From an uncultured Candidatus Saccharibacteria bacterium (GTDB taxonomy: Bacteria > Patescibacteriota > Minisyncoccia > Phycocordibacterales > UBA918), in the NCBI GenBank assembly GCA_964601615.1, contig CAZRNZ010000002.1, positions 207,431 through 271,430 on the forward strand: a stretch of 64,000 bases of DNA. Reading direction: 5' to 3'. This document shows, piece after piece, positions 1 through 64,000 of the stretch. The notes beneath the pieces were generated by a model. The model made no database searches. It was not told the origin of the DNA and saw nothing but the letters and a program-made list of their open reading frames with translations. Position 1 is the stretch's first letter, and every line of letters starts with the position of its first letter. A program made the position numbers and the translations under genes.

Positions 1-101
1 CCGGGTGACCGGCTGTTTTTGTTTTTATAGTTATTCACATGTTGCTATTTTAAAAATCAAAATAACGGTAAAATATCTATAAGAATTAGATAATATTATA
101 T

Positions 102-557
102 ATGGTAAAGAATACGTCAAAAAGAGGTTTCACCCTGATCGAGCTCCTAGTAGTAATCGCTATTATTGGTATCTTGGCTTCAGTAGTACTTGCTTCACTT
201 AACTCCGCTCGTCAGAAGGGGGCTGATGCATCTATTAAGTCAAACCTAAACAACGCTCGTGCTCAAGCTGAGTTGTATTACGATGGTCGTACTCCTAATA
301 GTTACCATGTGAGTGCTAGTGAGAATGTTTGTTCAAGTACTTCAGGTATTGCTAATATGATTACCGGTGCACGAAATGCAAATGGGACAGCAGCTAATGT
401 TGTTTGTGGATCAGAGGCTGGATATTGGGCTGCTAAGGCGTTGCTAGTTTCAAATACTGCACATTGGTATTGTGTTGACTCAAGTGGTCAAGCAAAGACG
501 TATACTAGTACTGCATGGACTTCTGGTGCAGTAACAGCTTGTCCAGCTGGTTCTTAA
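102..557 (+). CDS. Type IV major pilin / pseudopilin with class III signal peptide
   Basis: N-terminus KRGF|TLIELLVVIAIIGILA is a prepilin cleavage/methylation motif (G-1, E+5). 151 aa with C-terminal Cys pair. Own strong terminator follows. Confidence 0.8.
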   Translation: MVKNTSKRGFTLIELLVVIAIIGILASVVLASLNSARQKGADASIKSNLNNARAQAELYYDGRTPNSYHVSASENVCSSTSGIANMITGARNANGTAANVVCGSEAGYWAAKALLVSNTAHWYCVDSSGQAKTYTSTAWTSGAVTACPAGS

Positions 558-578
558 AAATTAAAAAGTCGCACAAAA

Positions 579-605
579 TGCCCCGCAATGCGGGGTGTTT
601 TGTTG
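579..605 (+). terminator. Rho-independent terminator after major pilin
   Basis: CCCCGC-AAT-GCGGGG hairpin followed by a T-run. Confidence 0.7.
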
Positions 606-617
606 TATAATTAACCC

Positions 618-1445
618 ATGCCTGAATGGTACATAATTTCAGTTGTTGCATTGTTTGGATTGATTATCGGTAGTTTTCTCAATGTAGTTATTTATCGACT
701 ACATACAGGACGTTCGCTTAATGATCGGTCGCATTGCTTGTCTTGTGGTACTACTTTAAATTGGTATGAATTGTTTCCTGTAGTTTCTTACTTAACTCTA
801 CTTGGCCGTTGTCGTACTTGTGGTGCATTTATTCCGTATCGTTATGCTTTGGTGGAAATATTAACAGCTGTCACTTTTGTTATTTGTTACTTATTTACCT
901 CTGATATTGTAACTTTTGTTTTGGTAGCGACTCTAATGTCAGTTTTGATTGTGGGATTGGTTTATGATCTCTATCATATGATTATTCCCGATGAAGTTTC
1001 AGGGTGGGCGGCGGCTTTAGCTGTCGCCATAGTTGGTTGGCAAGCTTATCTGTCTAGTGACTGGTTATATGTTGTATTTAATGCACTTTCTGGAGCTGCC
1101 ATTATTTTCTTAGTTTTTTGGAGTTTGTGGTTTTTTTCTGGAGGTAGAGCATTTGGTTTTGGTGATGCAAAACTTTCTGTATCGCTTGGGATGTTAGTTG
1201 GTTTGTCAGGAGTTTTTTCTTTGATGGTATTTTCATTTTGGATAGGAGCAATATTTAGTATCCTACTAATCTTGTTACAAAAAATTATCCGCAAAAGTTC
1301 AGGAAAATTTGGTTGGGGTCATGTTAATATGAAAAGCGAAATACCGTTCGCTCCGTTTATGATTGTTGCGTTCGTAGTTGTTTACTTCTTTAGAGTAGAT
1401 GTAATTCAACTCATCAGTAGTTTTGTAGAAAAAACATGGCTATAG
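618..1445 (+). CDS. pilD: Prepilin peptidase (A24 family)
   Basis: N-terminal CxxC...CxxC zinc motif (CLSCG..CRTCG). Polytopic membrane protein with a GFGDAKL motif carrying the catalytic Asp. Confidence 0.85.
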   Translation: MPEWYIISVVALFGLIIGSFLNVVIYRLHTGRSLNDRSHCLSCGTTLNWYELFPVVSYLTLLGRCRTCGAFIPYRYALVEILTAVTFVICYLFTSDIVTFVLVATLMSVLIVGLVYDLYHMIIPDEVSGWAAALAVAIVGWQAYLSSDWLYVVFNALSGAAIIFLVFWSLWFFSGGRAFGFGDAKLSVSLGMLVGLSGVFSLMVFSFWIGAIFSILLILLQKIIRKSSGKFGWGHVNMKSEIPFAPFMIVAFVVVYFFRVDVIQLISSFVEKTWL

Positions 1446-2020
1446 TCAAAAAAACAGTAATAAATTTTAGACAGAAAGAAAGAAACCTACATAGTGGTTT
1501 TTCTATTTTGGAAGTACTTATTACCGCTGCCATTATTGGAGTAATAACCGGACTTATTACATTGCAATATGGTTCTTTTAATAATCTTATCTTGTTGAAG
1601 AATCAGGCATATCAAGTTGCGCTTGATTTGCGTGAGACACAGACCAGATCACTATCGGTATCTGGTGCAAATGCTGCTTTTAGAAAGCCTTATGGAATTC
1701 ATTTTGAAAGAGATAATCCTTATCAATACATTTTGTTTCTAGACGCTAATCCAGAAAATGGTCTATATGACTTAGGAGAGGAGATAGAGGTAAGGAAACT
1801 TGATTCACGTTTCAGATTGGGTCGTCTTTGTAGTGGTTCTACCGAAAGTTGTACCACAGTTAGTGCCATGTCTGTAGTTTTTCGTCGACCAAACTTTGAT
1901 GCAATTATGAATGCTGGTGCAATAGCTAATGCTGCAGTGGAAATCACTACAATTAACGGAGATGGAGAAGACGTTCGTGCTGTAAATATAAATGCTGCTG
2001 GTCAGATAACTATTGAGTAA
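1436..2020 (+). CDS. Minor pilin / pseudopilin (prepilin-type N-terminus)
   Basis: HSGF|SILEVLITAAIIG motif with E+5. Confidence 0.65.
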   Translation: MAIVKKTVINFRQKERNLHSGFSILEVLITAAIIGVITGLITLQYGSFNNLILLKNQAYQVALDLRETQTRSLSVSGANAAFRKPYGIHFERDNPYQYILFLDANPENGLYDLGEEIEVRKLDSRFRLGRLCSGSTESCTTVSAMSVVFRRPNFDAIMNAGAIANAAVEITTINGDGEDVRAVNINAAGQITIE

Positions 2021-2025
2021 TATTT

Positions 2026-2685
2026 ATGTTGTTTTTTAATAAGAAAAATCTTAGAGGAGGTGAGCAGAAAATTGCAAAGCAATTTTCTGCTCAAAAAAAT
2101 AATCATGGTTTTTCTCTTATTGAACTGTTGGTTTCAATGGCTTTATTTATTGTAGTGCTAACTATGGGTATCGGTGCATTGATGGTCTTGATTAGTTCCA
2201 ATTCAAAAGCTCAAAATATTCAATCGGCAGTAAGTAATATTCAATTTGCTATTGACAGTATGTCTCGTGAGATACGTACAGGAAATGGATATTTTTGTTC
2301 AAGTAGTACTGAAGCAACTGGTGATTACACTCAAGTACAGGATTGTAATAAGGGTACTTATTTATCTATTGTGGAAGGTGGTAAAAGTCTGACTTCAGGA
2401 GGAAGTGCTAATCCTAATAGACGTATAGCATATAGATACAACACTGCTTTAAATGCAATTGAACGAAAGATAGGTAGTGGTTCGTGGGTTAGACTAACTG
2501 ACTCAGCAGTTTCTATTAATACAATGCATTTCAATGTAACTAATTCTGCTGGTAAAGATAGTTCTTCCAATAATTTTCAACCAACTGCAACGATATTTAT
2601 TAATGGGGAAATTATTGGGATAGGGGATACTTCAACCGAATTTACTCTCCAAACCACAGTTACGCAAAGAACTCTAGATTTGTAA
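2026..2685 (+). CDS. Minor pilin / pseudopilin
   Basis: NHGF|SLIELLVSMALF prepilin motif. Confidence 0.65.
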   Translation: MLFFNKKNLRGGEQKIAKQFSAQKNNHGFSLIELLVSMALFIVVLTMGIGALMVLISSNSKAQNIQSAVSNIQFAIDSMSREIRTGNGYFCSSSTEATGDYTQVQDCNKGTYLSIVEGGKSLTSGGSANPNRRIAYRYNTALNAIERKIGSGSWVRLTDSAVSINTMHFNVTNSAGKDSSSNNFQPTATIFINGEIIGIGDTSTEFTLQTTVTQRTLDL

Positions 2686-2690
2686 TATTT

Positions 2691-3266
2691 ATGAAATACA
2701 TCAATAACAAAAAAGGTGGATATTCTTTGGTTGAAGTGCTTATTTCTATTACAGTTCTTTTGATTGCTCTGGTTGGTCCCTTAACTATTGCTTACACTGG
2801 TTTGAAAAGAGCTAATTTCTCCAAGGAACAAACATTTGCAGTTTTTCTAGCGCAAGAAGGAGTTGAATCTGTTGTGAGATTACGAGAAGACTCTGCCCTA
2901 AATGCTTCTTCTTACGGTAATTTGTCTGAGGTTTGGACTACAAACTTCAATGCTGTGAGTAATCGTTGTCAGATTGGAAGTAATAATTATTGCGGAGTGC
3001 GCTTAACTGATGATGGCAGTTTTTCTCAAAATAATATTTATCAGTGCAGCGGCTCTAATTGTTTAATGAGATATAATGATGGCGATAGGGTTCCATACAA
3101 ACAAGGTGTTTCTGGTACAGAAACACAATTCACTCGTCAATTACAAATTACTGTTTCTGGTAATCAGTTTGCCAGAGTAAAATCTATTGTTTCTTGGGGT
3201 CCTGCAACTTCAGATAAGATTGAGCTAGAAACTTATGTCTACAATACTTACTATGAGCCTAATTAA
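2691..3266 (+). CDS. Minor pilin / pseudopilin
   Basis: KGGY|SLVEVLISITVLL prepilin-like motif. Confidence 0.6.
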   Translation: MKYINNKKGGYSLVEVLISITVLLIALVGPLTIAYTGLKRANFSKEQTFAVFLAQEGVESVVRLREDSALNASSYGNLSEVWTTNFNAVSNRCQIGSNNYCGVRLTDDGSFSQNNIYQCSGSNCLMRYNDGDRVPYKQGVSGTETQFTRQLQITVSGNQFARVKSIVSWGPATSDKIELETYVYNTYYEPN

Positions 3267-3834
3267 AAAAACAAAAGAAAAAGGTTTTGCTTTACTAATT
3301 ACCCTTGTGGTAGTGAGTGTGGTTCTGGCAATAGGTTTGTCGTTATTGTTTGTTACTACTAAACAATATTTACTAGCTATTACAGCTACTGAGTCAGAAG
3401 AAGCTTTTCATGCTGCACAGATAGGGCTTGAATGTATGAGATATCATAGAGTGCAGCCTAATACTAGAGATGCTTTTCTTCGTGATAGCACAAATACTCC
3501 ACCCACTGTTTCTTGTGCTGGAGTTACATCAAACATTTTGGACAGTTCACCAATTTTAGGTACTGGAGGGATAGGTGGGGTTTGGATGTATCGTTATCGT
3601 TATAGGTTTGATTTAGGTTCTAGTTGTGTAGATACTAGTTTGTATATTGCTGATTACAGGGATTCTAGTCTGGATTCACCTTATAATATATCAAGTTATA
3701 GTGAGGGATTAAGCCAAATACAATGTATGGCTGGTACCATTTGTACTGTAGTTTTTTCTCGTGGTTATAACAGACCTTGTGGACAGTTGGATTCAATATT
3801 TACTATTCAGCGCGAAATAACTGTCGAATTCTAA
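3235..3834 (+). CDS. GspK/PilX-like pseudopilin (no E+5)
   Basis: EKGF|ALLITLVVV N-terminus lacks Glu+5, as in GspK/PilX-type minor pilins. Confidence 0.55.
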   Translation: MSTILTMSLIKKTKEKGFALLITLVVVSVVLAIGLSLLFVTTKQYLLAITATESEEAFHAAQIGLECMRYHRVQPNTRDAFLRDSTNTPPTVSCAGVTSNILDSSPILGTGGIGGVWMYRYRYRFDLGSSCVDTSLYIADYRDSSLDSPYNISSYSEGLSQIQCMAGTICTVVFSRGYNRPCGQLDSIFTIQREITVEF

Positions 3835-4022
3835 ACTCCCAAAATCAGGTAAAACCTAGGACTTCAGGACTTTTGTTCAGTCGTCGTATATCTGTATACG
3901 ACTTCCTCATAAAAATCCTTCCAGTCCGTCGTTTTTCCTCTGATTTGTGTGATTTTATAAAAATAACTTGTCTGATTTTCCCGTGCAGAATAGCAAATAA
4001 ACCTGTAAAATAGGTTTAATTT

Positions 4023-6032
4023 ATGGAGCCTAAAAAGCAGGACAGAATTAAAAAGTTAAAAGATTTGGTGAAGTATCATCAGAGTCTTTATCATGAAAAT
4101 GATGCGCCAGAAATAAGTGACGAAGCCTATGATTCTTTGGTCCGCGAACTTCGTGAATTAGAAGGAGTTGGTGAAGAGGGGGAATCTGTTGCTAATCTAG
4201 TTGGCGGTGCGCCAAGTGAGGCTTTTTCTAAAGTTACCCACAAAGTTAGGCAGTGGTCCTTAAATAATGTTTTTGATGAAGAAGAGTTGAGAGACTGGCA
4301 AGATCAAATAAAACGCAGATTAAGAGATGAAGATATTAATGTAGAAAATATTTCTTTTGATGTCGGACATAAGCTTGATGGATTGAAGGTTATTCTTACT
4401 TATGAAAAAGGGAAATTAGTAAGAGCTGCAACTCGTGGAAATGGTGTGATTGGTGAAGATGTTACTCATACAGCCAAGACGATTTCTGGTGTGCCAAAAA
4501 TTTTAACTCAAGAAGTTAGCCTTTCTTGTGTTGGAGAAGTGTGGCTTTCCGAAAAAGAATTTGAGCGAATAAATAAAGAAAGAAAAGCAGAAGAATTGCC
4601 TTTGTTTGCAAATCCAAGAAATGCCGCTGCTGGATCTTTACGCCAGCTTGATGCTGCTGTCACTGCTAGCAGGAATCTTTCTATTATTGTTTACGATTTA
4701 GATTATCTTGATAGTAATGATTTAGATTCTGTACCAAAAACTCAAAGAGAAGAACTAGACTTGCTGCATGATCTTGGTTTTGAAATTGGTGAACATGGAT
4801 TTTTGGCAAAAAATATCGATGAAGTGATTGGGTATTACGATAATTGGAAAGGGAACAAAGGCGCTTTGGCGTATGGTGTTGATGGAATTGTGGTTAAAGT
4901 AAATGATATTTCTTTGCAAAATCGACTTGGTTACACCGCCAAAGCGCCTCGTTTTGCTGTGGCATTTAAATTTCCAGCTGAACAGGCTACAACTATCGTC
5001 GAAGATATTGTGCTACAGGTTGGCCGTACTGGTGTTGTTACTCCTGTGGCGCATTTGTCGCCCACTCGCATTGCTGGTTCGGTTGTATCTCGTGCGACCC
5101 TTCACAATGAAGATCAAATCAAACGTTTGGATGCGCGAGTGGGCGACACAATTATTTTGCAAAAAGCTGGTGATGTAATTCCTGAGATCGTATCTGTAGT
5201 TTTAGAGTTACGTCCAGAAAAAACTAAACCATATCGTTTTCCAAAGAAAGTTGATGGATGTGGTGGGGATGGGAGTATCGAAAGAATTCCTGGTGAAGCA
5301 GCTTATCGTTGTGTGACTCTTGATTCAGATTTTATTTATCGTCGCCAGCTTTATCATTTTGTTTCTAAGAATGCTCTTAATATAGATGGGGTTGGCCCCA
5401 AGATAATCGACTTCTTACTTGACGAAGGTTTGATAAAAGAAGTCCATGATTTATTTACGCTTGAAGTTGGAGACTTAGAAGGTCTGCCTGGATTTCAAAA
5501 GAAGGCAGCTGAAAATGTGATTGAGTCTATTAAGAAGGCCAGCGAAGTCGAGCTCTATCGTTTGTTAGTTGGACTTTCTGTTACAAACGTCGGTGAAGAA
5601 ACAGCGCGTCTAATTGCTGAACATTGTGGCTCAATTGATACTGTGCAAACAGCTACGGTAGAAGAATTATCTAATATATATGGAGTGGGAGACATTGTGG
5701 CAGAAAGTTTAGTTGCGTGGATGAATAATAAAGATAATCAAAAAAATCTTGTACAACTTCTTCCATATCTAACGATTAAAAATCCAATTAAGACTAAAAG
5801 AATCACCCCACTAAGTGGTAAGACAGTAGTATTTACAGGAAGTCTAGAGAATCTTTCAAGAGATGAAGCGAAGAAGTACGCCCGCGAAGCGGGCGCACAA
5901 ATCTCTAGCAGTGTCTCAAAAAAGACTGATTTTGTAATTTTAGGTAAAGAATCTGGTTCAAAAGCTGTTAAAGCTAGTGAACTAGGAGTAGAAACCATAA
6001 CTGAAGAGGAGTTTTTAAAACTGATCAGTTAG
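4023..6032 (+). CDS. ligA: NAD-dependent DNA ligase
   Basis: KxDG adenylation motif (VGHKLDGLKV). 669 aa including a BRCT-like C-terminus. Confidence 0.9.
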   Translation: MEPKKQDRIKKLKDLVKYHQSLYHENDAPEISDEAYDSLVRELRELEGVGEEGESVANLVGGAPSEAFSKVTHKVRQWSLNNVFDEEELRDWQDQIKRRLRDEDINVENISFDVGHKLDGLKVILTYEKGKLVRAATRGNGVIGEDVTHTAKTISGVPKILTQEVSLSCVGEVWLSEKEFERINKERKAEELPLFANPRNAAAGSLRQLDAAVTASRNLSIIVYDLDYLDSNDLDSVPKTQREELDLLHDLGFEIGEHGFLAKNIDEVIGYYDNWKGNKGALAYGVDGIVVKVNDISLQNRLGYTAKAPRFAVAFKFPAEQATTIVEDIVLQVGRTGVVTPVAHLSPTRIAGSVVSRATLHNEDQIKRLDARVGDTIILQKAGDVIPEIVSVVLELRPEKTKPYRFPKKVDGCGGDGSIERIPGEAAYRCVTLDSDFIYRRQLYHFVSKNALNIDGVGPKIIDFLLDEGLIKEVHDLFTLEVGDLEGLPGFQKKAAENVIESIKKASEVELYRLLVGLSVTNVGEETARLIAEHCGSIDTVQTATVEELSNIYGVGDIVAESLVAWMNNKDNQKNLVQLLPYLTIKNPIKTKRITPLSGKTVVFTGSLENLSRDEAKKYAREAGAQISSSVSKKTDFVILGKESGSKAVKASELGVETITEEEFLKLIS

Positions 6033-6051
6033 TGTATTATGCACTAACTTT

Positions 6052-6345
6052 ATGACTAAAGAAGAAATTTTACATCTGGCAAATTTGTCTCGCATAAAAT
6101 TGTCAGACTCAGAGATTGAGAAGTTTAAAGGTGAAATTGAATCCATCCTAGATTACGTTGGGCAAGTTAAAGATATAGCTTCTGGTGCAGAATCAGAACC
6201 AACCACTGGCGTTGTTTACAATGTTTTTCGTGAAGATGAAATTAGTAATGAGCCAGGTTCTTATTCTGAAGATTTGATTGGAGCTTTCCCAGAAAAGAAA
6301 GGGAATTTCCTTAAGGTGAAAAAAATTCTAAACCCAGATTCTTAA
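6052..6345 (+). CDS. gatC: Glu-tRNA(Gln)/Asp-tRNA(Asn) amidotransferase subunit C
   Basis: 97 aa with a GatC-like N-terminus, immediately upstream of gatA. Confidence 0.8.
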   Translation: MTKEEILHLANLSRIKLSDSEIEKFKGEIESILDYVGQVKDIASGAESEPTTGVVYNVFREDEISNEPGSYSEDLIGAFPEKKGNFLKVKKILNPDS

Positions 6346-6346
6346 T

Positions 6347-7765
6347 ATGACTATCACAGAATTACGCAAGAAGTTTATCTCAGGTGAATACACTCCACTG
6401 CAAGCTTGGGAAGAAACTATGAAGGTTATCGAGGAGCGTGACGGAGAAGTTCATGCTTACTTAGAGGTGTATAAAGATACAAAGGCGGAAGCAGAATTAG
6501 CAACTGAGCGTTACAAAAAAGACGGTGCTAACACTCCAGCTCTTCTTGGTATTCCACTAGCAATCAAAAATAATATTTTGATAAGAGGACGCAAAGTTAC
6601 GGCAGCTTCAAAAATTCTTGAAAACTATACAGCTTCATACGATGCAACTATAATAAAAAAGTTGCGTGAAGCCGGCGCTATTTTTGTTGGTGCAGTAAAT
6701 ATGGATGAGTTTGCGATGGGTGGTTCAACCGAAAACTCAGCCTTCGGTCCAACCAAAAATCCACATGACACTTCACGAGTAGCAGGAGGTTCTTCAGGAG
6801 GTTCTTCAGCGGCAGTTGCGATGAACTCTGTTCCTGCTGCTATCGGTACAGATACTGGTGGATCAATCCGTCAGCCAGCTAGTTACTGCGGACTTGTGGG
6901 ATTCAAGCCAACTTATGGTGCTGTGTCACGTTTTGGTTTGATTGCTATGGGTTCATCTCTAGATCAGGCGGGACAACTAACAAATTCAGTAGAAGATGCA
7001 GAGCTTCTTTTTGAAATTATGTCTGGTCAGGATTCTTATGATATGACCACAATTTCTCCAACTACTTATCCTGCTAAAGAAATAAAGGAAACTTATACTT
7101 TTGGTATTCCGAGAAAGTTTCTTGGTAATGGTGTTGATGCGGATGTAGTAGAAAAATTTAATGATCACGTTAAAGAATTAGAATCTGCTGGACATAAAAT
7201 AGTTGATATTGAATTGCCGCTGTTTGAAGCTGGATTGGCTGCTTATTACATTGTGATGCCGGCAGAAGTTTCTTCTAATCTCGCTCGTTTTGATGGAATT
7301 CGTTATGGTGAAAGAAAAGAAGGAGAGGACTTGTTGGAGACTTATTTAAATTCTCGGGCTGAAGGTTTTGGTGCTGAAGCAAAGCGTCGTATTATCTTGG
7401 GAACTTATGTTTTGTCTTCTGGATACTATGATGCGTATTATGGAAAAGCTGAAAAGGTAAGAGGAATGATGCGTGATGAGTTGAATGAAGTTTTCAACAA
7501 AGTCGATTTTGTTATTACTCCAACTGCACCTACTCCAGCTTTTAAGGTTGGCGAAAAAGAAGATCCACTTTCAATGTATCGTCAGGATATCTTTACTGTA
7601 CCAGTAAACTTAGTTGGTGTTCCAGCAATTTCATTACCGATGGGAGAAGTAGAAAGAGAAGGAAAGTCTCTTCCTGTTGGTGTGCAATATATTGCTGCTC
7701 ACGGAGCTGAAAATCAGCTCTTCGACGCTGGTAAAAAAATCTTTGATCAAAAAATCAAAGTCTAA
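6347..7765 (+). CDS. gatA: Glu-tRNA(Gln) amidotransferase subunit A (amidase)
   Basis: Amidase signature GGSSGGSSAAVA. 472 aa. Confidence 0.9.
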   Translation: MTITELRKKFISGEYTPLQAWEETMKVIEERDGEVHAYLEVYKDTKAEAELATERYKKDGANTPALLGIPLAIKNNILIRGRKVTAASKILENYTASYDATIIKKLREAGAIFVGAVNMDEFAMGGSTENSAFGPTKNPHDTSRVAGGSSGGSSAAVAMNSVPAAIGTDTGGSIRQPASYCGLVGFKPTYGAVSRFGLIAMGSSLDQAGQLTNSVEDAELLFEIMSGQDSYDMTTISPTTYPAKEIKETYTFGIPRKFLGNGVDADVVEKFNDHVKELESAGHKIVDIELPLFEAGLAAYYIVMPAEVSSNLARFDGIRYGERKEGEDLLETYLNSRAEGFGAEAKRRIILGTYVLSSGYYDAYYGKAEKVRGMMRDELNEVFNKVDFVITPTAPTPAFKVGEKEDPLSMYRQDIFTVPVNLVGVPAISLPMGEVEREGKSLPVGVQYIAAHGAENQLFDAGKKIFDQKIKV

Positions 7766-7803
7766 TATATCTGGACTTTCTAGCAAATAGTAGTATTGTA
7801 CGA

Positions 7804-8025
7804 TTGTCGATTTCTGTCGCAATCGAAGGAGAGAGTGCTTTGACGGACAATAATAAATCTCGCGGAGTTTATACTCGCGACAATAGCGGTACCGGCTGGT
7901 TTGTTGGTATTATTGTGGCTCTGGCACTGTTGGCAATTTTTTATCTGGTCTTTTCGGCAAATTCCGGACCTTCCTCAGTCAGGGATGTTAAGCCATTGCC
8001 GACAGTAACTTCTACTGCCAGTTAA
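7804..8025 (+). CDS. Hypothetical small membrane protein
   Basis: One TM helix; followed by a terminator hairpin. Confidence 0.35.
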   Translation: MSISVAIEGESALTDNNKSRGVYTRDNSGTGWFVGIIVALALLAIFYLVFSANSGPSSVRDVKPLPTVTSTAS

Positions 8026-8043
8026 GTTCTTCAGTGTTTTATG

Positions 8044-8075
8044 AAAACAGGGTCTCTGGATCCTGTTTTTTATTT
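8044..8075 (+). terminator. Rho-independent terminator
   Basis: AACAGG...CCTGTT stem followed by T5. Confidence 0.6.
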
Positions 8076-8125
8076 TGTAAACGAAAAATATTATTTTAAC
8101 AAATTGCGTGTGTTAGAATATTTGT

Positions 8126-8782
8126 GTGTACGACGAAAATGACATTCCTTTCAATACTTATTCGCTGGACTTTTTAGCGTTTGTAGATTTTGTTTACGCT
8201 AAGATCGTTGCTGGCATAAACTTTGTAAACAGTGGCGGAGCTACTGGCGTTGGTGGTGCCAGTGGTTCTGTTTGGTCTCCCGGGATTTTGTTTGACACTC
8301 TATCTACAATTTGGGGGGTTATGGTTGTGGTGTCTTGGTTGGTTTCTGGTCTGCTTATTTTTGGTTTGATTTATGCCTATATCAGACATGGTCAGCTAGG
8401 TGAAGCTTCTTCTGAAATAATAAAAAGACAAGAAGAAGCTTATGCAAAATATTACTTGCGCGATACAAAAAATACTCGTTGGCTTGATGTTCAGGCAAAT
8501 ATGGAGAAAGAAAATCCTTCTAATTGGAAGCTGGCAATTTTAGAATCTGATATTTTACTTGGTGAGTTGTTGGATAAAATTGGCTATGCTGGAAATACCA
8601 TTGGTGAACAACTAAAAAGTGTCTCTCCAGAATCTTTCCAAACAATTAACCAGGCTTGGCGCGCTCATAATGTGCGCAATAGAATTGCTCACGAAGGAAG
8701 TGATTTTGAACTAACTAAAAAGATTGCAAAGGAGACTGTGGCGCAGTACAAGATGGTATTTGATGAATTCGACTTCATTTAA
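8126..8782 (+). CDS. Membrane-anchored HEPN-like (DUF4145-type) protein
   Basis: GTG start. TM segment then a C-terminal domain with RNRIAH (Rx4H) at 8675-8692. Confidence 0.5.
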   Translation: MYDENDIPFNTYSLDFLAFVDFVYAKIVAGINFVNSGGATGVGGASGSVWSPGILFDTLSTIWGVMVVVSWLVSGLLIFGLIYAYIRHGQLGEASSEIIKRQEEAYAKYYLRDTKNTRWLDVQANMEKENPSNWKLAILESDILLGELLDKIGYAGNTIGEQLKSVSPESFQTINQAWRAHNVRNRIAHEGSDFELTKKIAKETVAQYKMVFDEFDFI

Positions 8783-8860
8783 AATTAGTAAGACAAATAC
8801 TCTTTGTTTGATTTTTGGGTGGACAAATCTTTTTTAATTGGTATACTATTTTTCTAAATA

Positions 8861-8929
8861 GCGGGTTAGAGGAGAGGTACCTCGGGAGGCTCATAACCTC
8901 CAGACTCCGGTTCGATTCCGGAACCCGCA
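8861..8929 (+). tRNA. tRNA-Met (CAT)
   Basis: Cloverleaf parsed by hand: acceptor GCGGGTT/AACCCGC, anticodon loop CTCATAA, T-loop TTCGATT. Confidence 0.75.
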
Positions 8930-8940
8930 ACATTTAATAA

Positions 8941-8970
8941 AAGAGCCGCACCTTTGGTGCGGCTCTTTTA
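8941..8970 (+). terminator. Rho-independent terminator
   Basis: 10-bp GAGCCGCACC stem followed by a T-run. Confidence 0.7.
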
Positions 8971-9025
8971 TATTGAATCCTAAAGAGTTAAATGTTATCT
9001 TGTTACCTGCCTGTATAGGTAATTT

Positions 9026-9100
9026 GTTGATGTAAGTAAAAACTTGCATCGACTACATTCGGACTTGGCATGTAAGCAAGCTTTCTCGCAGTCCTCATTT
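9026..9100 (+). promoter_or_regulatory. Conserved tRNA-upstream module (copy A)
   Basis: Hairpin GTTGATG-N14-CATCGAC whose stem equals the acceptor stem of the downstream tRNA, followed by CATTCGGAC and ATGTAAGCAAGC. The same architecture occurs at 12831-12915. Confidence 0.4.
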
Positions 9101-9177
9101 GTCGATGTAGCTCAGTTGGTTAGAGCGCGGCACTCATAAAGCCGAGGTCGGAGGATCATTCCCTCCCATCGACACCA
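9101..9177 (+). tRNA. tRNA with anticodon CAT (Met or Ile2-lysidine type), CCA encoded
   Basis: Acceptor GTCGATG/CATCGAC, anticodon loop CTCATAA, unusual T-loop ATCATTC, genomic CCA. Confidence 0.75.
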
Positions 9178-9216
9178 GTGCATTTTTTGTAGTTTTCTGC
9201 TAGAATCTTGCCTGAT

Positions 9217-9290
9217 GCAGTCGTAGCTCAACTGGTTAGAGCACCCGCCTGTCACGCGGGAGGTTGCGGGTTCGAGTCCCGTCGACTGCG
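9217..9290 (+). tRNA. tRNA-Asp (GTC)
   Basis: Acceptor GCAGTCG/CGACTGC, anticodon loop CTGTCAC, T-loop TTCGAGT. Confidence 0.85.
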
Positions 9291-9299
9291 CATTTAATA

Positions 9300-9328
9300 A
9301 AAAGGCCGCCCTACGGGCGGCCTTTTTA
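9300..9328. terminator. Bidirectional terminator
   Basis: GGCCGCCC-TAC-GGGCGGCC stem with T-runs on both strands. Confidence 0.65.
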
Positions 9329-9523
9329 TTAAATCCTTTCCTTAATAAGATTTTTAATCTCGGTTAAGTTAGCTTCTTTTTCACTCATTAATTTTTCCCA
9401 AAATACTTTTGTATTCTCATCACTACTAGCATCGTTTTGGTAATCTTTTTTAATTCGCCACAAAGAACGTGATTCTACTGTGTATTGGAGCATTAAGTTA
9501 TATAAATTATTGTCCATTTCCAT
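9329..9523 (-). CDS. Hypothetical small charged protein
   Basis: 64-aa ORF converging on the bidirectional terminator; no recognisable domain. Confidence 0.35.
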   Translation of the reverse strand: MEMDNNLYNLMLQYTVESRSLWRIKKDYQNDASSDENTKVFWEKLMSEKEANLTEIKNLIKERI

Positions 9524-9626
9524 AGTTAATTAATTAAATTTTTAAAATTATCCATTTAATAATAGCCCACAATTAATTTAAAAAGTTGATTCAAAGTGCA
9601 CAAAATTGTGTTATTATTTCCGGTAT

Positions 9627-10400
9627 ATGAATAGAAATAAGTTTTTACCAATTGTTCTGATTGTTGGAATAATTGTCTTAGCAGTAATTATTTTTTGGCA
9701 AGTTCTTGGTGGTAAAAGTTTCCTATCAGAACCTTGGAAGGGTGTAGCTGGTGAGCCTATCGATGTAGCTCTCAATTTTTATGATGATTGGCTAGCTGCT
9801 CGTTCCGGTGAAAGTGATCCTTTTACAACTGGTTTACTTAATTATGAACAGGTTGGTAAAGATCTTCGTGAACATCTAGCCACTTTTGAAGGACGTCTAG
9901 GTGAAGAAGGAGTAGAAGATCCTGTACTTTGTCAGATGGATGTTCCTCCAGGATTACGCACAATTCCTGTGTATACTCAAGATGAAGCCGCTCAGTTTAT
10001 TATTCGTTCAGCTGATCGGTCTTTGACCGGACAGGCTGTAGTAACTTTGGCTGCCCAGGATGGTTTGTGGCAGATTACCAATATTAGTTGTGGTGGTGCT
10101 GAATCTGCTCCACAAGGAGAATATTCTTTTGATAAGTCTGGTTTTCTTCTTAAACAAGTTCCAGAACCTTTAAATTCAGATTATTGGCACTTGGTATTCC
10201 AGGAAGCTGGAGTTCTTGGACATGCGGTTCCTCTATTTATCACTGATGACAGCGTTTGTGTACAGAAGAATGGTGATACAGCTGCTTGTAACGATGATGT
10301 ACTAAAGGAAACAATTCCTGCTCGTGTTATGGGAAGTATGTCAGAGTCTGGTGTTCAGGTAAAAAGAATAGAATTGGTGGATTCGGTTTCTATAGATTAA
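9627..10400 (+). CDS. Hypothetical membrane-anchored extracytoplasmic protein
   Basis: N-terminal TM (LPIVLIVGIIVLAVIIF). Second in-frame Met preferred over the 9606 start. Confidence 0.5.
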   Translation: MNRNKFLPIVLIVGIIVLAVIIFWQVLGGKSFLSEPWKGVAGEPIDVALNFYDDWLAARSGESDPFTTGLLNYEQVGKDLREHLATFEGRLGEEGVEDPVLCQMDVPPGLRTIPVYTQDEAAQFIIRSADRSLTGQAVVTLAAQDGLWQITNISCGGAESAPQGEYSFDKSGFLLKQVPEPLNSDYWHLVFQEAGVLGHAVPLFITDDSVCVQKNGDTAACNDDVLKETIPARVMGSMSESGVQVKRIELVDSVSID

Positions 10401-10413
10401 ATACTTTATTTTC

Positions 10414-10466
10414 TTGTGAATAATAAAAAAACATCTCGCTTTGAGATGTTTTTTTATTATTCACAA
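10414..10466. terminator. Long perfect palindrome / terminator
   Basis: 24-bp arms TTGTGAATAATAAAAAAACATCTC ... GAGATGTTTTTTTATTATTCACAA. Confidence 0.6.
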
Positions 10467-10510
10467 TAAGCAATAAAGAATAAGCATTCATACTATATAA
10501 TTCACATAAT

Positions 10511-11689
10511 ATGAAAATAAGCCTAAGTCTGATAACAAAAGTTATTTACATTACCTTAGCTATTGTGGCTGTTATCGCAATTGCTTTTATTTCTTTCAAT
10601 GCATATACAAAATACAAAGCAGGAGAGGGTATTATTTGGAGTACTCTAGATAGTGATCCTGAATTAAAAGCAAATCAGCAATATGTTAGTGGTGATAAAG
10701 ATGCTGAATTATCTGGCAAGTTATTCCTTTCGTTGGCACCAAATAACGACGATTCAATAATAATATCGCCTTTCATGTTTGACTTCGAAAGAGAAAGGAT
10801 TGTATACACTGAATTAGATAAATATGGTGAAGGTGAAAGTGACTATGGAATCACTAGAGACATAATGTTCTCACCAGATGGGAAGTGGGCAGCTTTCAAT
10901 GGTGTATCTGCTGCTGACGTTCAGTTAGGAGGCTGGGATTCAAGTTCACCAACAGCTTACCAGATGTACCTATCTCCAGTTAAAAATGCTACTGCTAGCG
11001 ACAAAGATAAATTCCAAGAAATCAAAGATAACGCTAAAAGAGTATCTTTCGTTTCAGGTAAAGCAAAAACATTAACTGGTGTTAACAACAACGGAGAAAT
11101 ACTAATGCATTCTCTTGATAACTATCCTGGCGATCAAAACCACATTAGGCCAGCAGAGGAATATACCATTAGATTAATCTCTTCTATGGGTGAAACAGTA
11201 ATTGGCAATGGTACTTATCCAAAATGGATTACCAATGACCTGATTGTTTATTTTAAAAATGATGGTGTTTACTGCAAGATTCTTAGTACTGGTTTAGAGC
11301 AAATGCTTATCCCATATGATAGCAATGTCTCAATTCAGATTAACTCCAAGATGGGTGTATCCAAAGACGGCAAACTCTTAGCTGTATCAATCCCGGACGC
11401 TAAGAGATTACATATATTTGATATTGATGTAACTAGCAATGTCAGCATCATCAGCCCTAAGGTAGACTTTGACGCTACTGGTTTCTGGCCAGTATTTTCA
11501 CCAGATAATAAATTCATTGCCCTGCAAGAAGTTGATTTGAATGCTTTTACCCCGATGAAGATAGCTATTGCTGATCCAAAACCATCCTTAAGTATCTGGC
11601 GATTAGATGATTTGAGCAAGGTTGAGTACAGTATCGATTTACGAGACTTTTACCAGACTCATATCTTTGTTAGTGATTGGGTAAAATAA
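10511..11689 (+). CDS. Hypothetical protein with PD40/TolB-like beta-propeller repeats
   Basis: N-terminal TM. Repeated FSPDGK / FSPDNK motifs. Confidence 0.5.
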   Translation: MKISLSLITKVIYITLAIVAVIAIAFISFNAYTKYKAGEGIIWSTLDSDPELKANQQYVSGDKDAELSGKLFLSLAPNNDDSIIISPFMFDFERERIVYTELDKYGEGESDYGITRDIMFSPDGKWAAFNGVSAADVQLGGWDSSSPTAYQMYLSPVKNATASDKDKFQEIKDNAKRVSFVSGKAKTLTGVNNNGEILMHSLDNYPGDQNHIRPAEEYTIRLISSMGETVIGNGTYPKWITNDLIVYFKNDGVYCKILSTGLEQMLIPYDSNVSIQINSKMGVSKDGKLLAVSIPDAKRLHIFDIDVTSNVSIISPKVDFDATGFWPVFSPDNKFIALQEVDLNAFTPMKIAIADPKPSLSIWRLDDLSKVEYSIDLRDFYQTHIFVSDWVK

Positions 11690-11698
11690 ATTATATAT

Positions 11699-12718
11699 AT
11701 GATAAATTATTTAAGAACCTTATCTGTCGATTCCATCAAGCCCTACATATTAATGGCCTTAGTATTGCTTGGTTTTGTATTTATTGTGTTAATGCCTAAT
11801 GTTTCTTGTGCACAAAGAAGTCTTTTGGATGATGATCCGCCAGCGTGTGGGAATGTTGGTGGTGGTGGGGGTGGTACATCTGTGATTAGTAATGACGATG
11901 ATAGTAATTGGACTTGCTGGGACTACGGCAATTGTCCTTGTGAATACTACGGCAATTGTCCTGCTCCAATTACTCCGCCACCACAACCTCCGCCAGTTGT
12001 TATTGTTACCGACCCCTGCTGGGCATTCGGCACTTGTCCTCCACCACCAAATGTTTGTATAGGTAACTGTGGTGGTACACGCCCTCCACCACCTCTACCA
12101 GGTGGAGGTGGTGGGGGACCAACCCAACCACCCGTCTACTATGACCCAATAGGTGACTGTCATAGTAGTGGTGGTTCATGGAGTGGAGGTAGTTGTTATT
12201 ACCCACCTCCACCTCCTTCAGTTAGCATCAGTGCTAACCCAAACAGAATCATTTATGGAGGCAACTCAGTTATTAGTTGGTCTGTATCTAGAGCAAATAG
12301 CTGTCTAGGAACAGGTGACTGGAGCGGTAGTAAGTCAGCTTCTGGCGGCTCTGAGTTAAGAACAGACATTAGATCAACCCTAGGATACTCACCATACAGA
12401 ATATCTTGTAGCGGAGAAGGTGGTAGTGCTAGTGCAAGTACTAATGTGGTAATTGAATACGGAGTAGGAGCAACACTGACTGTTGACAGAGAAGTTGTCC
12501 GACCTGGTGATACAGTTACATTAACCTACGACATTGGTACTAGCTTAGCTCACACTTGTACACTAAAGAAAGGTAGTATAGTTATTCTAGACAACCTACA
12601 ACAAACTGGTACATACAGAGACTTATTACAAAGAGGTGAAATCGATTACCTCTTAGACTGTCCAGGTAACCCTGCTTCAGCTAAGGTAAAGGTCTTACCA
12701 GAATTCCAAGAGACTTAA
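11699..12718 (+). CDS. Pro/Gly/Cys-rich secreted surface protein with Ig-like C-terminal domains
   Basis: Signal/TM segment, Gly6 runs, PPPP runs, repeated YGNCP motifs, then SISANP...ISW beta-rich repeats. Confidence 0.5.
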   Translation: MINYLRTLSVDSIKPYILMALVLLGFVFIVLMPNVSCAQRSLLDDDPPACGNVGGGGGGTSVISNDDDSNWTCWDYGNCPCEYYGNCPAPITPPPQPPPVVIVTDPCWAFGTCPPPPNVCIGNCGGTRPPPPLPGGGGGGPTQPPVYYDPIGDCHSSGGSWSGGSCYYPPPPPSVSISANPNRIIYGGNSVISWSVSRANSCLGTGDWSGSKSASGGSELRTDIRSTLGYSPYRISCSGEGGSASASTNVVIEYGVGATLTVDREVVRPGDTVTLTYDIGTSLAHTCTLKKGSIVILDNLQQTGTYRDLLQRGEIDYLLDCPGNPASAKVKVLPEFQET

Positions 12719-12736
12719 TTATTTAACTCGGTGATT

Positions 12737-12767
12737 AAAAACACAGACAGAATGTCTGTGTTTTTTA
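12737..12767 (+). terminator. Rho-independent terminator
   Basis: AAAAACACAGACA/TGTCTGTGTTTTT hairpin. Confidence 0.7.
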
Positions 12768-12830
12768 ATATTAATTAGTTTTAAAAACAGTTTTATTTAT
12801 GCTATCATTGCCGGCGTCTGAGTAACTAAT

Positions 12831-12915
12831 TTGTCGCTCAATCGCCAATGTAAGTAAATTTTCATTGGCATCATTCGGACAGGATGTAAGCTAGTCTTCC
12901 ACCTTGTCCTCAATC
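12831..12915 (+). promoter_or_regulatory. Conserved tRNA-upstream module (copy B)
   Basis: GCCAATG-N13-CATTGGC hairpin that mimics the tRNA-Thr acceptor stem, then CATTCGGAC and ATGTAAGCTAG. TCAATCGCCAATGTA is directly repeated at 12838 and 12909. Confidence 0.4.
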
Positions 12916-12988
12916 GCCAATGTAGCTCAGTCGGTAGAGCGCATCCATGGTAAGGATGAGGTCTCCGGTTCAATCCCGGACATTGGCT
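12916..12988 (+). tRNA. tRNA-Thr (GGT)
   Basis: Acceptor GCCAATG/CATTGGC, anticodon loop ATGGTAA, T-loop TTCAATC. Confidence 0.85.
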
Positions 12989-12994
12989 CAAAGA

Positions 12995-13032
12995 CACGAA
13001 AACCTGACCCTACGTCAGGTTTTCGTGCTTTG
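12995..13032 (+). terminator. Rho-independent terminator
   Basis: 14-bp stem CACGAAAACCTGAC/GTCAGGTTTTCGTG. Confidence 0.7.
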
Positions 13033-13100
13033 GGCCCGGACATACGTTGTGAGCTTGCGAACCATATGTCAGGGCGAATATTTGTTATTATGATATTTAA

Positions 13101-13976
13101 ATGACTAAAGAAGATATAGATTTAAGGGTGAAAGAAATAGAGTCCGCGATGTTGCAATCCGATTTTTGGTCGGACTCAAAAAAGGCGCAGGAAATGATTA
13201 AGGAACTTCAGTCACTCAAAGATGAATTAGAGGGTGGTGGTAAATACGATCGTTTGAGCGCACTTCTAACAATCGTGGCTGGGGCAGGAGGAGATGATGC
13301 CGAAGATTTTGCTCGTATTTTGCTCGAAATGTACCAGCGTTATGCTGAGCAAAAAGACTGGTCTGTTATTTTGATTGATGATAATCAAAATAATCATGGA
13401 GGTTATCGAAATGTTGTTATAGAAATATCTGGTAAAAATGCTTACGGAACTCTAAAGAAAGAAAGTGGGGTACACCGCTTGGTTCGTATTTCTCCATTTA
13501 ATGCCAACGATAAGCGTCAGACATCTTTTGCTTTAGTAGAAGTTTCTCCAGCAGTAGAAGAATTAAATACTGAAATATTTAAAGACGAAGACTTAGAAAT
13601 CAGCTTTGCTCGTTCTGGTGGAGCGGGTGGACAAAATGTAAACAAACGGGAGACAGCTGTACGTATTGTTCATTTACCAACCAATATTTCAGTTCATGTT
13701 TCTAGCGAAAGAAGTCAGCAGCAAAATCGCGAGAAAGCACTCAAGCTTTTGTCTGGAAAAGTCTTTGCTTGGCAAGAAGAACAAAGGGAAAGAGAATTGG
13801 CAGGCCTAGCAATAGAAAAATCTCTCAAGATTGAATGGGGAAGTCAGATTCGCTCTTACGTTCTTCATCCATATCAATTGGTTAAAGACCATCGGACAGA
13901 TACTGAAATACGTGATATTAACTCGGTTTTAGGAGGTAATATACAGCCTTTCATAGACTCGATGAAAGATATGTAA
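13101..13976 (+). CDS. prfB: Peptide chain release factor 2 (short form)
   Basis: SPF tripeptide (RISPFNAN) and GGQ motif ([10 protein letters not shown]). Only 291 aa; no frameshift site. Confidence 0.85.
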
Positions 13977-13996
13977 TAAAATGTTTTAGTGACTAT

Positions 13997-14680
13997 ATGA
14001 TCTATTTTGATAAAGTTTCCAAGTGGTACAACGGCGGCGAGTCTGTAGCACTTGAAGATATTACTTTCCAAGTGGCGCCGCACGAATTTGTTTCTATTGT
14101 TGGTCACTCTGGTGCTGGCAAGTCTACTTTATTAAAAATGCTTATTGCAGAAGACTCACCTTCAGAAGGGAGTGTGTTTTATGAATCTCTTGATATTCAT
14201 AAAATCCCTCGTGGTCGTCTACCCAAATTTCGTCGCAAAATCGGTACTGTTTTTCAGGATTTTAAACTACTTCCTCATAAAACTGCTTTTGAAAACATTG
14301 CTTTTGCTATGGAGGCAAATGGTCGTTCTGATGAAGAGATTGCTGAGAACGTACCTCAAGCACTTTCTTTGGTGGACTTGGATGATAAGGCTTTTAATTT
14401 TCCTCACGAGCTATCTGGTGGTGAAAAACAGCGTGTAGCTATCGCTAGAGCGATTGTAAATCAGCCAGATATTATTATTGCCGATGAGCCAACAGGAAAC
14501 CTTGACCCAATTGCTACTTATGAGGTGGTACAGATTCTTCGTAAGATTAACGACCTTGGTACGACTGTAATTATGACAACCCACAACAAGGGTGTGATTG
14601 ATGAGCTTGGTCGCAGAGTTATCACTATGGACGGTGGTCGAATAGTGAAAGATGACTCTAGTGGTAAATATGTAATGTAG
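13997..14680 (+). CDS. ftsE: Cell division ATP-binding protein FtsE
   Basis: Walker A GHSGAGKST and ABC signature LSGGEKQR. Upstream of ftsX. Confidence 0.9.
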   Translation: MIYFDKVSKWYNGGESVALEDITFQVAPHEFVSIVGHSGAGKSTLLKMLIAEDSPSEGSVFYESLDIHKIPRGRLPKFRRKIGTVFQDFKLLPHKTAFENIAFAMEANGRSDEEIAENVPQALSLVDLDDKAFNFPHELSGGEKQRVAIARAIVNQPDIIIADEPTGNLDPIATYEVVQILRKINDLGTTVIMTTHNKGVIDELGRRVITMDGGRIVKDDSSGKYVM

Positions 14681-14698
14681 TTTTAATTTTGTTTTGTT

Positions 14699-15619
14699 AT
14701 GTGGGTAGCATTTAAGAGAATAGTAGTATCGGGAGCAGTAGGATTTTGGCGAAATGGTTTTGTTTCGTTGGCATCTGTTTTTGTAATGACAATTGCTTTG
14801 TTCGTGATTGGTGCAATCATCATGATTGACCAATTGCTTGGAGCTTCATTACAGCAAATTGAAAGCAAGGTTGATATTAACGTTTACTTTGCAGTGGAAG
14901 CAGTAGAAGAAGATATGCAGGCTGTGAAGTCTCGACTAGAGGCTCTACCTGAAGTTGCTGCTGTAACATATACTTCTAGAGAAGAAGCAATTGTTGCTTT
15001 CCGTGAAAGACATCGTGGCGATGAACTCACTATTCAGGCTCTAGAAGAACTTGGCGACAATCCTCTTGGAGCATCTTTGGCAGTAAGGGCTGCTTCAACC
15101 GACCAGTACGAAAGTATCGCTCGTTTCCTTGATGAACAGCAAGCTCAAGAGTCTCCCCAGTCTCCAGTAATTGACCGTGTTAACTTCGTTAAAAACAAAG
15201 AAGCAATTGAAAAGCTTGCTTCAATTATTGACGTGGTTGAACGTGCCAGCGTTATCACTATGGTGATATTAATTGTGGCTGCAGTAGTAATTACCTTCAA
15301 TACAATCCGCTTAGCAATCTACACAACTCGTGAGGAAATTGCAGTTATGCGTCTGGTGGGTGCTTCAAACACATTCATTCGTGGTCCATTCATGTTGCAG
15401 GGAATAATGTACGGCGCAATTGCTGGTATTCTGGCTTTGATAATAATGTATCCGATTCTTCTCTGGATTGGTCCAGGTACAGAGGCTTTCTTCCAGTTCA
15501 ATATCCTTAGCTACTTCCTAAGCAACTTCGGTTACGTATTCTTGGTTATTGTTGGATCTGGAATTGTACTAGGATTAATTTCTAGTGCTATGGCAGTTTC
15601 TCGATACTTGCGAGTTTAA
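14699..15619 (+). CDS. ftsX: Cell division permease-like protein FtsX
   Basis: 4-TM topology with a large periplasmic loop; follows ftsE. Confidence 0.85.
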   Translation: MWVAFKRIVVSGAVGFWRNGFVSLASVFVMTIALFVIGAIIMIDQLLGASLQQIESKVDINVYFAVEAVEEDMQAVKSRLEALPEVAAVTYTSREEAIVAFRERHRGDELTIQALEELGDNPLGASLAVRAASTDQYESIARFLDEQQAQESPQSPVIDRVNFVKNKEAIEKLASIIDVVERASVITMVILIVAAVVITFNTIRLAIYTTREEIAVMRLVGASNTFIRGPFMLQGIMYGAIAGILALIIMYPILLWIGPGTEAFFQFNILSYFLSNFGYVFLVIVGSGIVLGLISSAMAVSRYLRV

Positions 15620-15641
15620 TAAATCAATTGGTGGGAAAATA

Positions 15642-15668
15642 AGGCTGGTGCATTTCATGCACCAGCCT
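15642..15668. terminator. Bidirectional terminator
   Basis: AGGCTGGTGCAT-TTC-ATGCACCAGCCT hairpin. Confidence 0.65.
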
Positions 15669-16056
15669 CTGCTGTTTCTGTGTCCAAAACCATCGAAGAA
15701 ATTATCTCTTCAATCAAATTCTGTAAATCAGAAACTTCTTCAATATTGCAAACTTCTTGATTATCCAAAGTCGTTACAACTTTGAGAGTGTTGTGTTTAA
15801 CAACCAAATTTTTTGTTAGTTTTGAATTAGAAATACGAAAATGGATTTCTGGACAACCAGAATTTATCACGCACCCACGCCTGATAAAAATATTCTTCTT
15901 CCGCCATACAAGAATGTCATTAGGATCAATAACTTGCCTAATAATAGCCATTTCTTTTGGGCGTTCAGATTCTGGTGTACCAGCTTGTAGTTCTTTCTTT
16001 GGAAGAGAAAGAACTTTAATCATAAGTCCAGAGAGCGAACTCATTTTTGCCTCCAT
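15655..16056 (-). CDS. Hypothetical protein (CxxxxxC motif)
   Basis: 133-aa ORF ending at the bidirectional terminator. The overlapping plus-strand ORFs look less protein-like. Confidence 0.35.
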   Translation of the reverse strand: MEAKMSSLSGLMIKVLSLPKKELQAGTPESERPKEMAIIRQVIDPNDILVWRKKNIFIRRGCVINSGCPEIHFRISNSKLTKNLVVKHNTLKVVTTLDNQEVCNIEEVSDLQNLIEEIISSMVLDTETAEAGA

Positions 16057-16238
16057 TAAATAGGGAACCTTGCCTAGACAATAATACTCTTTATTTATTT
16101 TCTTTCAAGAATTGTCCTTTTTAGAAAGGCTGAAAAAAAACTATTTCTATGATAAAGTACTTCGACCCAAGAGGGTAAGTTGCTAGATAAGCCAATTCCG
16201 TAGATTGTTTATTTGGCACAAAATAAGAAATAAATATT

Positions 16239-16308
16239 GCCGGATCGTCTAAAGGTAGGACACATGGTTTTGGTCCATGGTATCGGGGTTCGAGTCCCTG
16301 TCCGGCAG
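16239..16308 (+). tRNA. tRNA-Gln (TTG)
   Basis: Acceptor GCCGGAT/GTCCGGC, anticodon loop TTTTGGT, T-loop TTCGAGT. Short D-arm. Confidence 0.7.
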
Positions 16309-16313
16309 CAGAG

Positions 16314-16345
16314 AAAAAACACCTTTTAAGGTGTTTTTTGTTTTA
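16314..16345 (+). terminator. Rho-independent terminator
   Basis: AAAAACACC-TTTTAA-GGTGTTTTTT hairpin. Confidence 0.65.
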
Positions 16346-16401
16346 CGTAAGTAATTTTAGGTTAAACATTATAAATCTATTAAAATAGATTTATAGCAAT
16401 C

Positions 16402-17109
16402 TTATTTCACTACATGAATAGTTGGTAATTGTTTGGTCGGATATTTTGCAATTGTTCTCAGTAATCCGTAAATGGTTAGAATAAAAGCGGTATTCTCTAG
16501 ACCTTCTTCAAGAGCATTGAGCGCTCGGTAAATGAAGTCTGTTTGAAAATTTTGCGCCTCCCAATATGAGCCAGATATCATCTCTGTACCAATTGCGCCA
16601 AATAAAGATAATGCAGCTAACCCAAAAATAATTTTTGATGAAGTCGGAAGTTGCAGGAAGAATCGTAGTAATGAAAGACAGATGATTAAACAAATCGCAA
16701 TTCCAGGAATTACCCAAGCAAAGAAAAATGCTCCTTCGGTAATTCCAAATATCTGTTGCATTGGCTCAGTGGCTAGTTCGTGTAGAGATGAGCCTTCATC
16801 GATGCTGGCAAATAAAAATAAGATTGCTAGAAAATCCCAAGTTTTTGAAAAAAGTTCTTTAGCACTACGAGTAGCGAGAGCAATGTAGGCGAAGAGGCCA
16901 GAAGTTAATAGTAATAGGGATTGAGAAAACCAAGTTGGTACACTAACTTCTTCATCCATATTAAATCTTGCAGTAATTTGGTTTAACAATGAAGATAATT
17001 CACTATTGATGGCAAAATATTGAAAGACAAGATGAAGACTAATTAAAGTCAGATTTATTCCAATAAGAAAAAAGAAGACACCTTTGGCCGAGATATTCAA
17101 GATATTCAT
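16402..17109 (-). CDS. Hypothetical polytopic membrane protein
   Basis: Multiple hydrophobic helices. 235 aa. Confidence 0.5.
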   Translation of the reverse strand: MNILNISAKGVFFFLIGINLTLISLHLVFQYFAINSELSSLLNQITARFNMDEEVSVPTWFSQSLLLLTSGLFAYIALATRSAKELFSKTWDFLAILFLFASIDEGSSLHELATEPMQQIFGITEGAFFFAWVIPGIAICLIICLSLLRFFLQLPTSSKIIFGLAALSLFGAIGTEMISGSYWEAQNFQTDFIYRALNALEEGLENTAFILTIYGLLRTIAKYPTKQLPTIHVVK

Positions 17110-17206
17110 AAAGGGCCTAGTATGCCAGACATCACCCTAGAGTCAATAATTTTTTATTGTTGATTAACTTGCTATTAATAATTTTTGTTGTGATATATTT
17201 GAACTA

Positions 17207-17515
17207 ATGTATTACGCAACTCCTACTGATTACGCAGTTATGTTAAATGACGCTTTGATGCAGGTTGGGGTTGAGACTGAACTCGAGCATTTTGATGGTC
17301 ATAAACATGTAGATATTTTCCTTCCCAAAGGGAATATTTATATAGAAGTTGATGGTGGTCACCACTATACAAGACCCGCACAGATTATCTCTGATTTTTA
17401 TAGAAATAAATATTCAACAATAGATGGGTTTCGTACAATTCATATTCCTAATTCAGCTATTGAAGAAAATGCTATGAAGATTGCTAGAGCGTTTAAGAAA
17501 ATACTGGATTCCTAA
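17207..17515 (+). CDS. DUF559 / Vsr-like PD-(D/E)xK endonuclease-domain protein
   Basis: HVDIFLP...IYIEVDGGHH matches the D..(E)xDGxxH core of DUF559. Confidence 0.5.
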   Translation: MYYATPTDYAVMLNDALMQVGVETELEHFDGHKHVDIFLPKGNIYIEVDGGHHYTRPAQIISDFYRNKYSTIDGFRTIHIPNSAIEENAMKIARAFKKILDS

Positions 17516-17554
17516 TTTTGATAACAAAGTAATTAATAAGTTAAAAATAATTTT

Positions 17555-18016
17555 ATGCAAAAGATTACACCAAATTTGTGGTTCAAGGGAAATGCAGAAG
17601 AAGCGGTGAATTTTTATTTGTCTATATTTCCAGATGGAAAAATTATTACTACTTCGTATTATCCCACCGAAGGACTTTTGGATTTTCAACAACCTTTTGC
17701 AGGAAAGCTTTTGACAATAAATTTTTCTATTCTCGGTCACGAATTTATTGCCATCAATGCTGGCAATGATTACACTTTTAATGAGTCAGTTTCATTTAAT
17801 ATTTTCTGTAAAGATCAGGCTGAAATAGATTATTACTGGGACAAGATTACCTCAGACGGCGGAGAGGAAAATGCTTGCGGCTGGTGCAAGGATAAATACG
17901 GTTTGTCTTGGCAAATTAATCCAGAAAATATCGAGGAACTAATGCTTAAACCTGGAGCTTGGGAAAGAATATTACAGATGAAGAAGGTTGATATCAAAAC
18001 TCTTTCTGGTGAATAG
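17555..18016 (+). CDS. VOC/PhnB-like protein (3-demethylubiquinone-9 methyltransferase-like fold)
   Basis: MQKITPNLWFKGNAEEAVNFY ... GWCKDKYGLSWQI pattern typical of PhnB-like proteins. Confidence 0.65.
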   Translation: MQKITPNLWFKGNAEEAVNFYLSIFPDGKIITTSYYPTEGLLDFQQPFAGKLLTINFSILGHEFIAINAGNDYTFNESVSFNIFCKDQAEIDYYWDKITSDGGEENACGWCKDKYGLSWQINPENIEELMLKPGAWERILQMKKVDIKTLSGE

Positions 18017-18059
18017 ATTGATTGTTTCTGTGTAGCCTGATATCGTGCTGGGAAAGTAA

Positions 18060-19313
18060 TTGTTGGTTATGAATCAGAAGGCAAACCATTTTGATGTGAT
18101 TGTAGTTGGCGCTGGAGCGGCCGGTTTAATGGTGGCTGGAGTGGCAGCAGAAAGAGGAAAGAGGGTTTTGCTTTTGGAGAAAAATACCAAACCTGGATTG
18201 AAGCTCAGTATTTCTGGCGGTGGCAGATGTAATATTACAAACGCCGAAAAAGACGTGAAGAAACTTTTGTCGAATTATGGCGAAGCAGAACAGTTTTTAT
18301 ACTCAGCTTTTTCGGCGTTTGGTGTTGAAGATACCTTTAAATTTTTTGAATCAAAAGGATTGCCTTTGGTGGTAGAAAATCGTGGTAGGGCGTTTCCAGA
18401 AACTGGCAAGGCAGCTGATGTAGTAAAAATCTTGCTTAATTACGCAACTAAAAATGGTGTAGAAATAAAACTTGGCAAAGAAGTACGAAGGATTATCGGT
18501 GGTGAAAATAAAATTGAAAAAATTGTGGCCAGCGGTGGTGAATATACTGCTGATTCTTATGTGATTGCTACTGGTGGAATGTCTCATCCAGAAACTGGTT
18601 CAACAGGAGATGGTTTTGACTGGCTTCGAGAACTTGGTCATACGATAAAAAATCCAACACCAACAATTGTGCCTCTTAAGGTAAAGGATACTTGGGTAAG
18701 AGATTTGTTTGGGCGAGTTTTGACTGGTTCCAAAATTACTTTTTATGTCAACGAGAAAAAGAAATTTACAAGTACCGGAGACATTTTGCTAACTCACTTT
18801 GGTTTGTCTGGGCCGACTATTCTTAATAGTGCTGGCAAGGTGGCAGATTTGTTACATGAAGGTTTGGTAACTGCAAAAATAGATTTATTTCCTGATTTGG
18901 ATATTGGAGATTTAGATAAAAAAATCCAATCTTATTTTGAAGAAAATAAAAATAAGTCGCTCAGAAATGCCATGAGAACTTTTTTGCCAGCAGGTACATC
19001 AGAAGTATTACTTGAATTAGCCAAGGTAGATTCTGAGAAAAAAGTTCATAGTATAACTAAAGAAGAAAGGCGTGCTTTGGTAGATACTTTCAAGTCTTTG
19101 ACGGTCAGAATTTCTGGATTGATGGGTTATGACAGAGCGGTGGTAGCTGACGGTGGAGTTCCGCTAGAGGAAATGGATATGCGAACTATGCGTTCATTAC
19201 GTGTTAAAAACTTATTTATCGTTGGTGATCTACTTCACATCACTAGACCTTCTGGTGGATATTCGTTACAGCTTTGCTGGACTACGGGCTTTGTGGCTGG
19301 AAATAATGTCTAA
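18060..19313 (+). CDS. HI0933-like FAD-dependent flavoprotein (BaiN family)
   Basis: DVIVVGAGAAG dinucleotide-binding motif. 417 aa typical of the HI0933 family. Confidence 0.75.
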   Translation: MLVMNQKANHFDVIVVGAGAAGLMVAGVAAERGKRVLLLEKNTKPGLKLSISGGGRCNITNAEKDVKKLLSNYGEAEQFLYSAFSAFGVEDTFKFFESKGLPLVVENRGRAFPETGKAADVVKILLNYATKNGVEIKLGKEVRRIIGGENKIEKIVASGGEYTADSYVIATGGMSHPETGSTGDGFDWLRELGHTIKNPTPTIVPLKVKDTWVRDLFGRVLTGSKITFYVNEKKKFTSTGDILLTHFGLSGPTILNSAGKVADLLHEGLVTAKIDLFPDLDIGDLDKKIQSYFEENKNKSLRNAMRTFLPAGTSEVLLELAKVDSEKKVHSITKEERRALVDTFKSLTVRISGLMGYDRAVVADGGVPLEEMDMRTMRSLRVKNLFIVGDLLHITRPSGGYSLQLCWTTGFVAGNNV

Positions 19314-19345
19314 AACTCACTTGAGTTGGTGATATAATTTTTTAT

Positions 19346-19747
19346 ATGAATACCATAATAATTTTAGTAGGAGTCGGTGTGGCGATGGCTATTTTAGATT
19401 TTATTTGGTTTAGCGTCGCTGGGAATACTTTTAAAAAAGAAATTGGTTCTATTGCCAGAATTTCTAAAGAAGGGGAGTGGAATGTCGCTATTGTTCCGGC
19501 TGTCTTGGTTTATGTATTAATGGGAGTCGGAGTTACTTTCTTTGTTTTACCTTTATCAACCAGCTTACTATCAGCGGCATGTTTTGGTGCTTTGTTTGGT
19601 TTTGTGAGTTATGGAATTTATGACTTTACCAACCTAGCCACACTAAAAGCTTGGACAAATAAATTTGCAGCAATTGATGTTGTCTGGGGGACAATACTTT
19701 TTTCTTTAGCTTCAATGCTTGGATTTTATATGACCACTTTTATGTAG
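19346..19747 (+). CDS. Hypothetical small membrane protein
   Basis: 3-4 hydrophobic helices. 133 aa. Confidence 0.5.
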   Translation: MNTIIILVGVGVAMAILDFIWFSVAGNTFKKEIGSIARISKEGEWNVAIVPAVLVYVLMGVGVTFFVLPLSTSLLSAACFGALFGFVSYGIYDFTNLATLKAWTNKFAAIDVVWGTILFSLASMLGFYMTTFM

Positions 19748-19757
19748 GTGAGTGAGG

Positions 19758-19814
19758 AATTACCCGCCCAATAAAAAACTGGCCTTGGGCCAGTTTTTTA
19801 TTGGGCGGGTAATT
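19758..19814. terminator. Long perfect palindrome / terminator
   Basis: 27-bp arms AATTACCCGCCCAATAAAAAACTGGCC ... GGCCAGTTTTTTATTGGGCGGGTAATT. Confidence 0.65.
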
Positions 19815-19833
19815 CGTATATAATACTAACTAT

Positions 19834-20541
19834 ATGAAAATTTTTGTTTTAGTTATTTTGTTGGTGATTGTTGGTGGGGCAATGTATTGGTTTTATGTTC
19901 AACCAAAAGAAGAGTCTTTGGAAGTTACTTCTAGTGAAGAATTAGCAGAAACCACAGATGAAAGAATATCAGTTGCTTCTATGGAGACTGGCACTTATGT
20001 TGCTGATAAAAATGAATCTACTATTTCTTGGCAGGCAGGTAAGCCAGCTATTTCTGGTTATGTTCACAATGGAAATTTCAAGTTAGACAGTGGTTCAATC
20101 AATCTGACTGATGAAGATTTAACTGGAGAATTTGTGATTGATGTTAATTCATTAAAGGTTACTTCACTTGGTGGCGGAAAGGCTGGACAGGAAAGTGTGC
20201 TCGAAGGTCACTTGAAAGGTCAGGGATTTTTTAATACAGCAGAATTTCCTACTGCGACTTTTAAAATTGTAGGTATTTCTCCGAAAGTATTACCAGGACC
20301 TGGTAATACTAACTACACTGCTTCGGGTGAGCTTACTATGAAGGGGGTTACTAATTCTTTAGAATTTCCCGCCAGAGTTATTGTGGAAGAAGATGGTGAT
20401 GTTTGGTTGTTTGCAGAGTTTGACTTAGATAGAACTACTTGGGGGATAAGTATGGGTTCAGCAAAAATTGTTGAGCGAATTACAGATCAGATTATTGGAG
20501 ATGCGGTGAACTTGTCTTTGGCTATCAAGCTGACAAAATAA
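19834..20541 (+). CDS. YceI-like periplasmic polyisoprenoid-binding protein
   Basis: N-terminal TM then a YceI-like pattern (ISWQAG...HNGNFK...FFNTAEFPTATF). Confidence 0.65.
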   Translation: MKIFVLVILLVIVGGAMYWFYVQPKEESLEVTSSEELAETTDERISVASMETGTYVADKNESTISWQAGKPAISGYVHNGNFKLDSGSINLTDEDLTGEFVIDVNSLKVTSLGGGKAGQESVLEGHLKGQGFFNTAEFPTATFKIVGISPKVLPGPGNTNYTASGELTMKGVTNSLEFPARVIVEEDGDVWLFAEFDLDRTTWGISMGSAKIVERITDQIIGDAVNLSLAIKLTK

Positions 20542-20589
20542 TTTTCCACTACACAATAAAAAATAATTTTTACAAGCTGATACAATTCA

Positions 20590-20910
20590 GTGAGGAGTTT
20601 TATCTATATTAATTTAAGTAAAATCATGCTCACTAACATAGGTCTGGCAATTATAATTTTGGCTTGGCTTTATCAGCTGGTAAAGGTTTCTATTGCTGGT
20701 AATAGTATTAGATTATTGTTTCTTTGTATGTACACGGTTGGTGTTGGTTTGTTGGTGTTTGATGGATTTAATACATTTGCCGATATAACAACATTATTAA
20801 ATTTACTTTCTTTAGCGGTTGTCGTTGGCTTGGTAATTGTACTTATTTGGAAGAAAAATAATTTGTTGGTTACCAAGAAAGAGGGTGATGGCGATAGTTA
20901 TAAACTATAA
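20590..20910 (+). CDS. Hypothetical small membrane protein
   Basis: Hydrophobic 106-aa ORF; overlaps the 5' end of the tspO ORF in the track. Confidence 0.35.
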   Translation: MRSFIYINLSKIMLTNIGLAIIILAWLYQLVKVSIAGNSIRLLFLCMYTVGVGLLVFDGFNTFADITTLLNLLSLAVVVGLVIVLIWKKNNLLVTKKEGDGDSYKL

Positions 20911-20917
20911 ATTTATT

Positions 20918-21394
20918 ATGACTAAATCAAATATTTTTAAGTTAGTGATAACAATTGTTGGTGCACAAGCTGCTGGCATAATTGGTTCATTCTTTACTGT
21001 TTCTGCAATACCTGAGTGGTATGAATATCTCACTAAACCACCATTAATACCTCCTAATTGGATCTTCGCACCAGTTTGGACGGCATTATTTTTGATGATG
21101 GGTATTGCTGCTTTTATGGTTTGGCGAGAGGGCTTACATAAAAAGGATGTAAAGATTGGTATGTCTCTGTTTGTTGTTCAACTAATTTTGAATACATTCT
21201 GGTCAATTATATTTTTTGGTATGAGAGCGCCAGGTTTGGCTTTGATTGAAATATCATTTTTGTGGTTGGCAATATTGGCGACTCTAATTTATTTTTGGCG
21301 AGTATCAAAAGTTGCTGGAGTTTTGATGATCCCATACCTACTTTGGGTTACTTTTGCTGCTTATCTTAATCTGGGAGTATTTTGGTTGAATTAG
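20918..21394 (+). CDS. tspO: TspO/MBR family tryptophan-rich sensory protein
   Basis: LTKPPLIPPNWIFAPVWTALFLMMG is diagnostic of TspO. Start moved to MTKSNIF. Confidence 0.75.
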   Translation: MTKSNIFKLVITIVGAQAAGIIGSFFTVSAIPEWYEYLTKPPLIPPNWIFAPVWTALFLMMGIAAFMVWREGLHKKDVKIGMSLFVVQLILNTFWSIIFFGMRAPGLALIEISFLWLAILATLIYFWRVSKVAGVLMIPYLLWVTFAAYLNLGVFWLN

Positions 21395-21405
21395 ATTAGG
21401 TTCTT

Positions 21406-22278
21406 ATGTTCAGGGTTCTTGCTGTTATTTTGTTTATTTTTCTTGGATTGAGTGCACTTAGTGTATTTGTTGATGAAGAAGATTATTCTGTTTTAGAAAA
21501 AGAAGAATTTACTGAACATACAGAAATAGAAAATGATGCAGAAGAAAAAGTTGCTACTTTAGTAATCGAAGCAAATGAGTTGGAAGAGGTGAGTGATGGT
21601 GGTGTTTCTAGGGAGGATTCTACGTACATAGAATCCTCCCTAGAAGCTGTTCAGAAAAATACCTACAGAGTACTCTCTGTTATTGATGGAGATACTGTGA
21701 AGTTGGAAATTAATGGCAAGTCAGAAACTGTTCGATTGATTGGTTTGGATACGCCAGAAACAGTCCATCCTTCAAAACCCGTTCAGTGTTTTGGGATAGA
21801 GGCTTCGAATAAAGCAAAAGAACTTCTTTCTAATCAAGTCGTTCAGCTAGAAATTGATGAAGGTCAAGGACAGAGAGATAAGTATGGAAGAATGCTTGGT
21901 TACGTATTTCTACCGGATGGTAGAAATTATAATCTACTCATGATTGAGCAGGGTTATGCTTATGAGTATACCTATTCAACTCCGTATAGGTATCAAAAAG
22001 AATTTAGAGAAGCACAGAGGAAATCCAGGGAAAATAAAACTGGGCTCTGGGCAGATGGAGTTTGTGATGATGTTGCTGAAGAAAAAGTTTTAGGAGTTTC
22101 AAATGTTTCTTCAACTGGAAACTGGTACGTTAGCTCACATCACTCTTCACGGTTTTATTATTGTGAAGAAAGTGAAGGTTGGAAATCTCTTTCTTCACAG
22201 TATCTGAAAGTATTTAGTAGTCAGGAAGAGTTGTTAAGAAGTTTTCCTAGTCATACACTTCACAATACTTGTACATAA
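21406..22278 (+). CDS. Membrane-anchored thermonuclease (SNase-like)
   Basis: VIDGDTVKL...VRLIGLDTPE...YGRMLGYVF matches the staphylococcal nuclease fold. N-terminal TM plus acidic linker and Cys-containing C-terminal extension. Confidence 0.75.
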   Translation: MFRVLAVILFIFLGLSALSVFVDEEDYSVLEKEEFTEHTEIENDAEEKVATLVIEANELEEVSDGGVSREDSTYIESSLEAVQKNTYRVLSVIDGDTVKLEINGKSETVRLIGLDTPETVHPSKPVQCFGIEASNKAKELLSNQVVQLEIDEGQGQRDKYGRMLGYVFLPDGRNYNLLMIEQGYAYEYTYSTPYRYQKEFREAQRKSRENKTGLWADGVCDDVAEEKVLGVSNVSSTGNWYVSSHHSSRFYYCEESEGWKSLSSQYLKVFSSQEELLRSFPSHTLHNTCT

Positions 22279-22319
22279 CTAGTAAATCGTTGAATCAAAC
22301 TAGCTATAATCATTAGAGT

Positions 22320-22691
22320 ATGAAAAAAATTCAAAACTTTTTGTTGCCGTTTTCTTTTGTGGCAGCTACTTGTTTAATATTCCTTGGTGGTCTTAAAGGT
22401 GCTGAGACTTTGGAGTTGGTAGAGTTGGTTACTTATTTATCTACCACGATGGCAGGGTTTGGTTTAATTGCTTTCCAGATTGCTCATGTATCAAACTCTG
22501 TTAGAGAAGACTTTATTGAATCTAGTGTTTTGATGTTGTTAGCGGCTGTTTTTGGATTTTTTTATTTAGTTTATCCTGAGATTAGTTTTTTAAATATTAA
22601 CTTTGGTGAGGTGAGTATCTTTATCTTTTTCTGGTCACTTATATTATTTTTGTCAGTCTTGGTTTCCAAAAGGTTTAGGTCTAATAAATAA
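22320..22691 (+). CDS. Hypothetical small membrane protein
   Basis: 4 hydrophobic segments. 123 aa. Confidence 0.4.
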   Translation: MKKIQNFLLPFSFVAATCLIFLGGLKGAETLELVELVTYLSTTMAGFGLIAFQIAHVSNSVREDFIESSVLMLLAAVFGFFYLVYPEISFLNINFGEVSIFIFFWSLILFLSVLVSKRFRSNK

Positions 22692-22768
22692 TTATTACTA
22701 AATAAAACTAGTATATAATTACGCCAGCAAGGTCCACGAGACATCTGTTAAAAAATAATTATCTAAGT

Positions 22769-23605
22769 ATGGGGAAGTTTACAAATGTAGTTTTTATAAT
22801 ACTGCTTATTTTAACCGTCGTTGCAGTTTATTGGTTTGTCTTTAAAGATAAACCAGTTGTCAATAATGAATTAAAAACCTTGTCGGGGACTGTCACTTAT
22901 CGTGAAAGAATCGCCTTACCAGCAGGTTCTATTGTGACGGTGGAGATTAATGATGTGTCACGTGCAGATGCTCCTGCTCTTAATATTGCTTCAACTGAAA
23001 TTATTACTACTGGAGAAAATGTACCAATTCCTTTTGAAATAAATTACGATGCTTCTAAGTTGGATTCCAGAATGTCTTATAGCGTTTCTGCTAAAATCAT
23101 GACTGATGGTCAGCTGCGTTTTATTACTGATACACACAATTCTCTTCTAGATGAAAGTGGTAATCCAATAACATCAATTGATTTACTGTTGGTATCTGCA
23201 CATAGTCAGCTATTAAATACTTCTGATAAAGAGAATAACTTACCAGAACATCAGTCTATGAAGTTGCAGGAAAGTACTGATGAATTAAATGGTCGCAGTT
23301 ATCGTCTATACTCTATTGATGGTGAGATATTGGATAAAGAAACAAATTATATTGTAAGTTTTTCCGAAGGACGTGTGGCGGCAAAATTTTGTAACAATGT
23401 GGTAGGTGATTATATTTCTAATAATGGCATAATCAAGGGTTTGATGGTCTCTACCCTGATGTATTGTGCTTCACCGACAGATATTATGAAAATTGAAGAT
23501 CAGTTCGCTGTGATGATGAATGACGGTGCTAAATTTACAATAAATAAAAACACCTTGTCTCTTGAAAATGGAGATGGTGTTTGGGTTTTGCAATTAACTA
23601 ACTAG
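22769..23605 (+). CDS. YbaY-like lipoprotein domain + META/HslJ domain protein
   Basis: N-terminal TM. Middle region YbaY-like; C-terminal region (LNGRSYRLYSIDGE...) META-like. Confidence 0.55.
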   Translation: MGKFTNVVFIILLILTVVAVYWFVFKDKPVVNNELKTLSGTVTYRERIALPAGSIVTVEINDVSRADAPALNIASTEIITTGENVPIPFEINYDASKLDSRMSYSVSAKIMTDGQLRFITDTHNSLLDESGNPITSIDLLLVSAHSQLLNTSDKENNLPEHQSMKLQESTDELNGRSYRLYSIDGEILDKETNYIVSFSEGRVAAKFCNNVVGDYISNNGIIKGLMVSTLMYCASPTDIMKIEDQFAVMMNDGAKFTINKNTLSLENGDGVWVLQLTN

Positions 23606-23625
23606 TTTAACCATTAAGACAATTC

Positions 23626-24132
23626 ATGAAATCTTTTCAACGAACAATCATCGATATAATAATTATAGCTGTAATTGTTTCTGTAATTGTCTTTTTGTAC
23701 ACTAAATACCATGAGACTGTGAGTACTTTTGTTTTTGGAGAAAAAACCGTAGGTGTTCTAATACGTGATATTCCACTGATTGTTACTATTGCTGACTCTC
23801 CAGAAGAAAGGGCACAAGGTCTTTCAGGTATATCGTCTTTACCTGAGCGCGGCGGAAAACTATTTATTTTTGATCAACCAGGAAAATATGGTATTTGGAT
23901 GAAGGGCATGTTGATTCCTATTGATATTATTTGGATTGATGAAAATCGCGAAATTGTCCATATTGAAGAAGGAGTTAATCCTGATAGTTATCCAACTATA
24001 TACACATCTCCAATTGCAGCCAGGTTTGTTCTTGAGTTAAATGCTTTTTTTGTCAGGACTTTTAAGATAAGTGTTGGTGATAAAGTAACAATTCCGTCAA
24101 ATTATCTTCCAAATGACTTGCGTGGCATATAA
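23626..24132 (+). CDS. DUF192 (COG1430) domain protein
   Basis: GLSG...LFIFD...GIWMKGMLIPIDIIWID is typical of DUF192. Confidence 0.65.
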   Translation: MKSFQRTIIDIIIIAVIVSVIVFLYTKYHETVSTFVFGEKTVGVLIRDIPLIVTIADSPEERAQGLSGISSLPERGGKLFIFDQPGKYGIWMKGMLIPIDIIWIDENREIVHIEEGVNPDSYPTIYTSPIAARFVLELNAFFVRTFKISVGDKVTIPSNYLPNDLRGI

Positions 24133-24168
24133 TATTGTCGCCTAAGTTTAAAAAAATTAATTTATAAA

Positions 24169-24198
24169 CAATTTAAGCCCCTTTATGGGGCTTAAATT
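24169..24198 (+). terminator. Rho-independent terminator
   Basis: AATTTAAGCCCC-TTTAT-GGGGCTTAAATT hairpin. Confidence 0.65.
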
Positions 24199-24243
24199 GT
24201 GTTAATATTAGCTACAATTAAGAGAAAGTTTTATTTAGATTTT

Positions 24244-26709
24244 ATGTCAACGCAATCTTTTTTGCATCCAAGTGGAGCTGAGGGAAAAAAAGTGAGTAGT
24301 GGAGTTTCGGTCATTTTACGTCAACTGTCTGTTGTGTTTTTGATAATTTCTTGTGGTTTATTTCCAATTCTTTTTATACCTTCAGGTTTTGTTTCTTTGG
24401 GGGCTGGAAAGACAGCTTTACTAATGGGGGCAGTTTCCTTATCAATAATATTTTATATTTTCTCAATCTTAAAAGATGGTATTTTTTCTTTTAGATTACC
24501 TTTGCCAATAATTGGTCTTTGGATAATTTCTGGTATTTCAATTTTATCAGCCGTATTTTCTGGAGATTTTCGAGATTCTTTTTTTGGTAATAATCTTGAG
24601 GTGTATACAGCATTATTTTCTGTTATTGTGGCTATTGTTGCTTCAGCAATGGGTATATTTAGTAAAGGTAAATCAATACTAAATCTCTACATTGTTATGA
24701 TTGGTAGTGGAATAATTCTTTCACTTTTCCATATTGTTAGACTTTTGGCCGGTCCTGAAACTTTGTCTTTTGGCTTATGGAATTCTGCAACATTTTCCCC
24801 TTTTGGAGGCTGGAATGCTTTAGCTATTTTCTATGGTCTAGTTATTTTACTTTCTGTACTTGCTCTCAGACAACTTTCTCTAACAACAGTAGGTAAGTAC
24901 TTGATTCTTGGAGGGGTAGGACTTTCTTTGTTAATGTTGTCAGTAATAAATTTTACTACCATCTGGTGGGTGTTAGGTATTGTTGGACTGTTGTCATTGT
25001 CTAATATTGTTTTCGGTTCGTTTTGGAAGAAAACTAATACTAAAGAGGGTGGTGTCAATTTTAGAGAATATACAATTGCAGTAATTGCTGTATTGGTTTT
25101 TTCTATGTTGTTTATTGTCGCAGGGAATCGTATTGGTGGTTTTATCAATAATCAGCTAGGTGTAGCTTTTATTGAAGTTAGACCTTCTGCTGCAGCAACT
25201 CTCAGTCTTGGTAAGGAGGTTTTTAGTACAAATCCTCTCTTAGGTTTTGGTTCAAATCGCTTTACTGACGCTTGGAGACAGCACAAAGATATATCTATAA
25301 ATCAGACTGTTTTTTGGAATAGTCAGTTTGAGGCTGGTTACAGTTATGTATTTACATCTATTATAAACACTGGTCTTTTAGGACTTTTGTCTTGGTTCTT
25401 TTTCTTTGGAGCGTTTCTCTTGTATGGTTATAGATTTTTGATTAACGATACAAAAACAGATAATCTTTGGCAGTTTATTGGACTATCTTCATTTGTCTCC
25501 AGTGCATATTTTTGGTTGATTTCTATTGTCTACACCTCACCTTCGACCGTAGTTATTTTGGCAGCAATCACGACAGGAATATTTATGGTTGCTTATACAA
25601 AAACAATTCCAGGACAGATTTTCAATTTATCGTCTGAAAAAAATCGTATAAGTGGATTTATTTTGGTTGGACTATCTATTTTTGCCATTGTTGGTTTAGT
25701 GTACGGAATGTTTGTGGTTGTAAAACAGAATTATGCTGTTTATGAATTTAATAAAGCTGTTTCGACCATTAAAGAAGGTGACACACTAGTAGTGATTGAA
25801 GCTAAAATAGCTAAAGCTTTCGATGCCTTTCCTAATGATGTTTTTGCTCGCGAAATTGCTTTCTATCGTTGGTCAGAGATGAGGGGTTTACTTGGAGTTC
25901 AGGAACCAACTACTGAACAGCAACAAGCTTTTTCAGATTCTGTTACTAGGGCAATTCAAGCTGGACAGTTAGCAGTTAATTTAGATCCAACCGATCCTTA
26001 TAATCACCAGTTGCTTGGACAGATTTACTCGGTATTGGCAATTGTTGGAGTTGAAGGTGCTTCAGAGAAAGCTATTGAATCTTACGAGAATGCAAAGATT
26101 TTGGATCCACAAAATCCAATGTTCGACTTACTTAAAGCTGATTTAGAAATTCAACTTGGAAATAAGGATTCTGCTAGAATAAGTGCTGAAAATGCTGTAG
26201 TTCTAAAACCAAATTATACAGAAGCATTGTTCTTTTTAGCACAAATGGATATTAATGAAGGTAACCTTGATAGGGCTATTAGTATAGTAACTGGAGTTGC
26301 TCAACTCGAGCCACAAAATCCAGCTCGTCGTTATCAACTTGGTATTCTATTAGCTTCAAGTAATCGTCTTGATGAATCGATTTCAGCTTTTGAGCAAGCT
26401 GTTGTTCTTGATCCTCAATATGCAAATGCTCGTTACTTTTTGGCTCTCGGTTATGCAGAAAAAGGTTTAAATGATAAAGCTATAGAGCAGTTAAATATTG
26501 TAAAACAATTAAATAGTAGTAATAACGTTGTTGATGAAATAATTAAACAATTAGAAACCACAGGTTCTGTATCTACAGATTTATCTAGTCAGTCTATGAT
26601 TGATGAGCGTGATTCAGAGTCAGGAAATGTTACAAATAGAGACTTGGAAAGTGATTTGGTGACATCTTCAAATCCATTACAACAGGAAGAGACAGTTATT
26701 TTAGAATAG
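24244..26709 (+). CDS. O-antigen ligase-like polytopic membrane protein fused to C-terminal TPR repeats
   Basis: About 12 TM helices in the N-terminal half (Wzy_C/O-antigen ligase-like). TPR-like repeats after residue ~560. Start moved past the upstream terminator. Confidence 0.65.
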   Translation: MSTQSFLHPSGAEGKKVSSGVSVILRQLSVVFLIISCGLFPILFIPSGFVSLGAGKTALLMGAVSLSIIFYIFSILKDGIFSFRLPLPIIGLWIISGISILSAVFSGDFRDSFFGNNLEVYTALFSVIVAIVASAMGIFSKGKSILNLYIVMIGSGIILSLFHIVRLLAGPETLSFGLWNSATFSPFGGWNALAIFYGLVILLSVLALRQLSLTTVGKYLILGGVGLSLLMLSVINFTTIWWVLGIVGLLSLSNIVFGSFWKKTNTKEGGVNFREYTIAVIAVLVFSMLFIVAGNRIGGFINNQLGVAFIEVRPSAAATLSLGKEVFSTNPLLGFGSNRFTDAWRQHKDISINQTVFWNSQFEAGYSYVFTSIINTGLLGLLSWFFFFGAFLLYGYRFLINDTKTDNLWQFIGLSSFVSSAYFWLISIVYTSPSTVVILAAITTGIFMVAYTKTIPGQIFNLSSEKNRISGFILVGLSIFAIVGLVYGMFVVVKQNYAVYEFNKAVSTIKEGDTLVVIEAKIAKAFDAFPNDVFAREIAFYRWSEMRGLLGVQEPTTEQQQAFSDSVTRAIQAGQLAVNLDPTDPYNHQLLGQIYSVLAIVGVEGASEKAIESYENAKILDPQNPMFDLLKADLEIQLGNKDSARISAENAVVLKPNYTEALFFLAQMDINEGNLDRAISIVTGVAQLEPQNPARRYQLGILLASSNRLDESISAFEQAVVLDPQYANARYFLALGYAEKGLNDKAIEQLNIVKQLNSSNNVVDEIIKQLETTGSVSTDLSSQSMIDERDSESGNVTNRDLESDLVTSSNPLQQEETVILE

Positions 26710-26716
26710 CTAATTC

Positions 26717-28393
26717 ATGGTCAAGAAGGTATTAGATATTGTTTATAAAGAAGTACGCGGCCTACATCAGGCCGCGTATGTTCTAGCTTTGTTTGCTTTT
26801 GCTTCGCAGTTGTTAGCCTTGCTCCGAGATAGATTACTTGCACATCAGTTTGGTGCTGGGGCAGAGCTTGATATCTACTACGCAGCCTTCCGTATACCAG
26901 ATCTACTTTTTGTACTTTTTGCTTCGTCACTTTCTGTATATGTTTTGATTCCGTTTGTTTCAAAAGCTAGAGAAAAAGGTGGGGATAAAGCTGGTGGAAA
27001 ACTACTGTCTGAAGTTTTTTCAGTTTTTCTGGTTGTTTACACTTTGTTTGCAGCAATATGTTTCTTTTTAGCCCCGACATTTTTGCCGAAACTTTTTCCA
27101 GGAATTGAAGATGTAGAATCTTTGGTAATTCTAACTAGAATATTATTACTTCAGCCATTCCTGCTTGGTATTTCAAGTTTGTTTGGTGTGGTGACACAGC
27201 TGGCACACAGGTTTGTGGTTTATGCTTTGTCACCGCTTCTTTATAATATTGGAATAATTGTGGGTATCTTATTCTTATATCCAGTTTATGGTATTAGCGG
27301 ACTTGGATTTGGAGTTGTGTTCGGGGCGTTTTTACATCTTCTTGTTCAAATACCTTTAGTCTATCGTGGTGATTTAAAAATTAGCACAACACTTAGCTTT
27401 GATTTTAAGGGACTTATTTCTATATTTGCTCTATCGATTCCGCGAGCATTAACTCTATCGATGCAACAAATAGTCCTACTTATTATTGTTGGATTCGCTA
27501 GTGTAATGACTGTTGGTTCAGTTGCTATTTTCCAATTTGCTTACAACCTTCAGTCTGTGCCGTTGGCAATAATTGGTGTTTCATATTCTGTAGCAGCTTT
27601 TCCAATTCTGGCAGAATTATATTCAAAGTCTGAACATGAAAAATTTGCAGCTCACATAAATACTGCGCTTAGACATATTATCTTTTGGTCAATTCCTGCT
27701 ATCGCTTTAATTATAGTTTTGCGTGCTCAGTTGGTGCGTGTTGTGCTTGGAAGTGGTGCTTTCGACTGGGCCGATACTCGTCTTACTGCCGCTGCTCTAG
27801 CTTTATTATCTTTATCACTTTTAGCACAGGCAATTTATTTGGTTGTAATTAGAGCTTTTTATGCAGGAGGGAAAACCATGTTGCCTTTGATTGTGACTTT
27901 GATTAGTTCAGTTGTTTCAGTTGGTGCTGCTTATGGCTCATTGCAGATTTATTTAAGTAATCAGTCTGTGCAAGATTTTGTTGTTTCATTCTTGAGACTT
28001 GAGGGGATTGGTTCGGGTTCAGAAGTCTTAGCTTTAGCTTTTGGTTATTCAATATCACTGATTATTCAGGCAGTCATTATTACGTTTTGTATGAGTAAAG
28101 TATTTTCTATAAAACTAAGACCTATATTAAGACCATTGATACATTCTTTTTGTGCAGCAACTGTTGGTGGTTTGGCTGCGTATGCAACCCTTAACTTTGT
28201 GGTTGAAGGTATCGATCAAGAAAGATTTGTTGGTATATTAATTCAAGGTGCAATTGCAGGAGTGGTTGGTGTGGCAGGAATAATTGTTACATATGCTTAC
28301 TTCCGTAGTCCGGAATTAAATGAAATTTACTCATCTTTTCATAAAAAAATTCTTAAAACTGATGTTGTTGCTCCACAAGAAGAGGTTATGTAA
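26717..28393 (+). CDS. murJ: Lipid II flippase MurJ/MviN
   Basis: N-terminus matches the MurJ consensus (AAFRIPDLLF); 14-TM topology; 558 aa. Confidence 0.85.
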   Translation: MVKKVLDIVYKEVRGLHQAAYVLALFAFASQLLALLRDRLLAHQFGAGAELDIYYAAFRIPDLLFVLFASSLSVYVLIPFVSKAREKGGDKAGGKLLSEVFSVFLVVYTLFAAICFFLAPTFLPKLFPGIEDVESLVILTRILLLQPFLLGISSLFGVVTQLAHRFVVYALSPLLYNIGIIVGILFLYPVYGISGLGFGVVFGAFLHLLVQIPLVYRGDLKISTTLSFDFKGLISIFALSIPRALTLSMQQIVLLIIVGFASVMTVGSVAIFQFAYNLQSVPLAIIGVSYSVAAFPILAELYSKSEHEKFAAHINTALRHIIFWSIPAIALIIVLRAQLVRVVLGSGAFDWADTRLTAAALALLSLSLLAQAIYLVVIRAFYAGGKTMLPLIVTLISSVVSVGAAYGSLQIYLSNQSVQDFVVSFLRLEGIGSGSEVLALAFGYSISLIIQAVIITFCMSKVFSIKLRPILRPLIHSFCAATVGGLAAYATLNFVVEGIDQERFVGILIQGAIAGVVGVAGIIVTYAYFRSPELNEIYSSFHKKILKTDVVAPQEEVM

Positions 28394-28435
28394 ATTGATG
28401 TCTCAATTGACATTTTATGGTACAGTAGGCGCGAA

Positions 28436-30217
28436 ATGGAGATAAGAAACTTTGGAATAATTGCCCATATTGACCACGGAAAATCTACGCTTGCTGACCG
28501 CATGTTGGAGGTTACTAATACTGTGGAAGTCCGTAAAATGAAGGCTCAGGTACTTGATTCTATGGATTTGGAGCGTGAGCGTGGAATTACGATTAAAATG
28601 CAGCCTGTCCGCATGGAGCATTCTTTTGCAGGTAAAGAATATGTTTTGAATCTTATTGACACTCCAGGTCATATCGACTTTTCTTACGAAGTATCACGTG
28701 CACTTGGTGCAATTGAGGGAGCTTTGCTTTTGGTGGACTCCACCCAAGGTGTTCAGGCTCAGACTTTGACTACACTAGAAATGGCTAAAAAATTAGGCCT
28801 GGTAATAATTCCAGTTCTAACCAAAATAGACATGCCTCATTCTCGTCTTGTAGAAGTGGGAGATGAAATATGTAAACTTCTAGATTGTTCTCCAGAAGAT
28901 ATACTAAAAGTGTCTGGTAAGACTGGTGAGGGTGTTTCTGATTTACTTGATGAGATATGTCAGAGAGTGCCAGCGCCAAGACCTTCAGAAGAGGGAAAAA
29001 ATATAGGTTTAATTTTTGACTTTGAGTATTCAAACCATCGCGGGGTGATAGTTTTTTTGCGTGTTTTTGATGGAGAGATTAAAAAAGGTGACACGCTTAG
29101 GTTTGTGGCAGGTAAAAGAAGCTTTGTAGCATTGGAGGTTGGTATTTTACACCCAGATGAGGTTCCGACAGGTTCCCTGAAAGCTGGTGAAATTGGATAT
29201 ATTGTTACTGGTATTAAAGAACCAGGTGTGGCAAATGTGGGTGATACTGTTACTTTGGATAGAAATCCTAGTGAAGCGATTCAAGGTTTTAGTCATCCAC
29301 AGCCAGTTGTTTGGGCGAGTATTTTCCCGGACAGTCAGGATGACTTTACTATTTTGAGACAAGCACTGGATAGACTTCGTTTATCTGATTCCTCACTTTC
29401 TTATGAGGAAGAATCTTCAGGAGTTTTGGGTAGAGGATTTCGTTGTGGTTTTTTAGGGATGCTTCACTTAGAAATTATCACTGAAAGACTTCGTCGTGAG
29501 TTCAATATAGAAATAATTATTACTTCTCCATCTATTGCTTATGAAGTAACGAATGCTGAGGGTGAAGTTGAGCATATCTATGCAGCTTCTCGTTTTCCTG
29601 ATTATGGTGCAAGTGTAAGTATTAGAGAGCCATGGATACTTGGTCAAGTGATTGCCCCTTCAGAGTTTGTGGGAAATATCATGACATTACTTTACGATCA
29701 TGAAGCGAGTGTTATTGATACAGAAGTTTTTGGTGATGGGCGCGCTTTGCTTACTATTGAAATGCCACTTCGAGAGTTGATGCGTGGTTTCTTCGATAAG
29801 TTAAAAAACACCTCAAGTGGTTATGGATCTTTGTCTTATGAGATTGCAGAAATGAGACCTGCTGACGTAGCTAGGTTGGATATTTTTGTGGCTGAAGAAC
29901 TTGTGCCTGCTTTTTCTCGTGTGATTGGAATGAGACGTGTTGAGCATGATGCTAGAGCTCTTGTTGATAAGATTTATAATGTCTTACCACGTCAGCAATT
30001 TGTGACAAAGATTCAATCAAAAGCTATGGGACGCTTCATTGCTTCAAGGTCACTTTCTGCTATGAGAAAAGATGTGACCGCTAAACTTTACGGAGGAGAT
30101 ATTACTAGAAAACGAAAACTTCTAGATAAGCAGAAAAAAGGTAAGAAGAAGATGCTTGAAAGAGGAAGGGTTCATATTCCTCAAGAGGTATTTATGAAGA
30201 TGATGAAAGAGGAGTAG
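28436..30217 (+). CDS. lepA: Elongation factor 4 (LepA)
   Basis: G-domain AHIDHGKST, DTPGH, TKID. LepA-specific C-terminal domain. 593 aa. Confidence 0.9.
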   Translation: MEIRNFGIIAHIDHGKSTLADRMLEVTNTVEVRKMKAQVLDSMDLERERGITIKMQPVRMEHSFAGKEYVLNLIDTPGHIDFSYEVSRALGAIEGALLLVDSTQGVQAQTLTTLEMAKKLGLVIIPVLTKIDMPHSRLVEVGDEICKLLDCSPEDILKVSGKTGEGVSDLLDEICQRVPAPRPSEEGKNIGLIFDFEYSNHRGVIVFLRVFDGEIKKGDTLRFVAGKRSFVALEVGILHPDEVPTGSLKAGEIGYIVTGIKEPGVANVGDTVTLDRNPSEAIQGFSHPQPVVWASIFPDSQDDFTILRQALDRLRLSDSSLSYEEESSGVLGRGFRCGFLGMLHLEIITERLRREFNIEIIITSPSIAYEVTNAEGEVEHIYAASRFPDYGASVSIREPWILGQVIAPSEFVGNIMTLLYDHEASVIDTEVFGDGRALLTIEMPLRELMRGFFDKLKNTSSGYGSLSYEIAEMRPADVARLDIFVAEELVPAFSRVIGMRRVEHDARALVDKIYNVLPRQQFVTKIQSKAMGRFIASRSLSAMRKDVTAKLYGGDITRKRKLLDKQKKGKKKMLERGRVHIPQEVFMKMMKEE

Positions 30218-30221
30218 GGGT

Positions 30222-30258
30222 AAACAAAACTGGCGGCCTCAGGCCGCCAGTTTTGTTT
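30222..30258. terminator. Bidirectional terminator
   Basis: AAACAAAACTGGCGGCCT-C-AGGCCGCCAGTTTTGTTT palindrome. Confidence 0.7.
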
Positions 30259-30261
30259 TAT

Positions 30262-30366
30262 TTTAATAATATCCTACGAAAATCATACTGATTGCTATCA
30301 GTATCGCTATTGCGGCCCATACCCATTTTATGGCCTTCTTTGTTCTTTTGTGGTACAGAAAACTCA
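30262..30366 (-). CDS. Unannotated 34-aa hydrophobic peptide (MSFLYHKRTKKAIKWVWAAIAILIAISMIFVGYY)
   Basis: Hand-translated from the minus strand. Basic N-terminus plus single TM; stop abuts the bidirectional terminator. Not in the ORF track because it is under 60 aa. Confidence 0.3.
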
Positions 30367-30386
30367 TAATGGTAATATTATAGTAT

Positions 30387-30791
30387 ATGAGCCTTTTGCG
30401 CAAAAAAAGTTGGTGGAAGCATGTCACAGAGTCTAGGATAACTCTGATAATTTTGATATTACTTTGTATAGCTATTTCTTTTGAAGTTTACGATAGGTAT
30501 ACGGTTGAAAGGGAGGTTGCTAGTCGTAGACATAGTAAAGAAGCTGATTTATCTAAATTATCAGAACGCAAAGAAGATTTAGTAGAAAGAATAAACTACT
30601 TAAAAGGAGAGCAAGGTATTGAATCAGAGATTCGTAGACACTTTGATGTAGTGAAGGAGGGAGAGAAGGTTGTGATATTAACTGGCGAGAGTGAGTCTAA
30701 TAGTCAGGTTGCTAATGTTTCTAACGCAGTTATTGTTGAGGAAGAAAAAGGTTGGTTCGGTACATTTTTATCAAAAATATTCCCATGGTAG
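30387..30791 (+). CDS. Septum formation initiator (FtsB/DivIC-like)
   Basis: N-terminal TM, coiled coil, and a conserved GEQGIESEIRRHF-type segment. Confidence 0.55.
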   Translation: MSLLRKKSWWKHVTESRITLIILILLCIAISFEVYDRYTVEREVASRRHSKEADLSKLSERKEDLVERINYLKGEQGIESEIRRHFDVVKEGEKVVILTGESESNSQVANVSNAVIVEEEKGWFGTFLSKIFPW

Positions 30792-31033
30792 AATTATCTG
30801 GTATGAAAAACGTAACTATTTATAGCACTCCAACTTGTCATTTTTGTCATGCTGCAAAAGATTTTTTTGCAGAAAACAATATTACTTTTACCGATCATGA
30901 TGTTTCTGCTGATTTAGAAAAGCGTGCAGAGATGATTGATTTAACTGGACAGATGGGTGTTCCGGTTATCAGAATTGAAGACGATATTATTATCGGATTT
31001 GATGAAGATAAGATAAAAGAGCTTTTGGCATAG
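30752..31033 (+). CDS. Glutaredoxin-like protein (NrdH/YruB type)
   Basis: CHFC active site in a thioredoxin fold. Real start may be the internal ATG at 30803. Confidence 0.7.
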   Translation: MVRYIFIKNIPMVELSGMKNVTIYSTPTCHFCHAAKDFFAENNITFTDHDVSADLEKRAEMIDLTGQMGVPVIRIEDDIIIGFDEDKIKELLA

Positions 31034-31040
31034 TAAAAAT

Positions 31041-31070
31041 AAAACAGCCCTATAAAGGGCTGTTTTATTT
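31041..31070. terminator. Bidirectional terminator
   Basis: AAACAGCCCT-ATAA-AGGGCTGTTT hairpin. Confidence 0.65.
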
Positions 31071-31073
31071 TTG

Positions 31074-31145
31074 TGCCTTCACCAGGAGTCGAACCCAGAT
31101 TTCCTCCTTAGGACGGAGTTGTTCTATCCATTGAACTATGAGGGC
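31074..31145 (-). tRNA. tRNA-Arg (CCT)
   Basis: Parsed on the minus strand: acceptor GCCCTCA/TGAAGGC (one C·A mismatch), anticodon loop GTCCTAA, T-loop TTCGACT. Confidence 0.6.
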
Positions 31146-31199
31146 TTATATGTGAAATACTTTAACATAAAAAAGCGGGGTAGTGATAGAATGTAGACC

Positions 31200-31511
31200 A
31201 TGAGTACAAAAAAATCTTATGACGAAGAGTTTGATGTGCAGAAAGTTCTCAAGAAACAAACTGAGCTCATTCGAGAAAATAATATTCTTTTAAAGAAAAT
31301 CCGCCGTTACGAAATGGTGAATTTTTGGATAAAGATTCTTTGGATTGCATTACTAATTGGGGTACCTTTCTTCTTGTATTACTATTTTATAGAACCCTAT
31401 TTAACGGCCCTAAATGCCTCGTATGAAGCTTTTAATGCTCAAGTACAAGGAATACCAGGATATGACTTATTTAGGATGTTTCTAAATGGTGGGGGCGGGG
31501 GAGGACAATAA
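31200..31511 (+). CDS. Hypothetical small membrane protein
   Basis: One TM helix; Gly6 C-terminus. Confidence 0.4.
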   Translation: MSTKKSYDEEFDVQKVLKKQTELIRENNILLKKIRRYEMVNFWIKILWIALLIGVPFFLYYYFIEPYLTALNASYEAFNAQVQGIPGYDLFRMFLNGGGGGGQ

Positions 31512-31512
31512 G

Positions 31513-31541
31513 AAAAGACCGCCCTTCGGGCGGTCTTTTTT
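31513..31541. terminator. Bidirectional terminator
   Basis: GACCGCCC-TTC-GGGCGGTC hairpin. Confidence 0.65.
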
Positions 31542-31546
31542 CTTTG

Positions 31547-31619
31547 TGCTTGGGGGCAGGCTCGAACTGCCGACCCTTCCCTCTTCAGGGGAATGCTCTA
31601 CCAACTGAGCTACCCAAGC
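31547..31619 (-). tRNA. tRNA-Phe (GAA)
   Basis: Acceptor GCTTGGG/CCCAAGC, anticodon loop CTGAAGA, T-loop TTCGAGC. Confidence 0.9.
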
Positions 31620-31695
31620 GACGAGACGATTATACGTTGTTTTGTAGTAATTTTCAAATAAATAAATCACCAGTCAGGACTGGTGATTTATAACC

Positions 31696-32202
31696 TTATT
31701 TTGATCCTGAACTCTTAACTTTAAGACGAGTGCTACGATCTTTGTCTACTTTAGGTAAAATGATTTCTAGTAGTCCGTATTTTTCTTTGGCGTCAGCTTC
31801 GTCAATCAGGATTTCTTCAGGCAGAAGAATTGTTCTAGTGAATCCTCCCCAGAACAATTCTCGATGATAGTAATCTTCGTCTGGAGATTCGCGATTTTCT
31901 TCACGACGACCCTTAATAGTAACCATATCCCTGGTAATAGATATATCTAAGTCATCAGGAGTTACTCCAGCCACTAATGCACGAATAACGATACTATCAG
32001 GAGTATGATACATATCTACAGGAAGTTCACCCTCTTGTTCCTCCTCTAAGTTATGGCCTGGCCATTCGGATTCTTCTTGGTAAGCACTATTTGACTCGTA
32101 GTCATCTTGTTCTGTGTCGAAATCATCATCTTCAAGAATATCATCGTAGTCATCGCCACGAACTGCTCCTGTTAGTTTTTCTAGAAATGATGGTTTTTTC
32201 AT
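31696..32202 (-). CDS. Hsp20/alpha-crystallin small heat-shock protein
   Basis: Alpha-crystallin domain (IVIRALVAGV...ISITRDMVTIKG...LEIILPKV) after an acidic N-terminus. Confidence 0.75.
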   Translation of the reverse strand: MKKPSFLEKLTGAVRGDDYDDILEDDDFDTEQDDYESNSAYQEESEWPGHNLEEEQEGELPVDMYHTPDSIVIRALVAGVTPDDLDISITRDMVTIKGRREENRESPDEDYYHRELFWGGFTRTILLPEEILIDEADAKEKYGLLEIILPKVDKDRSTRLKVKSSGSK

Positions 32203-32205
32203 AAT

Positions 32206-32898
32206 TTATCTTTTACGATGACGACGTTCAAATTGTTTAACTTTCTCAAAAATCATGAAGAGTAATATGACCAAGAGCCAGACAATAAGGAATACACTCA
32301 GAATCGCTCCTCCGTTAGCATCCATTATAAAAAGATTAAACAGCGTATGCAATACAATAGCTATGAATAACCCGACTGTTCCAGCAAGTAATTTGATAGT
32401 GTCATTTTTGTAAAATGCAAAAGCGAGAAAAACTCCAACAGCACCTGAAGCTAGGACGTGTAAAAGAGTGGCACCTAAGAATCGGAAGTTACCTGTGATA
32501 ATACTTCCAGAAATATCTCCAGCTACAAGTGGGTTCCACATAAATAAAGCGTTCTCAAGTGCGGCAAAACCAAGAGCAATAGTAATCATATAAATAATGT
32601 AATCGATTGGTTCGTCTACAGCTTTATGCCAGAGAACAATTAAGAGAGCGATAGCATATTTGAGAGTTTCTTCAATAATCACCCAAACAGCCATTAGGGA
32701 TACTCCTGTAAATAATCCTAAAGCCAGCTTTTGTAGCGGAAGAGCCAAGGGGACTACAATCATACCTGCGATAAATGTACGTACTATCAGTCCAGTAGGT
32801 TCTGGTTTTTGTTTATCTTGTCGAAGCCAAAACCAAAGCCAAAAGATTGCGGGCAAAACTCCCCCTAATAAAGCGATAGAAATATTCATCAGTTCCAT
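32206..32898 (-). CDS. PrsW-family intramembrane protease
   Basis: EExxK (IIEETLKY), FxxxxxE (GFAALEN) and HTLFN motifs in a 7-TM protein. Confidence 0.7.
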   Translation of the reverse strand: MELMNISIALLGGVLPAIFWLWFWLRQDKQKPEPTGLIVRTFIAGMIVVPLALPLQKLALGLFTGVSLMAVWVIIEETLKYAIALLIVLWHKAVDEPIDYIIYMITIALGFAALENALFMWNPLVAGDISGSIITGNFRFLGATLLHVLASGAVGVFLAFAFYKNDTIKLLAGTVGLFIAIVLHTLFNLFIMDANGGAILSVFLIVWLLVILLFMIFEKVKQFERRHRKR

Positions 32899-32956
32899 TT
32901 GTCTTATTGTACAAGAAAAGATGGTAATAAGAATTGATAGATGTGTATGGAGAAAT

Positions 32957-32987
32957 AAAAGGGCGCACCATAGGCGCGCCTTTTTAT
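32957..32987 (-). terminator. Terminator for valS (minus strand)
   Basis: GGCGC...GCGCC hairpin followed by a T-run on the minus strand. Confidence 0.55.
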
Positions 32988-35176
32988 TAATTCTTGATCG
33001 GCCACTTAGCTACCAAGAGAAATTCAGATTCTTTCATCTCTTCTGGAAGTCTTTGCCAAACTGCCTCGGTCACAAATGGCATAAATGGATGAAGGATTTT
33101 GAGTGAACCAGTCAAACATTCTAGAAGAACTTTTTGTCTAGCAAGTTTTGCTTCAGTATCTTCACCGTTTAGAATTGGCTTGGATTCCTCTAAAACTTTT
33201 GCTGCCAACTCATCCCAAACATAGTGATAGGCTTTTTCAGCTGCTAGATAAAGACTAAACTTCTCAATCTCATCGGCCACATCAGCAGATACTCGATTAA
33301 ATTCAGAAAGTATTTCTAAGTCACGTTCTGAAAGTTTTACTTCAGTATCAACATTAAAATCAGATGTGTTACTCAAAATGAAGCGACTGATATTCCAAAG
33401 TTTGTTAGCAAAGTTTTTGTAACCACGAATCTTGTCTTCTGAAAGTGGTACGTCATTACCTGGAGCTGCTCCAACTACTAAAGATAGGCGAGTGGCATCA
33501 GCTCCATATTTTTCAATCATGTCTAAAGGATTGATAATATTTCCTTTAGATTTAGACATTTTCTGTCCTTTGGCGTCACGCACCATTCCATGCAGGTAAA
33601 CATTCTTAAATGGCACTTCGCCAACCAAGAATGTGCTCATCAAAATCATACGAGCAACCCAGAAGAATAAAATATCGTAACCAGTCTCCAAAACTGATGT
33701 TGGATGATAAGTCTTCATGTCGGAAGTTTCTTCTGGCCAACCTAGTGTTGAGAAAGTCCAGAGTCCAGAAGAAAACCATGTATCAAGAGTGTCAGAATCT
33801 TGCTCCCAACCTTCACCTGGAGATTCTTTTTGCACCTTTACTTCGCCAGCTTTAAACCAGGCCGGAATACGATGCCCAAACCAAATCTGACGAGAAATAT
33901 TCCAGTCACGTAGGTTATCAATCCAGTGATAGTAAGTTTTATTAAATCGATCTGGTGCAATTTTTATTTCACCAGATTCAACTGTCTCACGCATTCTTTC
34001 CTTGAGAGACATAGTGCGTCCGTCTGGAAAAGCGACAGGTTTATTAACGTCAATAAACCACTGTGCTTTTATTTGCGGTTCAATCACTTCGCCAGTTCGT
34101 TCTGCAGTAGCAACGTTGTGAGTGTAGGCTTCTTCCTTTTCTAGAAGACCTTTTGATTGTAGTTTTTCAATTATTACGGCGCGCGCTTTCTTGATGTGCT
34201 GGCCAGCAAATTCTCCCGCAATCGGTAAAAGAATTCCTCTTTCATCAATTACTTGCTCTTTGTCTAGGTTGTGACGACCAGCAATTTCAAAGTCAGTTGT
34301 ATCGTGCCATGGAGTGATGGTCATTACGCCGGTACCAAATTCCATATCAATTGCTTCATCTTTGATAATGGTGGCAGTGATCGGTCCGTTAATCCACTCT
34401 AGTTCGATTTGTTGTCCATGTTGGTATTCTTTGTAGCGACTGTCTTCAGGGTGCATTACTACGTACTTGTCACCAAACTTTGTTTCTGGACGGGAAGTTC
34501 CAATTACAAAAGGACCATACTTTAAATAATAGAATTTTTCTGTTCTTTCTTCGTAAACAATTTCATCGTCAGAAATTGTGGTCTGACCTTTTGGGTCCCA
34601 GTTTACGATTCTTTCACCACGATAAATCAAACCAGCGTCATACATTCTGATGAATGCTTCCATCACAGCATCGTAACGTTTATCGTCTAGAGTATAAGCG
34701 TAACGACTCCAGTCCAAAGATGAACCCATGCTTTTAGTTTGACCGATAATTGTATCTTTACTATTTTCTGCAAATTCGGATACGCGACGTAAAAGTTCTT
34801 CACGACCAAGATCGTGTCTGGTCTTTTTTTCCTTTTTATAAATTTCACCCTCAACTTTTGATTGGGTAGCAATTGCAGCTGAGTCAGTACCAGGAACCCA
34901 AAGAGTTCTTTTTCCAAGAAGACGATTGTAGCGAACCAGAATATCTTCTACTGCCAACATGGCGGCATGGCCCATATGAAGAGTGCCAGTTACGTTTGGA
35001 GGTGGCAGGACAATTGAAAAGGTTTCTGCGTCAGCCGCAGTAAAACCTTTTTCTACAGAGACATCAGGATTAAATAATCCAGAATCTTCCCATTTTTTGT
35101 AAAGCAGTTCCTCGTTATCTTTGGGTGAATAAGGTTTCAGAAAGTCTTCATTTATAGCTGGTTTTTGCGTATCCAT
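32987..35176 (-). CDS. valS: Valyl-tRNA synthetase (short, no C-terminal coiled coil)
   Basis: HIGH motif (PPPNVTGTLHMGHA) and KMSKS motif. 729 aa. Confidence 0.9.
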   Translation of the reverse strand: MDTQKPAINEDFLKPYSPKDNEELLYKKWEDSGLFNPDVSVEKGFTAADAETFSIVLPPPNVTGTLHMGHAAMLAVEDILVRYNRLLGKRTLWVPGTDSAAIATQSKVEGEIYKKEKKTRHDLGREELLRRVSEFAENSKDTIIGQTKSMGSSLDWSRYAYTLDDKRYDAVMEAFIRMYDAGLIYRGERIVNWDPKGQTTISDDEIVYEERTEKFYYLKYGPFVIGTSRPETKFGDKYVVMHPEDSRYKEYQHGQQIELEWINGPITATIIKDEAIDMEFGTGVMTITPWHDTTDFEIAGRHNLDKEQVIDERGILLPIAGEFAGQHIKKARAVIIEKLQSKGLLEKEEAYTHNVATAERTGEVIEPQIKAQWFIDVNKPVAFPDGRTMSLKERMRETVESGEIKIAPDRFNKTYYHWIDNLRDWNISRQIWFGHRIPAWFKAGEVKVQKESPGEGWEQDSDTLDTWFSSGLWTFSTLGWPEETSDMKTYHPTSVLETGYDILFFWVARMILMSTFLVGEVPFKNVYLHGMVRDAKGQKMSKSKGNIINPLDMIEKYGADATRLSLVVGAAPGNDVPLSEDKIRGYKNFANKLWNISRFILSNTSDFNVDTEVKLSERDLEILSEFNRVSADVADEIEKFSLYLAAEKAYHYVWDELAAKVLEESKPILNGEDTEAKLARQKVLLECLTGSLKILHPFMPFVTEAVWQRLPEEMKESEFLLVAKWPIKN

Positions 35177-35232
35177 AACTATTGAAATTTACCACGGAAA
35201 GGGCGTATTTTGAAGAGATTCAAAATATATAC

Positions 35233-36402
35233 TTATTCCTGCGCAAGAGAGCGGTTACCGTTTGCTTTGAGTATTGAAAGGGAGTCGAGATTGGGATCGA
35301 GAGCCTGTGGTGCTCGCGCATGACCAGCTAGTGCAATCATAACGCTGTTGTCTGTCGATAATTTTGGATTTGGTAAATACAAATCTAAGTCTGGGTATTC
35401 TGTTTTGAAATATTCAAAAAAAGTCTCTCTGATGTAACTGTTGGCAGAAACTCCACCACCAATAATTAGTGACTTAATGTCGTGTGTATCGATAGCTTTT
35501 TTTGTTTTCTTCAGAAGTACTTCTGTAACAGCGTTTTCAAAATCACGTGATAAAGCTTGTTTGTCTGTTTCAGAAAGTTCTTTATTTTCAATTGCGTAAC
35601 GAACAGCTGTTTTTAAACCAGAAAAAGAAAAATCTAAATCTTGAGAATCAAGCATTGGTCTCGGTAGTTTTGCAAACTCAGGGAGGCTATAGGTGCGGGC
35701 TTCGCTCGCATTACTACTTATTTCTGGTCCGCCTGGATAAGGCAGTCCCATTAATCGGGCAACTTTATCAAAGGCTTCACCAACTGCATCATCGCGAGTT
35801 TGTCCAATTTTTTCGTATTCTTGCCAATCAGAAATTTTTATTAGCTCTGTGTGTCCACCAGAAATAAGTAAAGCTAGTGCAGGAAATTTTAGTTCTGCCA
35901 ATATAGTTCCGTCAAAAATAGAGGCCAGTACATGACCCTCCATATGGTTTACGGGTGTTACTGGAATATTCCACGTGATAGCTAAAGCTTTTGCAAAATT
36001 TACTCCTACCCACAAAGCTGGTTCAAGTCCAGGTCCGGCAGTAACGGCGATTAGGTCAATATCTGGTTTGTTATATTTTCTTAGAAATTCAATAAACGAG
36101 TTATATAAATCTACCTCTCGTTCCAGAAGATTTTGGAGGTCACTTAGGGCGGCAGCTTCGCTGCCGCCCATCTCCAAATCGCCACTTTCTTTGAGTGCTT
36201 TCTCTAGCATTGGTACCAAAGTCTTGGCATGTTCGCGTTTTGCAACAGCAGGAAAAACTCCACCAAATTCTCTGTGAATATCTATTTGTGAGAAAAGGGC
36301 ATTGCCCAAAACTTTGTATTCAGCGTTAGGGAAGTCTCCTGCAGCTTCTACAATAGAAATAGCTGTTTCATCACAAGATGTTTCGATAGATAAAATCTTC
36401 AT
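35233..36402 (-). CDS. tsaD: tRNA N6-adenosine threonylcarbamoyltransferase TsaD (Kae1/YgjD family)
   Basis: MKILSIETSCDETAISIV N-terminus and the metal-binding His pair typical of Kae1/TsaD. Confidence 0.9.
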   Translation of the reverse strand: MKILSIETSCDETAISIVEAAGDFPNAEYKVLGNALFSQIDIHREFGGVFPAVAKREHAKTLVPMLEKALKESGDLEMGGSEAAALSDLQNLLEREVDLYNSFIEFLRKYNKPDIDLIAVTAGPGLEPALWVGVNFAKALAITWNIPVTPVNHMEGHVLASIFDGTILAELKFPALALLISGGHTELIKISDWQEYEKIGQTRDDAVGEAFDKVARLMGLPYPGGPEISSNASEARTYSLPEFAKLPRPMLDSQDLDFSFSGLKTAVRYAIENKELSETDKQALSRDFENAVTEVLLKKTKKAIDTHDIKSLIIGGGVSANSYIRETFFEYFKTEYPDLDLYLPNPKLSTDNSVMIALAGHARAPQALDPNLDSLSILKANGNRSLAQE

Positions 36403-36433
36403 AAAGCATCAATATATTGTATAGTTATCTAAT

Positions 36434-37303
36434 ATGCAAAAGGTAGTAACTCATAGTGGTAGTTTTCACGCAGATGATGTGTTCGCAGTAGCAACATTAC
36501 AACTTCTTTATGGAGTAGAAAATATTGAAGTAATTCGTACTAGAGACGAAGAAATTATTAAAAACGGTGACATTGTTTTGGATGTTGGTGGTGAATATAG
36601 TCCAGAAAATAATCGTTTTGACCATCATCAAAACGGTGCTCCAGTGAGAGAAGGGGACGTTCCTTTTGCAGCCTTTGGTTTAATTTGGAAACATTTCGGC
36701 GTGCAGCTTTGTGAAGATAAGGAATTGGCTGAAATTATCGAACGTCAGTTAGTATTGGCAATTGATGCTAATGATAATGGTGTTTCAGTTTTTAGTCTTA
36801 ATGATTTGGGAATTTCTCCAACAACGGTTCAGGATTTAATTGGTTCATTTAAGCCTGTGTGGGGTAGTGAAGAAGATTTTGATTCAGGATTTATTTTGGC
36901 CTGTAATTTTGCTAGAGATGTTTTGAATCGTTTTATTGCGCAAGCACGTGGACAGATTCTTGAAAAAAATTATGTAGCAAAAATATATTCAGAATCAGCT
37001 GATAAAACTTTTTTAGTTTTTGATAAACCAGTTACTTCAACTCTTTTGATTGAATACCCGGAAGTGATGGCAATTACATATGCAACGGAGGAGGGGAAAT
37101 GGAATGTTGCTTTAGTAAGAAAGAATTTTGACTCTTTTGAGACAAAGGTAAGATTTCCTGAAATCTGGGCTGGACTCCGAGATGGTGAATTAGAAAAAGT
37201 GTCAGGAATTTCTGGTGCAGTTTTTTGCCATAAGGCCAGGTTTTTATTTGTCGCTTCTGATAGAGAAGGTGCTTTAGAGGCAATCAATAAGACTCTTTTA
37301 TAA
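36434..37303 (+). CDS. MYG1/UPF0160 family metal-dependent hydrolase
   Basis: VTHSGSFHADDVFA N-terminus is the MYG1 signature. Confidence 0.75.
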   Translation: MQKVVTHSGSFHADDVFAVATLQLLYGVENIEVIRTRDEEIIKNGDIVLDVGGEYSPENNRFDHHQNGAPVREGDVPFAAFGLIWKHFGVQLCEDKELAEIIERQLVLAIDANDNGVSVFSLNDLGISPTTVQDLIGSFKPVWGSEEDFDSGFILACNFARDVLNRFIAQARGQILEKNYVAKIYSESADKTFLVFDKPVTSTLLIEYPEVMAITYATEEGKWNVALVRKNFDSFETKVRFPEIWAGLRDGELEKVSGISGAVFCHKARFLFVASDREGALEAINKTLL

Positions 37304-37306
37304 AAG

Positions 37307-37379
37307 TGACCGATACAAGACTTGAACTTGTGGCCTCAGCAATGTCAATGCTGCGCTCTACCAGCTGAGCTAATCGGTC
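37307..37379 (-). tRNA. tRNA-Val (GAC)
   Basis: Acceptor GACCGAT/ATCGGTC, anticodon loop TTGACAT, T-loop TTCAAGT. Confidence 0.9.
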
Positions 37380-37453
37380 AGTCGGTAGATATTACCATAA
37401 AAGTCTGGTTCATAAAGTTATCTCTATACGTGATATTATTAAATAAATAATTT

Positions 37454-38377
37454 ATGATGGCTTTTGAATCTTTTGGTGGAACGAATAAAAATGAATCTTT
37501 GAGTGTTGAAGCTTTGGCAGAAAAAGAATTAGCAGAAATTCTGGAAAATCCAGAGAATAGTTTTCTAAATGAAATAGAAGCAAACAGTAATTTTATTGAT
37601 GATGCTAATTCTGCTGAAGAGGCTTTAGAGTTTGCTAAGAAAAAAATCCGGGAACGACTAGAGAAGAGTACTGTTTTTCACACTGTAAAAACAATCGAGG
37701 GAATTGAAATGAAAGAAGTTGATGTTTTTGCCCTTAAAAGGACAATGGATACAATTTTAGAAAACAAATTTGAGATAGGTCGAGGAGGAGATGCCTTTGT
37801 AGTTATTGATAAAAGTGAGGTGAGAGAATTGCCTCCAGAAGTTTGTTATAAATTTTCTTTAGCTGAAGCAACTCCGCGTGGCAGAAACTCTGTTGATGTA
37901 GAGGCAGAATTACAAGGTTCTTTTTATGATGCGATTCACGAATTTACCGAGTCAAAAATTGGTGTACCAATTCCATTCTATGTTTTGGAATCTGGTCACA
38001 ATAAAATGATTGCTATGGAGAAGCTTAAGGCCAAAAGTATTGATGATATATTACGGGGCGATGGTTATCTACCAAGTTGGTTAGATGTGGATATTTTCTG
38101 TGAAGAATTAATAAGTTCTCTAAAATACTTTCATGGTCGAGGACTATATCATCGGGATATGCATTTTGGAAATATCATGATATCTCAATCTCCTGAAGAA
38201 GACTTTCAGGGGAAGTGGGGTTATTTAATTGACTTTGGTTTATCTGGACATGAAGATGAGGAGCAATTTGCCTACGAGAAAGAACAAGCTGGCAATACCT
38301 TTACATATGCCGATGATTATGCTATAATAAATGAAGTAAGAAAAAGGCTCTCAGAGCTTAAGTACAGGGAGTTATGA
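37454..38377 (+). CDS. Atypical protein kinase-like protein (RIO/Bud32/Kdo-kinase-like minimal fold)
   Basis: G-loop-like IGRGGDAFVVIDK, HRD-like YHRDMHFGNIMI, DFG (LIDFGLSG). No activation-segment or APE region. Confidence 0.5.
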   Translation: MMAFESFGGTNKNESLSVEALAEKELAEILENPENSFLNEIEANSNFIDDANSAEEALEFAKKKIRERLEKSTVFHTVKTIEGIEMKEVDVFALKRTMDTILENKFEIGRGGDAFVVIDKSEVRELPPEVCYKFSLAEATPRGRNSVDVEAELQGSFYDAIHEFTESKIGVPIPFYVLESGHNKMIAMEKLKAKSIDDILRGDGYLPSWLDVDIFCEELISSLKYFHGRGLYHRDMHFGNIMISQSPEEDFQGKWGYLIDFGLSGHEDEEQFAYEKEQAGNTFTYADDYAIINEVRKRLSELKYREL

Positions 38378-38583
38378 CAATAATGCTCACAAAACAATTT
38401 CAGGAGAGATTGCGACAATCTATCGTCGACCAGCCTCTGACTGGAGGTGAGATTCGTCGTGCTGAAGGTATGGGGGAGCTTTATTTCTCTATGAAGCGTA
38501 ACCATTCTTCTGAATATTATTTTCAATATACTCTAGAAATTGATGGAACTGATTATCACTTCTTTGGTAAGAAAGTTAATTAG
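38374..38583 (+). CDS. Small protein translationally coupled to the kinase-like gene
   Basis: ATGA overlap with the upstream stop. 69 aa, followed by a terminator. Confidence 0.4.
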   Translation: MTIMLTKQFQERLRQSIVDQPLTGGEIRRAEGMGELYFSMKRNHSSEYYFQYTLEIDGTDYHFFGKKVN

Positions 38584-38595
38584 TTTATCTAAAAA

Positions 38596-38634
38596 CAACA
38601 ACAGCGCGCTATGTAATAAGCGCGCTGTTTTTAT
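38596..38634. terminator. Bidirectional terminator
   Basis: ACAGCGCGCT-ATGTAATA-AGCGCGCTGT hairpin. Confidence 0.65.
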
Positions 38635-38653
38635 ATCTCTGATTAATTGTCTA

Positions 38654-39040
38654 TTAAGTATTAAGCCAAGTCAAAGCTTCACCTTTTTCTGCAAAGATTT
38701 TTATATTATCTCTGCCAGAAAGTGCGGCTACTACTGATCCGGCCATTGAGCCTTTTTCCGCCCCACCAAAAATAGCAGTTTTTTCTACATAGTGGATGTC
38801 ACCTTTAGCTAACTCAGTCATTAGTTCCAGTGCTTTTACATCATATTCTCCTTCAAATTGACTCATGTCAAAAAGTACACGAACTTTTTGACCGAAACCT
38901 TGATATTCAGCAATTATTTTTTCTCCAGCTTCTTTGATAGCAAGTTCTAATTCAGAGATTCTTTCTTCGGTTAAATTTCCAAATATAGAAATATTTATTT
39001 TGCCGTTTTCGTATTTTGTTGTAGCAAGAGGTGGATTCAT
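38654..39040 (-). CDS. STAS/SpoIIAA-like domain protein (tentative)
   Basis: 128 aa with an alpha/beta pattern weakly resembling the STAS fold; no firm motif. Confidence 0.35.
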   Translation of the reverse strand: MNPPLATTKYENGKINISIFGNLTEERISELELAIKEAGEKIIAEYQGFGQKVRVLFDMSQFEGEYDVKALELMTELAKGDIHYVEKTAIFGGAEKGSMAGSVVAALSGRDNIKIFAEKGEALTWLNT

Positions 39041-39056
39041 ATTGTTTATTTATGTT

Positions 39057-39293
39057 TTAAATCAAAATATTTGCTAAAGCTATTAATGCAATAATTATCC
39101 AGATTATATTGAGAGCTGCTGGTTGATATGCTCTTTTATAAAATGAAATACCTAAAAGACCTATGGCTCCAGTAAGATTTAGTAATTGATACCAGATACT
39201 TTCAGGATTAATGACGGCAAAACTTATTAAAAAGTATGCTGTCAAAATTGCTATGGCTCCATACCAGCCAAATATTTCTATAAATATCTTCAC
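39057..39293 (-). CDS. Hypothetical small membrane protein
   Basis: 78 aa, 2-3 TM helices. Confidence 0.4.
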   Translation of the reverse strand: MKIFIEIFGWYGAIAILTAYFLISFAVINPESIWYQLLNLTGAIGLLGISFYKRAYQPAALNIIWIIIALIALANILI

Positions 39294-39434
39294 TTAGTAA
39301 GTTTAGCATCATGGTATGGATTATTCTTTGATATATCCAGTGTTTTAGGATACTGAGCATAAGACTGGTATTTTTTGCTTTTTTTGGTAATATGTGGCGA
39401 CTTGGCAGATTTATTTGTCAATTAAGTAGTCGTT

Positions 39435-39506
39435 GGCCCCATCGTCTAACGGTTAGGACATCAGGTTTTCATCCTGGAAATCGGAGTTCGATTCTCCGTG
39501 GGGTCA
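39435..39506 (+). tRNA. tRNA-Glu (TTC)
   Basis: Acceptor GGCCCCA/TGGGGTC, anticodon loop TTTTCAT, T-loop TTCGATT. Confidence 0.9.
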
Positions 39507-39516
39507 CACTAGATAG

Positions 39517-39550
39517 AAAAGTGCTTTCTTTTGAAAGCACTTTTCTTTAT
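39517..39550 (+). terminator. Rho-independent terminator
   Basis: AAAAGTGCTTTC-TTTT-GAAAGCACTTTT hairpin. Confidence 0.7.
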
Positions 39551-39583
39551 TTTAAATATCTTTGTCAGGTATAATTTTAATAT

Positions 39584-40138
39584 ATGAAAATGAGAAAAAT
39601 AAATATTTTAATTTTAACCTGTGCTTTAGCATTTACTTCTTTGGGTGGATTTGTTTCGCCAAAGTCAGTTGAAGCTTGTTCTTGTGTTGTGCCTGATTAT
39701 TCAGAGGAGGGAGTGCAGAAGCGCTTTAATGAAACGGCTTTAATTTTTGTCGGTACTGTAAAGGATGTATCTGTGAAGTCTGGTGATATTCTTTCTGCTG
39801 GAACAGGGAATATCGAGTTTGAAGTTTCAGCTATCTATAAGGGTGAAACTACAAAGAGAACTTTAGTTCAAGGTGCCCGCGATAGTGCTGCTTGTGGTTG
39901 GATTCCAGAAGTGGGTAGTGAGTATGTGGTTTATGCCTATGAAGAAGATGGGGTATATGGCACTACAAGTTGTAGTCCTAATCATGAGACTCCTCTATCT
40001 GAAAATGAAACCAAGGTTTTTGGTGAAGGAATTGATTTGACGGTGGATGAAACTGTATCTACAGAAGAAGTTGCTTTAAGTTTTTGGCAAAAAATCCAAG
40101 CTTTCTTTGCTGGTATTTTCTCTTCTTTTAATAAATAA
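39584..40138 (+). CDS. Secreted TIMP/NTR-like (OB-fold) protein with N-terminal Cys-Ser-Cys
   Basis: Signal peptide ending VEA|CSC. Mature N-terminus and Cys spacing resemble the TIMP N-domain. Confidence 0.45.
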   Translation: MKMRKINILILTCALAFTSLGGFVSPKSVEACSCVVPDYSEEGVQKRFNETALIFVGTVKDVSVKSGDILSAGTGNIEFEVSAIYKGETTKRTLVQGARDSAACGWIPEVGSEYVVYAYEEDGVYGTTSCSPNHETPLSENETKVFGEGIDLTVDETVSTEEVALSFWQKIQAFFAGIFSSFNK

Positions 40139-40173
40139 TTTTACGAATAAAATCATATTTCTGTGATTTTAGA

Positions 40174-40208
40174 AAATGCCGCCCAAATTTATTTGGGCGG
40201 CTTTTGTT
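40174..40208. terminator. Bidirectional terminator
   Basis: GCCGCCCAAAT-TT-ATTTGGGCGGC hairpin. Confidence 0.7.
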
Positions 40209-40575
40209 ATATATGAACACCATCAGGATCGATATACTTCAGCCAGATTAGTGGAGTTTCAGGATCAATTTTGATATCGCATTCCGTAAGTGCAGCAATG
40301 AAGTCAATCTTGAGGTCAAACATAACAGCTTTGGTGACCTTTTCCTTCCGTAGTGGGAAACCGATTGTTTCAATCTCAAAACTGATTGGTGGGGCAATTG
40401 CGCTGTTGTGTAGTACGAAAGGAATGAAGTCGATGTCGGTTTCAGGATTGAGTTTGTGTTCATCAATACTCAGGGAGTCGGCCACCAACTTATTCAACTT
40501 AAGACCGAGTGGCTTGATGTGCTCAGAGCTGTGATGGAAAACTTCCGGACGAAAGTTCATAATAATCTTCGGCAT
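40207..40575 (-). CDS. Hypothetical protein, possible MIF/tautomerase-superfamily member (Pro-1)
   Basis: Begins MPKIIMNF, as MIF-like tautomerases begin MPxF; about 120 aa. Weak. Confidence 0.35.
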   Translation of the reverse strand: MPKIIMNFRPEVFHHSSEHIKPLGLKLNKLVADSLSIDEHKLNPETDIDFIPFVLHNSAIAPPISFEIETIGFPLRKEKVTKAVMFDLKIDFIAALTECDIKIDPETPLIWLKYIDPDGVHI

Positions 40576-40683
40576 TTTAGTCCTCCTAGAAAGATCTTTC
40601 GTGGCAATTAAAACACTTTTTATATAAAAGTCAATTATTAAAATTAATCCATATATCTAGTTTACTGTGCTAGATTTATATTA

Positions 40684-41106
40684 ATGAAATTTACACAAGA
40701 CAAAAATATTTACATCCTAAGGTTAGACAGGGGAGAGGATCTAATTTCTTCGATAGAGGAATTTTGTCAAAAACATAATATTTCTAACGGTTACTTTTCT
40801 GGAATAGGGGCGGTTGATAATCTATCTTGCGGCTATTATTCTTTAGAAGAGAAAAAATATTATTTTAGACAATACACTGAAATGTTAGAGGTGGTTAGCT
40901 TGACTGGAAATATTTATTTAAAGGAAGGTAAACCATTTGTTCATGTGCATGGTGTTTTTACTGATAAGGAAAACAAGGCTTTCGGTGGTCATATAGAAAG
41001 AGCTCAAGTAGGCTTGGTATTAGAATTGGTCATTAATGTCACAGATACTTCTGTCGAAAGAAAATTCGATGAAACTACTGGACTAGGAATATTAAATTTC
41101 AGTTAA
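40684..41106 (+). CDS. PPC/DUF296 domain protein
   Basis: 140 aa; the pattern YILRLDRGEDLISSIEEFC...GIGAV matches DUF296 plant-and-prokaryote-conserved domain. Confidence 0.65.
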   Translation: MKFTQDKNIYILRLDRGEDLISSIEEFCQKHNISNGYFSGIGAVDNLSCGYYSLEEKKYYFRQYTEMLEVVSLTGNIYLKEGKPFVHVHGVFTDKENKAFGGHIERAQVGLVLELVINVTDTSVERKFDETTGLGILNFS

Positions 41107-41138
41107 AATTTAATGACTATATAAGTGGCTTTAAATAT

Positions 41139-41176
41139 AAGGAAGACCAGTCGAAACGACTGGTCTTCCTTTTATT
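41139..41176. terminator. Bidirectional terminator
   Basis: 14-bp stem AGGAAGACCAGTCG/CGACTGGTCTTCCT. Confidence 0.7.
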
Positions 41177-42104
41177 TTGTCTTTAGAGTGACGTAGATAT
41201 CTTCTAGGGCCCGTACCGCGTCTCCGGCAGCAATATTGTTTTGGTGATATTTAATATTTGTACAGTCACCGGCTGCCCAGATTCCTGGTACTTCAGTTTT
41301 TTGTGTCCATGGATCAATTTTTACATGTCCTTGTTCATCAAGTGGAATCAAATCTTTAGCAAAATCAGTATTTGGAATTGTGCCAATTTCTACAAAAATA
41401 CCATTTACTGGAAGAGTGTGTTCTTCTTTGGAAACCTTATCTTGGTACTTAATCCCGCTTACAAATTTTTCACCAGTCACTTCTAGAATGTCGACATTTT
41501 TAATAGCCTTCATGCTTGGATGACTAAGAACTTTTTCTACTGTAATTGATTCAGCTTTAAAAGATTCACCTCGATGAAGCAGGGTTACACTCTTTGCATA
41601 TGCTAGAAGTTGGGCTGCTGTTTCAAAGCCAGCGTTGCCACCGCCTATTACTGCTACATCCATGCCAGAAAACATAGGACCATCACAAGAAGCACAGTAG
41701 GTAAGTCCTTTGTTTTCAAACACATCGGCTCCAGTTACTTCCAGAGCTCGACGTTTTGAACCAGTGGAGATAAGAATAGATTCTGTTTCAATAACTTCTC
41801 CTTTTTGTAGTTTTAGCGAAAAGCCTTCTTCTTTTTTCTCTATACCAGTTACAATTGTTTTGTCTTTTATTTCTAGAACATCATCAGCATATGTCTTAAC
41901 GTGTTGCTCTAGACTTTTTGCCAATTCTGGACCTGAAATTGATGGTGTGCCAATCCAGTTTTGGATATCAGTTGACTCTGTACTTTGACCACCCCAATCA
42001 CGAGTAATTAAAAGAGTCTTGAGTCGTTTGCGAGAAGCATAAACACCAGCTGCCGCACCAGCTGGACCTCCGCCAATTATTACAAGATCGTATTTGTTAC
42101 TCAT
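41172..42104 (-). CDS. trxB: Thioredoxin reductase
   Basis: GGGPAG FAD motif and redox-active CASCDG. Confidence 0.9.
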   Translation of the reverse strand: MSNKYDLVIIGGGPAGAAAGVYASRKRLKTLLITRDWGGQSTESTDIQNWIGTPSISGPELAKSLEQHVKTYADDVLEIKDKTIVTGIEKKEEGFSLKLQKGEVIETESILISTGSKRRALEVTGADVFENKGLTYCASCDGPMFSGMDVAVIGGGNAGFETAAQLLAYAKSVTLLHRGESFKAESITVEKVLSHPSMKAIKNVDILEVTGEKFVSGIKYQDKVSKEEHTLPVNGIFVEIGTIPNTDFAKDLIPLDEQGHVKIDPWTQKTEVPGIWAAGDCTNIKYHQNNIAAGDAVRALEDIYVTLKTK

Positions 42105-42194
42105 TTTGAAAGTATGATTAGGAATAGATAGATTGCTATTGTATCACAAAACAAGGTGCGGCCTTTGGCCGCACCTTGTTAAATTTTTAAAAAT

Positions 42195-43496
42195 TTATTT
42201 CAACTTACTTCGTCGCAGGAAGGCTGGTACTGCGCCCCAGTCATCATCGTCCTCGTCTACTGGGTCAATTGGTTTGGGTTCTCTAGCCGGCGGCGGAGTT
42301 GGTTGTTCGCGCTTATTTGTTTCTGGTGGAATTGTATTTTTTTCTTCCACAACCCTTTCTTCTCTTTTTGGAGTTGAGATCGAGTTAAAGATTCTTCCCC
42401 TAACACTAGAATCTTCTGCTGGTTCACGCTCAACTTTTTCTACTGGCCTAGAAACTGGACTGATTGAACTCCGACGTTCTTCAAGAATTGCATTTCTATC
42501 AATTTTTCCTTCAGGAAATCCTGTTGCAATAACAGTTACCTTAACTTCATTCTTCTTTAGCTTCTCGTCTTTAATTGTTCCAAAGATAACCTTAGCATGT
42601 GGATCGATTGATTCTGTAATTATGCGAGCAGCATCTTGAATTTCTAACATTCCAAGATCGTCACCTCCGGCAATGGCAAATAATACTCCTTTGGCACCAT
42701 TGATTGAAACTTCAAGTAGTGGGGAATTAATAGCTAGGCGAGCAGCTTCTTCGGCACGCTTTTCACCTGATGATGTTCCGATACCCATCAAAGCAGAACC
42801 CGTATTTTCCATTACGCTTCTAATGTCAGCAAAGTCCACGTTGATAATACCTGGAGTGGTAATAAGTTCTGAAATTCCTTCTACAGCATTTTTAAGAACA
42901 TCATCACAAATAGAAAAGGCGTTTTTTACTGTTGTATCTTTATCGACGATTGCTAGAAGTCTGTCATTAGGAATGATGATGAGCGCATCAACTTCTCTCG
43001 CTAGCTCGTCAATACCTTGAAGAGCTTGGCGCATACGTTCTTGGCCTTCGAATAGGAATGGCTTTGTTACAACACCAACAGTTAGTGCACCAGTTTCTCT
43101 AGCAATCTTCGCTACTACTGGAGCAGCGCCTGTACCAGTACCACCACCCATACCGTTGGTGATAAAAATCATGTCAGAACCTTTGAGAGAGTTAGCGATC
43201 TCTTCTCTTGTTTCTTCAGCAGCACGTCTGCCCATGTCTGGATTTCCGCCAGCACCAAGACCACGGGTTAAGTTTTTACCGATATGAATTTTCTTTTTAG
43301 CTAGTGAGTGGTGCAAATCTTGAGCATCACTGTTTATAGCGATAAACTCAACACCTTTTATTTTTGAAGCAACCATGTGGTTGATAGCGTTGCCACCTGA
43401 TCCACCAACACCAATTACTCTAATTCGAGCGAATGTCTCTACGTCTGATTTAATCTGCTCCATAATAAAACTCTTAATGTATAACAATACGCACAT
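42195..43496 (-). CDS. ftsZ: Cell division GTPase FtsZ
   Basis: GVGGSGGNAINHM tubulin signature. C-terminal DWGAVPAFLRR FtsA-binding peptide. Confidence 0.95.
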   Translation of the reverse strand: MCVLLYIKSFIMEQIKSDVETFARIRVIGVGGSGGNAINHMVASKIKGVEFIAINSDAQDLHHSLAKKKIHIGKNLTRGLGAGGNPDMGRRAAEETREEIANSLKGSDMIFITNGMGGGTGTGAAPVVAKIARETGALTVGVVTKPFLFEGQERMRQALQGIDELAREVDALIIIPNDRLLAIVDKDTTVKNAFSICDDVLKNAVEGISELITTPGIINVDFADIRSVMENTGSALMGIGTSSGEKRAEEAARLAINSPLLEVSINGAKGVLFAIAGGDDLGMLEIQDAARIITESIDPHAKVIFGTIKDEKLKKNEVKVTVIATGFPEGKIDRNAILEERRSSISPVSRPVEKVEREPAEDSSVRGRIFNSISTPKREERVVEEKNTIPPETNKREQPTPPPAREPKPIDPVDEDDDDWGAVPAFLRRSKLK

Positions 43497-43613
43497 TCCT
43501 AAGTTGCGTTACTAGCTATGATACATCTATAAAAATGTCCTGTCACTATATTGACATTATTGTGTTTCGTGTGATTGAAATCATCGTTTTTGTATTGTTA
43601 AACAACGATTATC

Positions 43614-44777
43614 TTATGGAAGAAATTGACTGAGCCAATTTATAATGGAATTTTTTGCTTGTTTAGCTACACCAATACTATTACTTTCTTCTGTATCGCT
43701 CATACCCCATACACATAATCCGTAGGCAACTGCCCAGGCAGGATCTTTCACCTTACCGTTTACACTAGGATCAAGTACAATCGCTTTTGAAGGAAGTCTA
43801 AGGGCATTTTTTGCCATATCCTCTATGCCAGAAAGATTTGATCCACCGCCAGTTAATATTACTCCAGCAGGTAAAAGACCATCACGTTTAATGCGTTTTA
43901 GGTGTAAATCAATTAGTTCAAAAATATCCGAAAGTCTTGAATTTACAATTTCATCAATTTTTCTTTTTGGGTAGTTGCTGCCACTGCCACCGCGTTTTAT
44001 TTTCTCTGCTTCTTCTAGTGGAACCTTAAGTCCAAGAGCAATGTCATTAGTAATATCGTTTGAACCTACAGGGAAAACAGCTACAGATATAGGTAGGCTA
44101 TTTTCATAAACAGCGATAGAAAGTGTTTCGGCACCAATATTGGCTATTACACAACCAGCGCGTTTTTGTGCTTTAGATAAAATCACAAAGCTTGCTGCTA
44201 ACGGTGAGGCCATTACGTCTTCTACTGCAACTCCAGCTGCTTCAACTGCAGATATTAAATCAGACACGTGTTGTTCAATGATATTTATGAAAAGAGTATC
44301 TACTTCTAGTTTGGTACCGCGAAGTCCAGATGGTCGGCCAATTACTCTTTCGTTATCAAGTGTGAAAGCAAGTGGAATATCATGGAGAATCTTTCGGTTA
44401 GGAATATGTTCCTGAATCCTTTCTTCACTATCATGAATAGCTTTTTCAATATCAGTATCAGTGACCTCGGAATCAGCACGAGAAGTAATTATTTCACCAT
44501 GTGAAAATATCTCACTCAATCCAATTGAGCCGATAGATAGGTAGGCTTTTTTAATAGAAGTACCAGAAGTTTTTTCGGCCTGGATAATGGCACTTTTAAT
44601 GCTGCGAATAGCATCTTGTTCATTAACGATGTAGCCGTTACGTAAACCGCGACTTTCGGCGTGCCCAACACCAATTATCTGTGGTATAGCGGAATTTGTA
44701 CTCTGGGTACTTTTTGTCACCACCACCTTAATTTGGTATGTGCCGACATCAATTCCAACTGTTACACGTTCTTTCAT
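43614..44777 (-). CDS. ftsA: Cell division protein FtsA
   Basis: Actin-like ATPase (GIDVGTYQIKVVV); located upstream of ftsZ. Confidence 0.9.
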   Translation of the reverse strand: MKERVTVGIDVGTYQIKVVVTKSTQSTNSAIPQIIGVGHAESRGLRNGYIVNEQDAIRSIKSAIIQAEKTSGTSIKKAYLSIGSIGLSEIFSHGEIITSRADSEVTDTDIEKAIHDSEERIQEHIPNRKILHDIPLAFTLDNERVIGRPSGLRGTKLEVDTLFINIIEQHVSDLISAVEAAGVAVEDVMASPLAASFVILSKAQKRAGCVIANIGAETLSIAVYENSLPISVAVFPVGSNDITNDIALGLKVPLEEAEKIKRGGSGSNYPKRKIDEIVNSRLSDIFELIDLHLKRIKRDGLLPAGVILTGGGSNLSGIEDMAKNALRLPSKAIVLDPSVNGKVKDPAWAVAYGLCVWGMSDTEESNSIGVAKQAKNSIINWLSQFLP

Positions 44778-44836
44778 TAGAAATGATTATATCATTGTAA
44801 TCACAAGATATAATGTGGATTTCGTAATTACTCGTT

Positions 44837-45250
44837 TTACTTACTTGAATATTTATTTAGATATTTTTCTTCCAAAGCCTCCATTTTTGCACCATGATCG
44901 TATCCTTTTAAGTGAAGTAGTCCATGAATAAACAAAAAAGTCATATGTTTTTTGTATGTATAACCAAACTTTGGTGCTTGTTCTTTTATTACGACAGGAG
45001 TCATATATATTTCACCAGAGTCTTCCGAAAAAGGAAAAGATAAAACGTTAGGAGAATAAGTCTTTCCTCGTGATTTTTGATTTATTTTTGAACCAAGTTT
45101 TTTTCCTACAAAAACTAAAGATAAATCATATTTTTTTCCTAAAATATCATCTTTGATTTCTAGGTAGGGAAGTTTGCAGTAAGTCCTAGCAGTGTTACTT
45201 ATATTGATTGACATGTTTATATATTTTAAAGCAAAAACACTATCAACCAA
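44837..45250 (-). CDS. ybeY: Endoribonuclease YbeY
   Basis: HGLLHLKGYDH zinc-binding motif. Confidence 0.85.
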   Translation of the reverse strand: MVDSVFALKYINMSINISNTARTYCKLPYLEIKDDILGKKYDLSLVFVGKKLGSKINQKSRGKTYSPNVLSFPFSEDSGEIYMTPVVIKEQAPKFGYTYKKHMTFLFIHGLLHLKGYDHGAKMEALEEKYLNKYSSK

Positions 45251-45267
45251 AGTTGATAGTGTTTTAA

Positions 45268-45510
45268 TTATCGGCGAGATGAGGTTTCTGCTGTCTTGCC
45301 TAGTTTGTACATTTTTTCGTACTCGGCTTTTTTAGCCAATCTCTTTAAGCGTGCTTCGCGACGAATATTTTCGCCTTTTTCGCGCTTGTGATAACGTTCG
45401 TCACGTAAACGACGGATAATACCAGAGTTCTGAACACGCTTCTGAAAGCGACGAATTACGTTCGCACTGCTTTCATTGTTATTCTTCTCTATTGCTACAT
45501 TGATTGCCAT
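45268..45510 (-). CDS. rpsU: 30S ribosomal protein S21
   Basis: IRRFQKR...RLAKKAEYEK S21-like basic pattern. Start set at MAINVAIEK (track ORF starts 21 nt upstream). Confidence 0.65.
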   Translation of the reverse strand: MAINVAIEKNNNESSANVIRRFQKRVQNSGIIRRLRDERYHKREKGENIRREARLKRLAKKAEYEKMYKLGKTAETSSRR

Positions 45511-45563
45511 AAGTGGCAGAGATAATAACATATGTTAAATGGCAAATCAACACCTATTTCTAA

Positions 45564-46736
45564 CTAAGTATTTAAGCTTTTTAAGCGAGTAGCCAACTTA
45601 TTTATACTGATTGTTTCTTGATTTTTACCAGACATGTCACGCAAAATGATGGTGTTATCTACAAATTCTTTTTGACCGATAATAAGAGTGTATTTTGCTC
45701 CGCTCTCTTCAGCTTTGCGAAGTTGTTCAGATAATGAGTCGGTTGCCAAATTTTGGTTTACTGAAATACCAGCTTTTCTAAGATCGTTCAGAAGGAGTAA
45801 TGCACGAACTTTTGGTGCAAAACCAATGTGTATTAAGTGAATCGGAGACTTTTTAGTTGACATTTTTGGTAGCCGAGTGGGGAGGTTTTTACCTTTTAAA
45901 GTAATTACCGCTCCTGTTGCTGGAGTATTTTTGTTACAATGCTTTTCTAGCAAAGTGCCATAACGACCACCTCGAATTTTAAATGGCTGATTTTCTACTT
46001 GGTAACCATTTTGATCTACTAATTCAAAAGCAAAAATTGCGTCATGATAACAGCCGTAATGACCAATTAATTTTGGATCAATTTCATAAGGAGTCTCACT
46101 CATGTCCAAGAATTCTACAATTTCACGAAAATGTTTTCGGCTTTGATCACTCAGGTATTCCATTGGACTTGGACTTTTAAAAGCCAGGTCGTGATTTTTT
46201 TCAATTAAGTGAAGTAGGGCAGAAGAAACATGTTCTTTCATCAGTTCGCGGGCATTAGGTGGCATTTCATCCATCTTTTTGCGGAAGAATGTAGTGAGTT
46301 CCCGTGTGTATCTTTGTTGAGAGTCATTATCACCAAGAGAGTTTATCTTTACCAAATGATCGCTATATCCAGCGTCATTTAAAAATGATTTTATGGTTTG
46401 AATCAAAATAGATTCGGCAATACTTTTCTGGACACCATATATCTGAAAAACAACTGATGCTTCATTAGTGCGAGGAGTTGATTCAATATTGTAATAAAAA
46501 ATTGGTTCTTCAATAGCATGAAGTTTGTTCGATATGTAAGTGTTTACACCTCCTGTAATGAGACCAAAAGCACCGTCTTGACGACGAATATCAGCTTTTG
46601 CCATGGTTGCACCCTTAACGCTTTTGCATTCGACACATTCCTTTCTCTTGCGCCAGTTTTCATCAGAACGGAAACCAAAGTGTTCCGCTGTATTTATTGC
46701 TTGTTTTAAAAATTCATTAACGCTTATATCAGTCAT
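45564..46736 (-). CDS. hisS: Histidyl-tRNA synthetase (divergent N-terminus)
   Basis: HisRS-specific GGRYGTL (GGRYDGL-like) motif, KINSLGD motif, class IIa anticodon-binding C-terminus. Confidence 0.6.
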   Translation of the reverse strand: MTDISVNEFLKQAINTAEHFGFRSDENWRKRKECVECKSVKGATMAKADIRRQDGAFGLITGGVNTYISNKLHAIEEPIFYYNIESTPRTNEASVVFQIYGVQKSIAESILIQTIKSFLNDAGYSDHLVKINSLGDNDSQQRYTRELTTFFRKKMDEMPPNARELMKEHVSSALLHLIEKNHDLAFKSPSPMEYLSDQSRKHFREIVEFLDMSETPYEIDPKLIGHYGCYHDAIFAFELVDQNGYQVENQPFKIRGGRYGTLLEKHCNKNTPATGAVITLKGKNLPTRLPKMSTKKSPIHLIHIGFAPKVRALLLLNDLRKAGISVNQNLATDSLSEQLRKAEESGAKYTLIIGQKEFVDNTIILRDMSGKNQETISINKLATRLKSLNT

Positions 46737-47364
46737 TTTGATTGTTTGTATAGTTACCTGGCAGAATTGAAAAATCGGCAGGAGGAAATAATCTGATAAA
46801 AGCTCGACCGATAATCTTATCTTTGTTTAGTGCACCCCAAGATCTTGAATCTGAACTATGGTCACGATTATCACCCATAACGAAATACTCATCTTCTCCT
46901 AAGATGGTGGTTTGATTGGTGTAATTTTCCATTGAGGCAATGTATGGTTCTTCTAGTAAGAGTCCATCAGGATTTTCTTCATTAAAAACAACTACCTCAG
47001 AGCCGTCTATGTAGATAGTTTCACCTGGAAGTGCAATTATGCGCTTGATGAAAAACTTCGAAGGATCATTTGGATAACGGAAAATAATTACTTCACCGCG
47101 CTCTGGAGAATTGAATCGATAGTTTAACTGGTCAACAATTAGGTATTCATTGTTATGGAAAGTGTTTTCCATTGATGCGCCAGAGACAATAAATGGTTGT
47201 GCAATGAACCAACGAATTGGTAAGACAATAATAAGTGCAATTAAAGCAAAATTAACAATCTCGACAAAAACAGAAGGTTCTTTTTGTTTTGTAACTGGAG
47301 TTTCTTGATAATCTAAATCAGAAACTATTGGAGTGTTGTTTTTATCTTGATCGTGTTGACTCAT
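46729..47364 (-). CDS. lepB: Signal peptidase I
   Basis: S26 motifs VSGASMENTF (Ser) and GDNRDHSSDSR (Lys box region). Confidence 0.85.
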   Translation of the reverse strand: MSQHDQDKNNTPIVSDLDYQETPVTKQKEPSVFVEIVNFALIALIIVLPIRWFIAQPFIVSGASMENTFHNNEYLIVDQLNYRFNSPERGEVIIFRYPNDPSKFFIKRIIALPGETIYIDGSEVVVFNEENPDGLLLEEPYIASMENYTNQTTILGEDEYFVMGDNRDHSSDSRSWGALNKDKIIGRAFIRLFPPADFSILPGNYTNNQND

Positions 47365-47471
47365 AACTGTTTCTGATACATCAAATTCAAAGCTAATTAT
47401 ACTTCAAAAAAAGTAAACACAAAACCTCATTCTTATTGTGTAAATAGTTTCTGATATCATATACTTTAAAT

Positions 47472-48053
47472 ATGTTTACGATTGTTGGACTTGGGAATCC
47501 AGGGGAGAAATATTTATTGACTAGACACAATGCTGGAAGGATTGCTTTGGTGGAAGCTTTAGCTAAGGCAGATTTTCCTGCTAATGATTTGGCAAGTGGA
47601 AGATTGGGTAAATTAGTTTACGGTAAAATTGGTGAAGGTGAGGTATTAGCAATTTTCCCTGATACATATATGAATGAATCTGGTCGGACGGTTGTGAAAT
47701 TTGTCTCTAAAGATGATTCTGAACAACTTATTGTTGTGTATGACGATATTGATTTACCGATTGGAGAATTTAAAATATCTTTTGGTAAAGGTGATGGTGG
47801 TCATAATGGTGTCTCTTCAATTATTTCTAGTTTGGGAACAAGGGATTTTGTACGAGTAAGAATTGGAATTGCACGAAAAAATTTCTTTGGCAAAATTCTG
47901 AGACCTAAAGGCGAGGACTTGGCTCGATATGTTTTGAGTGATTTTTCCAAAGGTGAACTGGATAAGCTTCGTGGTATTTCTGATGAGTTATGCGAAGCAC
48001 TTGATACGATTGTAAATAAAGGTGTATCGATGGCGATGAATAAGTTTAATTAG
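47472..48053 (+). CDS. pth: Peptidyl-tRNA hydrolase
   Basis: VGLGNPG...TRHNAG N-terminal signature. Confidence 0.9.
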   Translation: MFTIVGLGNPGEKYLLTRHNAGRIALVEALAKADFPANDLASGRLGKLVYGKIGEGEVLAIFPDTYMNESGRTVVKFVSKDDSEQLIVVYDDIDLPIGEFKISFGKGDGGHNGVSSIISSLGTRDFVRVRIGIARKNFFGKILRPKGEDLARYVLSDFSKGELDKLRGISDELCEALDTIVNKGVSMAMNKFN

Positions 48054-48082
48054 TTAGAGGTAGAGATTGTTTATAGGTAAAT

Positions 48083-48118
48083 AAAAAGGCAGGACGCTTT
48101 GCGTCCCGCCTTTTTATT
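48083..48118. terminator. Bidirectional terminator
   Basis: GGCAGGACGC-TTT-GCGTCCCGCC hairpin. Confidence 0.65.
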
Positions 48119-48133
48119 TAAATCACCGCAAAA

Positions 48134-49222
48134 TTAAGAATTCATTTCTTTGAAAGACAAAGTCATTCTTTGGTTCTGTGGTTCAAATAGAGTTATCTTG
48201 AATTTGTAGACACCTCCAAGTGATAGAGCTTCCTTAAGCTTCTGTTCATTTTCAAATTCAGAAATATGAACCAATCCAGCAACACCTTCTTCGATAGAAG
48301 CAAGGGCACCATGCTTGTTGAACTTAATAACAACTCCCTCAACTTCCTGATCTTTCTTGTACTTAGCTGTTGCTAATACCCAAGGGTTTTCCTTAAGTTG
48401 CTTGATAGAAAGTGAAATCTTGTCATCTTTAACCTCGATAACTTTCACTTGTACCTTGTCGCCAACCTTGTAAAGAATCTTCGGATTATCTACGAGACCC
48501 CAGTCTAGTTCAGAAATATGAACCAATCCTTCTAGGCCGTCCTCAACTTTAACGAAGATACCAAAATCAACTGCTCCAGTTACTTCACCGTCAAGTACGT
48601 CACCAACTTCGTAACGACTGATTTTCTCTTCTTTTTCTTCCTTATCTTGTGAAGACTTCTCAGAGAAGATCATCTTACTTTCTTTCTGGTCAGCAGTGAT
48701 GATGATTACAGAAAGGAATTTTCCAACTAGGCTTTGTAGTTCAGTAAGAATCTTGTCCTTGTCACCATCAGCTACACGAGGGTAGTTGTCGGTTGAAAGT
48801 TGTGAAGCAGGAAGGAAACCTTGGATTCCTTGCCAATCAAGGATAAGGCCACCCTTGTTAGCTTCTTTAACTTCTAGATTAAAGATGGACTGGCTACGAA
48901 CAGCAGCTTCAGCATCGCTCCAGATAAGAGCCTGACGAGCTTCCTTAAGAGATAGCTCAATATAACCATCTTCGTTTCCAGCGTCTACCACCTTGGCACC
49001 AATTGAATCACCAACTGATACTTTGCGAAGAATATCGCGAGCATTCATGTACTCACGTCCATAAATAAGACCAGAACCGAAAGGTGGTAGGTCTACATAT
49101 ACACGTGCGCGTCCGATTGCTGATACAACTCCTTCTACGATATCTCCAACCTTTGGTGGTTCAGGAGAGTCGTTGATAATTTTTTGTAAAGCACTGTTTT
49201 GTGCTGTATTTGTGTCTGACAT
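48134..49222 (-). CDS. rpsA: 30S ribosomal protein S1 (4 S1 domains)
   Basis: Repeated S1 OB-fold motifs (GDIVEGVV..., GDKVQVKVIEV...). Confidence 0.85.
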   Translation of the reverse strand: MSDTNTAQNSALQKIINDSPEPPKVGDIVEGVVSAIGRARVYVDLPPFGSGLIYGREYMNARDILRKVSVGDSIGAKVVDAGNEDGYIELSLKEARQALIWSDAEAAVRSQSIFNLEVKEANKGGLILDWQGIQGFLPASQLSTDNYPRVADGDKDKILTELQSLVGKFLSVIIITADQKESKMIFSEKSSQDKEEKEEKISRYEVGDVLDGEVTGAVDFGIFVKVEDGLEGLVHISELDWGLVDNPKILYKVGDKVQVKVIEVKDDKISLSIKQLKENPWVLATAKYKKDQEVEGVVIKFNKHGALASIEEGVAGLVHISEFENEQKLKEALSLGGVYKFKITLFEPQNQRMTLSFKEMNS

Positions 49223-49548
49223 TTGTGTTTTTAGGCTTGGCTACTAACAACATCTGATTCTCGTGGTCCTTGAATGCGCGTTGTTAGGGTTATTCCAAAC
49301 CCTTGTTTGATTAATAATTACTTCAAGATGAAGTGGCGCGATTTTACCATAAAAATAGAAAAAGACCAGCCTTTTAAGGGGCTGGTCCAGTTATTTGGAG
49401 GCGTGCATGCACTTTCCAAATAGACCCATAGGAACTTGCACATGCTAAAGATTACTCCTCTTTATATTACTGTCAATAGATTCTATTCACGTATTTTATT
49501 TAGCTTAGCTACTGCCATAAGGCAATATTCTTTGTTATAATCGTCGAC

Positions 49549-50172
49549 ATGATAATTACATACCAAGGAGGTCAGTGTTTTAAGGTTTCTTTTGGCGACA
49601 CTACCATTGCTTTCAATCCGCCGAGTAAGCAGTCAAAGAATTTTGATTCAGTTAAATTTGGATCTGATGTAGCTTTTATTTCTCTAAAGCACCCAGATTT
49701 TAACGGTAGTGACCAAGTTGCTCATGGTAGTAAAGAACCTTTTGTTGTTAGTGGTCCTGGAGAATATGAAATTGGTGATGTAACTGCTCATGGTTTTGGT
49801 GTTTCAACAATGTATGAAAACAAAACCCACTTCAATACTATCTATCAGGTAAGACTTGAGGGAATAAATATGGTTTTCTTGGGTTCACTTAGTTCACCTG
49901 ATATTGAGCCAAAAATTCTTTCTGAACTTAGTGATGTAGATATTTTATTCCTCCCAATTGGAGGTGGTGATGTTTTAGAGGTACCACAAGCCTCGAAGTT
50001 GGCTGTTAAGCTGGAGGCTAAGTTGGTTATTCCAATGCATTACGATAAAAATGCTCTAGCGGCTTTTTTGAAAGAAGAAGGTGAAGATAAAAATGTACCA
50101 CAAGAAAAGTTAACTATTAAGAAAAAAGAAGTCGAAGCAATGGAAGGCAATGTTGTGGTTCTAAAAAGCTAA
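49549..50172 (+). CDS. MBL-fold metal-dependent hydrolase (UPF0173-like)
   Basis: N-terminal ITYQGGQCFKV and the histidine spacing of UPF0173. Confidence 0.65.
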   Translation: MIITYQGGQCFKVSFGDTTIAFNPPSKQSKNFDSVKFGSDVAFISLKHPDFNGSDQVAHGSKEPFVVSGPGEYEIGDVTAHGFGVSTMYENKTHFNTIYQVRLEGINMVFLGSLSSPDIEPKILSELSDVDILFLPIGGGDVLEVPQASKLAVKLEAKLVIPMHYDKNALAAFLKEEGEDKNVPQEKLTIKKKEVEAMEGNVVVLKS

Positions 50173-50180
50173 TTCATTTT

Positions 50181-50573
50181 ATGTTAGAAGAGTTGCGTAA
50201 CAAACCAAGGGCCGCACGAGAAAGTTATGCTTTCTGGGGCGCTACAGTGATAACTGGTTTAATTGCGCTTGTTTGGGCAGTTGCATTTACGGATAAAATT
50301 CAAAATACTTCAGAATTAACTTCTGGAGAAAAACAAACTGCTAGCGCCTTCTCGCAATTCTTTAGTGATATAAAAAATGATATTTCCAACAAAATAGACC
50401 AAGGAATCAGTCGGGTTGGTTCTGAGTCTGAAAAGAGTAAGGAAGATGAGGAAACTGAGTCAAAGTCGGAAATCTTACCAGTCAAATCAGAACAAGAAGG
50501 GGTTGGAGTAATGATAGGTACTACGACTACTAAAGAGGTACAAATTGCCCCTTCTTCAAAATTAAATCATTAA
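50181..50573 (+). CDS. Hypothetical membrane-anchored protein
   Basis: One TM then a Ser/Glu-rich tail. Confidence 0.4.
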   Translation: MLEELRNKPRAARESYAFWGATVITGLIALVWAVAFTDKIQNTSELTSGEKQTASAFSQFFSDIKNDISNKIDQGISRVGSESEKSKEDEETESKSEILPVKSEQEGVGVMIGTTTTKEVQIAPSSKLNH

Positions 50574-50611
50574 AATCGTGCTATAATAAGCCAATAAGTT
50601 GAGTTTTTGTT

Positions 50612-53086
50612 ATGCCTAAAAAAACCGTTACCGATTCAAATCCTTTGCCTGACGCACAGCGAGGAATTGTTCCTCAGTCGATTAGTGAAGAAATGCGTGC
50701 TTCGTATTTAGACTACGCGATGTCTGTTATTACAGCTCGCGCATTGCCAGATGTGCGAGATGGTTTAAAGCCCGTGCATCGACGTATTTTATATTCAATG
50801 CGTTTAAATGGTCTTACTTCAACGGCACGTTTTAAGAAATCAGCAACAGTGGTGGGAGATGTGCTTGGTAGTTTCCATCCACATGGTGACGCTGCTGTTT
50901 ATGAAGCGATGGTTAAGTTGGCTCAACCTTTCTCAACTCGCTATCCACTGGTAATGGGGCAGGGTAACTTTGGTTCAATTGATGGTGATAGTGCTGCGGC
51001 ATATCGTTATACAGAAGCAAAGATGTCTAAAATTGCTGAAGAAATGCTTCGTGATTTAGAAAAAGATACAGTTAATTGGCGACCAAACTTTGACGGCACT
51101 AAGAAGGAGCCAGAAGTTCTTCCTGCTGCTGTACCAAATCTGCTCTTGGCAGGCACTTTGGGAATTGCGGTGGGGATGGCAACAAATATTCCGCCGCACA
51201 ACCTGCGTGAAGTTTCTAATGCTGTTGCTCATTTGATTGATAATCCAGAAGCTTCTACAGAAGATTTGTTGAACTTTGTGAAAGGTCCAGATTTTCCATT
51301 AGGTGCTGTAGCCTTTAATCAGAAGGATATTTCTCATGCCTATAATAATGGCAGAGGAGGTGTTGTTGTTCGTGGTGAGGCTGAAATCACTGAAGATAAA
51401 AAAGGTAATTTTGCCATCATCATTACCTCAGTTCCTTATCGTGTAAATAAGGCCGACATGTTGGAAAAAATTGCCAACCTAGTTCGTGAAAAGAAGATTG
51501 AAGGAATTAGAGAGATGCGTGATGAATCTACTTCAGATATTCGTGTAGTAATTGAATTAAAGAATTCAATTAACCCACAGACAGTCTTGAATAAGCTTTA
51601 TAAGCATACAGAACTCGAGAGTACTTTCCATTATAATATGGTGGCATTGGTTGATGGTATTCCACAAACTTTGTCTCTGAAAGTGATGTTGGAGGAGTAT
51701 ATAAAACATCGACAAGAAGTTGTTCGTCGACGTACTGAGTATGATTTAAGTAAGGCGAAAGACCGTGAGCATATATTACTCGGCTTAAAGAAGGCATTGG
51801 ATCATATTGATGCAATTATTAAACTTATTCGCGCTTCAAAGGATGTGCCGACTGCACATGCTGGTTTGATGGCAAAGTTTAAGTTTTCTCCAATTCAGGC
51901 ACAAGCAATTCTTGATATGCGTTTGCAGAAATTGGCTGGTTTGGAACGTAAAAAAATTGAAGAAGAGTTGAAAGAAATTCAGAAACTTATTGCTGAGCTT
52001 GAGTCTATTCTAAAGAACGTCAAGAAAATGATGGGTATAGTAAAGAAAGAGCTTTTGGATATTGCTGAGAAGTATGGGGATGATCGACGAACTAGAATAA
52101 TGAAGGGTGGTGTCAAAAATATGTCGGCAGAAGATTTGATTGCTGACGAAGAAAGTGTTTTGGTTCTAACTGCGGGCGGTTATGTGAAGCGAACAAATCC
52201 GTCTGAATATAAGACTCAAAAGCGTGGCGGGGTTGGTGTGGTTGATTTAAATACAAAAGAAGAAGATATGGTAACTACTCTTCTTACTACTTCAACTCAT
52301 AGTGATCTTTTATTCTTCACTGATATGGGTAAGGTTTATCAATGTAAGATGCATGAAATTCCAGAAGGACGTCGTGCCACTAAAGGCAAGTCAATCATGA
52401 ATTTCCTCTCGCTTCTTGCTGAAGAAAGAGTCACTTCAGTTTTGCCAGTACGTAAGAGTGATTGGGAAGGTGAGCGAGGTCTTATGATGATTACCAAAAA
52501 AGGTACTGCTAAGAAATCTGCTGCTTCAGCTTTTAAGGATGTGCGTCGTAGTGGTTTGATTGCAATTAGCTTACATGAAGATGATTCACTTATCTCCGCT
52601 AGATTTGTCGATAAGGGAGATGAGGTTTCTCTAATCACTCATAGTGGTCAACAAATTAGATTTAAGGAAAGTGATGTTCGTCAGATGGGTCGTACTGCAG
52701 CTGGTGTAGGTGCAATGAAGCTGAAGAAAGATGATTTCATTGTCTCGGCTGATATTTTGGCTCACGGTGAAAAAGATTTAGAAATCTTAGTAGTAATGGA
52801 AAAGGGATTTGGTAAAACAACTCCAGCAAAGGAATATAAGGTACAGAAGCGTGGTGGCAGTGGAATTAAAACTGCTAAAGTAACATCAAAGACAGGTAAT
52901 GTAATTGGTGGAGCGGTAATGACTAAAGAAGCAAAAGCCGAAGGAGAGTTGGTAGTTATGAGTCGTAAGGGACAGGTGATTAAATTGGAAATGAAAGACG
53001 TTCCGTCACTTGGTCGTGATACTCAAGGAGTAAAGATTATGCGAATGAAGGAAGGGGACGCTATTGCTTCAATTGTAACTTTTTAG
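50612..53086 (+). CDS. gyrA: DNA gyrase subunit A
   Basis: [26 protein letters not shown] with the active-site Tyr region. C-terminal beta-pinwheel repeats including a KRGGxG GyrA box. Confidence 0.95.
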
Positions 53087-53111
53087 ATTTTAACTAGGGG
53101 TAGAAAAAGTT

Positions 53112-53145
53112 AAAGCGGCGGAGACTTTGTCTCCGCCGCTTTTCC
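53112..53145 (+). terminator. Rho-independent terminator
   Basis: 14-bp stem AAAGCGGCGGAGAC/GTCTCCGCCGCTTT. Confidence 0.75.
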
Positions 53146-53184
53146 TTTTCCTTTTCTCTCTGTTTCTTTTATAATTTAGATAAC

Positions 53185-53544
53185 ATGTCGATAATGAGTC
53201 TGTTGTATATTTTTTTATCAATTTACTTAGTGCCGTTTTTGTTTGCACTAGGATTGATATTTTTTCTATATGGTTTTTTTGAATATTTTATTATCGGTAA
53301 GGAAGGTGATGAAGAAAGATCACAACATGGTCGCGAACTATTTCTCAAGTCAATTGGCTGGTTTGTTGTTGGTATAATTGTTTACTTAATTGTTTTTGCT
53401 ATTGGTTGGATTTCTTCCGCAAACTTGTCTTCGTTGTTTGGTATACCAAATTCTAATCCTAGTGGGGATATGGATGGGAATGCAGGAGTTCAAATTGATC
53501 GAGGTACAGGTGTATTACAAGTTCCTAATGTTCCAACTCGATAA
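53185..53544 (+). CDS. Small two-helix membrane protein, paralog 1 (VirB2/TrbC-like candidate)
   Basis: TM1, charged loop (GKEGDEERSQHG), TM2, tail ending VPNVPTR. Shares architecture with the four ORFs at 55447-56943. Confidence 0.45.
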   Translation: MSIMSLLYIFLSIYLVPFLFALGLIFFLYGFFEYFIIGKEGDEERSQHGRELFLKSIGWFVVGIIVYLIVFAIGWISSANLSSLFGIPNSNPSGDMDGNAGVQIDRGTGVLQVPNVPTR

Positions 53545-53550
53545 TTTAAT

Positions 53551-54087
53551 ATGATAGAAGATAATTTCTTTTCGCCTGAAATTGTGGCGACACATTTTCA
53601 TTTAAGGGCTGGTGATAGAGTGGCAGACTTTGGTGCTGGTACTGGTAATTTTTCTAAAGTCCTTTCAAAGCTAGTGGGTGATGATGGTAGAGTTTATGCT
53701 TGTGAAATTCAAAAAGATTTAGCTGAGACACTTTCTGAAAATATTAGAAAGGAAAGAATGATTAATGTTGAAGTTTTATGGTGCGACATTGAAGAAGACT
53801 GTGGTACAAAAATCAGAGAGGGTTCATTGGATGCTGCAGTGTTGGTTAATACACTCTTCCAGTTTGAACAAAAAGAAATAGCCATGCAAGAAATTTATCG
53901 CACACTTCGTAGTGGTGGAAGGTTACTTATGGTTGATTGGTCAGAATCTTGGGGAGGACTTGGTCCTCAGCCAACAAATGTTGTAACGGAACATATGGCG
54001 ATAGATCTGGCTGAGACTGCAGGATTTACTTTTGAGCGCCAATTTGTGGCTGGCAAACATCATTACGGACTAGCTTTTCGAAAATAA
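53551..54087 (+). CDS. Class I SAM-dependent methyltransferase
   Basis: Motif I VADFGAGTGNFS. Methyltransferase type 11-like. Confidence 0.75.
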   Translation: MIEDNFFSPEIVATHFHLRAGDRVADFGAGTGNFSKVLSKLVGDDGRVYACEIQKDLAETLSENIRKERMINVEVLWCDIEEDCGTKIREGSLDAAVLVNTLFQFEQKEIAMQEIYRTLRSGGRLLMVDWSESWGGLGPQPTNVVTEHMAIDLAETAGFTFERQFVAGKHHYGLAFRK

Positions 54088-54138
54088 ATATATCTTTTCC
54101 TTTTCATATTTTTCTATTTAAATCTATAATAGTTATAT

Positions 54139-55443
54139 ATGGAAAATATGAGACCTTTTCAAATAGGTTTACTTATAGGTTTTGCTTTGATTGCTTTGGT
54201 TAGTATTATCATCATTGCTTCTTATCAAGGTATTAGTGGTGGCGCTACAAGCGCTTATGGTTCTCGGGTTTTAATTTGGGGAACGTTTAGTGAATCAGCT
54301 TTCTCTTCAGTTTTGTATGATCTTTCTAGGCAAGACAAAGGACTTCAAGTTGTGCAATATGTTCAAAAGAATCGAAATACTTTTGAGTCGGAATTAGTAA
54401 ACGCTATTGCTGAAGGTCGTTCGCCAGATGCGATTATCTTAGATAGTGAGTACTTATTAACACTTCGTACAAAAATTCAACCAATTTCTTACAATTCATT
54501 TCCACAAAGGACCTTAAAGGATAACTACCTTGATGGTTTTGAAATATTTGCTCTTTCAGATGGATTGTATTCAATTCCTTTTGCGGTAGATCCAGTTATT
54601 ATGTATTGGAATAGAAGCATTTTATCTTCTGGTGGTTTCTCACAACCGCCAGCAACTTGGGAGTCTTTAACAAATTTGGTAGAAAATATTACATTACGTG
54701 ATGCAACCAGAAACATTAGTCAGGCAACTGTTGCGTTTGGTGAGTATTATAATGTTATAAATTCAAAGTCACTTCTGTTAACCTTGCTTCTACAGTCAGG
54801 TAGTAGAATGATAGAAGAGGGTCAGTCTCGGTATACAGTTGTTATAAATAACGATGCCAACAACAGTAGTCGTCGTCCATTAACTTCAACCTTGCAATTT
54901 TATGTAGAGTTTAGTAATCCTGCCAGTCCTCTTTATTCTTGGAATAAGACTTTTCAAGATGATTTGGTGACTTTCTTAGGAGAAAGATTGGCTTTGTATT
55001 TTGGTTATGGTAGTGAATCTAAGCGTATAGCTTCTCAAAATCCTAATCTCAATTTTGATGCTGTCGGCGTACCTCAGGGTGCTGAAGCCATAACCAAACA
55101 AACTTATGGTAAGTTTTATGGCTTCTCTATTTTAAAGGCAAGTCCAAATAGACAAGGGACTTATCAAGCACTCTTGGCTATCTCTGGCTACAACTCAAAT
55201 GTGGCTATGGCAAATAATCTATCGCTAGTTCCGGCTTATCGAGCAGCTATAACTGCTGGAAATAGCGATGCTGTTATGCAGACTGCTTATTCACAAGCAC
55301 TTATTGCTAGAGGTTGGCTTGATCCAAACCCCTCTAAGAGTAGTGAAGCTTTTGGTGTTACTATTAATGAAATTCTTTCAGGAAGGAATAGTGTTGGTGT
55401 TGCTACTTCAGATTTGATTAGAAGATTAGAATTGGCCTTTTAG
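54139..55443 (+). CDS. Membrane-anchored extracellular solute-binding protein (family 1-like), orphan
   Basis: N-terminal TM then an SBP-like fold with PATWESL (P.TW.E) motif. No permease or ATPase adjacent. Confidence 0.6.
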   Translation: MENMRPFQIGLLIGFALIALVSIIIIASYQGISGGATSAYGSRVLIWGTFSESAFSSVLYDLSRQDKGLQVVQYVQKNRNTFESELVNAIAEGRSPDAIILDSEYLLTLRTKIQPISYNSFPQRTLKDNYLDGFEIFALSDGLYSIPFAVDPVIMYWNRSILSSGGFSQPPATWESLTNLVENITLRDATRNISQATVAFGEYYNVINSKSLLLTLLLQSGSRMIEEGQSRYTVVINNDANNSSRRPLTSTLQFYVEFSNPASPLYSWNKTFQDDLVTFLGERLALYFGYGSESKRIASQNPNLNFDAVGVPQGAEAITKQTYGKFYGFSILKASPNRQGTYQALLAISGYNSNVAMANNLSLVPAYRAAITAGNSDAVMQTAYSQALIARGWLDPNPSKSSEAFGVTINEILSGRNSVGVATSDLIRRLELAF

Positions 55444-55446
55444 TTT

Positions 55447-55839
55447 ATGAAAAAAATAAAACTAGCGATAATAAATATTTTATACTTATCAGTACCAGCT
55501 TTTGTTTCTGCAGAAAATACTGGTGTAACTGATCGTGGTGCTAATACTGGCGTAACTGATGGTGGTGTGGTCGGTATTCATTTACAGAATCCTCTTGCTA
55601 CCACTACTATTACTGAATTTTTGCAAGAGATACTGGCAGTAATAATGATTTTTGCTGTACCGTTGATTATCTTTATGATTATTTACGCTGGTTTTATGTA
55701 TGTTACTGCCCAGGGTAATGAGTCAAAGGTAAGTAAGGCGCATAAGGCTTTGCTTTATGCTGTAATTGGTGGATTATTAATTCTAGGTGCTAATATAATA
55801 TTAGCTGTAATTCAGGGGACTGTTGATGCCTTTAGATAA
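55447..55839 (+). CDS. Small two-helix membrane protein, paralog 2 (VirB2/TrbC-like candidate)
   Basis: Signal peptide (PAFVSA|EN), TM1, loop AQGNESKVSKAHK, TM2. Confidence 0.45.
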   Translation: MKKIKLAIINILYLSVPAFVSAENTGVTDRGANTGVTDGGVVGIHLQNPLATTTITEFLQEILAVIMIFAVPLIIFMIIYAGFMYVTAQGNESKVSKAHKALLYAVIGGLLILGANIILAVIQGTVDAFR

Positions 55840-55844
55840 AATTT

Positions 55845-56099
55845 ATGCCAAGAAACTTTGCCGAGTTGGTTGATGTGTTTTTAAATATATTGTCGCTCAT
55901 TATTCCACTCATTTTTTCGTTAGCTTTGCTTTTTATAACCTGGAAGATAATTGATGCTTGGGTGCTAAATGCTGGTGAGTCACGCAAGATAGATGAAGGT
56001 AAACAGTATGCTTTTTGGGGTGTTTTAGTTTTGGTAGTAATGTCTAGTATCTGGGCGATTTTACAAATACTCAGAAGTTCACTTTTTGGAACATACTAA
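55845..56099 (+). CDS. Small two-helix membrane protein, paralog 3
   Basis: TM1, loop NAGESRKIDEGKQ, TM2. Confidence 0.4.
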   Translation: MPRNFAELVDVFLNILSLIIPLIFSLALLFITWKIIDAWVLNAGESRKIDEGKQYAFWGVLVLVVMSSIWAILQILRSSLFGTY

Positions 56100-56187
56100 A
56101 TTCTATCCACAGTATAGGTGACTTTACTTATTTATCGCGATATAATTTACGTAACTTATATATTAAGTTATTAATTTAATAATATTT

Positions 56188-56598
56188 ATGAATACAATGA
56201 AGAACGTTTTAGCTAAGACAGGTGATGCATTGAAGATGGCTTTTGCTGCTGGTGCTATTTGGTCACTTGCTTTTATACAGGCATTTGCCGATACCGCTAC
56301 AAGCACCGGTGATTTTGGTGAAATAAATAATTTCATCGGTAAGATAACTAGCTTTATTAACAACACAGCTATTCCACTTATTTTTGCTATCTCTTTGGTA
56401 GTGTTTATTTGGGGTATGTTTATGTTCTTCATTAAGGATGGTGCGGCAGAAAAAGAGCAGGGAAAGCAATTGGCTATTTGGGCAGTTGTAGCATTTGTGT
56501 TGATGGTATCTATTTGGGGTATTGTAAACCTTATTGCTGGTGGACTTGGCTTTAGTGGTCAGGGCATAAACAATATACCAACTGTACCAACACGTTAA
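56188..56598 (+). CDS. Small two-helix membrane protein, paralog 4 (VirB2/TrbC-like candidate)
   Basis: Signal peptide (AFA|DT), TM1 containing FAISL as in RP4 TrbC, loop KDGAAEKEQGKQ, TM2, tail ending IPTVPTR. Confidence 0.45.
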   Translation: MNTMKNVLAKTGDALKMAFAAGAIWSLAFIQAFADTATSTGDFGEINNFIGKITSFINNTAIPLIFAISLVVFIWGMFMFFIKDGAAEKEQGKQLAIWAVVAFVLMVSIWGIVNLIAGGLGFSGQGINNIPTVPTR

Positions 56599-56655
56599 TT
56601 AATTGGTGTATAACATTCAGACTGTATTTATACAGTCTGTAGTTAGATACTAATT

Positions 56656-56943
56656 ATGATTAATAACAACATAGATTCTCCTGCTACAGATGTCGCGCGT
56701 GGTTTTTTGTTTAGATTAAACGAAGCAATACTCTATCCACTTATTACCTTAATGATGGCAATTGCTTTGGTAATTTTTCTCTATGGTTGTTTCTTATTTC
56801 TTTCCAATGCTGGGAATGAATCAGCCAGATCAAAAGGGAAGCAACATATGATGTGGGGAATTGTTGGTATGTTGGTGATGATTTCTGCATATGCAATCTT
56901 AAATATTGCAGCAGGCACTTTCGGAATTGATGTACCAAGATAA
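56656..56943 (+). CDS. Small two-helix membrane protein, paralog 5
   Basis: TM1, loop SNAGNESARSKGKQ, TM2, tail ending IDVPR. Confidence 0.45.
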   Translation: MINNNIDSPATDVARGFLFRLNEAILYPLITLMMAIALVIFLYGCFLFLSNAGNESARSKGKQHMMWGIVGMLVMISAYAILNIAAGTFGIDVPR

Positions 56944-56956
56944 GTTGAATATAAAG

Positions 56957-56990
56957 AAAAAGCCCCTTGTCGAAGACAAGGGGCTTTTAG
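56957..56990. terminator. Bidirectional terminator
   Basis: AGCCCCTTGTC-GAA-GACAAGGGGCT hairpin. Confidence 0.7.
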
Positions 56991-57008
56991 TTAATACCAA
57001 AGTACTAA

Positions 57009-57443
57009 CTAACAATCGGATGCATCAAGGACTTTAACAGTCACCAGTTCTTTTTGACCGGAAATTGGCGTGATGACATTTTCCCGAAAACCATTGCTAG
57101 ATCTGATGTCGAACCGTCCGTCTGGACTGATGTTCAGGCAAGTGCGATTATTGGGATTGATGAGGGTGACACTACCAGAAACATAGAAAGTCTCGGGAAT
57201 ACCACGCCTCATCACCACTGTACCATTTTCCACAGTTCTAACTCCGGCAACCTGTCCTCCTTGGGAGAAGTTCAGGTTGCCGGTGAAGAAACTGTTGGCA
57301 AAGTAGATGCCGGCGATAGCCAGAATTACGATCGTAGCAACCTTGTAGTATTTCTTGTAGGTCGCACGATCATCGCTTCGAGAAGCACTCGCACCAGTGT
57401 TGGCATTCTTGTTGAGGCTTGAAAGGCTGTTTGTGTCAGACAT
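57009..57443 (-). CDS. NfeD-like membrane protein (OB-fold) partner of the SPFH protein
   Basis: N-terminal TM plus a beta-rich C-terminus; immediately downstream of the SPFH gene on the same strand. Confidence 0.45.
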   Translation of the reverse strand: MSDTNSLSSLNKNANTGASASRSDDRATYKKYYKVATIVILAIAGIYFANSFFTGNLNFSQGGQVAGVRTVENGTVVMRRGIPETFYVSGSVTLINPNNRTCLNISPDGRFDIRSSNGFRENVITPISGQKELVTVKVLDASDC

Positions 57444-57446
57444 TTG

Positions 57447-58502
57447 CTACTGCTTTCCTTTTTGTTCGCTGCCTCCTTTCTTGTTTCCTTGCATTGCTGC
57501 CAGGAATGGAATTGAAGCAGTCAGAGCTTTGGCGATTTCAGGGTCGAGCTTGTCCAATCCCGAGATGTTGAATTCATGGGCAGACAAGTTCATCTTGATA
57601 TTTTCGCTGGCGGCCATGAAGCGGTCGCGAGCATGGTTGAAATCAGTCTGCGAAACCTTGCCGTCGGCAATAGCTTTACGAACCTTCTTGATATCGTCGT
57701 AGCCGAGCATAAGAGCTGTGCCGTTGGCAATAATTTCCGCTTCGGTCAGACCAGTCATGGTCTTTTGAAGTTCTTCAGAAGGCATGATTTCGGAGATAGT
57801 GATATCGCCGACTACAACACCGAATCTTTTTTCAAAGTCAGTTACTGGAGAGTTTGCACTCTCCTTGAACTCAGCACGTAGATAAGCGTTTATTACATCA
57901 ACCGAATTCAGAGCTTCGATGATGCTGTTTTTCTTCACGACGCGCTGAATGATTTCAGACTTGATAAGATCAGTGATATCGCTAGCAACAGAAGCGACGC
58001 CGCCAAGATAGGCAACAGTTTTTCTGATGTCAGCACGCAGGCGAACCGAACCTTTGATCTTGAGATTTCCCTTGGACGTCTGCACATCCACGGCAAAATT
58101 TTCACTTGTTTCTTCTAGAGAAATATTGCGACCAGATTCACGTCCTTCCCATGGATAAGAAATGTGGAGGCCAGGGCCGTAGACCACATAAGCTTTCCGA
58201 TCTTCCTGGCCGGAAGATGGATTAAGAAAGGTCTGCAGTTGGTCGATTGTGACGAAGGCACGGAAAGTGCCGACTTTCACAATGAACTTATGCAAAGTCT
58301 GGGTTATAACAAAAGCTTGAAGAAGCAAGCCGGCGAAGAATCCGATTGCCGCATTGCCAAACCAATTGCCGGAGATGGCAGAAGTGATCATGGGAATGAA
58401 GCAGGTGAGAATCAGCCAGCCAAAAAAGACAAGCTGACGACTATTGCGATCACGCTCGACGAGCGAATCTGTAGCATAGATCTGGAGATCATTGTCAGCC
58501 AT
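57447..58502 (-). CDS. SPFH/band-7 (stomatin/flotillin-like) domain protein
   Basis: N-terminal TM then an SPFH-like alpha/beta domain and a coiled-coil C-terminus. Confidence 0.6.
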   Translation of the reverse strand: MADNDLQIYATDSLVERDRNSRQLVFFGWLILTCFIPMITSAISGNWFGNAAIGFFAGLLLQAFVITQTLHKFIVKVGTFRAFVTIDQLQTFLNPSSGQEDRKAYVVYGPGLHISYPWEGRESGRNISLEETSENFAVDVQTSKGNLKIKGSVRLRADIRKTVAYLGGVASVASDITDLIKSEIIQRVVKKNSIIEALNSVDVINAYLRAEFKESANSPVTDFEKRFGVVVGDITISEIMPSEELQKTMTGLTEAEIIANGTALMLGYDDIKKVRKAIADGKVSQTDFNHARDRFMAASENIKMNLSAHEFNISGLDKLDPEIAKALTASIPFLAAMQGNKKGGSEQKGKQ

Positions 58503-58642
58503 TTTGATGTATCCTTTTCAAAGTACTGTGCGCTCTTGCGCAATGGAATTGTGGGTTTACCACTCTTCCTTTATAATAGCATATTTTAAGTAAAAAGTCA
58601 AGGTAAAATGCCGAAAATTTAGCATTGAGATTCAGTACTTTT

Positions 58643-58663
58643 TTACAAGGTCGAACCTTGTAA
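58643..58663. promoter_or_regulatory. Perfect 9-3-9 palindrome TTACAAGGT-CGA-ACCTTGTAA upstream of trhO
   Basis: Seen directly; sits about 45 bp upstream of the trhO start, overlapping the likely -35 region. Confidence 0.3.
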
Positions 58664-58706
58664 TGGGTTGATTTTCAGCGTTTGGGGTTTATACTAACCA
58701 ACACTT

Positions 58707-59678
58707 ATGTATCAAACATTATCTTTTTATAAATATATCAACTTCACAGACCCAGAAACGCTCCGTAATGAGCTTTTCTCTCTCTGGAGTGACTTAGGTG
58801 TACTTGGTCGTATTTATGTTGCAGAGGAGGGAATTAATGCTCAACTTTCCGTGCCAAAAGAAAATTGGGACAAGTTTGATACTTCCATGAAGTCTCGAGC
58901 GGAATTTTCTGATATTCCGTACAAGTTTGCGGTAGAAGAAGGTGATGGTTCTTCTTTTAAAAAACTCATCATTAGAGTGAAGAAGAAAATTGTAGCTGAT
59001 GGTCTAAATGATAATGAATTTGATCCTTCCTCAACTGGTGATTATCTGACAGCTCGTGAGTTTAATGATTATATCGATGATGAAGATGCAATTGTGGTTG
59101 ATATGCGTAATAGCTATGAAAGCGAAGTTGGTCATTTTGAAAAAGCAGTTTTGCCAGACGTTGATACTTTTCGTGAAGAGCTCCAGGTTGTGCCAGAAAT
59201 GCTGAAAGACAAAAAAGACAAGAAGATTGCTCTTTACTGTACTGGTGGAATTCGTTGCGAGAAAGCTAGTGCTTGGTTAAAACATAATGGCTTTAAGGAT
59301 GTGCGACACTTAAAAGGCGGAATAATTGATTATAAACACCAAGTTAAAAATGAAGGATTACAAAATAAGTTCAAAGGTAAGAACTTTGTGTTTGATGAGA
59401 GGCTTGGTGAAAGGATTGGTGATGAAATAATCTCAACTTGCCATCTTTGCAATAAAGAAAAAAGTGATACCCACTATCATTGTAAAAATGAAGTCTGTCA
59501 TATTTTGTTTTTAGGTTGTGATTCTTGTATGGAGAAGAGACAGGGATATTGTTCTGTCAGTTGCCAAATTTTTGATAAATTTCCAGTAAGTATCAAAAAG
59601 TCTTATACGCGAGTACAGAATAAATATTTTAGAACTGCTCAGTTTAAGAAGAAGAGAATGAGAGCGAAGATGGGGTAG
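58707..59678 (+). CDS. trhO: Rhodanese-domain tRNA uridine(34) hydroxylase (YceA/TrhO, UPF0176)
   Basis: N-terminus YKYINF...GRIYVAEEGINAQLS. Rhodanese Cys (LYCTGGIRCE). Cys-rich C-terminus. Confidence 0.8.
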   Translation: MYQTLSFYKYINFTDPETLRNELFSLWSDLGVLGRIYVAEEGINAQLSVPKENWDKFDTSMKSRAEFSDIPYKFAVEEGDGSSFKKLIIRVKKKIVADGLNDNEFDPSSTGDYLTAREFNDYIDDEDAIVVDMRNSYESEVGHFEKAVLPDVDTFREELQVVPEMLKDKKDKKIALYCTGGIRCEKASAWLKHNGFKDVRHLKGGIIDYKHQVKNEGLQNKFKGKNFVFDERLGERIGDEIISTCHLCNKEKSDTHYHCKNEVCHILFLGCDSCMEKRQGYCSVSCQIFDKFPVSIKKSYTRVQNKYFRTAQFKKKRMRAKMG

Positions 59679-59685
59679 TTAAATC

Positions 59686-59716
59686 AAAAATCGGAAGCAA
59701 AGCTTCCGTTTTTGAT
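59686..59716. terminator. Terminator (core CGGAAGCAAAGCTTCCG)
   Basis: Hairpin plus T-run; the same core recurs at 60148-60175. Confidence 0.65.
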
Positions 59717-59722
59717 TTGTTG

Positions 59723-59795
59723 TCCGCCCACTAGGACTTGAACCTAGGACCTTACGGTTAAGAGCCGTCTGCTCTACCAGCTGAGCTATGGGCGG
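59723..59795 (-). tRNA. tRNA-Lys (CTT)
   Basis: Acceptor CCGCCCA/TGGGCGG (C1-G72), anticodon loop CTCTTAA, T-loop TTCAAGT. Confidence 0.85.
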
Positions 59796-59891
59796 ATACT
59801 AAATAACTTCACAAAAGTAAAGGTTGCAACATATTACGCCAATATGGGAAGACTTTCAAGTATTTTAATTTAATGTTAATATCCTACCTAC

Positions 59892-59972
59892 GCGTGAGTG
59901 GCGTAATGGTAGCCGCGTTGGTCTTAGGAACCAATGGAGCAATCCGTGGAGGTTCGAGTCCTCTCTCACGCA
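59892..59972 (+). tRNA. tRNA-Leu (TAG), type II
   Basis: Acceptor GCGTGAG/CTCACGC, anticodon loop CTTAGGA, 13-nt variable arm, T-loop TTCGAGT. Confidence 0.85.
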
Positions 59973-60116
59973 CAATGAAATAGAAAATGGTAAGCGAATA
60001 CTTGTAGCTTGCCATTTTTTATATTTCATCAGTGAGAAGGACGAGAAAAGCGGTTTGAGATATTTATGAGGCAAAGCCAAAATAAATATCCAAACGCTGC
60101 ACAGATTCTGTAAGAA

Positions 60117-60137
60117 TCGAGTCCTCTCTCACGCACA
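60117..60137 (+). repeat. 21-bp perfect direct repeat of the tRNA-Leu(TAG) 3' end (att-like)
   Basis: TCGAGTCCTCTCTCACGCACA occurs at 59954-59974 (inside the tRNA) and again at 60117-60137. Confidence 0.7.
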
Positions 60138-60147
60138 TAATTCAAAA

Positions 60148-60175
60148 GGCCGGAAGCAAAGCTTCCGGCCTTTTG
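60148..60175. terminator. Terminator (core CGGAAGCAAAGCTTCCG), second copy
   Basis: GGCCGGAAGC-AAA-GCTTCCGGCC hairpin followed by a T-run. Confidence 0.65.
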
Positions 60176-60194
60176 AATTATTTATCTTAGATTG

Positions 60195-60266
60195 AGGCCA
60201 GAACGGGAATCGAACCCGTGCGTGGAGGTTTTGCAGACCTCAGCGTTACCACTTCGCCACCTGGCC
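60195..60266 (-). tRNA. tRNA-Cys (GCA)
   Basis: Acceptor GGCCAGG/TCTGGCC, anticodon loop CTGCAAA, T-loop TTCGATT. Confidence 0.85.
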
Positions 60267-60328
60267 AAATTTTCTACATTTAAAATGACATTGACCTCCG
60301 GCTCGAACTCTCCACAGGAGAGTTTCGC

Positions 60329-60347
60329 CTACTTCGCCACCTGACCA
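60329..60347 (-). repeat. Partial duplicate of the tRNA-Cys 5' end (tRNA fragment)
   Basis: CTACTTCGCCACCTGACCA matches CCACTTCGCCACCTGGCCA at 60249-60267 in the tRNA (17/19 identical), about 80 nt upstream of the tRNA 5' end. Confidence 0.5.
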
Positions 60348-60425
60348 TATCAAATTACACGACTAATACTTTAACATTTACATATCGCATTACCAAGCTA
60401 TTTCTGCTATTATGTCACTGTGTTT

Positions 60426-60515
60426 GCCGGGGTGGTGGAGTTGGTAGACACGAGGGACTTAAAATCCCTTGCTATATATAATGGCGCGCGGGTTCAAATC
60501 CCGCTCCCGGCACCA
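60426..60515 (+). tRNA. tRNA-Leu (TAA), type II, CCA encoded
   Basis: Acceptor GCCGGGG/TCCCGGC, anticodon loop CTTAAAA, 18-nt variable arm, T-loop TTCAAAT, genomic CCA. Confidence 0.85.
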
Positions 60516-60523
60516 CAATGAGA

Positions 60524-60560
60524 ATAATAAAAAGCGCTCTAAGTAGCGCTTTTTATTATT
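60524..60560. terminator. Bidirectional terminator
   Basis: AATAATAAAAAGCGCT-CTAAGT-AGCGCTTTTTATTATT palindrome. Confidence 0.7.
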
Positions 60561-60882
60561 TTGCAAAATCTAGATCTCCATCTTCGTGTTGACGCACTCT
60601 TTCTTCGCCATCAATAGAAAACTTAATGCTAGGAATTATCTTCAAGTCACTCTTCTTTTTAATGAACGATCGCATTTCACGGCCGTATCGCATTAGAAAA
60701 ATAAGTGCATCTTGCTCTTTATTTTCTGGAATAGTGGTAAAGAAAATCGTTACGTTGCGATAGTCTGGTGAGACATCTGCTCTTGTAATTGTGATTAGAG
60801 GGTTTGTGTTAGCTTCTGTCAGAATAAAAGAAGCTGCTAGTTCTCTAAGTAGGGATTCTACTCTTTGATGTCGGTCGTTCAT
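60556..60882 (-). CDS. rbfA: Ribosome-binding factor A
   Basis: 108 aa, immediately downstream of infB. Confidence 0.8.
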   Translation of the reverse strand: MNDRHQRVESLLRELAASFILTEANTNPLITITRADVSPDYRNVTIFFTTIPENKEQDALIFLMRYGREMRSFIKKKSDLKIIPSIKFSIDGEERVRQHEDGDLDFAK

Positions 60883-60886
60883 AGAT

Positions 60887-62383
60887 TTAGTTTATGACAA
60901 TATCAAAAGCTTCGATGTAGTCTCCAGCATTGATATCTGTTTTAGTTTCAATTTGCATACCAAATTCACCTTCAGAAACTTGGTTGGTGTTTGATTTGGC
61001 TTGCTGCATGTTCTTGATTTCTCCCATGCCGATTTCAATATCACGGCGAAGAATTCTTACTTCTTGTCCATGCTTAATTACACCTTCATCAAGTCTTCCA
61101 CCAAGTACGTGAGTATTTCTCTGGACACTGAAGTGACGCAAGATTTTTGCTTTTCCAGTTACAACCTTTTCTTCACGCTTTGGTGTACGGTTTTTCAGGG
61201 CAGTATTTAGCCAGTCTGAGAGCTCGTAGATAATACCAAATGTATTGATTTCAACTCCCAATCTTTCAGCTAACTCTTTGGCAGCTTTTTCTACCTTTAC
61301 ATTGAAACCAACAATGATAGCGTTTTTGGTGGCACTAACATTTTGGACGTCGCTCACATTTATTTCACCAACTTCGCTAGCAATAATCTTTACCGCAATA
61401 CGGTCAGATTCAAACTTAGCTAGCTCGTGCAAGATTGCATCGATAGTTCCACTTACATCGGCCTTAATCAATAGGGGTACGGTTGGAAGATTTGGATTTG
61501 AAACAAAACCTTGATTTTTTGCTTCTTCATATGAACTAATTAAAGCCTCAGCTTCTTTTTTAGAGGCTACAGCAGAAAATCTGTCGCCAATTTTTGGAGT
61601 TTCACTCCAACCAACAATTCCAACTGGAGTTGAAAGACCAGCTTCCTTGATACTTTTACCAAGAAAATCTTCCATGATACGAACAGGGGAATAGGCCTTA
61701 CCTGAAACAACAAACTCACCACTCTTTAGTGTGCCGTTTTCAATCATTAGAGTAGCTGTGTTGCCACGCTTTTTATCTAGGCGGGCTTCAATGACTTTTC
61801 CGGATGCAGTAGCATTTGTGTCGCCTTTTAGATCAGCTAAATCAGCTGTCAGAACAACTAGGTCTAGAAGGTCATTAACACCATCACCCTGCTTAGCAGA
61901 AATAGCTGCCCATGGAATATCTCCACCCATTCCTTCAATATAAATACCATTTTCAATCAAAGAAGCTTGAGTCTGTGGAATATTTGCACCTGGTTTATCA
62001 ATCTTATTGATAGCTACAATAAATGGAATATTAGCAGCCTGAATACTTGCTAGTGCTTCCATTGTCTGAGGTTTTACACCGTCTTCAGCTGAAACAACCA
62101 AAATAGCCACATCTGCTACGTCAGCACCACGAAGACGCATTTTTTGGAAAGCTTCATGTCCAGGAGTGTCTAAGAAAGTAATTTCTTCAGTAGCTCCCTC
62201 CTTAGTTGTGTGCTTTGCAACGTAGGCAGATAGGTGTTGAGTGATACCACCAGTCTCGCCGTCCACGACGTTTGCCTTACGAATGAAGTCCAATAGACTA
62301 GATTTTCCGTGGTCAATATGACCCATTACTACTACTATTGGTGATCGCTTTATTGTGTTTGGTTCAGTTGGGCGCTTTGACAT
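60887..62383 (-). CDS. infB: Translation initiation factor IF-2 (short form)
   Basis: G-domain [24 protein letters not shown]. 498 aa lacking the long N-terminal region. Confidence 0.9.
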
Positions 62384-62424
62384 AGGCGTAACCTTATCAT
62401 AGAGTTTGAAGAATTTCTAATAAT

Positions 62425-63612
62425 ATGCACTGGTTTCAACAAAAAAGAATATACCTTGATTATGCAGCAGCTACTCCTGTAAGAAAGGAGGTTTTGAATG
62501 CGATGTCTCAATATTGGAGTCAAAATTACGGAAATCCTGGTGCGATTCATAGAGAAGGTGTTTTGGCTGATAAAGCCGTTGACGAGTCGAGGGAGAAAGT
62601 GGCACGGACACTTCGTGTCCGTGCCACCGACATTACTTTCACTTCTGGTGGAACTGAAAGTAATAATTTGGCTATTAGGGGTTTGGTTAAAAATATCCAC
62701 GAATCTGGTGTGCGGTTTGAAGACATTGAAATAATTTCTACTAAAGTTGAGCATCCATCGATTTCCAAAGTCTTAGAAGACTTAGAGAAACAAGGTTGTG
62801 TTATTACTTTTGTTTCAGTCAATGAAGATGGGTTGATAAATATTTCTGAACTTGGGAAGTTGCTTTCTTCTAAGACAAGATTGGTAACTGTTGGTTATGC
62901 CAATAGTGAAACTGGAGTTGTACAAGATCTAGGAAAGATATCTCGCACAGTGCGTGCCTATGAGAAAGAAAATGGTCTAGCTATTTCTTTTCATACTGAT
63001 GCCGCACAGGCGCCAAGATGGCTTCCTTGCGCACTAGATGCTCTCGGGGTTGATATGATGTCACTTGATGCTGGGAAATGTGAAGGTCCGAAAGGGGTGG
63101 GAATTTTGGTTGCTAGAGGCAAAGTAAAACTTTCTTCAGTCAGTTTTGGCGGTTCGCAAGAAGAAGGTTTGCGACCAGGAACCGAGCCGGTTTCTTTGGT
63201 AGTTGGTGCAGCAAAAGCTTTGGAATTAGCGCAAGCTGAATATGAAAAGACTTCTGCCAAGGTTTCTAGTTTGCGTGATAAATGGATCTCACTTTTACTT
63301 GCGAATAATCAGATCACTTTAAATGGTTCTCAAGAAAAGCGTTTGCCAAACAATATAAATATCTCTATTACTGGTTTTGATAGTGAGTTTGCGGTGATTT
63401 CGCTGGATGCTGCAGGAATAGCAGCTTCCACTAAGAGTGCTTGTTCAGGAGCGGGAAGTGGTTTATCTAAAGTTGTTTACTCTATGACAAGCGATGAAAA
63501 AAGAGCATCTTCAACCATCAGATTTACTTTGTCACCAGAAACTTCATGGGGTGATTTGAAAAAGACTACCAAGGTTTTAAATGATTTTTTGGATAGAATG
63601 TCTGAGGTTTAG
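62425..63612 (+). CDS. Cysteine desulfurase (class V aminotransferase, IscS/NifS family)
   Basis: PLP-fold aminotransferase class V; Cys in STKSACSGAGS near the C-terminus; 395 aa. Confidence 0.8.
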   Translation: MHWFQQKRIYLDYAAATPVRKEVLNAMSQYWSQNYGNPGAIHREGVLADKAVDESREKVARTLRVRATDITFTSGGTESNNLAIRGLVKNIHESGVRFEDIEIISTKVEHPSISKVLEDLEKQGCVITFVSVNEDGLINISELGKLLSSKTRLVTVGYANSETGVVQDLGKISRTVRAYEKENGLAISFHTDAAQAPRWLPCALDALGVDMMSLDAGKCEGPKGVGILVARGKVKLSSVSFGGSQEEGLRPGTEPVSLVVGAAKALELAQAEYEKTSAKVSSLRDKWISLLLANNQITLNGSQEKRLPNNINISITGFDSEFAVISLDAAGIAASTKSACSGAGSGLSKVVYSMTSDEKRASSTIRFTLSPETSWGDLKKTTKVLNDFLDRMSEV

Positions 63613-63622
63613 GAATTGGATA

Positions 63623-63660
63623 AACAAAGTGGCGCCGGTAAAACCGGCGCCACTTTGTTT
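63623..63660 (+). terminator. Rho-independent terminator
   Basis: 17-bp stem AAACAAAGTGGCGCCGG/CCGGCGCCACTTTGTTT. Confidence 0.75.
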
Positions 63661-63794
63661 TAAATCACTAATTTCTTTGACCAAAAACCCATTCTGTTGC
63701 AATATATAAATAAGAGTCACCCCGCTGACCGATTTGTTACGATTGTTGTGAATTGGTGGCTTAATTTGTCTGATTTTTAACCTTAAATTTAAAC

Positions 63795-64000
63795 GTGCCT
63801 AACTTTCACAATTTTACCACTCGTGCTAAGGAGGCTATCAAAAAAGCTCACGAGTTGGCCATAGAACGAGGTCAAAGCCATGTAAGTCCAGTTCACTTAT
63901 TGGCGGCTTTGTCGATGCAAGACGAAAGTACTGTAATTTTGCTACTCGATAGACTCGATGTAGATATCATTGCTTTCACTGATATGTTACTTGAGGCACT
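63795..64000 (+). CDS. Clp ATPase (ClpB/ClpC-type) N-terminal domain, partial at window end
   Basis: Hand-translated from GTG 63795: VPNFHNFTTRAKEAIKKAHELAIERGQSHVSPVHLLAALS... matches a Clp_N repeat; ORF runs off the window. Confidence 0.5.
   Translation, partial: MPNFHNFTTRAKEAIKKAHELAIERGQSHVSPVHLLAALSMQDESTVILLLDRLDVDIIAFTDMLLEA

Follow-up and report, generated by a model that had tools for sequence, protein, structure and literature searches.

The window, that is, the whole 64,000-nt stretch of DNA analysed here, contains 13 tRNA genes, two of which are directly preceded on their 5' side by a two-hairpin unit of about 75 nt, referred to below as the cassette or module. Copy A (9026-9100) lies before tRNA-CAT at 9101, between an unannotated 218-aa ORF and tRNA-Met, and copy B (12844-12915) before tRNA-Thr at 12916, between a 339-aa ORF and RF2; the ORFs near the copies comprise an amidase, the unannotated 218-aa ORF, RF2 and FtsE/X. 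The elements follow one another identically in both copies: first a hairpin of 12 layers (H1), its lower 7 bp being equal to the acceptor stem of the downstream tRNA, then NN-CAUUCGG, a second hairpin (H2), UCAUUU or UCAAUC, and the tRNA. The features are listed below, with the basis of each in brackets.

8993..9001, + strand: extended -10-like element TGTTATCTT of the tRNA-CAT unit, upstream of copy A (motif position)
9022..9034, + strand: upstream arm of direct repeat A, ATTTGTTGATGTA, the last 4 leader bases plus tRNA nt 1-9 (sequence)
9026..9053, + strand: hairpin 1 of copy A, GUUGAUG-UAAGU-AAAA-ACUUG-CAUCGAC, 12 stacked pairs (MFE fold, CM R1/R2 alignment, pair counts)
9056..9062, + strand: single-stranded block CAUUCGG of copy A, its two Gs opening hairpin 2 (kept across members)
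9061..9094, + strand: hairpin 2 of copy A, GGACU...AGUCC, with the apical motif U.AAG-CAAG-CUU.U (fold; the lower stem covaries freely between members)
9095..9100, + strand: 3' tail UCAUUU of copy A, abutting tRNA +1 (kept across members)
9101..9177, + strand: tRNA with anticodon CAT (Met or Ile2 type), CCA encoded (ARAGORN; Rfam tRNA 62 bits); its T-loop, AUCAUUC, is unusual
12800..12808, + strand: extended -10-like element TGCTATCAT of the tRNA-Thr unit, upstream of copy B (promoter scan, TTTAAA-17-TATCAT with TG)
12837..12852, + strand: upstream arm of direct repeat B, CTCAATCGCCAATGTA, 7 leader bases plus tRNA nt 1-9 (sequence)
12844..12869, + strand: hairpin 1 of copy B, GCCAAUG-UAAGUAAAUUUU-CAUUGGC, lower 7 bp equal to the tRNA-Thr acceptor stem (fold, CM alignment)
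12872..12878, + strand: block CAUUCGG of copy B (pattern count, alignments)
12877..12909, + strand: hairpin 2 of copy B, GGACAGG...CCUUGUCC, with the apical motif U.AAG-CUAGU-CUU.C (fold)
12910..12915, + strand: 3' tail UCAAUC of copy B, abutting tRNA +1 (sequence)
12916..12989, + strand: tRNA-Thr (GGT) (ARAGORN; Rfam 66.9 bits)

An earlier note on this DNA had described an acceptor-matching hairpin upstream of the tRNA at 9101, and both 7-nt strands are indeed present at 9026-9053, as GTTGATG (9026-9032) and CATCGAC (9047-9053) around TAAGTAAAAACTTG (9033-9046), the acceptor strands of the tRNA from 9101 being GTCGATG...CATCGAC; CATTCGGAC (9056-9064) and ATGTAAGCAAGC (9070-9081) follow on the 3' side. 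The 14 nt between these strands had been called a loop; the length is right, but the predicted fold pairs this segment internally, so that the stem extends to 12 bp and closes on an AAAA loop. For the second copy, placed at 12831-12915, the same order before tRNA-Thr had been correctly recognised, but its hairpin begins at 12844 and its loop has 12 nt, the count of 13 having taken one C twice: GCCAATG (12844-12850), TAAGTAAATTTT (12851-12862) and CATTGGC (12863-12869) are followed by CATTCGGAC (12872-12880) and ATGTAAGCTAG (12884-12894). The window has two instances of the combination CATTCGGAC-N(2-8)-ATGTAAGC, against none in 100 shuffles, the two copies are 80-83% identical across the module in MAFFT alignments, and the sequence of copy B recurs base for base in an independent Logan assembly (L015). 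The contrast of differing stems and conserved blocks is thin within the window, where the acceptor stems of the two tRNAs are just two base pairs apart (positions 2 and 4), but becomes convincing with the copies from other genomes described below.

The position of promoter-like elements bears on how the cassette is expressed. At six module-free tRNAs of the window, the TGNTANNNT motif stops 9-13 nt short of +1, and at the two module-bearing ones 99 nt (A) and 107 nt (B) short of it, the motif being there the single instance within 160 nt; in the related locus L011 the same TGTTATCTT lies 18 nt before an identical tRNA-CAT that has no module. A scan for sigma-70 promoter hexamers or an intrinsic terminator found none inside 9026-9100 or 12844-12915, in keeping with the earlier view that the unit is neither promoter nor terminator. 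Since the sole promoter-like extended -10 lies upstream of each cassette, the cassette is probably transcribed as the 5' leader of its tRNA. A reading as a small ORF or start-stop (ATG-TAA) arrangement was rejected, as it is not conserved in L026 or L099.

Folding of the two leaders gave z values of -3.6 and -4.2. Hairpin 1 of copy B consists of 7 bp, a mismatch and 3 bp, and its counterparts in L020, L026 and L099 have 12 layers with 1-3 mismatches. In a model-fitted alignment of 6 sequences, both bases have changed in 11 of 21 pairs and the paired share of cells is 91%, a level reached by 0 of 500 shuffles, with slid controls at 39-45%; compensatory changes of the kind expected of a structured RNA thus back the helices within this alignment, and they occur in both hairpins, as the description of the module as structured had implied. 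The lower stems of hairpin 2 are unrelated in sequence between members, yet paired throughout; in copy B relative to copy A, one lower-stem pair changes from C-G to G-C in the CM alignment, and a second from U-A to A-U as read from two separate folds. Where pairs deviate from Watson-Crick, they are for the most part G-U on the sense strand. Inspection by eye for pairing of CAUUCGG with T-loops or the upstream leader revealed no consistent complement. The possibility that the AAGY hairpin is a general genome repeat was discarded, with GTAAGY-N3-5-RCTT occurring at chance frequency in the window.

The resemblance to the acceptor stem is specific to each tRNA. Across 7 members, the 5' strand of hairpin 1 shows 47 of 49 identities with its own tRNA, a score equalled by 2 of 5040 permutations, which bears out the earlier claim of a match; position 6 is C, T or A in three Asp copies, in each case as in the tRNA. 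The 3' strand agrees with the tRNA 3' strand at 5 of 7 positions in L025 and 4 of 7 in the L099 Asp copy, with pairing retained, and hence follows the hairpin's own 5' strand, not the tRNA 3' strand, which is the expectation for an insulating complement. When this 3' strand was replaced in silico, the orphan upstream copy of the tRNA 5' strand captured the tRNA 3' strand, in 7/7 variants of B with a probability of ~1.0 and in 4/7 variants of A with a probability of at least 0.43. The equilibrium ensemble of intact copy B favours the correct acceptor at about 52:46 (0.52 vs 0.46). The pairing has defects in several members (5/7 pairs in L099, one mismatch each in L020 and L026). Hairpin 1 is preceded at -1 by U in 6 of 7 members; in B this base is C, the same as before the B tRNA. 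The predicted folds supply the roughly 12 stacked pairs from +1 and the single-stranded 5' leader that define an RNase P minihelix.

By using covariance models together with reading by eye, the cassette was found in 7 other Paceibacteria genomes, on the 5' side of tRNA-CAT genes and of tRNA genes for Thr, Asp and Gln, so the term "conserved module" proves apt; the earlier note would have been refuted by a module limited to these two loci and devoid of covariation, whereas other genomes carry it and both hairpins covary. Matches to models R1/R2 include L026 (E 4e-17), L099 (2e-13), L018 (2e-13) and L025 (4e-9); since these four went into building R2, the independent support is their R1 scores (E 2.5e-7, 3.1e-5, 2e-4 and 0.38, respectively). 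Every match abuts a tRNA or tRNA-like 5' end, and no hit better than E 3 arose in 1.1 Mb of 68 non-CPR control loci; the diverged L020 and L099-Asp copies were recognised by eye. The block CAUUCGG is unchanged in A, B, L026, L018 and L102 (CAUUCGC in L099, CGUUCGG in L025), and the tail reads UCAUUU in A, L026, L018 and L020, UCAAUC in B, UCAUUC in L099 and UCACUU in L025; CAUUCGG and UCAUUU are thus retained across genomes whose RF2 proteins are 58-79% identical to that of the window. The module of L026 precedes an intron-bearing tRNA-Asp.

Database searches for known families gave little. At the gathering threshold, Rfam 15 detected only tRNAs, plus one LOOT RNA elsewhere, in the window and 7 related loci, and neither module was matched when 8950-13050 was scanned permissively (E <= 5). 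The exact pattern TGTAAGT..ATTCGGAC..TGTAAGC, too strict for a family whose members vary in these blocks, had 0 matches in GTDB genomes, 0 in viral contigs and 8 in JGI metagenomes, all of them chance matches in coding regions. Viral-contig hits to hairpin-1/CAUUCGG patterns lay in a conserved phage protein-coding region or were due to chance; none had a tRNA in its vicinity or matched Rfam. Full-text literature searches found no description of such a pre-tRNA leader, and a paper on tRNA introns of Patescibacteria (PMC13011429) makes no mention of leaders, acceptor stems or duplications.

Sites free of the module are also found among relatives. L011 and L012 have sequence-identical tRNA-CAT and tRNA-Thr genes with leaders of ~18-20 nt and no module, and the Thr or CAT site is likewise without it in L019, L021, L101, L102 and L105. 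A scan anchored on RF2 yielded ~12 CPR loci among 80 returned; many contigs of close relatives break inside tRNA-Thr, and the upstream sequence is missing in several of these RF2-anchored comparisons. Pairwise identities (A-B 69%, A-L099 67%, Asp-Asp 70%) do not cluster by genome. The idea of a recent spread, based on such clustering, is unsupported (A-B 69% vs A-L099 67%), and old vertical inheritance with losses, as for a host-retained element, is as compatible with these values as mobility.

The junctions disclose how the cassette sits in the tRNA gene. Direct repeat A, which can be written ATTTGT(T/C)GATGTA, is 13 nt long with a single mismatch, T for C, its second arm being ATTTGTCGATGTA at 9097-9109; direct repeat B is a perfect 16 nt, with its second arm at 12909-12924. 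By locus, repeat length is 8-9 nt, 13-16 nt in the window copies and 20 nt for Gln, and the span between the arms is 55-62 nt only. At the left junction, (G/T)TA is followed by the cassette in 8 of 9 copies, with AG in seven, AT in L025 and TG in L020; in the diverged Asp copy of L099 the break falls between GT and T instead. The right junction is tRNA +1 in every copy. In the tRNA-Gln genes of L102 and L018, the cassette AGC-NNN-GCUU...CAUUCGG stands after a copy of nt 1-20, ending in the D-loop GGTA; these Gln-type copies have no acceptor-like hairpin and no complement of the orphan strand. A typical copy thus comprises the original promoter and a short leader, an orphan tRNA +1 to +9 ending in GUA, the cassette, and a full tRNA from +1. 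The cassette body opens with AG(Y)-loop-(R)CUU and continues with a 7-mer that complements the orphan strand, then NN-CAUUCGG, hairpin 2 and UCAUUU. Both hairpins are built alike, with a U-pyrimidine or U-G mismatch between the lower stem and an AAGY/RCUU apical stem, which is closed by a loop of 3-5 nt. Two marks of an att-type insertion are therefore present, namely a tRNA direct repeat flanking the insert with an intact tRNA at one end, and an empty site in related genomes; no integrase domain was detected in 8 proteins scanned around copies A and B. The same genomes contain other small inserts that duplicate tRNA parts, on the 3' side of tRNA-Leu-TAG and the 5' side of tRNA-Cys in the window and in L099, L101, L102 and L105.

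The preferred explanation, given a probability of roughly 45%, is that an insertion/duplication cassette entered the 5' part of these tRNA genes, restores the tRNA 5' end, pairs off the orphan strand and is removed by RNase P. A non-coding cassette of ~60-75 nt would have lodged in a tRNA gene of Paceibacteria, in which small tRNA-gene insertions are common. Transcription from the old promoter would run through it and yield a 5' leader of 90-110 nt, which is predicted, with backing from covariation, to fold into two hairpins of one design. In hairpin 1 the orphan 5' acceptor strand would pair with the 7-mer of the cassette, and because of this pairing the hairpin resembles an acceptor stem; thus engaged, the orphan strand would be no competitor of the genuine 5' strand in pairing with the tRNA 3' acceptor strand. 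RNase P would remove the entire leader at the true +1, and may also cut at hairpin 1, a 12-layer minihelix with U or C at -1. Spread could have occurred by site-specific recombination between GTA and AG, or by duplication plus gene conversion, and if the direct repeats recombined with each other, the cassette would be lost and a normal short leader left behind, like those of relatives. According to a passage of PMC6563490, mobile elements are known to recombine with tRNA genes in their 5'-distal part, albeit rarely. Several observations weigh against this reading: no recombinase, transposase, circular or empty-site intermediate was found in the 8 neighbouring proteins or the viral-contig scans, the varying repeat length (8-9, 13-16 and 20 nt) fits no simple transposase, and the conservation of CAUUCGG and UCAUUU across distant genomes is unexpected for a passive scar and points to a specific partner. 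The imperfect stems of hairpin 1 and the Gln copies without a complement indicate that insulation is not universal. Of the three origins put forward earlier, the footprint of a tRNA-targeting recombination or insertion fits this anatomy best, and a processing element or regulatory leader is less favoured. Hairpin 1 does copy the acceptor stem, as the notion of mimicry requires, but this copy belongs to a direct repeat of the tRNA 5' end, of which it forms one arm. The mimicry is probably a tolerated consequence of the origin of the cassette, not demonstrably its purpose, in view of this repeat, the 3' strand that follows its own hairpin, the Gln copies without mimicry and the identical tRNAs that are free of the module.

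Considering known systems, duplications of att sites at tRNA genes are documented (Zhao and Williams 2002, as cited in PMC6563490, where the passage in question describes the 5'-distal orientation as rare). The cassette shares with them a tRNA direct repeat around foreign DNA, a patchy occurrence among relatives, and a tRNA kept intact because the incoming DNA replaces the displaced part. It differs in that the insert has about 55-75 nt and no integrase or other gene, the same cassette occurs at several tRNA species with its repeats retargeted, it holds a complement of the displaced fragment, and its stems evolve by compensatory change, pointing to RNA or single-strand structure. Minihelix or model hairpin substrates of RNase P consist of the acceptor stem stacked on the T stem, 12 bp in all. 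Hairpin 1 is comparable in its ~12 stacked layers, the first 7 of which are the acceptor stem, its G+1 and its single-stranded leader ending in U/C, but has no free 3' end or RCCA by the helix, a loop of 3-5 nt instead of a T-loop, and a mismatch layer at position 8. REP/BIME, Correia elements and Rickettsia palindromic elements are small palindromic non-coding repeats co-transcribed with genes. Like them, the cassette is short, hairpin-forming, ORF-less, variable in presence and tolerated in transcription units; such elements, however, have many dispersed copies, no tie to tRNA 5' ends, no target duplication of 9-20 nt and no target-specific complement. Nor does the cassette match a MITE or transposase-mobilised element, which would have terminal inverted repeats and a target-site duplication of fixed length: here the duplication varies in length, and the inverted repeat of hairpin 1 lies at one end and includes the flank.

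RNA-based parallels are also partial. The thrS operator and tRNA-like structures, like T-box leaders, serve to control protein genes; what they mimic or bind is the anticodon arm or the NCCA end. The cassette resembles them as a 5' leader with a tRNA-specific helix that copies a tRNA helix, but it precedes the tRNA itself, and it duplicates the 5' strand literally. Group I introns are frequent in tRNA genes of Patescibacteria (PMC13011429). As in their P1 helix, the end of an "exon" copy on the upstream side forms a hairpin with a complementary guide that lies immediately within the insert, with U at the junction (U-G in copy A); in most members, however, the cassette junction is U-U or U-A, and the cassette has ~75 nt and no catalytic core, with a flank that does not continue the exon but begins the tRNA anew at +1. 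Identity as a group I intron was rejected on the lack of an RF00028 hit, the 75-nt size of the module and this restart.

Among the rival explanations, a dedicated host-selected pre-tRNA leader is possible, though on the unlikely side. Hairpin 1 would then be a deliberate acceptor/T-arm minihelix mimic (7 bp, a mismatch layer and 4 bp, 12 layers in total, with U/C at -1 and often N-N-C-A after the 3' strand) that recruits or titrates RNase P, or might instead engage another factor that binds acceptor stems; alternatively, it would act as a maturation switch by toggling with the genuine acceptor stem, and CAUUCGG and the two AAGY hairpins would be putative binding sites for a trans factor. Such a role accords with the sequence blocks and two covarying hairpins kept across distant genomes, with an inverted repeat of hairpin 1 that ends exactly at tRNA +1 and has no part in the leader, with the -1 base (U in 6/7 members, and C in B as before its tRNA), with non-Watson-Crick pairs that are chiefly G-U on the sense strand, with the predicted bistability of copy B (0.52 vs 0.46), and with a hairpin that tracks tRNA changes between orthologous loci. 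Against it, identical tRNAs of close relatives do without the module, which 2 of the 13 window tRNAs carry, the Gln-type copies have no mimic, several stems of hairpin 1 are degraded, and no corresponding Rfam family or published motif was found; moreover, the direct-repeat anatomy and the other tRNA-fragment duplications require a DNA-level process anyway. More speculative, and rather unlikely, is the proposal that the cassettes represent an unrecognised class of miniature elements of CPR tRNA genes, or a cis-acting switch of two interchangeable acceptor helices gating the RNase P maturation of selected tRNAs. The former version may be a selfish insert that brings its own replacement of the tRNA 5' end and an insulator strand, so that its cost is pre-paid at the RNA level, with targeting possibly achieved through base pairing with the acceptor strand.

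Another source, a quite improbable one, would be a phage, plasmid or island, the classical integrative elements, of which a remnant stayed behind after recombination in the 5'-distal part of the tRNA gene. The arms would be attL/attR cores, the palindrome of hairpin 1 a recombinase core site, and the 55-62 nt between the arms fused arm remnants, possibly a trans-mobilisable CIME-like mini-element. A tRNA direct repeat around foreign DNA with an intact tRNA is a hallmark of tRNA-targeting integration, hairpin 1 forms a 27-28-bp palindrome, and a second type of insert, in the window and relatives, duplicates the tRNA 3' part from the T-loop and carries its own terminator; the stretch from the T-loop to the tRNA 3' end is among the sublocations known for integrases. 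Precedents for the 5'-distal orientation are given in a passage of PMC6563490. The inserts are, however, uniformly tiny and have the same internal architecture across tRNAs and genomes, which is not expected from independent deletions of large elements. An integrase gene was found at no copy, the compensatory stem changes indicate single-stranded structure rather than double-stranded DNA binding sites, the outer 5 bp of the palindrome are tRNA-specific, and attP-like patterns in viral contigs were coding-sequence coincidences only. Neutral local duplication, by which each copy would be a decayed tandem tRNA (pseudo-tRNA) or a product of replication slippage, with neither selection nor a common origin, is very improbable. 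A degenerate partial tRNA copy does lie upstream of tRNA-Cys in the window, and ATGTAAGCTAGTC in copy B resembles tRNA nt 5-17, ATGTAGCTCAGTC; nevertheless, local alignment found no significant similarity of the module body to window tRNAs (p 0.06-0.9), the presence of CAUUCGG, AAGY hairpins and UCAUUU in modules at different tRNAs and in different genomes marks them as homologous, and compensatory changes denote constraint, so that family-wide conservation and covariation largely refute this reading.

Taken as a whole, the cassette looks like a small insertion that is transcribed and folded away, unlike any catalogued regulatory RNA. CPR/Patescibacteria have tiny genomes and tolerate many intervening sequences in their RNA genes. 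To that list would be added a conserved structured leader piece attached to tRNA genes, of which no description was found in the databases and literature searched; such cassettes and partial tRNA copies can also mislead tRNA annotation and break assemblies. If it is a true mobile insert, it would reveal a route into an essential gene, from its 5' side, that an element can take without killing the gene, with the promoter kept, the 5' end restored and the leftover strand hairpinned away. If it is a true host element, it would be the first pre-tRNA leader to copy the acceptor stem of its own tRNA, and would offer a direct handle on the control of tRNA maturation in unculturable organisms.

Thirteen tRNA genes were located in the window, with ARAGORN and Rfam concordant, and two of them are preceded by a two-hairpin structure that an earlier note on this DNA had described as a module mimicking the acceptor stem:

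Module A, before tRNA-CAT (9101-9177): hairpin 1 of GTTGATG (9026-9032), TAAGT-AAAA-ACTTG and CATCGAC (9047-9053); then TA, CATTCGG (9056-9062), hairpin 2 GGACT...AGTCC (9061-9094) and TCATTT (9095-9100)
Module B, before tRNA-Thr (12916-12989): hairpin 1 of GCCAATG (12844-12850), TAAGTAAATTTT and CATTGGC (12863-12869); then AT, CATTCGG, hairpin 2 GGACAGG...CCTTGTCC (12877-12909) and TCAATC
Direct repeat in A: ATTTGT(T/C)GATGTA at 9022-9034 and 9097-9109
Direct repeat in B, perfect over 16 nt: CTCAATCGCCAATGTA at 12837-12852 and 12909-12924

The module is real at both tRNAs: its combined pattern occurs twice in the window and in 0 of 100 shuffles, MAFFT alignments give 80-83% identity between regions A and B, fold predictions yield the same pair of hairpins for both leaders (z-scores -3.6 and -4.2), and copy B is reproduced exactly in an independent Logan assembly. 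The conserved order reported earlier stands, but the loop of B had been read with a one-base slip, and the acceptor stems of A and B differ at just two base pairs, so the window alone is no proof that the hairpin stem tracks the tRNA. What had been missed is that hairpin 1 has its 5' arm within a direct repeat extending into the leader. Upstream of module B, the leader at 12820-12843 reads TAATTTGTCG-CTCAATC; its first part resembles the module A junction TAATTT|GT(T/C)G and its second repeats the 3' tail of module B, and this stretch may have been left by a former module or by a tandem duplication subsequently trimmed.

By using covariance models built from A and B (R1) and from six members (R2), further copies were recovered in related genomes, each ending exactly where a tRNA or tRNA-like gene begins (L-numbers denote loci from other genomes):

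L026, 220-293: before tRNA-Asp interrupted at position 35/36
L099, 1491-1570: before tRNA-CAT
L025, 2488-2562: before tRNA-Asp
L018, 4102-4176: before a degenerate tRNA-Gln copy
L102/L104, 13310-13380: before tRNA-Gln
L020, before tRNA-Thr, and L099, before tRNA-Asp: diverged modules recognized by eye

For L026, L099, L025 and L018, the R2 E-values are circular because these sequences are in the R2 training alignment; the independent R1 values are 2.5e-7, 3.1e-5, 0.38 and 2e-4, respectively. The L026 tRNA-Asp (294-~600) escaped ARAGORN and Rfam because it is split by an insertion behind anticodon position 35 (..CCCCTGT|agaattgc..); this insertion matches the 35/36 site at which group I introns are described in Patescibacteria (PMC13011429) and falls below the threshold of the Rfam group I model. 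Across 68 loci from outside the candidate phyla radiation (1.1 Mb), the covariance search returned nothing better than E 3; Rfam held no family matching the module even at E <= 5, and no description of such a leader turned up in the literature searched. Nine viral (IMG/VR) contigs (L119-L121, L123, L126-L130) were rejected as carriers, since their CGTAAGCTTCGCTTTCATGCCTTTCATTCGGGCG is a coincidental pattern match: this conserved stretch is common to phage contigs of 37-64% GC and looks like part of a conserved protein-coding region on the opposite strand.

Both hairpins of each member share one design: above the lower stem come a layer of U-pyrimidine or U-G mismatch and then an apical AAGY/RCUU stem closed by a loop of 3-5 nt. 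After each hairpin, CAUU(C/U) follows at a distance of one or two bases. In hairpin 2, the lower stem is always paired and its sequence is unrelated between members (GGACU/AGUCC; GGACAGG/CCUUGUCC; AUAUGG/CCAUAU; GGGAAAAGAG/CUCUUUGUCCC; AGAAUAAC/GUUAUUCU). In a model-fitted alignment of six sequences, a small sample biased towards the model, pairing holds in 91% of cells and 11 of the 21 pairs have changed on both sides; none of 500 shuffles reached the observed pairing and covariation, and slid partners pair at 39-45%. Together with non-Watson-Crick pairs that are mostly G-U on the sense strand, these changes argue for selection on a single-stranded structure, most simply leader RNA, as far as so small and model-leaning an alignment can be read.

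The promoter lies upstream of the module, which had also been missed. The extended -10 motif TGNTANNNT ends 9-13 nt before +1 in six module-free tRNAs of the window and 99 and 107 nt before +1 in the two module-bearing ones, with no promoter-like element in between; transcription therefore most likely runs through the module, making it a long 5' leader. The neighbouring genes encode GatA, RF2 and FtsE/X, and the best named relatives of RF2 are from Kaiserbacteria and Paceibacterota, the closest just 79% identical. In a syntenic relative (L011/L012), tRNA-CAT and tRNA-Thr are identical in sequence to those of the window and have leaders of ~18-20 nt without the module, tRNA-CAT retaining the same promoter element, TGTTATCTT; the module is thus dispensable and looks like an insertion relative to that genome.

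Seven members, representing six acceptor sequences, were compared with their tRNAs: the hairpin 1 5' strand agrees with nt 1-7 of the tRNA that follows it at 47 of 49 positions, and just two of 5040 permutations reach this score, namely the true assignment and the one that exchanges the Thr copies. At position 6, the three Asp modules have C, T or A, in agreement with their respective tRNAs, and the two CAT modules have T versus C. The 3' strand follows its hairpin partner instead: where the two disagree, it complements its own 5' strand and does not copy the tRNA 3' strand (identity 5/7 in L025 and 4/7 in L099-Asp, with pairing retained), with one or two mismatches in L020, L026 and L099. The inverted repeat of hairpin 1 ends exactly at +1, and the junctions in nearly all copies are (G/T)TA then AG(Y) on the left and tRNA +1 on the right. 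Gln-type copies, in which the upstream repeat comprises tRNA nt 1-20 up to the D-loop GGTA, have no acceptor-like hairpin. In thermodynamic models lacking the 3' strand of hairpin 1, the orphan strand, that is, the duplicated tRNA 5' end, captures the tRNA 3' acceptor strand (B: 7/7 variants, probability ~1.0; A: at least 0.43 in 4/7 variants). An orphan 5' acceptor strand in the leader would accordingly be a hazard in these models, and we read the mimicry as a probable by-product of pairing it off with a built-in complement.

Other small inserts duplicating tRNA parts are present in the same genomes. In the window, the following inserts and long leaders were observed:

59974-60137 (+), after tRNA-Leu(TAG) (59892-59973): ~143-nt insert, then a second copy of the last 20 nt (TCGAGTCCTCTCTCACGCAC, 60118-60137); a terminator-like hairpin (AAAUGGUAAGC...GCUUGCCAUUUUUU) opens the insert, which includes the tRNA 3' part as an imperfect inverted copy and has ...ATATCCAAACGCTGCACAGATTCTGTAAGAA at its end
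60194-60266 (-), tRNA-Cys: degenerate direct copy of its nt 1-18 at ~60329-60346, 80 nt upstream (GGTCAGGTGGCGAAGTAG vs GGCCAGGTGGCGAAGTGG), then a ~63-nt stretch with a hairpin and T-arm-like GAGTTCGAGCC; extended -10 motif 101 nt upstream, i.e. another long leader
16159-16237 (+): 79-nt leader of tRNA-Gln (16238-16309), containing GGTA|AGTTGC

Inserts of the tRNA-Leu(TAG) type constitute a second family of small tRNA-gene inserts. A very similar right end, ..ATCCAAAAGGTGTACNGAAACTGTAAGTTT, occurs in T-loop inserts of tRNA-CAT (L099 1646-1805, L102) and tRNA-Asp (L102); analogous T-loop inserts with duplicated 3' ends and different right ends follow the initiator tRNA (L101, L105) and tRNA-Asp (L105). 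The tRNA-Cys stretch gave no match to the module covariance model and looks like a decayed partial tRNA copy. In relatives, copies of the tRNA-Gln 5' part, 20-50 nt long, lie before the gene (L011 9068-9195; L018 ~3890-3976; L026 ~10620-10747; L102 13291-13384), with the AGC-NNN-GCUU...C(A/G)UUCG cassette after the D-loop GGTA in L102 and L018; in L102, nt 22-72 of tRNA-Gln are moreover duplicated 47 nt downstream of the gene. The T-loop of tRNA-CAT (9155-9161) is AUCAUUC rather than the usual UUCRANY, as in L011, L099 and L102; this heptamer recurs after hairpin 1 of module B (12870-12876), perhaps by coincidence. A 3' CCA is encoded by 2 of the 13 window tRNA genes (tRNA-CAT at 9101, tRNA-Leu-TAA at 60426) and is absent from the otherwise identical tRNA-CAT of L011. 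That relative also has a LOOT RNA (RF03000, 64 bits) at 1054-1166, downstream of its initiator tRNA, with no counterpart detected in the window.

The order of elements, namely old promoter, orphan 5' fragment, ~60-nt cassette with the complement of the fragment, new short leader UCAUUU and complete tRNA, has the appearance of a tRNA gene that received an insertion in its 5' part and was restored by the incoming DNA. There is precedent, albeit uncommon, for mobile elements that recombine with the 5'-distal portion of tRNA genes (PMC6563490). The footprint of tRNA-targeting recombination suggested earlier is supported by this anatomy, but no recombinase gene lies near the copies, with no integrase domain among the eight neighbouring proteins scanned; this absence, the uniformly small size and the compensatory evolution make remnants of classical integrated elements improbable. 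Neutral local duplication is highly improbable, being contradicted by family-wide homology and covariation. The conservation of CAUUCGG and UCAUUU as sequence across distant genomes suggests a specific partner, which might be a DNA recombinase or nuclease, or a protein or RNA acting on the leader. Module identities show no grouping by genome, so prolonged vertical retention followed by losses is as possible as mobility. These conserved blocks, the lack of clustering and an insulation that is imperfect or absent in some members keep a leader selected by the host for processing or regulation (by recruiting RNase P, titrating a factor or acting as a two-state switch) a serious alternative, albeit one we consider rather unlikely; copy B, predicted at 52:46 between acceptor states, fits a switch.

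For the insertion reading, all RNA-level steps are inferred: transcription would run from the old promoter through the cassette; hairpin 1 would pair the orphan 5' strand with the cassette's complement; and cleavage by RNase P at the true +1 would take off the entire leader. RNase P may also cut hairpin 1, which forms a minihelix of 12 layers preceded by U or C at -1. Among known systems, the cassette is closest to tRNA-gene att duplications and small palindromic inserts, from which it differs in size, in retargeting to several tRNAs and in its RNA-level constraint. This cassette of Paceibacteria pre-tRNA leaders is genuine, conserved, structured and undescribed; its resemblance to the acceptor stem comes from a duplicated tRNA 5' end that is paired with a complement.

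Follow-up and report, generated by a model that had tools for sequence, protein, structure and literature searches.

Organization of the locus

The window, i.e., the whole stretch of 64,000 nt that was analyzed, carries a gene encoding a 184-aa precursor related to the tissue inhibitors of metalloproteinases (TIMPs) of animals (Table 1). The original prediction had singled out this ORF from its sequence; it is a real stand-alone gene on the + strand, and an NCBI record exists for a protein identical to its product. The gene is bounded upstream by a tRNA-Glu gene and its terminator and downstream by a strong intrinsic terminator, and is therefore a separate monocistronic unit with terminators flanking both of its sides. 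Reading of the sequence ahead of the ATG did not reveal any Shine-Dalgarno sequence, and a -10 box lies very close to this codon, which makes a leaderless or almost leaderless mRNA likely. The arrangement GGTATAAT-N8-ATG is common to the window gene and to its homologue from Saccharibacteria (locus L002), which suggests that both may be transcribed from a leaderless promoter of the housekeeping type.

The neighbors of the gene are unrelated housekeeping genes, which encode TsaD, MYG1, a kinase-like protein, a SpoIIAA-like protein, a PCC-domain protein, thioredoxin reductase, FtsZ and FtsA. Its nearest relative belongs to a metagenome-assembled genome (MAG) of Candidatus Saccharibacteria (45% identity), and the same MAG is also the nearest for three further genes of the window (49–65% identity). 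The window, whose GC content is 37.8%, also holds a type IV pilin cluster and 13 tRNA genes.

Table 1. Coordinates, within the window, of the TIMP-like gene, of the elements of its product and of surrounding features.
Feature	Position	Strand	Remarks
PrsW-family intramembrane protease	32206-32898	-	
tRNA-Glu gene	39435-39507		5' boundary of the TIMP-like gene
Terminator of the tRNA-Glu gene	39515-39546		
TATAAT -10 box	39570..39575	+	sequence reading, consensus match alone; 8 nt 5' of the ATG
CDS of the 184-aa TIMP-like precursor	39584..40138	+	complete; stop codon within the span
Signal peptide, residues 1-31	39584..39676	+	n-region MKMRK, hydrophobic core, c-region SPKSVEA; predicted cut after Ala31
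N-TIMP/NTR-like OB-fold domain, residues 32-150	39677..40033	+	
Cys32-Ser33-Cys34, predicted mature N-terminus	39677..39685	+	aligned with Cys1-Ser2-Cys3 of TIMP-2 (zinc-chelating wedge)
Ser-Ala-Ala-Cys104-Gly-Trp loop	39884..39901	+	equivalent to the TIMP C-D connector (SSAVC72GV in TIMP-2), second segment of the inhibitory ridge; Cys104 predicted partner of Cys32
Cys130	39971..39973	+	invariant; aligned with Cys101 of TIMP-2 (ITLC101D); predicted partner of Cys34
Amphipathic aromatic-rich helix, residues 160-183	40061..40132	+	EEVALSFWQKIQAFFAGIFSSFN; residues 160-182 in the AlphaFold2 model
Bidirectional intrinsic terminator	40178..40201	.	10-bp stem with 7 GC pairs; ends the monocistronic unit

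Discovery and conservation of the family

Searches of Pfam, NCBIfam and PDB with the single sequence did not give any meaningful match, the hits to IL13, CbiN and lipoyl domains being rejected as noise, mostly located over the signal peptide. A word-indexed search for homologues only retrieved the protein itself and one protein from Anaerolineae (34% identity). A profile was made from the mature domains of these two proteins, and an exhaustive scan of 1.84 billion representatives, done without any word index, then identified 9,096 representative clusters (50% identity) at E<=1e-3, with 1,983 representatives at E<=1e-10. Most members of the family are 170–210 aa long and their match begins around residue 25–30.

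In a 113-member alignment, A31, C32, C34, C104, G105, Y114 and C130 are invariant, S101 is invariant or nearly so, and S33, F55, G57, V59, V81, K86, G87 and A102 are nearly invariant. Apart from the cysteines, the strongest conservation is found in the two segments that match the inhibitory ridge of TIMPs.

The named sources of the family are Bacillaceae, Paenibacillus, Chloroflexota, Micromonosporaceae, Geodermatophilaceae, Rhodococcus, Nonomuraea, a Saccharibacteria MAG and an archaeon MAG. In this small named sample, every lineage is generally considered single-membrane. A tblastn search of a phage collection did not detect any homologue, and in a plasmid collection homologues were only found in records from Bacillus, Rhodococcus and Nonomuraea. 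A Kazal domain fused to one member (P0051) was discarded, as its match is below threshold (E=0.01).

Signal peptide and predicted mature N-terminus

The precursor sequence opens with MKMRKINILILTCALAFTSLGGFVSPKSVEA, directly followed by CSCVVPDYSEEG. It had been proposed that cleavage occurs between PKSVEA and CSCVVPDYSEEG, and the site predicted here likewise leaves Cys32 at the N-terminus. The junction Val-Glu-Ala/Cys-Ser-Cys conforms to the -3/-1 rule (Val at -3, Ala at -1, with Pro at -6) and is preceded by a basic n-region and a hydrophobic h-region. The site was called from this rule together with family statistics and not by a trained predictor of the SignalP type.

These statistics concern the 249 family members with sufficient upstream sequence. 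Position -6 is Pro in 138 of them, position -3 is Ala, Val, Ser, Thr or Gly in 244, position -2 is mainly Tyr, Phe, Ser, His or Gln, and position -1 is Ala in 245. Beyond the cut, Cys is found at +1 and at +3 in all 249 members and Ser at +2 in 240, and no member has any residue between the signal peptide and Cys-x-Cys. As this Ala/Cys-Ser-Cys junction is near-absolute, a free alpha-amine on the first cysteine appears to be selected or, as in TIMPs, needed for function. The junction is the strongest argument for such a requirement, as a purely structural disulfide would not have to lie exactly at the N-terminus. Across the family, the pattern is thus that of an N-terminal cysteine which appears to be maintained free by selection.

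Homology with animal TIMPs

When the family profile was compared with PDB sequences by hmmsearch, it matched TIMP-2 (E=3.3e-10), TIMP-3 (8e-5) and TIMP-1 (1e-3) and nothing else, the first cysteine of the family aligning with residue 1 of the mature TIMP. The comparison with human TIMP-2 by HHalign gave a probability of 97.7% (E=2.5e-12); over its first 102 residues, the human sequence used is the same as in the PDB alignment. Among 113 members scanned individually, 65 match the Pfam TIMP model (PF00965; best E=8e-11) and four match the NTR module (PF01759). In a set of seven members, the PF00965 scores range from 20.1 to 31.6 bits for a cut-off of 23.1 bits, and six of the seven are above it. 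The similarity to TIMP/NTR profiles that had been anticipated is thus absent for the single sequence, which has no Pfam TIMP match, and present for the family profile, which finds TIMP-2, TIMP-3 and TIMP-1. On this basis, it is nearly certain that the family is homologous to animal TIMPs.

The motifs on which the original prediction was based are all present, i.e., FVGTV (residues 55–59), IYKG (84–87), SAACGW (101–106), GSEYVVYAYEEDG (111–123) and TTSCSP (127–132). They align with VIRAKAV, MFKG, SAVCGV, EYLIAG and ITLCD of TIMP-2; this alignment and the invariant positions of the family show that they are not chance features. At the family level, the motifs shared with vertebrate TIMPs can be written as CSCxxP, VFxGxV in strand A (VIRAKAV in TIMP-2), [WYF]KG, SAxCG, EYL[VI]xA and TxLC.

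The mature window protein has four cysteines, at mature positions 1, 3, 73 and 99. In the HHalign comparison as in the profile alignment, C32, C34, C104 and C130 fall on C1, C3, C72 and C101 of TIMP-2, of which C1/C72 and C3/C101 are the partners in known TIMP disulfides. Exactly four cysteines are found in the domain of 254 out of 258 members. Since the domain has only these four, the third disulfide of N-TIMP is missing.

Fold, C-terminal tail and surface display

An AlphaFold2 model computed from only two sequences had a pLDDT of 52, and the 113-sequence alignment was used instead. The resulting model (pLDDT 89.7) is an OB/NTR barrel, in agreement with the OB-fold that had been predicted. 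The best 19 Foldseek matches in PDB are all TIMP-1, TIMP-2 or TIMP-3, the next ones being the NTR modules of PCOLCE and meteorin, complement C345C and agrin NtA.

Residues 151–184 consist of a linker and an amphipathic helix, without any C-terminal TIMP domain. The window protein is therefore a homologue of the N-TIMP domain and not a canonical two-domain TIMP with 12 cysteines. In the family, the domain is followed by a conserved helix and an LGxG motif and then by a low-complexity linker. The C-terminal elements were classed in 263 members: 214 have a transmembrane helix with a basic tail, eight an LPXTG sorting signal, about 14 an amphipathic aromatic helix (FWxxIxxFFxxIF type) and about 27 a multidomain, truncated or fragmentary C-terminus. 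The prevalence of C-terminal anchors in the family indicates that its members are displayed at the cell surface. The helix of the window protein has a hydrophobic moment of 0.47 and a maximum hydropathy under the transmembrane level. This type of tail is also found in P0119, P0136, P0065 and in the closest relatives of the window protein (P0003, P0007 and P0013). In the window protein, it is probably an in-plane membrane tether that replaces the transmembrane anchor of most members.

Genomic context and promoters

A motif scan did not detect HExxH in any window ORF of at least 80 aa, and the only metalloprotease found in the window is a PrsW-family intramembrane protease encoded 6.7 kb away from the TIMP-like gene. 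The context was extended to related loci; a narrow genome scan gave three loci and a metagenome scan nine. Eleven related loci had usable flanks, and among their sources are MAGs of Anaerolineae and Saccharibacteria, Neobacillus, Ureibacillus, Paenibacillus, an archaeon and several metagenome contigs. According to gene lists or ORF scans, no gene is consistently adjacent in the window and these 11 loci, and no adjoining protease gene was found in any of them. Metal-homeostasis genes are not consistently adjacent in the related loci examined either. A metzincin is encoded within 10 kb of the TIMP-like gene at only one of these loci, L010. There, a secreted 169-aa mini-metzincin (HELGHALGLNHH) lies at a distance of 5 kb. 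In the archaeal MAG, the gene of a YdjM membrane hydrolase is located directly 3' of the TIMP-like gene, and another assembly shows a read-through fusion of both.

As it has no recurrent neighbor, the gene is a candidate for an orphan inhibitor. Its solitary position speaks against a pair devoted to self-protection, such as those of APRin, potempin or Mtz-Tim, and would suit a defense against proteases that are encoded elsewhere or by other organisms.

In 4,113 nt of upstream sequence, four matches were found to a strict motif of the ECF-sigma type, TG[ACT]AAC-N16/17-CGT[CA]. They belong to L007, L009, L011 and L019, homologues that are all of Bacillota type, and each lies 45–53 nt ahead of the start codon. 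As a background, the motif occurs 10 times in 665 kb, these four sites included, so that about 0.04 would be expected in the upstream set. The same place is occupied by a version with one mismatch in L005, L006, L018 and L022. Promoters of the AAC/CGT type are characteristically recognized by ECF sigma factors of the envelope-stress response, e.g., sigM, sigW and sigX of Bacillus. The promoters of these relatives therefore support a role in envelope protection in Bacillota.

Comparison with known inhibitors

Vertebrate TIMP-1 to TIMP-4 (PF00965, MEROPS I35) share with the present family a signal-peptide cut directly ahead of Cys-[Ser/Thr]-Cys and the cysteines equivalent to Cys1-Cys72 and Cys3-Cys101 of TIMP-2. 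However, the window protein is prokaryotic, has only about 24% identity with them and is missed by the Pfam model on its own. The family has two predicted disulfides in the N-domain whereas vertebrate TIMPs have three, as there is no equivalent of Cys13-Cys124/126 (Cys13-Cys126 in TIMP-2). It also lacks the six-cysteine C-terminal domain that completes the 12 cysteines of vertebrate TIMPs and has instead a linker followed by an anchor, an LPXTG signal or an amphipathic helix. Hookworm Ac-TMP/AIP and Ancylostoma ES-2 (PDB 3nsw) are structurally further from the window protein than true TIMPs. Several of the hookworm-type single-domain TIMP/netrin-like proteins lack the N-terminal CXC and are not known to inhibit MMPs, and these proteins are not known to be tethered to a membrane.

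The secreted or surface-anchored inhibitors of bacterial zinc endopeptidases include APRin from Pseudomonas (I38), SMPI from Streptomyces (I36) and potempin A from Tannerella. Like TIMPs, APRin directs its N-terminus into the active site, towards the zinc. In contrast to the present family, these three inhibitors belong to unrelated sequence families, have the gene of their cognate protease adjacent to their own and do not have any disulfide-stapled Cys1-x-Cys3 wedge. Potempin A has an OB-like barrel (PMC9890683).

Tim of Listeria monocytogenes resides in the cell envelope, is predicted to adopt a TIMP-like fold and is tied to metalloprotease biology and cell-wall integrity (PMC8235301). It is a lipoprotein with an LTAC lipobox, and its resemblance to TIMPs is structural only and does not extend to the sequence; its partner must remove about 50 N-terminal residues, and its gene always adjoins that of its metzincin (PMC8235301). 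By contrast, the present family is homologous to TIMPs at the sequence level, has its Ala/Cys-Ser-Cys junction directly at the end of a type I signal peptide and is encoded by solitary genes.

Proposed function and alternative explanations

We consider it plausible, with a probability of roughly 55%, that the window protein is a metalloprotease inhibitor of the TIMP type. Several points speak against it: the window protein alone has no Pfam TIMP match, the third N-TIMP disulfide and the C-terminal TIMP domain are missing, no protease gene is consistently adjacent, and TIMPs act on metzincins whereas the metalloproteases commonly secreted by Bacillota resemble thermolysin. Taken as a whole, its mode of action could be viewed as follows: the precursor would be a Sec substrate that type I signal peptidase cleaves after Ala31, giving a mature protein that starts with Cys-Ser-Cys. 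The Cys32-Cys104 and Cys34-Cys130 disulfides would pin the N-terminal strand and the Ser-Ala-Ala-Cys loop together on the OB/NTR barrel, and strand and loop would jointly form a wedge-shaped ridge as in TIMPs. By analogy with TIMPs, this wedge would enter the active-site cleft of a zinc endopeptidase, where the free alpha-amine and the carbonyl of Cys1 would chelate the catalytic zinc and Ser2 would be directed into S1'. The C-terminal amphipathic helix would hold the inhibitor at the cell surface, as would the transmembrane helix or the LPXTG signal in most relatives. Because the gene is solitary and its product surface-tethered, the most likely role would be the protection of the envelope of a single-membrane cell against extracellular metalloproteases, whether these are foreign or products of distant genes of the same genome.

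This proposal has to be weighed against the possibility that the protein is a surface module of NTR/TIMP fold that binds a ligand (cell wall, host surface or protein) and does not inhibit any protease, the stapled N-terminus being only structural. Many NTR modules are not protease inhibitors, such as complement C345C, PCOLCE, agrin NtA and hookworm ES-2. The lack of a cognate protease in the neighborhood of the window gene and of the related loci would agree with such a function, as would the fusion of some members to non-protease modules (Cu_amine_oxidN1, PD40 propeller and DUF4440). However, the closest structures and sequences are those of inhibitory TIMPs and not those of other NTR modules, and a domain that starts at the signal-peptide cut in each of the 249 members is hard to explain by a purely structural need. 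NTR modules that do not act as inhibitors are for the most part found inside a protein or at its C-terminus, or have no Cys1. A ligand-binding module is thus possible but rather unlikely.

The four invariant cysteines, the location in the cell envelope and the ECF-type promoters of relatives could also be those of an OB-fold protein that binds a metal (Cu(I), Zn or other) or acts in thiol redox, resembling the periplasmic CusF/SilF metallochaperones and using the N-terminal Cys-x-Cys, perhaps together with Cys104 and Cys130. The ligands in CusF and SilF are Met, His and Trp, not Cys. The superposition of the four cysteines on two known TIMP disulfides and the absence of consistently adjacent metal-homeostasis genes make this explanation improbable. 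Still less credence can be given to a lipoprotein in which Cys32 would be modified by diacylglycerol as a lipid anchor, its amine not being free. A cysteine directly following the signal peptide is what a lipoprotein would show, and the TIMP-like Tim of Listeria is one (PMC8235301). However, positions -3 to -1 of the window protein are Val-Glu-Ala, which does not constitute a lipobox because of the charged Glu at -2; lipobox-like sequences are found in only 20 of the 249 members, and most members already have a separate C-terminal anchor. This interpretation was rejected as the lipobox is missing.

Novelty and significance

A literature search, the coverage of which was incomplete, did not find any paper describing a prokaryotic family of TIMP-like proteins. 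The papers on TIMP evolution that were checked do not mention prokaryotes and treat TIMPs as metazoan regulators of the extracellular matrix, and the authors of the 2021 paper on Listeria Tim state that their own literature search did not turn up bacterial TIMP-like proteins (PMC8235301). About half of the family is labeled automatically as TIMP by Pfam, and this name has passed to a few entries of UniRef and JGI. NCBI labels the proteins as hypothetical and NCBIfam does not have any model for them. These prokaryotic, single-domain, surface-tethered TIMP-like proteins constitute a family that is new to the literature searched.

The family keeps exactly those features that make TIMPs inhibitors. 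In a broader scenario, which we regard as doubtful, TIMPs would not be an animal invention. They would go back to an ancient and very large family of single-domain, surface-tethered prokaryotic proteins, with Bacillota, Actinomycetota, Chloroflexota, Saccharibacteria (CPR) and an archaeon as its named sources. This family would act as an envelope-stress-regulated shield against extracellular zinc proteases or control a PrsW-like membrane metalloprotease, and the metazoan TIMP/NTR module would have descended from it. If its members are inhibitors, they would represent a new class of bacterial surface defense or protease control, their small scaffolds with two disulfides could be used in protein engineering, and the origin of the TIMP/NTR module would become an open question again. 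The window itself probably comes from a Saccharibacteria-like epibiont with a small genome, for which a surface protease inhibitor could matter on the host cell.

Genes in the surroundings of the TIMP-like family

The window yielded a single metalloprotease, a PrsW-family intramembrane enzyme, whose gene lies 6.7 kb away from the TIMP-like gene; none of the other related loci carries a PrsW gene near its family member. A secreted mini-metzincin is encoded about 5 kb from the gene of family member P0055 (locus L010) and sits between two paralogous proteins, each anchored at its N-terminus. These paralogues carry the motifs VGISxNVFxGxVI ... FxVxxxYNIKG, similar to those of the TIMP-like family, and both are devoid of Cys-Ser-Cys. 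The mini-metzincin and its flanking paralogues may form a pair like Mtz-Tim of Listeria monocytogenes, in which a metzincin gene adjoins the gene of a TIMP-like lipoprotein.

At an archaeal locus (L012, 6987-8106, from a MAG), the gene lying directly 3' of the TIMP-like gene encodes a YdjM (PF04307) membrane metal-dependent hydrolase, and a different assembly has both genes joined as a single read-through product of 372 aa. The proteins concerned at these sites are P0189, P0264 and P0265.

Type IV pilin clusters, such as the pilin-like one in the window, are typical for CPR and Saccharibacteria epibionts. Read from its sequence, the adjacent ORF (618-1445) may encode a prepilin peptidase. The 122-aa ORF had no match in a Pfam scan; its N-terminal Pro is reminiscent of tautomerase superfamily proteins. 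An HSSEH motif within the ORF is probably due to chance.

Features of the window and of related locus L010
Feature	Location	Strand	Remarks
Type IV pilin-like gene cluster	window 102-3834	+	N-terminal GFTLIELLV / GFSLIELLV motifs
PrsW-family intramembrane metalloprotease gene	window 32206-32898	-	Pfam E=1.6e-24
122-aa ORF	window 40207-40575	-	starts MPKIIMNF
Secreted mini-metzincin, 169 aa	L010 3795-5790, with flanking genes	-	HELGHALGLNHH; weak Pfam Peptidase_M10 match

Domain architectures

Tandem TIMP-like domains occur in P0012 and P0045, the second domain of P0012 being preceded by its own signal-like segment. Other members are fusions of the TIMP-like domain to Cu_amine_oxidN1 (P0078), a PD40 beta-propeller (P0123) or DUF4440 (P0108). 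P0051 ends in a Cys-rich segment (CTREYRPVCG...) with a sub-threshold Kazal match (E=0.01).

Start regions and promoters

The start regions of the window gene (39570-39586) and of its Saccharibacteria homologue at L002 (immediately 5' of 10001) share GGTATAAT, followed 8 nt on by the ATG, and neither gene has a ribosome-binding site upstream of this codon. As judged from these start regions, both mRNAs are probably leaderless.

Among Bacillota-type relatives, the ECF-sigma-type promoter motif TGxAAC-N17-CGTC has strict matches 5' of the family gene at four loci (L007, L009, L011 and L019) and near matches at L005, L006, L018 and L022, these promoters lying 45-53 nt upstream of the start codon. 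Strict motifs number 4 within the 4.1 kb of upstream sequence versus 10 across 665 kb of background, a count that includes the 4 upstream ones. These predicted promoters suggest that the family is under envelope-stress regulation in Bacillota.

Follow-up and report, generated by a model that had tools for sequence, protein, structure and literature searches.

A conserved operon joins five predicted VirB2-like pilin paralogues with a methyltransferase and a membrane-anchored binding protein in Paceibacteria

Within the 64-kb stretch of DNA analysed here (the window), seven genes lie on the plus strand directly 3′ of gyrA, in the order p1, SAM methyltransferase, binding protein, p2, p3, p4 and p5 (Table 1). 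The five small ORFs p1-p5 had been correctly located in a preliminary description of the region. Gaps between the genes of this unit measure 3-88 nt and the whole is flanked by two strong hairpins; p1-p5, the methyltransferase and the binding protein are one transcription unit between two hairpin terminators. Beyond it lies a gene for an SPFH/Band-7 membrane protein, and SPFH proteins occupy the equivalent position in several cluster representatives from related loci, making them a frequent neighbour. The shared position may stem from general synteny alone, and any link of this gene to the array is tentative.

Table 1. Positions in the window of the genes and hairpins of the unit and of one convergent neighbour
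Feature	Position	Strand	Description
Upstream hairpin, after gyrA	53112-53142		GC-rich, 14-bp stem (14 pairs, 9 G-C); terminator-like on both strands; upstream unit boundary
p1	53185-53544	+	119 aa; two-helix, without signal peptide; long tail ending L-x-V-P-N-x-P-T-R (...VPNVPTR)
Class I SAM-dependent methyltransferase, cytoplasmic	53551-54087	+	178 aa; Methyltransf_11/31/25, E about 5e-14
Membrane-anchored extracellular solute-binding protein, MalE/oligosaccharide type	54139-55443	+	434 aa; SBP_bac_8 46.4 bits (cut-off 27)
p2	55447-55839	+	130 aa; predicted signal peptide (VSA↓E), short NTGVTD(R/G)G repeat linker, two-helix core; end ...QGTVDAFR
p3	55845-56099	+	84 aa; minimal two-helix, without signal peptide; end ...LRSSLFGTY
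p4	56188-56598	+	136 aa (alternative start: 133 aa); predicted signal peptide (AFA↓D), two-helix core; tail ...NNIPTVPTR
p5	56656-56943	+	95 aa; two-helix, without signal peptide; end ...AAGTFGIDVPR
Downstream hairpin, between convergent p5 and 57009-57443(-)	56958-56988		GC-rich, 14-bp stem; downstream unit boundary
SPFH/Band-7 membrane protein	57447-58502	-	Band_7, 36.6 bits; convergent with array

Each of p1-p5 contains two hydrophobic stretches on the Kyte-Doolittle scale with a short charged loop between them, and their alignment gives a loop consensus of xG(N/D/x)E...GK(Q) and a W or Y where helix 2 begins, which bears out the shared architecture described previously. An AlphaFold2 model of p5 (mean pLDDT 81.6) is a helical hairpin consisting of helix 9-50, a loop and helix 55-88. 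All five are helical-hairpin membrane proteins, and by the positive-inside rule their loops are probably cytoplasmic, with both termini facing outward. Fold searches returned generic, non-specific helical hairpins only. AxA-type signal peptides had been proposed for p2 and p4 and, judged by eye, their N-termini (MKKIKLAIINILYLSVPAFVSA↓E and ...SLAFIQAFA↓D, respectively) are indeed signal-peptide-like with an AxA site. At the place equivalent to the FAISL of p4, R751 TrbC carries FALSI; a hydrophobic pentapeptide within a membrane helix is evidence neither way.

The paralogy of the five proteins, suspected from the start, was confirmed by profile searches against 748 stop-to-stop ORFs of the window, in which an HMM built from any four recovered the fifth with E values from 4.6e-8 (p1) to 4e-17 (p3 gave 4.3e-12), the best unrelated ORF having an E value of at least 0.1. 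An HMM built from all five found no further match in the window, and identity among the paralogues is 23-34%. Three of them pass the curated cut-off of 26.6 bits for PF18895 (T4SS_pilin), namely p2 (35.3 bits), p4 (29.1 bits) and p5 (29.2 bits). At 19.1 bits p3 is under that cut-off and p1 has no Pfam match; the p1 orthogroup (A4) aligned with the other paralogues in hhalign at 97.6% probability (E 3.7e-12), and these two proteins enter the family by way of the four-ORF HMMs and profile-profile comparison. Judged by these profiles, p1-p5 are true paralogues that diverged long ago within PF18895, the VirB2-like T4SS_pilin family of Patescibacteria. The TrbC/VirB2-type assignment made earlier therefore stands as far as PF18895 is concerned but does not extend to the canonical TrbC/VirB2 family PF04956, for which the best score, that of p2 (22.3 bits, E 1.6e-4), is under the 27.9-bit cut-off. 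Orthologues of p2 likewise show sub-threshold PF04956 similarity, and a 96-sequence family profile did not match R751 TrbC. The family is very large, with 36,284 representative clusters at E <= 1e-3, and it includes natural polyproteins with 2-8 tandem pilin domains per chain, which suggests joint action of several domains at a fixed stoichiometry. No pilus of the PF18895 family has ever been visualised, so the label 'pilin' rests on remote homology.

The preliminary description had also recognised a methyltransferase and a solute-binding protein within the array, and Pfam supports both assignments (class I SAM methyltransferase and SBP_bac_8, respectively). NCBIfam matches of the methyltransferase are generic (UbiE/ArsM/PCMT-like), far under their cut-offs and indicative of no specific subfamily. 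Remote PDB matches of the binding protein are sugar/maltose-binding proteins (best E 1.5e-10), and the protein has an N-terminal hydrophobic anchor and, in an alignment of relatives, an invariant N-terminal M-x-N-x-R-P-F. We found 330 relatives of it in genome contigs, and the best 80 of these, which define the related loci considered here, all precede pilin-like genes where a flank exists. Of the 75 loci with a readable methyltransferase position, 71 carry the methyltransferase there; a median of 9 nt separates it from the binding-protein gene, and in 18 of 75 loci the two genes overlap by 4 nt. Similarly, the binding-protein gene is followed by the first pilin-like gene at a median gap of 3 nt (73 loci), with overlaps of 1-4 nt in 13 of them. 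Neither in the window nor at any of the 80 related loci does an ABC permease or ATPase gene adjoin the binding-protein gene. Gene order across the whole region is conserved in the Paceibacteria clade carrying the unit, so adjacency alone is weak evidence for a functional link, and it is the tight spacing and the overlaps that carry this argument. Far from incidental, the methyltransferase and the binding protein are tightly operon-coupled partners of the array in about 75 species.

The arrangement of gyrA, methyltransferase, binding protein and 4-8 pilin-like genes recurs in all 80 species-level Paceibacteria genomes whose flank suffices, and throughout a broad clade of Paceibacteria (Kaiserbacteria, Taylorbacteria, Zambryskibacteria and relatives) the unit belongs to the core chromosome and is inherited vertically. 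Each paralogue constitutes a separate conserved orthogroup and the gene order is fixed, the types following one another as ...GTVxAF, then ...LRSSxFG, then a Pro-rich tail, then ...AAGTFGxxVP. Compared with their own orthologues in four related loci, p1-p5 are 36-78% identical, and in these loci the pilin-like proteins diverge no faster than ordinary neighbour genes. Orthologues of p2 show 57-71% identity, and database orthologues show 65-84% for p3 (n=48, all 81-88 aa) and 50-79% for p5 (n=63); p1 is confined to the closest subclade. The VPxR tails pointed out earlier are present in p1 (PNVPTR), p4 (PTVPTR) and p5 (DVPR) but are not a strict family-wide C-terminal signal. For example, L-x-V-P-N/D-x-P is invariant in the p1 group (VP(N/D)xP in 11 orthologues) and p4-group tails carry IPxxPTR (orthologues IQNIPsxPTR), p5 orthologues differ in their final residue (R, K, Y, G, Q, N, S), and the p2 and p3 types have C-terminal ends unlike VPxR.

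PF18895-type proteins have been named the 'VirB2-like pilins' of Patescibacteria (PMC12102498, PMC10633639), where 441 arrays with 2-11 such pilins each and about 25% identity within arrays were reported (Quinonero-Coronel et al. 2025, PMC12102498); tandem arrays of this kind are thus already known. In three cultured methanogen-parasitising Patescibacteria, T4SS-pilin genes rank among the unknown genes with the highest expression (PMC10936435). Southlakia epibionticum has an essential set of six PF18895 genes, SEML1_0014-0019, next to its type IV secretion cluster (Wang et al. 2023, PMC10633639). The present array resembles these in consisting of tandem, divergent PF18895 paralogues (about 84-185 aa, a two-helix core with or without signal peptide) on the chromosome of a monoderm, ultrasmall host. 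Unlike the S. epibionticum array, it is neither in nor beside a type IV secretion cluster, and its operon, right after gyrA, also encodes a SAM methyltransferase together with a sugar-type binding protein anchored in the membrane. With canonical TrbC/VirB2/TraA proteins (RP4/R751 TrbC, Agrobacterium VirB2) it has in common small helical-hairpin membrane proteins with a short basic loop, predicted signal peptides on p2 and p4 and the sub-threshold PF04956 similarity of p2, whereas all five proteins remain under the PF04956 cut-off, three are without a signal peptide, the host is monoderm, and no VirB4, VirB6 or TraF-type maturation peptidase was identified beside the array. Among NCBIfam models, four of the five ORFs are most similar to the small two-helix 'Mbov_0395 family pilin-like conjugal transfer protein' (NF045849) of Mycoplasma ICEs, also a monoderm conjugation system, but all scores lie under its 40-bit cut-off (p5 34.2 bits, p1 18 bits) and the array is surrounded by housekeeping genes, with no ICE or conjugation context in the window. 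In passing SBP_bac_8 and in its remote similarity to solved sugar-binding proteins, the 434-aa protein is like the MalE/oligosaccharide binding proteins of ABC importers (SBP_bac_1/8); it differs from them in lacking an adjacent permease or ATPase, in its N-terminal helix anchor without a lipobox, and in always having pilin-like genes directly after it.

We lean, with slightly better than even confidence, towards p1-p5 being PF18895 paralogues that serve as distinct subunits of one heteromeric envelope structure, one that would probably depend on type IV secretion. The subunits would not be interchangeable, and the structure might be a short pilus, stalk or conduit. The essential six-pilin array of Southlakia epibionticum offers an analogy: a monoderm-type type IV secretion system (VirB4/VirB6/PrgI), with its genes in another part of the genome, would probably pull the subunits out of the membrane and assemble them. 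Their partner outside the cell would be the co-translated binding protein, which would bind a glycan or some other ligand on the cell surface or at the interface with the host. In the cytoplasm the methyltransferase may play an accessory part that some lineages can do without; both of these roles we infer.

A rather unlikely reading is that of an envelope module independent of type IV secretion. The module would be either a stable membrane complex of several different subunits or a structure that assembles itself or depends on Sec/YidC; it would need no VirB4 ATPase and would act directly with the anchored binding protein, for instance in uptake of a non-ABC type, in sensing or in attachment. 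Indeed, in agreement with the preliminary description, a Pfam scan of window ORFs of at least 110 aa (obvious overlapping shadow ORFs left out) found no VirB4-, VirD4-, VirB6- or PrgI-like gene in the 64 kb, and none of the 80 related loci has a VirB4-sized ATPase within 10 kb of the module. Three of six related module-bearing drafts are recorded as VirB4-positive and three as VirB4-negative (PMC12102498 Table S1); against a background of about 80% positives, our calculation gives a one-sided binomial p of about 0.10. These findings also speak against the favoured reading, in which type IV secretion is needed. The translational coupling of the binding-protein gene to the first pilin-like gene also favours such a module, as do the polyproteins, which with up to 8 domains and about 16 membrane helices resemble a fixed membrane assembly more than a polymerising monomer. 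However, VirB4 is found in 2,417 of 3,035 Patescibacteria assemblies (PMC12102498), and the VirB4-negative genomes are incomplete drafts of 0.63-0.90 Mb. Pilin genes are near virB4 in 1,135 of 1,948 pilin-bearing assemblies and away from it in about 42% (PMC12102498), so distance from virB4 is normal for the family; and the only genetic study places PF18895 proteins within a type IV secretion cluster and finds them as essential as that cluster.

The preliminary description had proposed a variable set of surface filament subunits or adhesins. On this reading, which we now hold to be improbable, the paralogues would be interchangeable major pilins or adhesins that serve to vary antigens or host range, like the VirB2 paralogues of Bartonella or Anaplasma. 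Variable or alternative pilins have been raised as a possibility for Patescibacterial arrays (PMC12102498), and the low identity among paralogues, a copy number that differs among lineages (4 to 8), and tails beyond the core that vary in length and sequence among orthologues all fit that idea. Yet every array position has its own orthologue and the type order holds across a wide phylogenetic range, which argues that the array is not hypervariable; identity between species reaches 84% (p3) and 79% (p5), comparable to that of the ordinary genes of the locus. No recent duplicates, repeats or signs of recombination cassettes were seen in the array, and the fusion of several domains into single polypeptides points to joint rather than alternative use. 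Profiles and conservation effectively refute one further reading, in which p1-p5 are small hydrophobic proteins of unrelated kinds (holins, bacteriocin immunity proteins or spurious ORFs) and pilin-like only by membrane-helix composition. In its favour, the proteins are short and highly hydrophobic, automatic names of homologues are inconsistent (TRAP permease, multidrug pump) and structural search was non-specific. Against it, curated Pfam cut-offs are passed, the other membrane proteins of the window (MurJ, TspO, DUF2177, FtsX) are not matched by the family HMM, ORF lengths and motifs are conserved in more than 80 species, and PHROGs and Pfam gave no holin or other functional match; a clear holin match had been named beforehand as contrary to a pilin assignment.

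The association of such an array with a methyltransferase and a binding protein was found neither in the main text of PMC12102498 nor in a full-text literature search. What is new is a conserved operon that combines a VirB2-like pilin array with a methyltransferase and a binding protein, without a secretion ATPase in the neighbourhood, and in which each paralogue belongs to a separate conserved orthogroup in a fixed order.

The five tandem pilin-like ORFs, p1-p5, numbered 5' to 3', which the preliminary description had placed in the window, are present exactly where it put them, all on the plus strand. Its two-helix layout with a charged loop was likewise borne out: hydropathy shows two strongly hydrophobic stretches in each protein, with a short charged loop between them, and in the alignment of p1-p5 the loop reads xGxE...GK(Q), after which comes W or Y. 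Indeed, AlphaFold2 folds p5 into a helical hairpin (residues 9-50 and 55-88 helical, pLDDT 81.6), and we regard the hairpin architecture as established. Fold searches, by which likeness to the solved pilins TraA and VirB2 would be judged, are non-specific for a hairpin fold of this kind; a PDB sequence-profile search with the family alignment returned a designed membrane helix as its sole match (E 0.32). Two non-pilin genes fill one gap of the array. With five genes at 23-34% pairwise identity, p1-p5 count as an array of divergent paralogues in the sense of PMC12102498. Leave-one-out HMMs, each trained on four of the paralogues, recovered the fifth among the 748 ORFs of the window with E values of 4.6e-8 to 4e-17 (p1, 4.6e-8; p3, 4.3e-12), the best unrelated ORF scoring an E of at least 0.1, and the other membrane proteins of the window were unmatched by the family HMM. 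As judged from sequence, the kinship of the five proteins goes beyond chance.

Together with a class I SAM methyltransferase and a binding protein, these genes form a seven-gene unit directly after gyrA, with 3-88 nt between successive genes and a GC-rich hairpin at either end. A promoter scan gave 16 matches against 16.2 in shuffles, that is, no excess, and no promoter is claimed. The window is ordinary chromosome (LigA, GatA, MurJ, LepA, a class I tRNA synthetase, TsaD, FtsZ/FtsA, IF-2, GyrA and 13 tRNAs), with orthologues in Candidatus Kaiserbacteria and other Paceibacteria. A mobile-element reading is rejected, as neither integrase nor relaxase nor repeats turned up and the housekeeping surroundings are in conserved order. 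Convergent to the end of the array lies a gene for an SPFH/Band-7 membrane protein, preceded by one for a small membrane protein. The same convergent layout, small membrane protein included, recurs at many related loci of other genomes, where an SPFH/Band-7 gene is often found downstream (L039:14197-15414, L046:14113-15543, L087:13722-14717), with very divergent sequences; this neighbour could be a functional partner, for example a membrane-microdomain scaffold, or could reflect mere synteny. Elsewhere in the window, a type IV pilus cluster (102-3834) is unrelated to the VirB2-like proteins, and one 278-aa protein has both a YscW-like lipoprotein domain (type III secretion chaperone family) and a META domain, an unexpected pairing for a Patescibacterium.

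Positions of the seven-gene unit and of other features of the window
Feature	Position	Strand	Length	Remark
Proteins with N-terminal methylation (prepilin) motif	102-557, 1436-2020, 2026-2685, 2691-3266			four; type IV pilus cluster
PilD-type prepilin peptidase	618-1445			type IV pilus cluster
ORF without assignment	3235-3834			type IV pilus cluster
FtsE/FtsX	13997-15619			ABC pair
YscW-like/META protein	22769-23605		278 aa	
Signal peptidase I (Peptidase_S26)	46729-47364	-		
GC-rich hairpin, 14-bp stem	53112-53142			just downstream of gyrA; upstream bracket of unit
p1	53185-53544	+		core at N-terminus (by eye)
Class I SAM methyltransferase			178 aa	between p1 and p2
SBP_bac_8 protein	54139-55443		434 aa	N-terminal membrane anchor; between p1 and p2
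p2	55447-55839	+		signal-peptide-like N-terminus VSA↓E (by eye)
Tandem peptide repeat of p2	55513-55572			
p3	55845-56099	+		core at N-terminus (by eye)
p4	56188-56598	+		signal-peptide-like N-terminus AFA↓D (by eye)
p5	56656-56943	+		core at N-terminus (by eye)
GC-rich hairpin, 14-bp stem	56958-56988			between p5 and convergent gene; downstream bracket of unit
Small membrane protein	57009-57443	-		
SPFH/Band-7 membrane protein	57447-58502	-		

The pilin family proposed for the array proved right: p2 (35.3 bits), p4 (29.1) and p5 (29.2) pass the gathering cut-off of PF18895 (T4SS_pilin, 26.6 bits), which establishes their family membership, while p3 stays below it at 19.1 bits and p1 gives no match. 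These last two are tied to the PF18895-positive paralogues through the leave-one-out HMMs and hhalign, where the p1 orthogroup, compared with a target that excludes p1, matches the other paralogues with 97.6% probability (E 3.7e-12). The TrbC/VirB2 profile PF04956, suggested as a check, was missed: p2 (22.3 bits) and p4 (11.9 bits) both fall under its cut-off of 27.9, and p1, p3 and p5 give no match. Similarly, A3, a family profile of 96 sequences, shows no relationship to R751 TrbC (0.35% probability), and the pentapeptide FAISL, adduced for kinship with RP4 TrbC, lends it no support; R751 TrbC carries FALSI. The top NCBIfam match for four of the five ORFs is the Mycoplasma-ICE pilin-like NF045849 (Mbov_0395 pilin-like conjugal transfer protein), although p5 (34.2 bits), p2 (26.9), p4 (23.5) and p1 (18) all stay below the cut-off of 40. 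TrbC/VirB2 propilins carry a cleavable N-terminal signal peptide; here, N-termini resembling signal peptides, with AxA sites, were recognized by eye on p2 and p4, and the other three begin with the core. In p2 a tandem peptide repeat (NTGVTDRGA-NTGVTDGG, residues about 23-42) stands between signal peptide and pilin core. The sole S26 peptidase of the window sits in a conserved housekeeping block 6 kb upstream of the array and resembles housekeeping LepB, with no second copy seen in the window; TraF, the RP4 pilin-maturation peptidase, belongs to the same peptidase family as S26 signal peptidase I. A reading of the proteins as holins, other phage proteins or bacteriocin immunity proteins, which had been named as the alternative, is rejected, with no functional match in PHROGs and no such signal in Pfam.

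In a library of 1.8 billion proteins the family comprises 36,284 representative clusters at E <= 1e-3. Among its strongest matches are many single chains with 2-8 tandem two-helix pilin domains ('polypilins') and short linkers, for example P0141 (820 aa, eight domains), P0130 (606 aa, seven) and P0125 (336 aa, three), and each tandem copy has its own AGGN(E/D)E...KK loop. These chains look natural, with gene-calling fusion possible, and their occurrence argues that several domains act together.

To place the unit in its clade, species-representative genomes were scanned with the binding-protein alignment, yielding 330 related loci, of which the best 80 (64% down to 32% identity) come from Candidatus Kaiserbacteria, Taylorbacteria, Zambryskibacteria and other Paceibacteria. 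Wherever the flank suffices in these best 80 of 330, gyrA is followed by the methyltransferase (missing in four), the binding protein and 4-8 pilin-like ORFs, establishing both the operon and its conservation. Adjacency alone would be weak evidence because the whole region is syntenic in the clade; the case for a functional link among the genes rests on their operon-like spacing and overlaps. Median gaps are 9 nt between methyltransferase and binding protein, whose genes overlap by 4 nt in 18 of 75 loci, and 3 nt between binding protein and first pilin. The four loci that lack the methyltransferase (L062, L085, L086 and L089) are more distant and keep the array, with a gyrA-binding protein gap of 45-108 nt; the array's tie to the methyltransferase is therefore looser than its tie to the binding protein. 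p1 is found in only about 11 of the closest loci among the best 80 of 330, where the gyrA-methyltransferase gap is 426-942 nt as compared to typically about 100 nt elsewhere; p1 is therefore a later addition. Many MAGs labelled 'uncultured Candidatus Saccharibacteria bacterium' (L013, L020, L022, L026-L033 and others) show complete Paceibacteria-type synteny (S26, Pth, S1, gyrA, methyltransferase, binding protein, pilins), with binding proteins up to 61% identical to that of the window, and their 'Saccharibacteria' label is probably a generic or mistaken one.

The binding protein itself scores 46.4 bits against SBP_bac_8 (cut-off 27), and its PDB matches are remote, to sugar-binding (MalE-type) proteins (best E 1.5e-10). 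No cognate ABC permease or ATPase was found in the unit of the window or in the 10-kb flanks of the 80 related loci; the only ABC pair of the window is FtsE/FtsX. The preliminary description had called this protein an orphan; across the related loci it is not incidental to the array but, like the methyltransferase, a conserved partner.

The suggestion of a variable subunit or adhesin set is not supported, as the paralogues are separately conserved and fixed in order. Database matches split into separate orthogroups, with p3-type orthologues 65-84% identical (48 matches, all 81-88 aa) and p5-type orthologues 50-79% identical (63 matches), versus 23-34% between paralogues. The pilin-like proteins share 36-78% identity with those of four related loci; in the same comparison the methyltransferase reaches about 54-65%, the binding protein 42-59%, Pth 46-56%, the aminotransferase 52-64% and GyrA 79-88%. 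Furthermore, the order of types is held over distant lineages: ...GTVxAF, then ...LRSSxFG, then a Pro-rich tail, then ...AAGTFGxxVP. The C-terminal VPxR noted earlier stands in part, as proline motifs are conserved in two orthogroups (an invariant L-x-V-P-N/D-x-P in that of p1, IQNIPsxPTR in that of p4), but it is not a strict signal, since the last residue varies among p5 orthologues and the motif fades in distant lineages. The pilin-like proteins are thus fixed and individually conserved, not variable, across a large clade of Paceibacteria.

Arrays of this family have been described before. Saccharibacterium S. epibionticum carries six PF18895 genes (SEML1_0014-0019), essential and beside a type IV secretion cluster (Wang et al. 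2023, PMC10633639). PF04956 and PF18895 were run against 3,035 Patescibacteria genomes by Quinonero-Coronel et al. 2025 (PMC12102498), who reported VirB4 in 2,417 assemblies and pilins near virB4 in 1,135 of 1,948. A 2025 review describes these proteins as the sole VirB2-like pilins in monoderms, and T4SS-pilin genes are among the top-expressed unknown genes of three cultured Patescibacteria parasitising methanogens (PMC10936435). The central idea of the preliminary description was therefore right, for a kind of feature already described. The novelty lies in the coupling of a conserved pilin array, without virB4 linkage, to a binding protein and a methyltransferase. In its main text PMC12102498 mentions neither gyrase, solute- or substrate-binding proteins nor SPFH, and a full-text literature search found no paper describing an association of pilin and solute-binding protein in Parcubacteria.

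By the positive-inside rule, the loop of each hairpin would be cytoplasmic with both termini facing outward. We propose that p1-p5 are probably distinct subunits of one heteromeric envelope structure, with the binding protein, MalE-like and with transporter genes absent nearby, as its putative extracellular ligand-binding partner and the methyltransferase as a possible accessory factor. By analogy with S. epibionticum, assembly would fall to a monoderm-type type IV secretion system encoded elsewhere. The main rival, assembly independent of type IV secretion, gains from the lack of virB4 linkage: the 64-kb window, part of a 278-kb contig, contains no VirB4, VirD4 or VirB6-like genes, just as had been said of the VirB4/VirD4 ATPases, and the 80 related loci likewise have no VirB4-sized ATPase within 10 kb. 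Published VirB4 calls also count towards it, three of six related drafts being VirB4-negative and three positive (PMC12102498; only six names matched), although those drafts are incomplete and p is about 0.10 by one-sided binomial arithmetic. Beyond assembly by a distant type IV secretion system lies a reading that we consider a long shot, in which the gyrA-proximal operon would encode an undescribed Paceibacteria envelope apparatus of methyltransferase, anchored MalE-like protein and 4-8 distinct VirB2-like hairpin proteins. Such a heteromeric pilin-like conduit, built round or tipped by the binding protein, would capture host glycans or other nutrients and might need no VirB4 ATPase, and the Pro-rich tails (LxVPNxPxR) might serve for docking or as targets of modification.

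At stake is how ultrasmall, biosynthetically poor Patescibacteria obtain their supplies from host cells; the single species tested cannot do without its type IV secretion genes and VirB2-like pilin array. The locus described here co-encodes pilin-like proteins with an extracellular sugar-type binding protein, in genes that often overlap, and offers, in a defined seven-gene unit, a testable hypothesis of a heteromeric structure coupled to ligand binding. Were it true that the module needs no VirB4, this 'pilin' family would be separated from type IV secretion.
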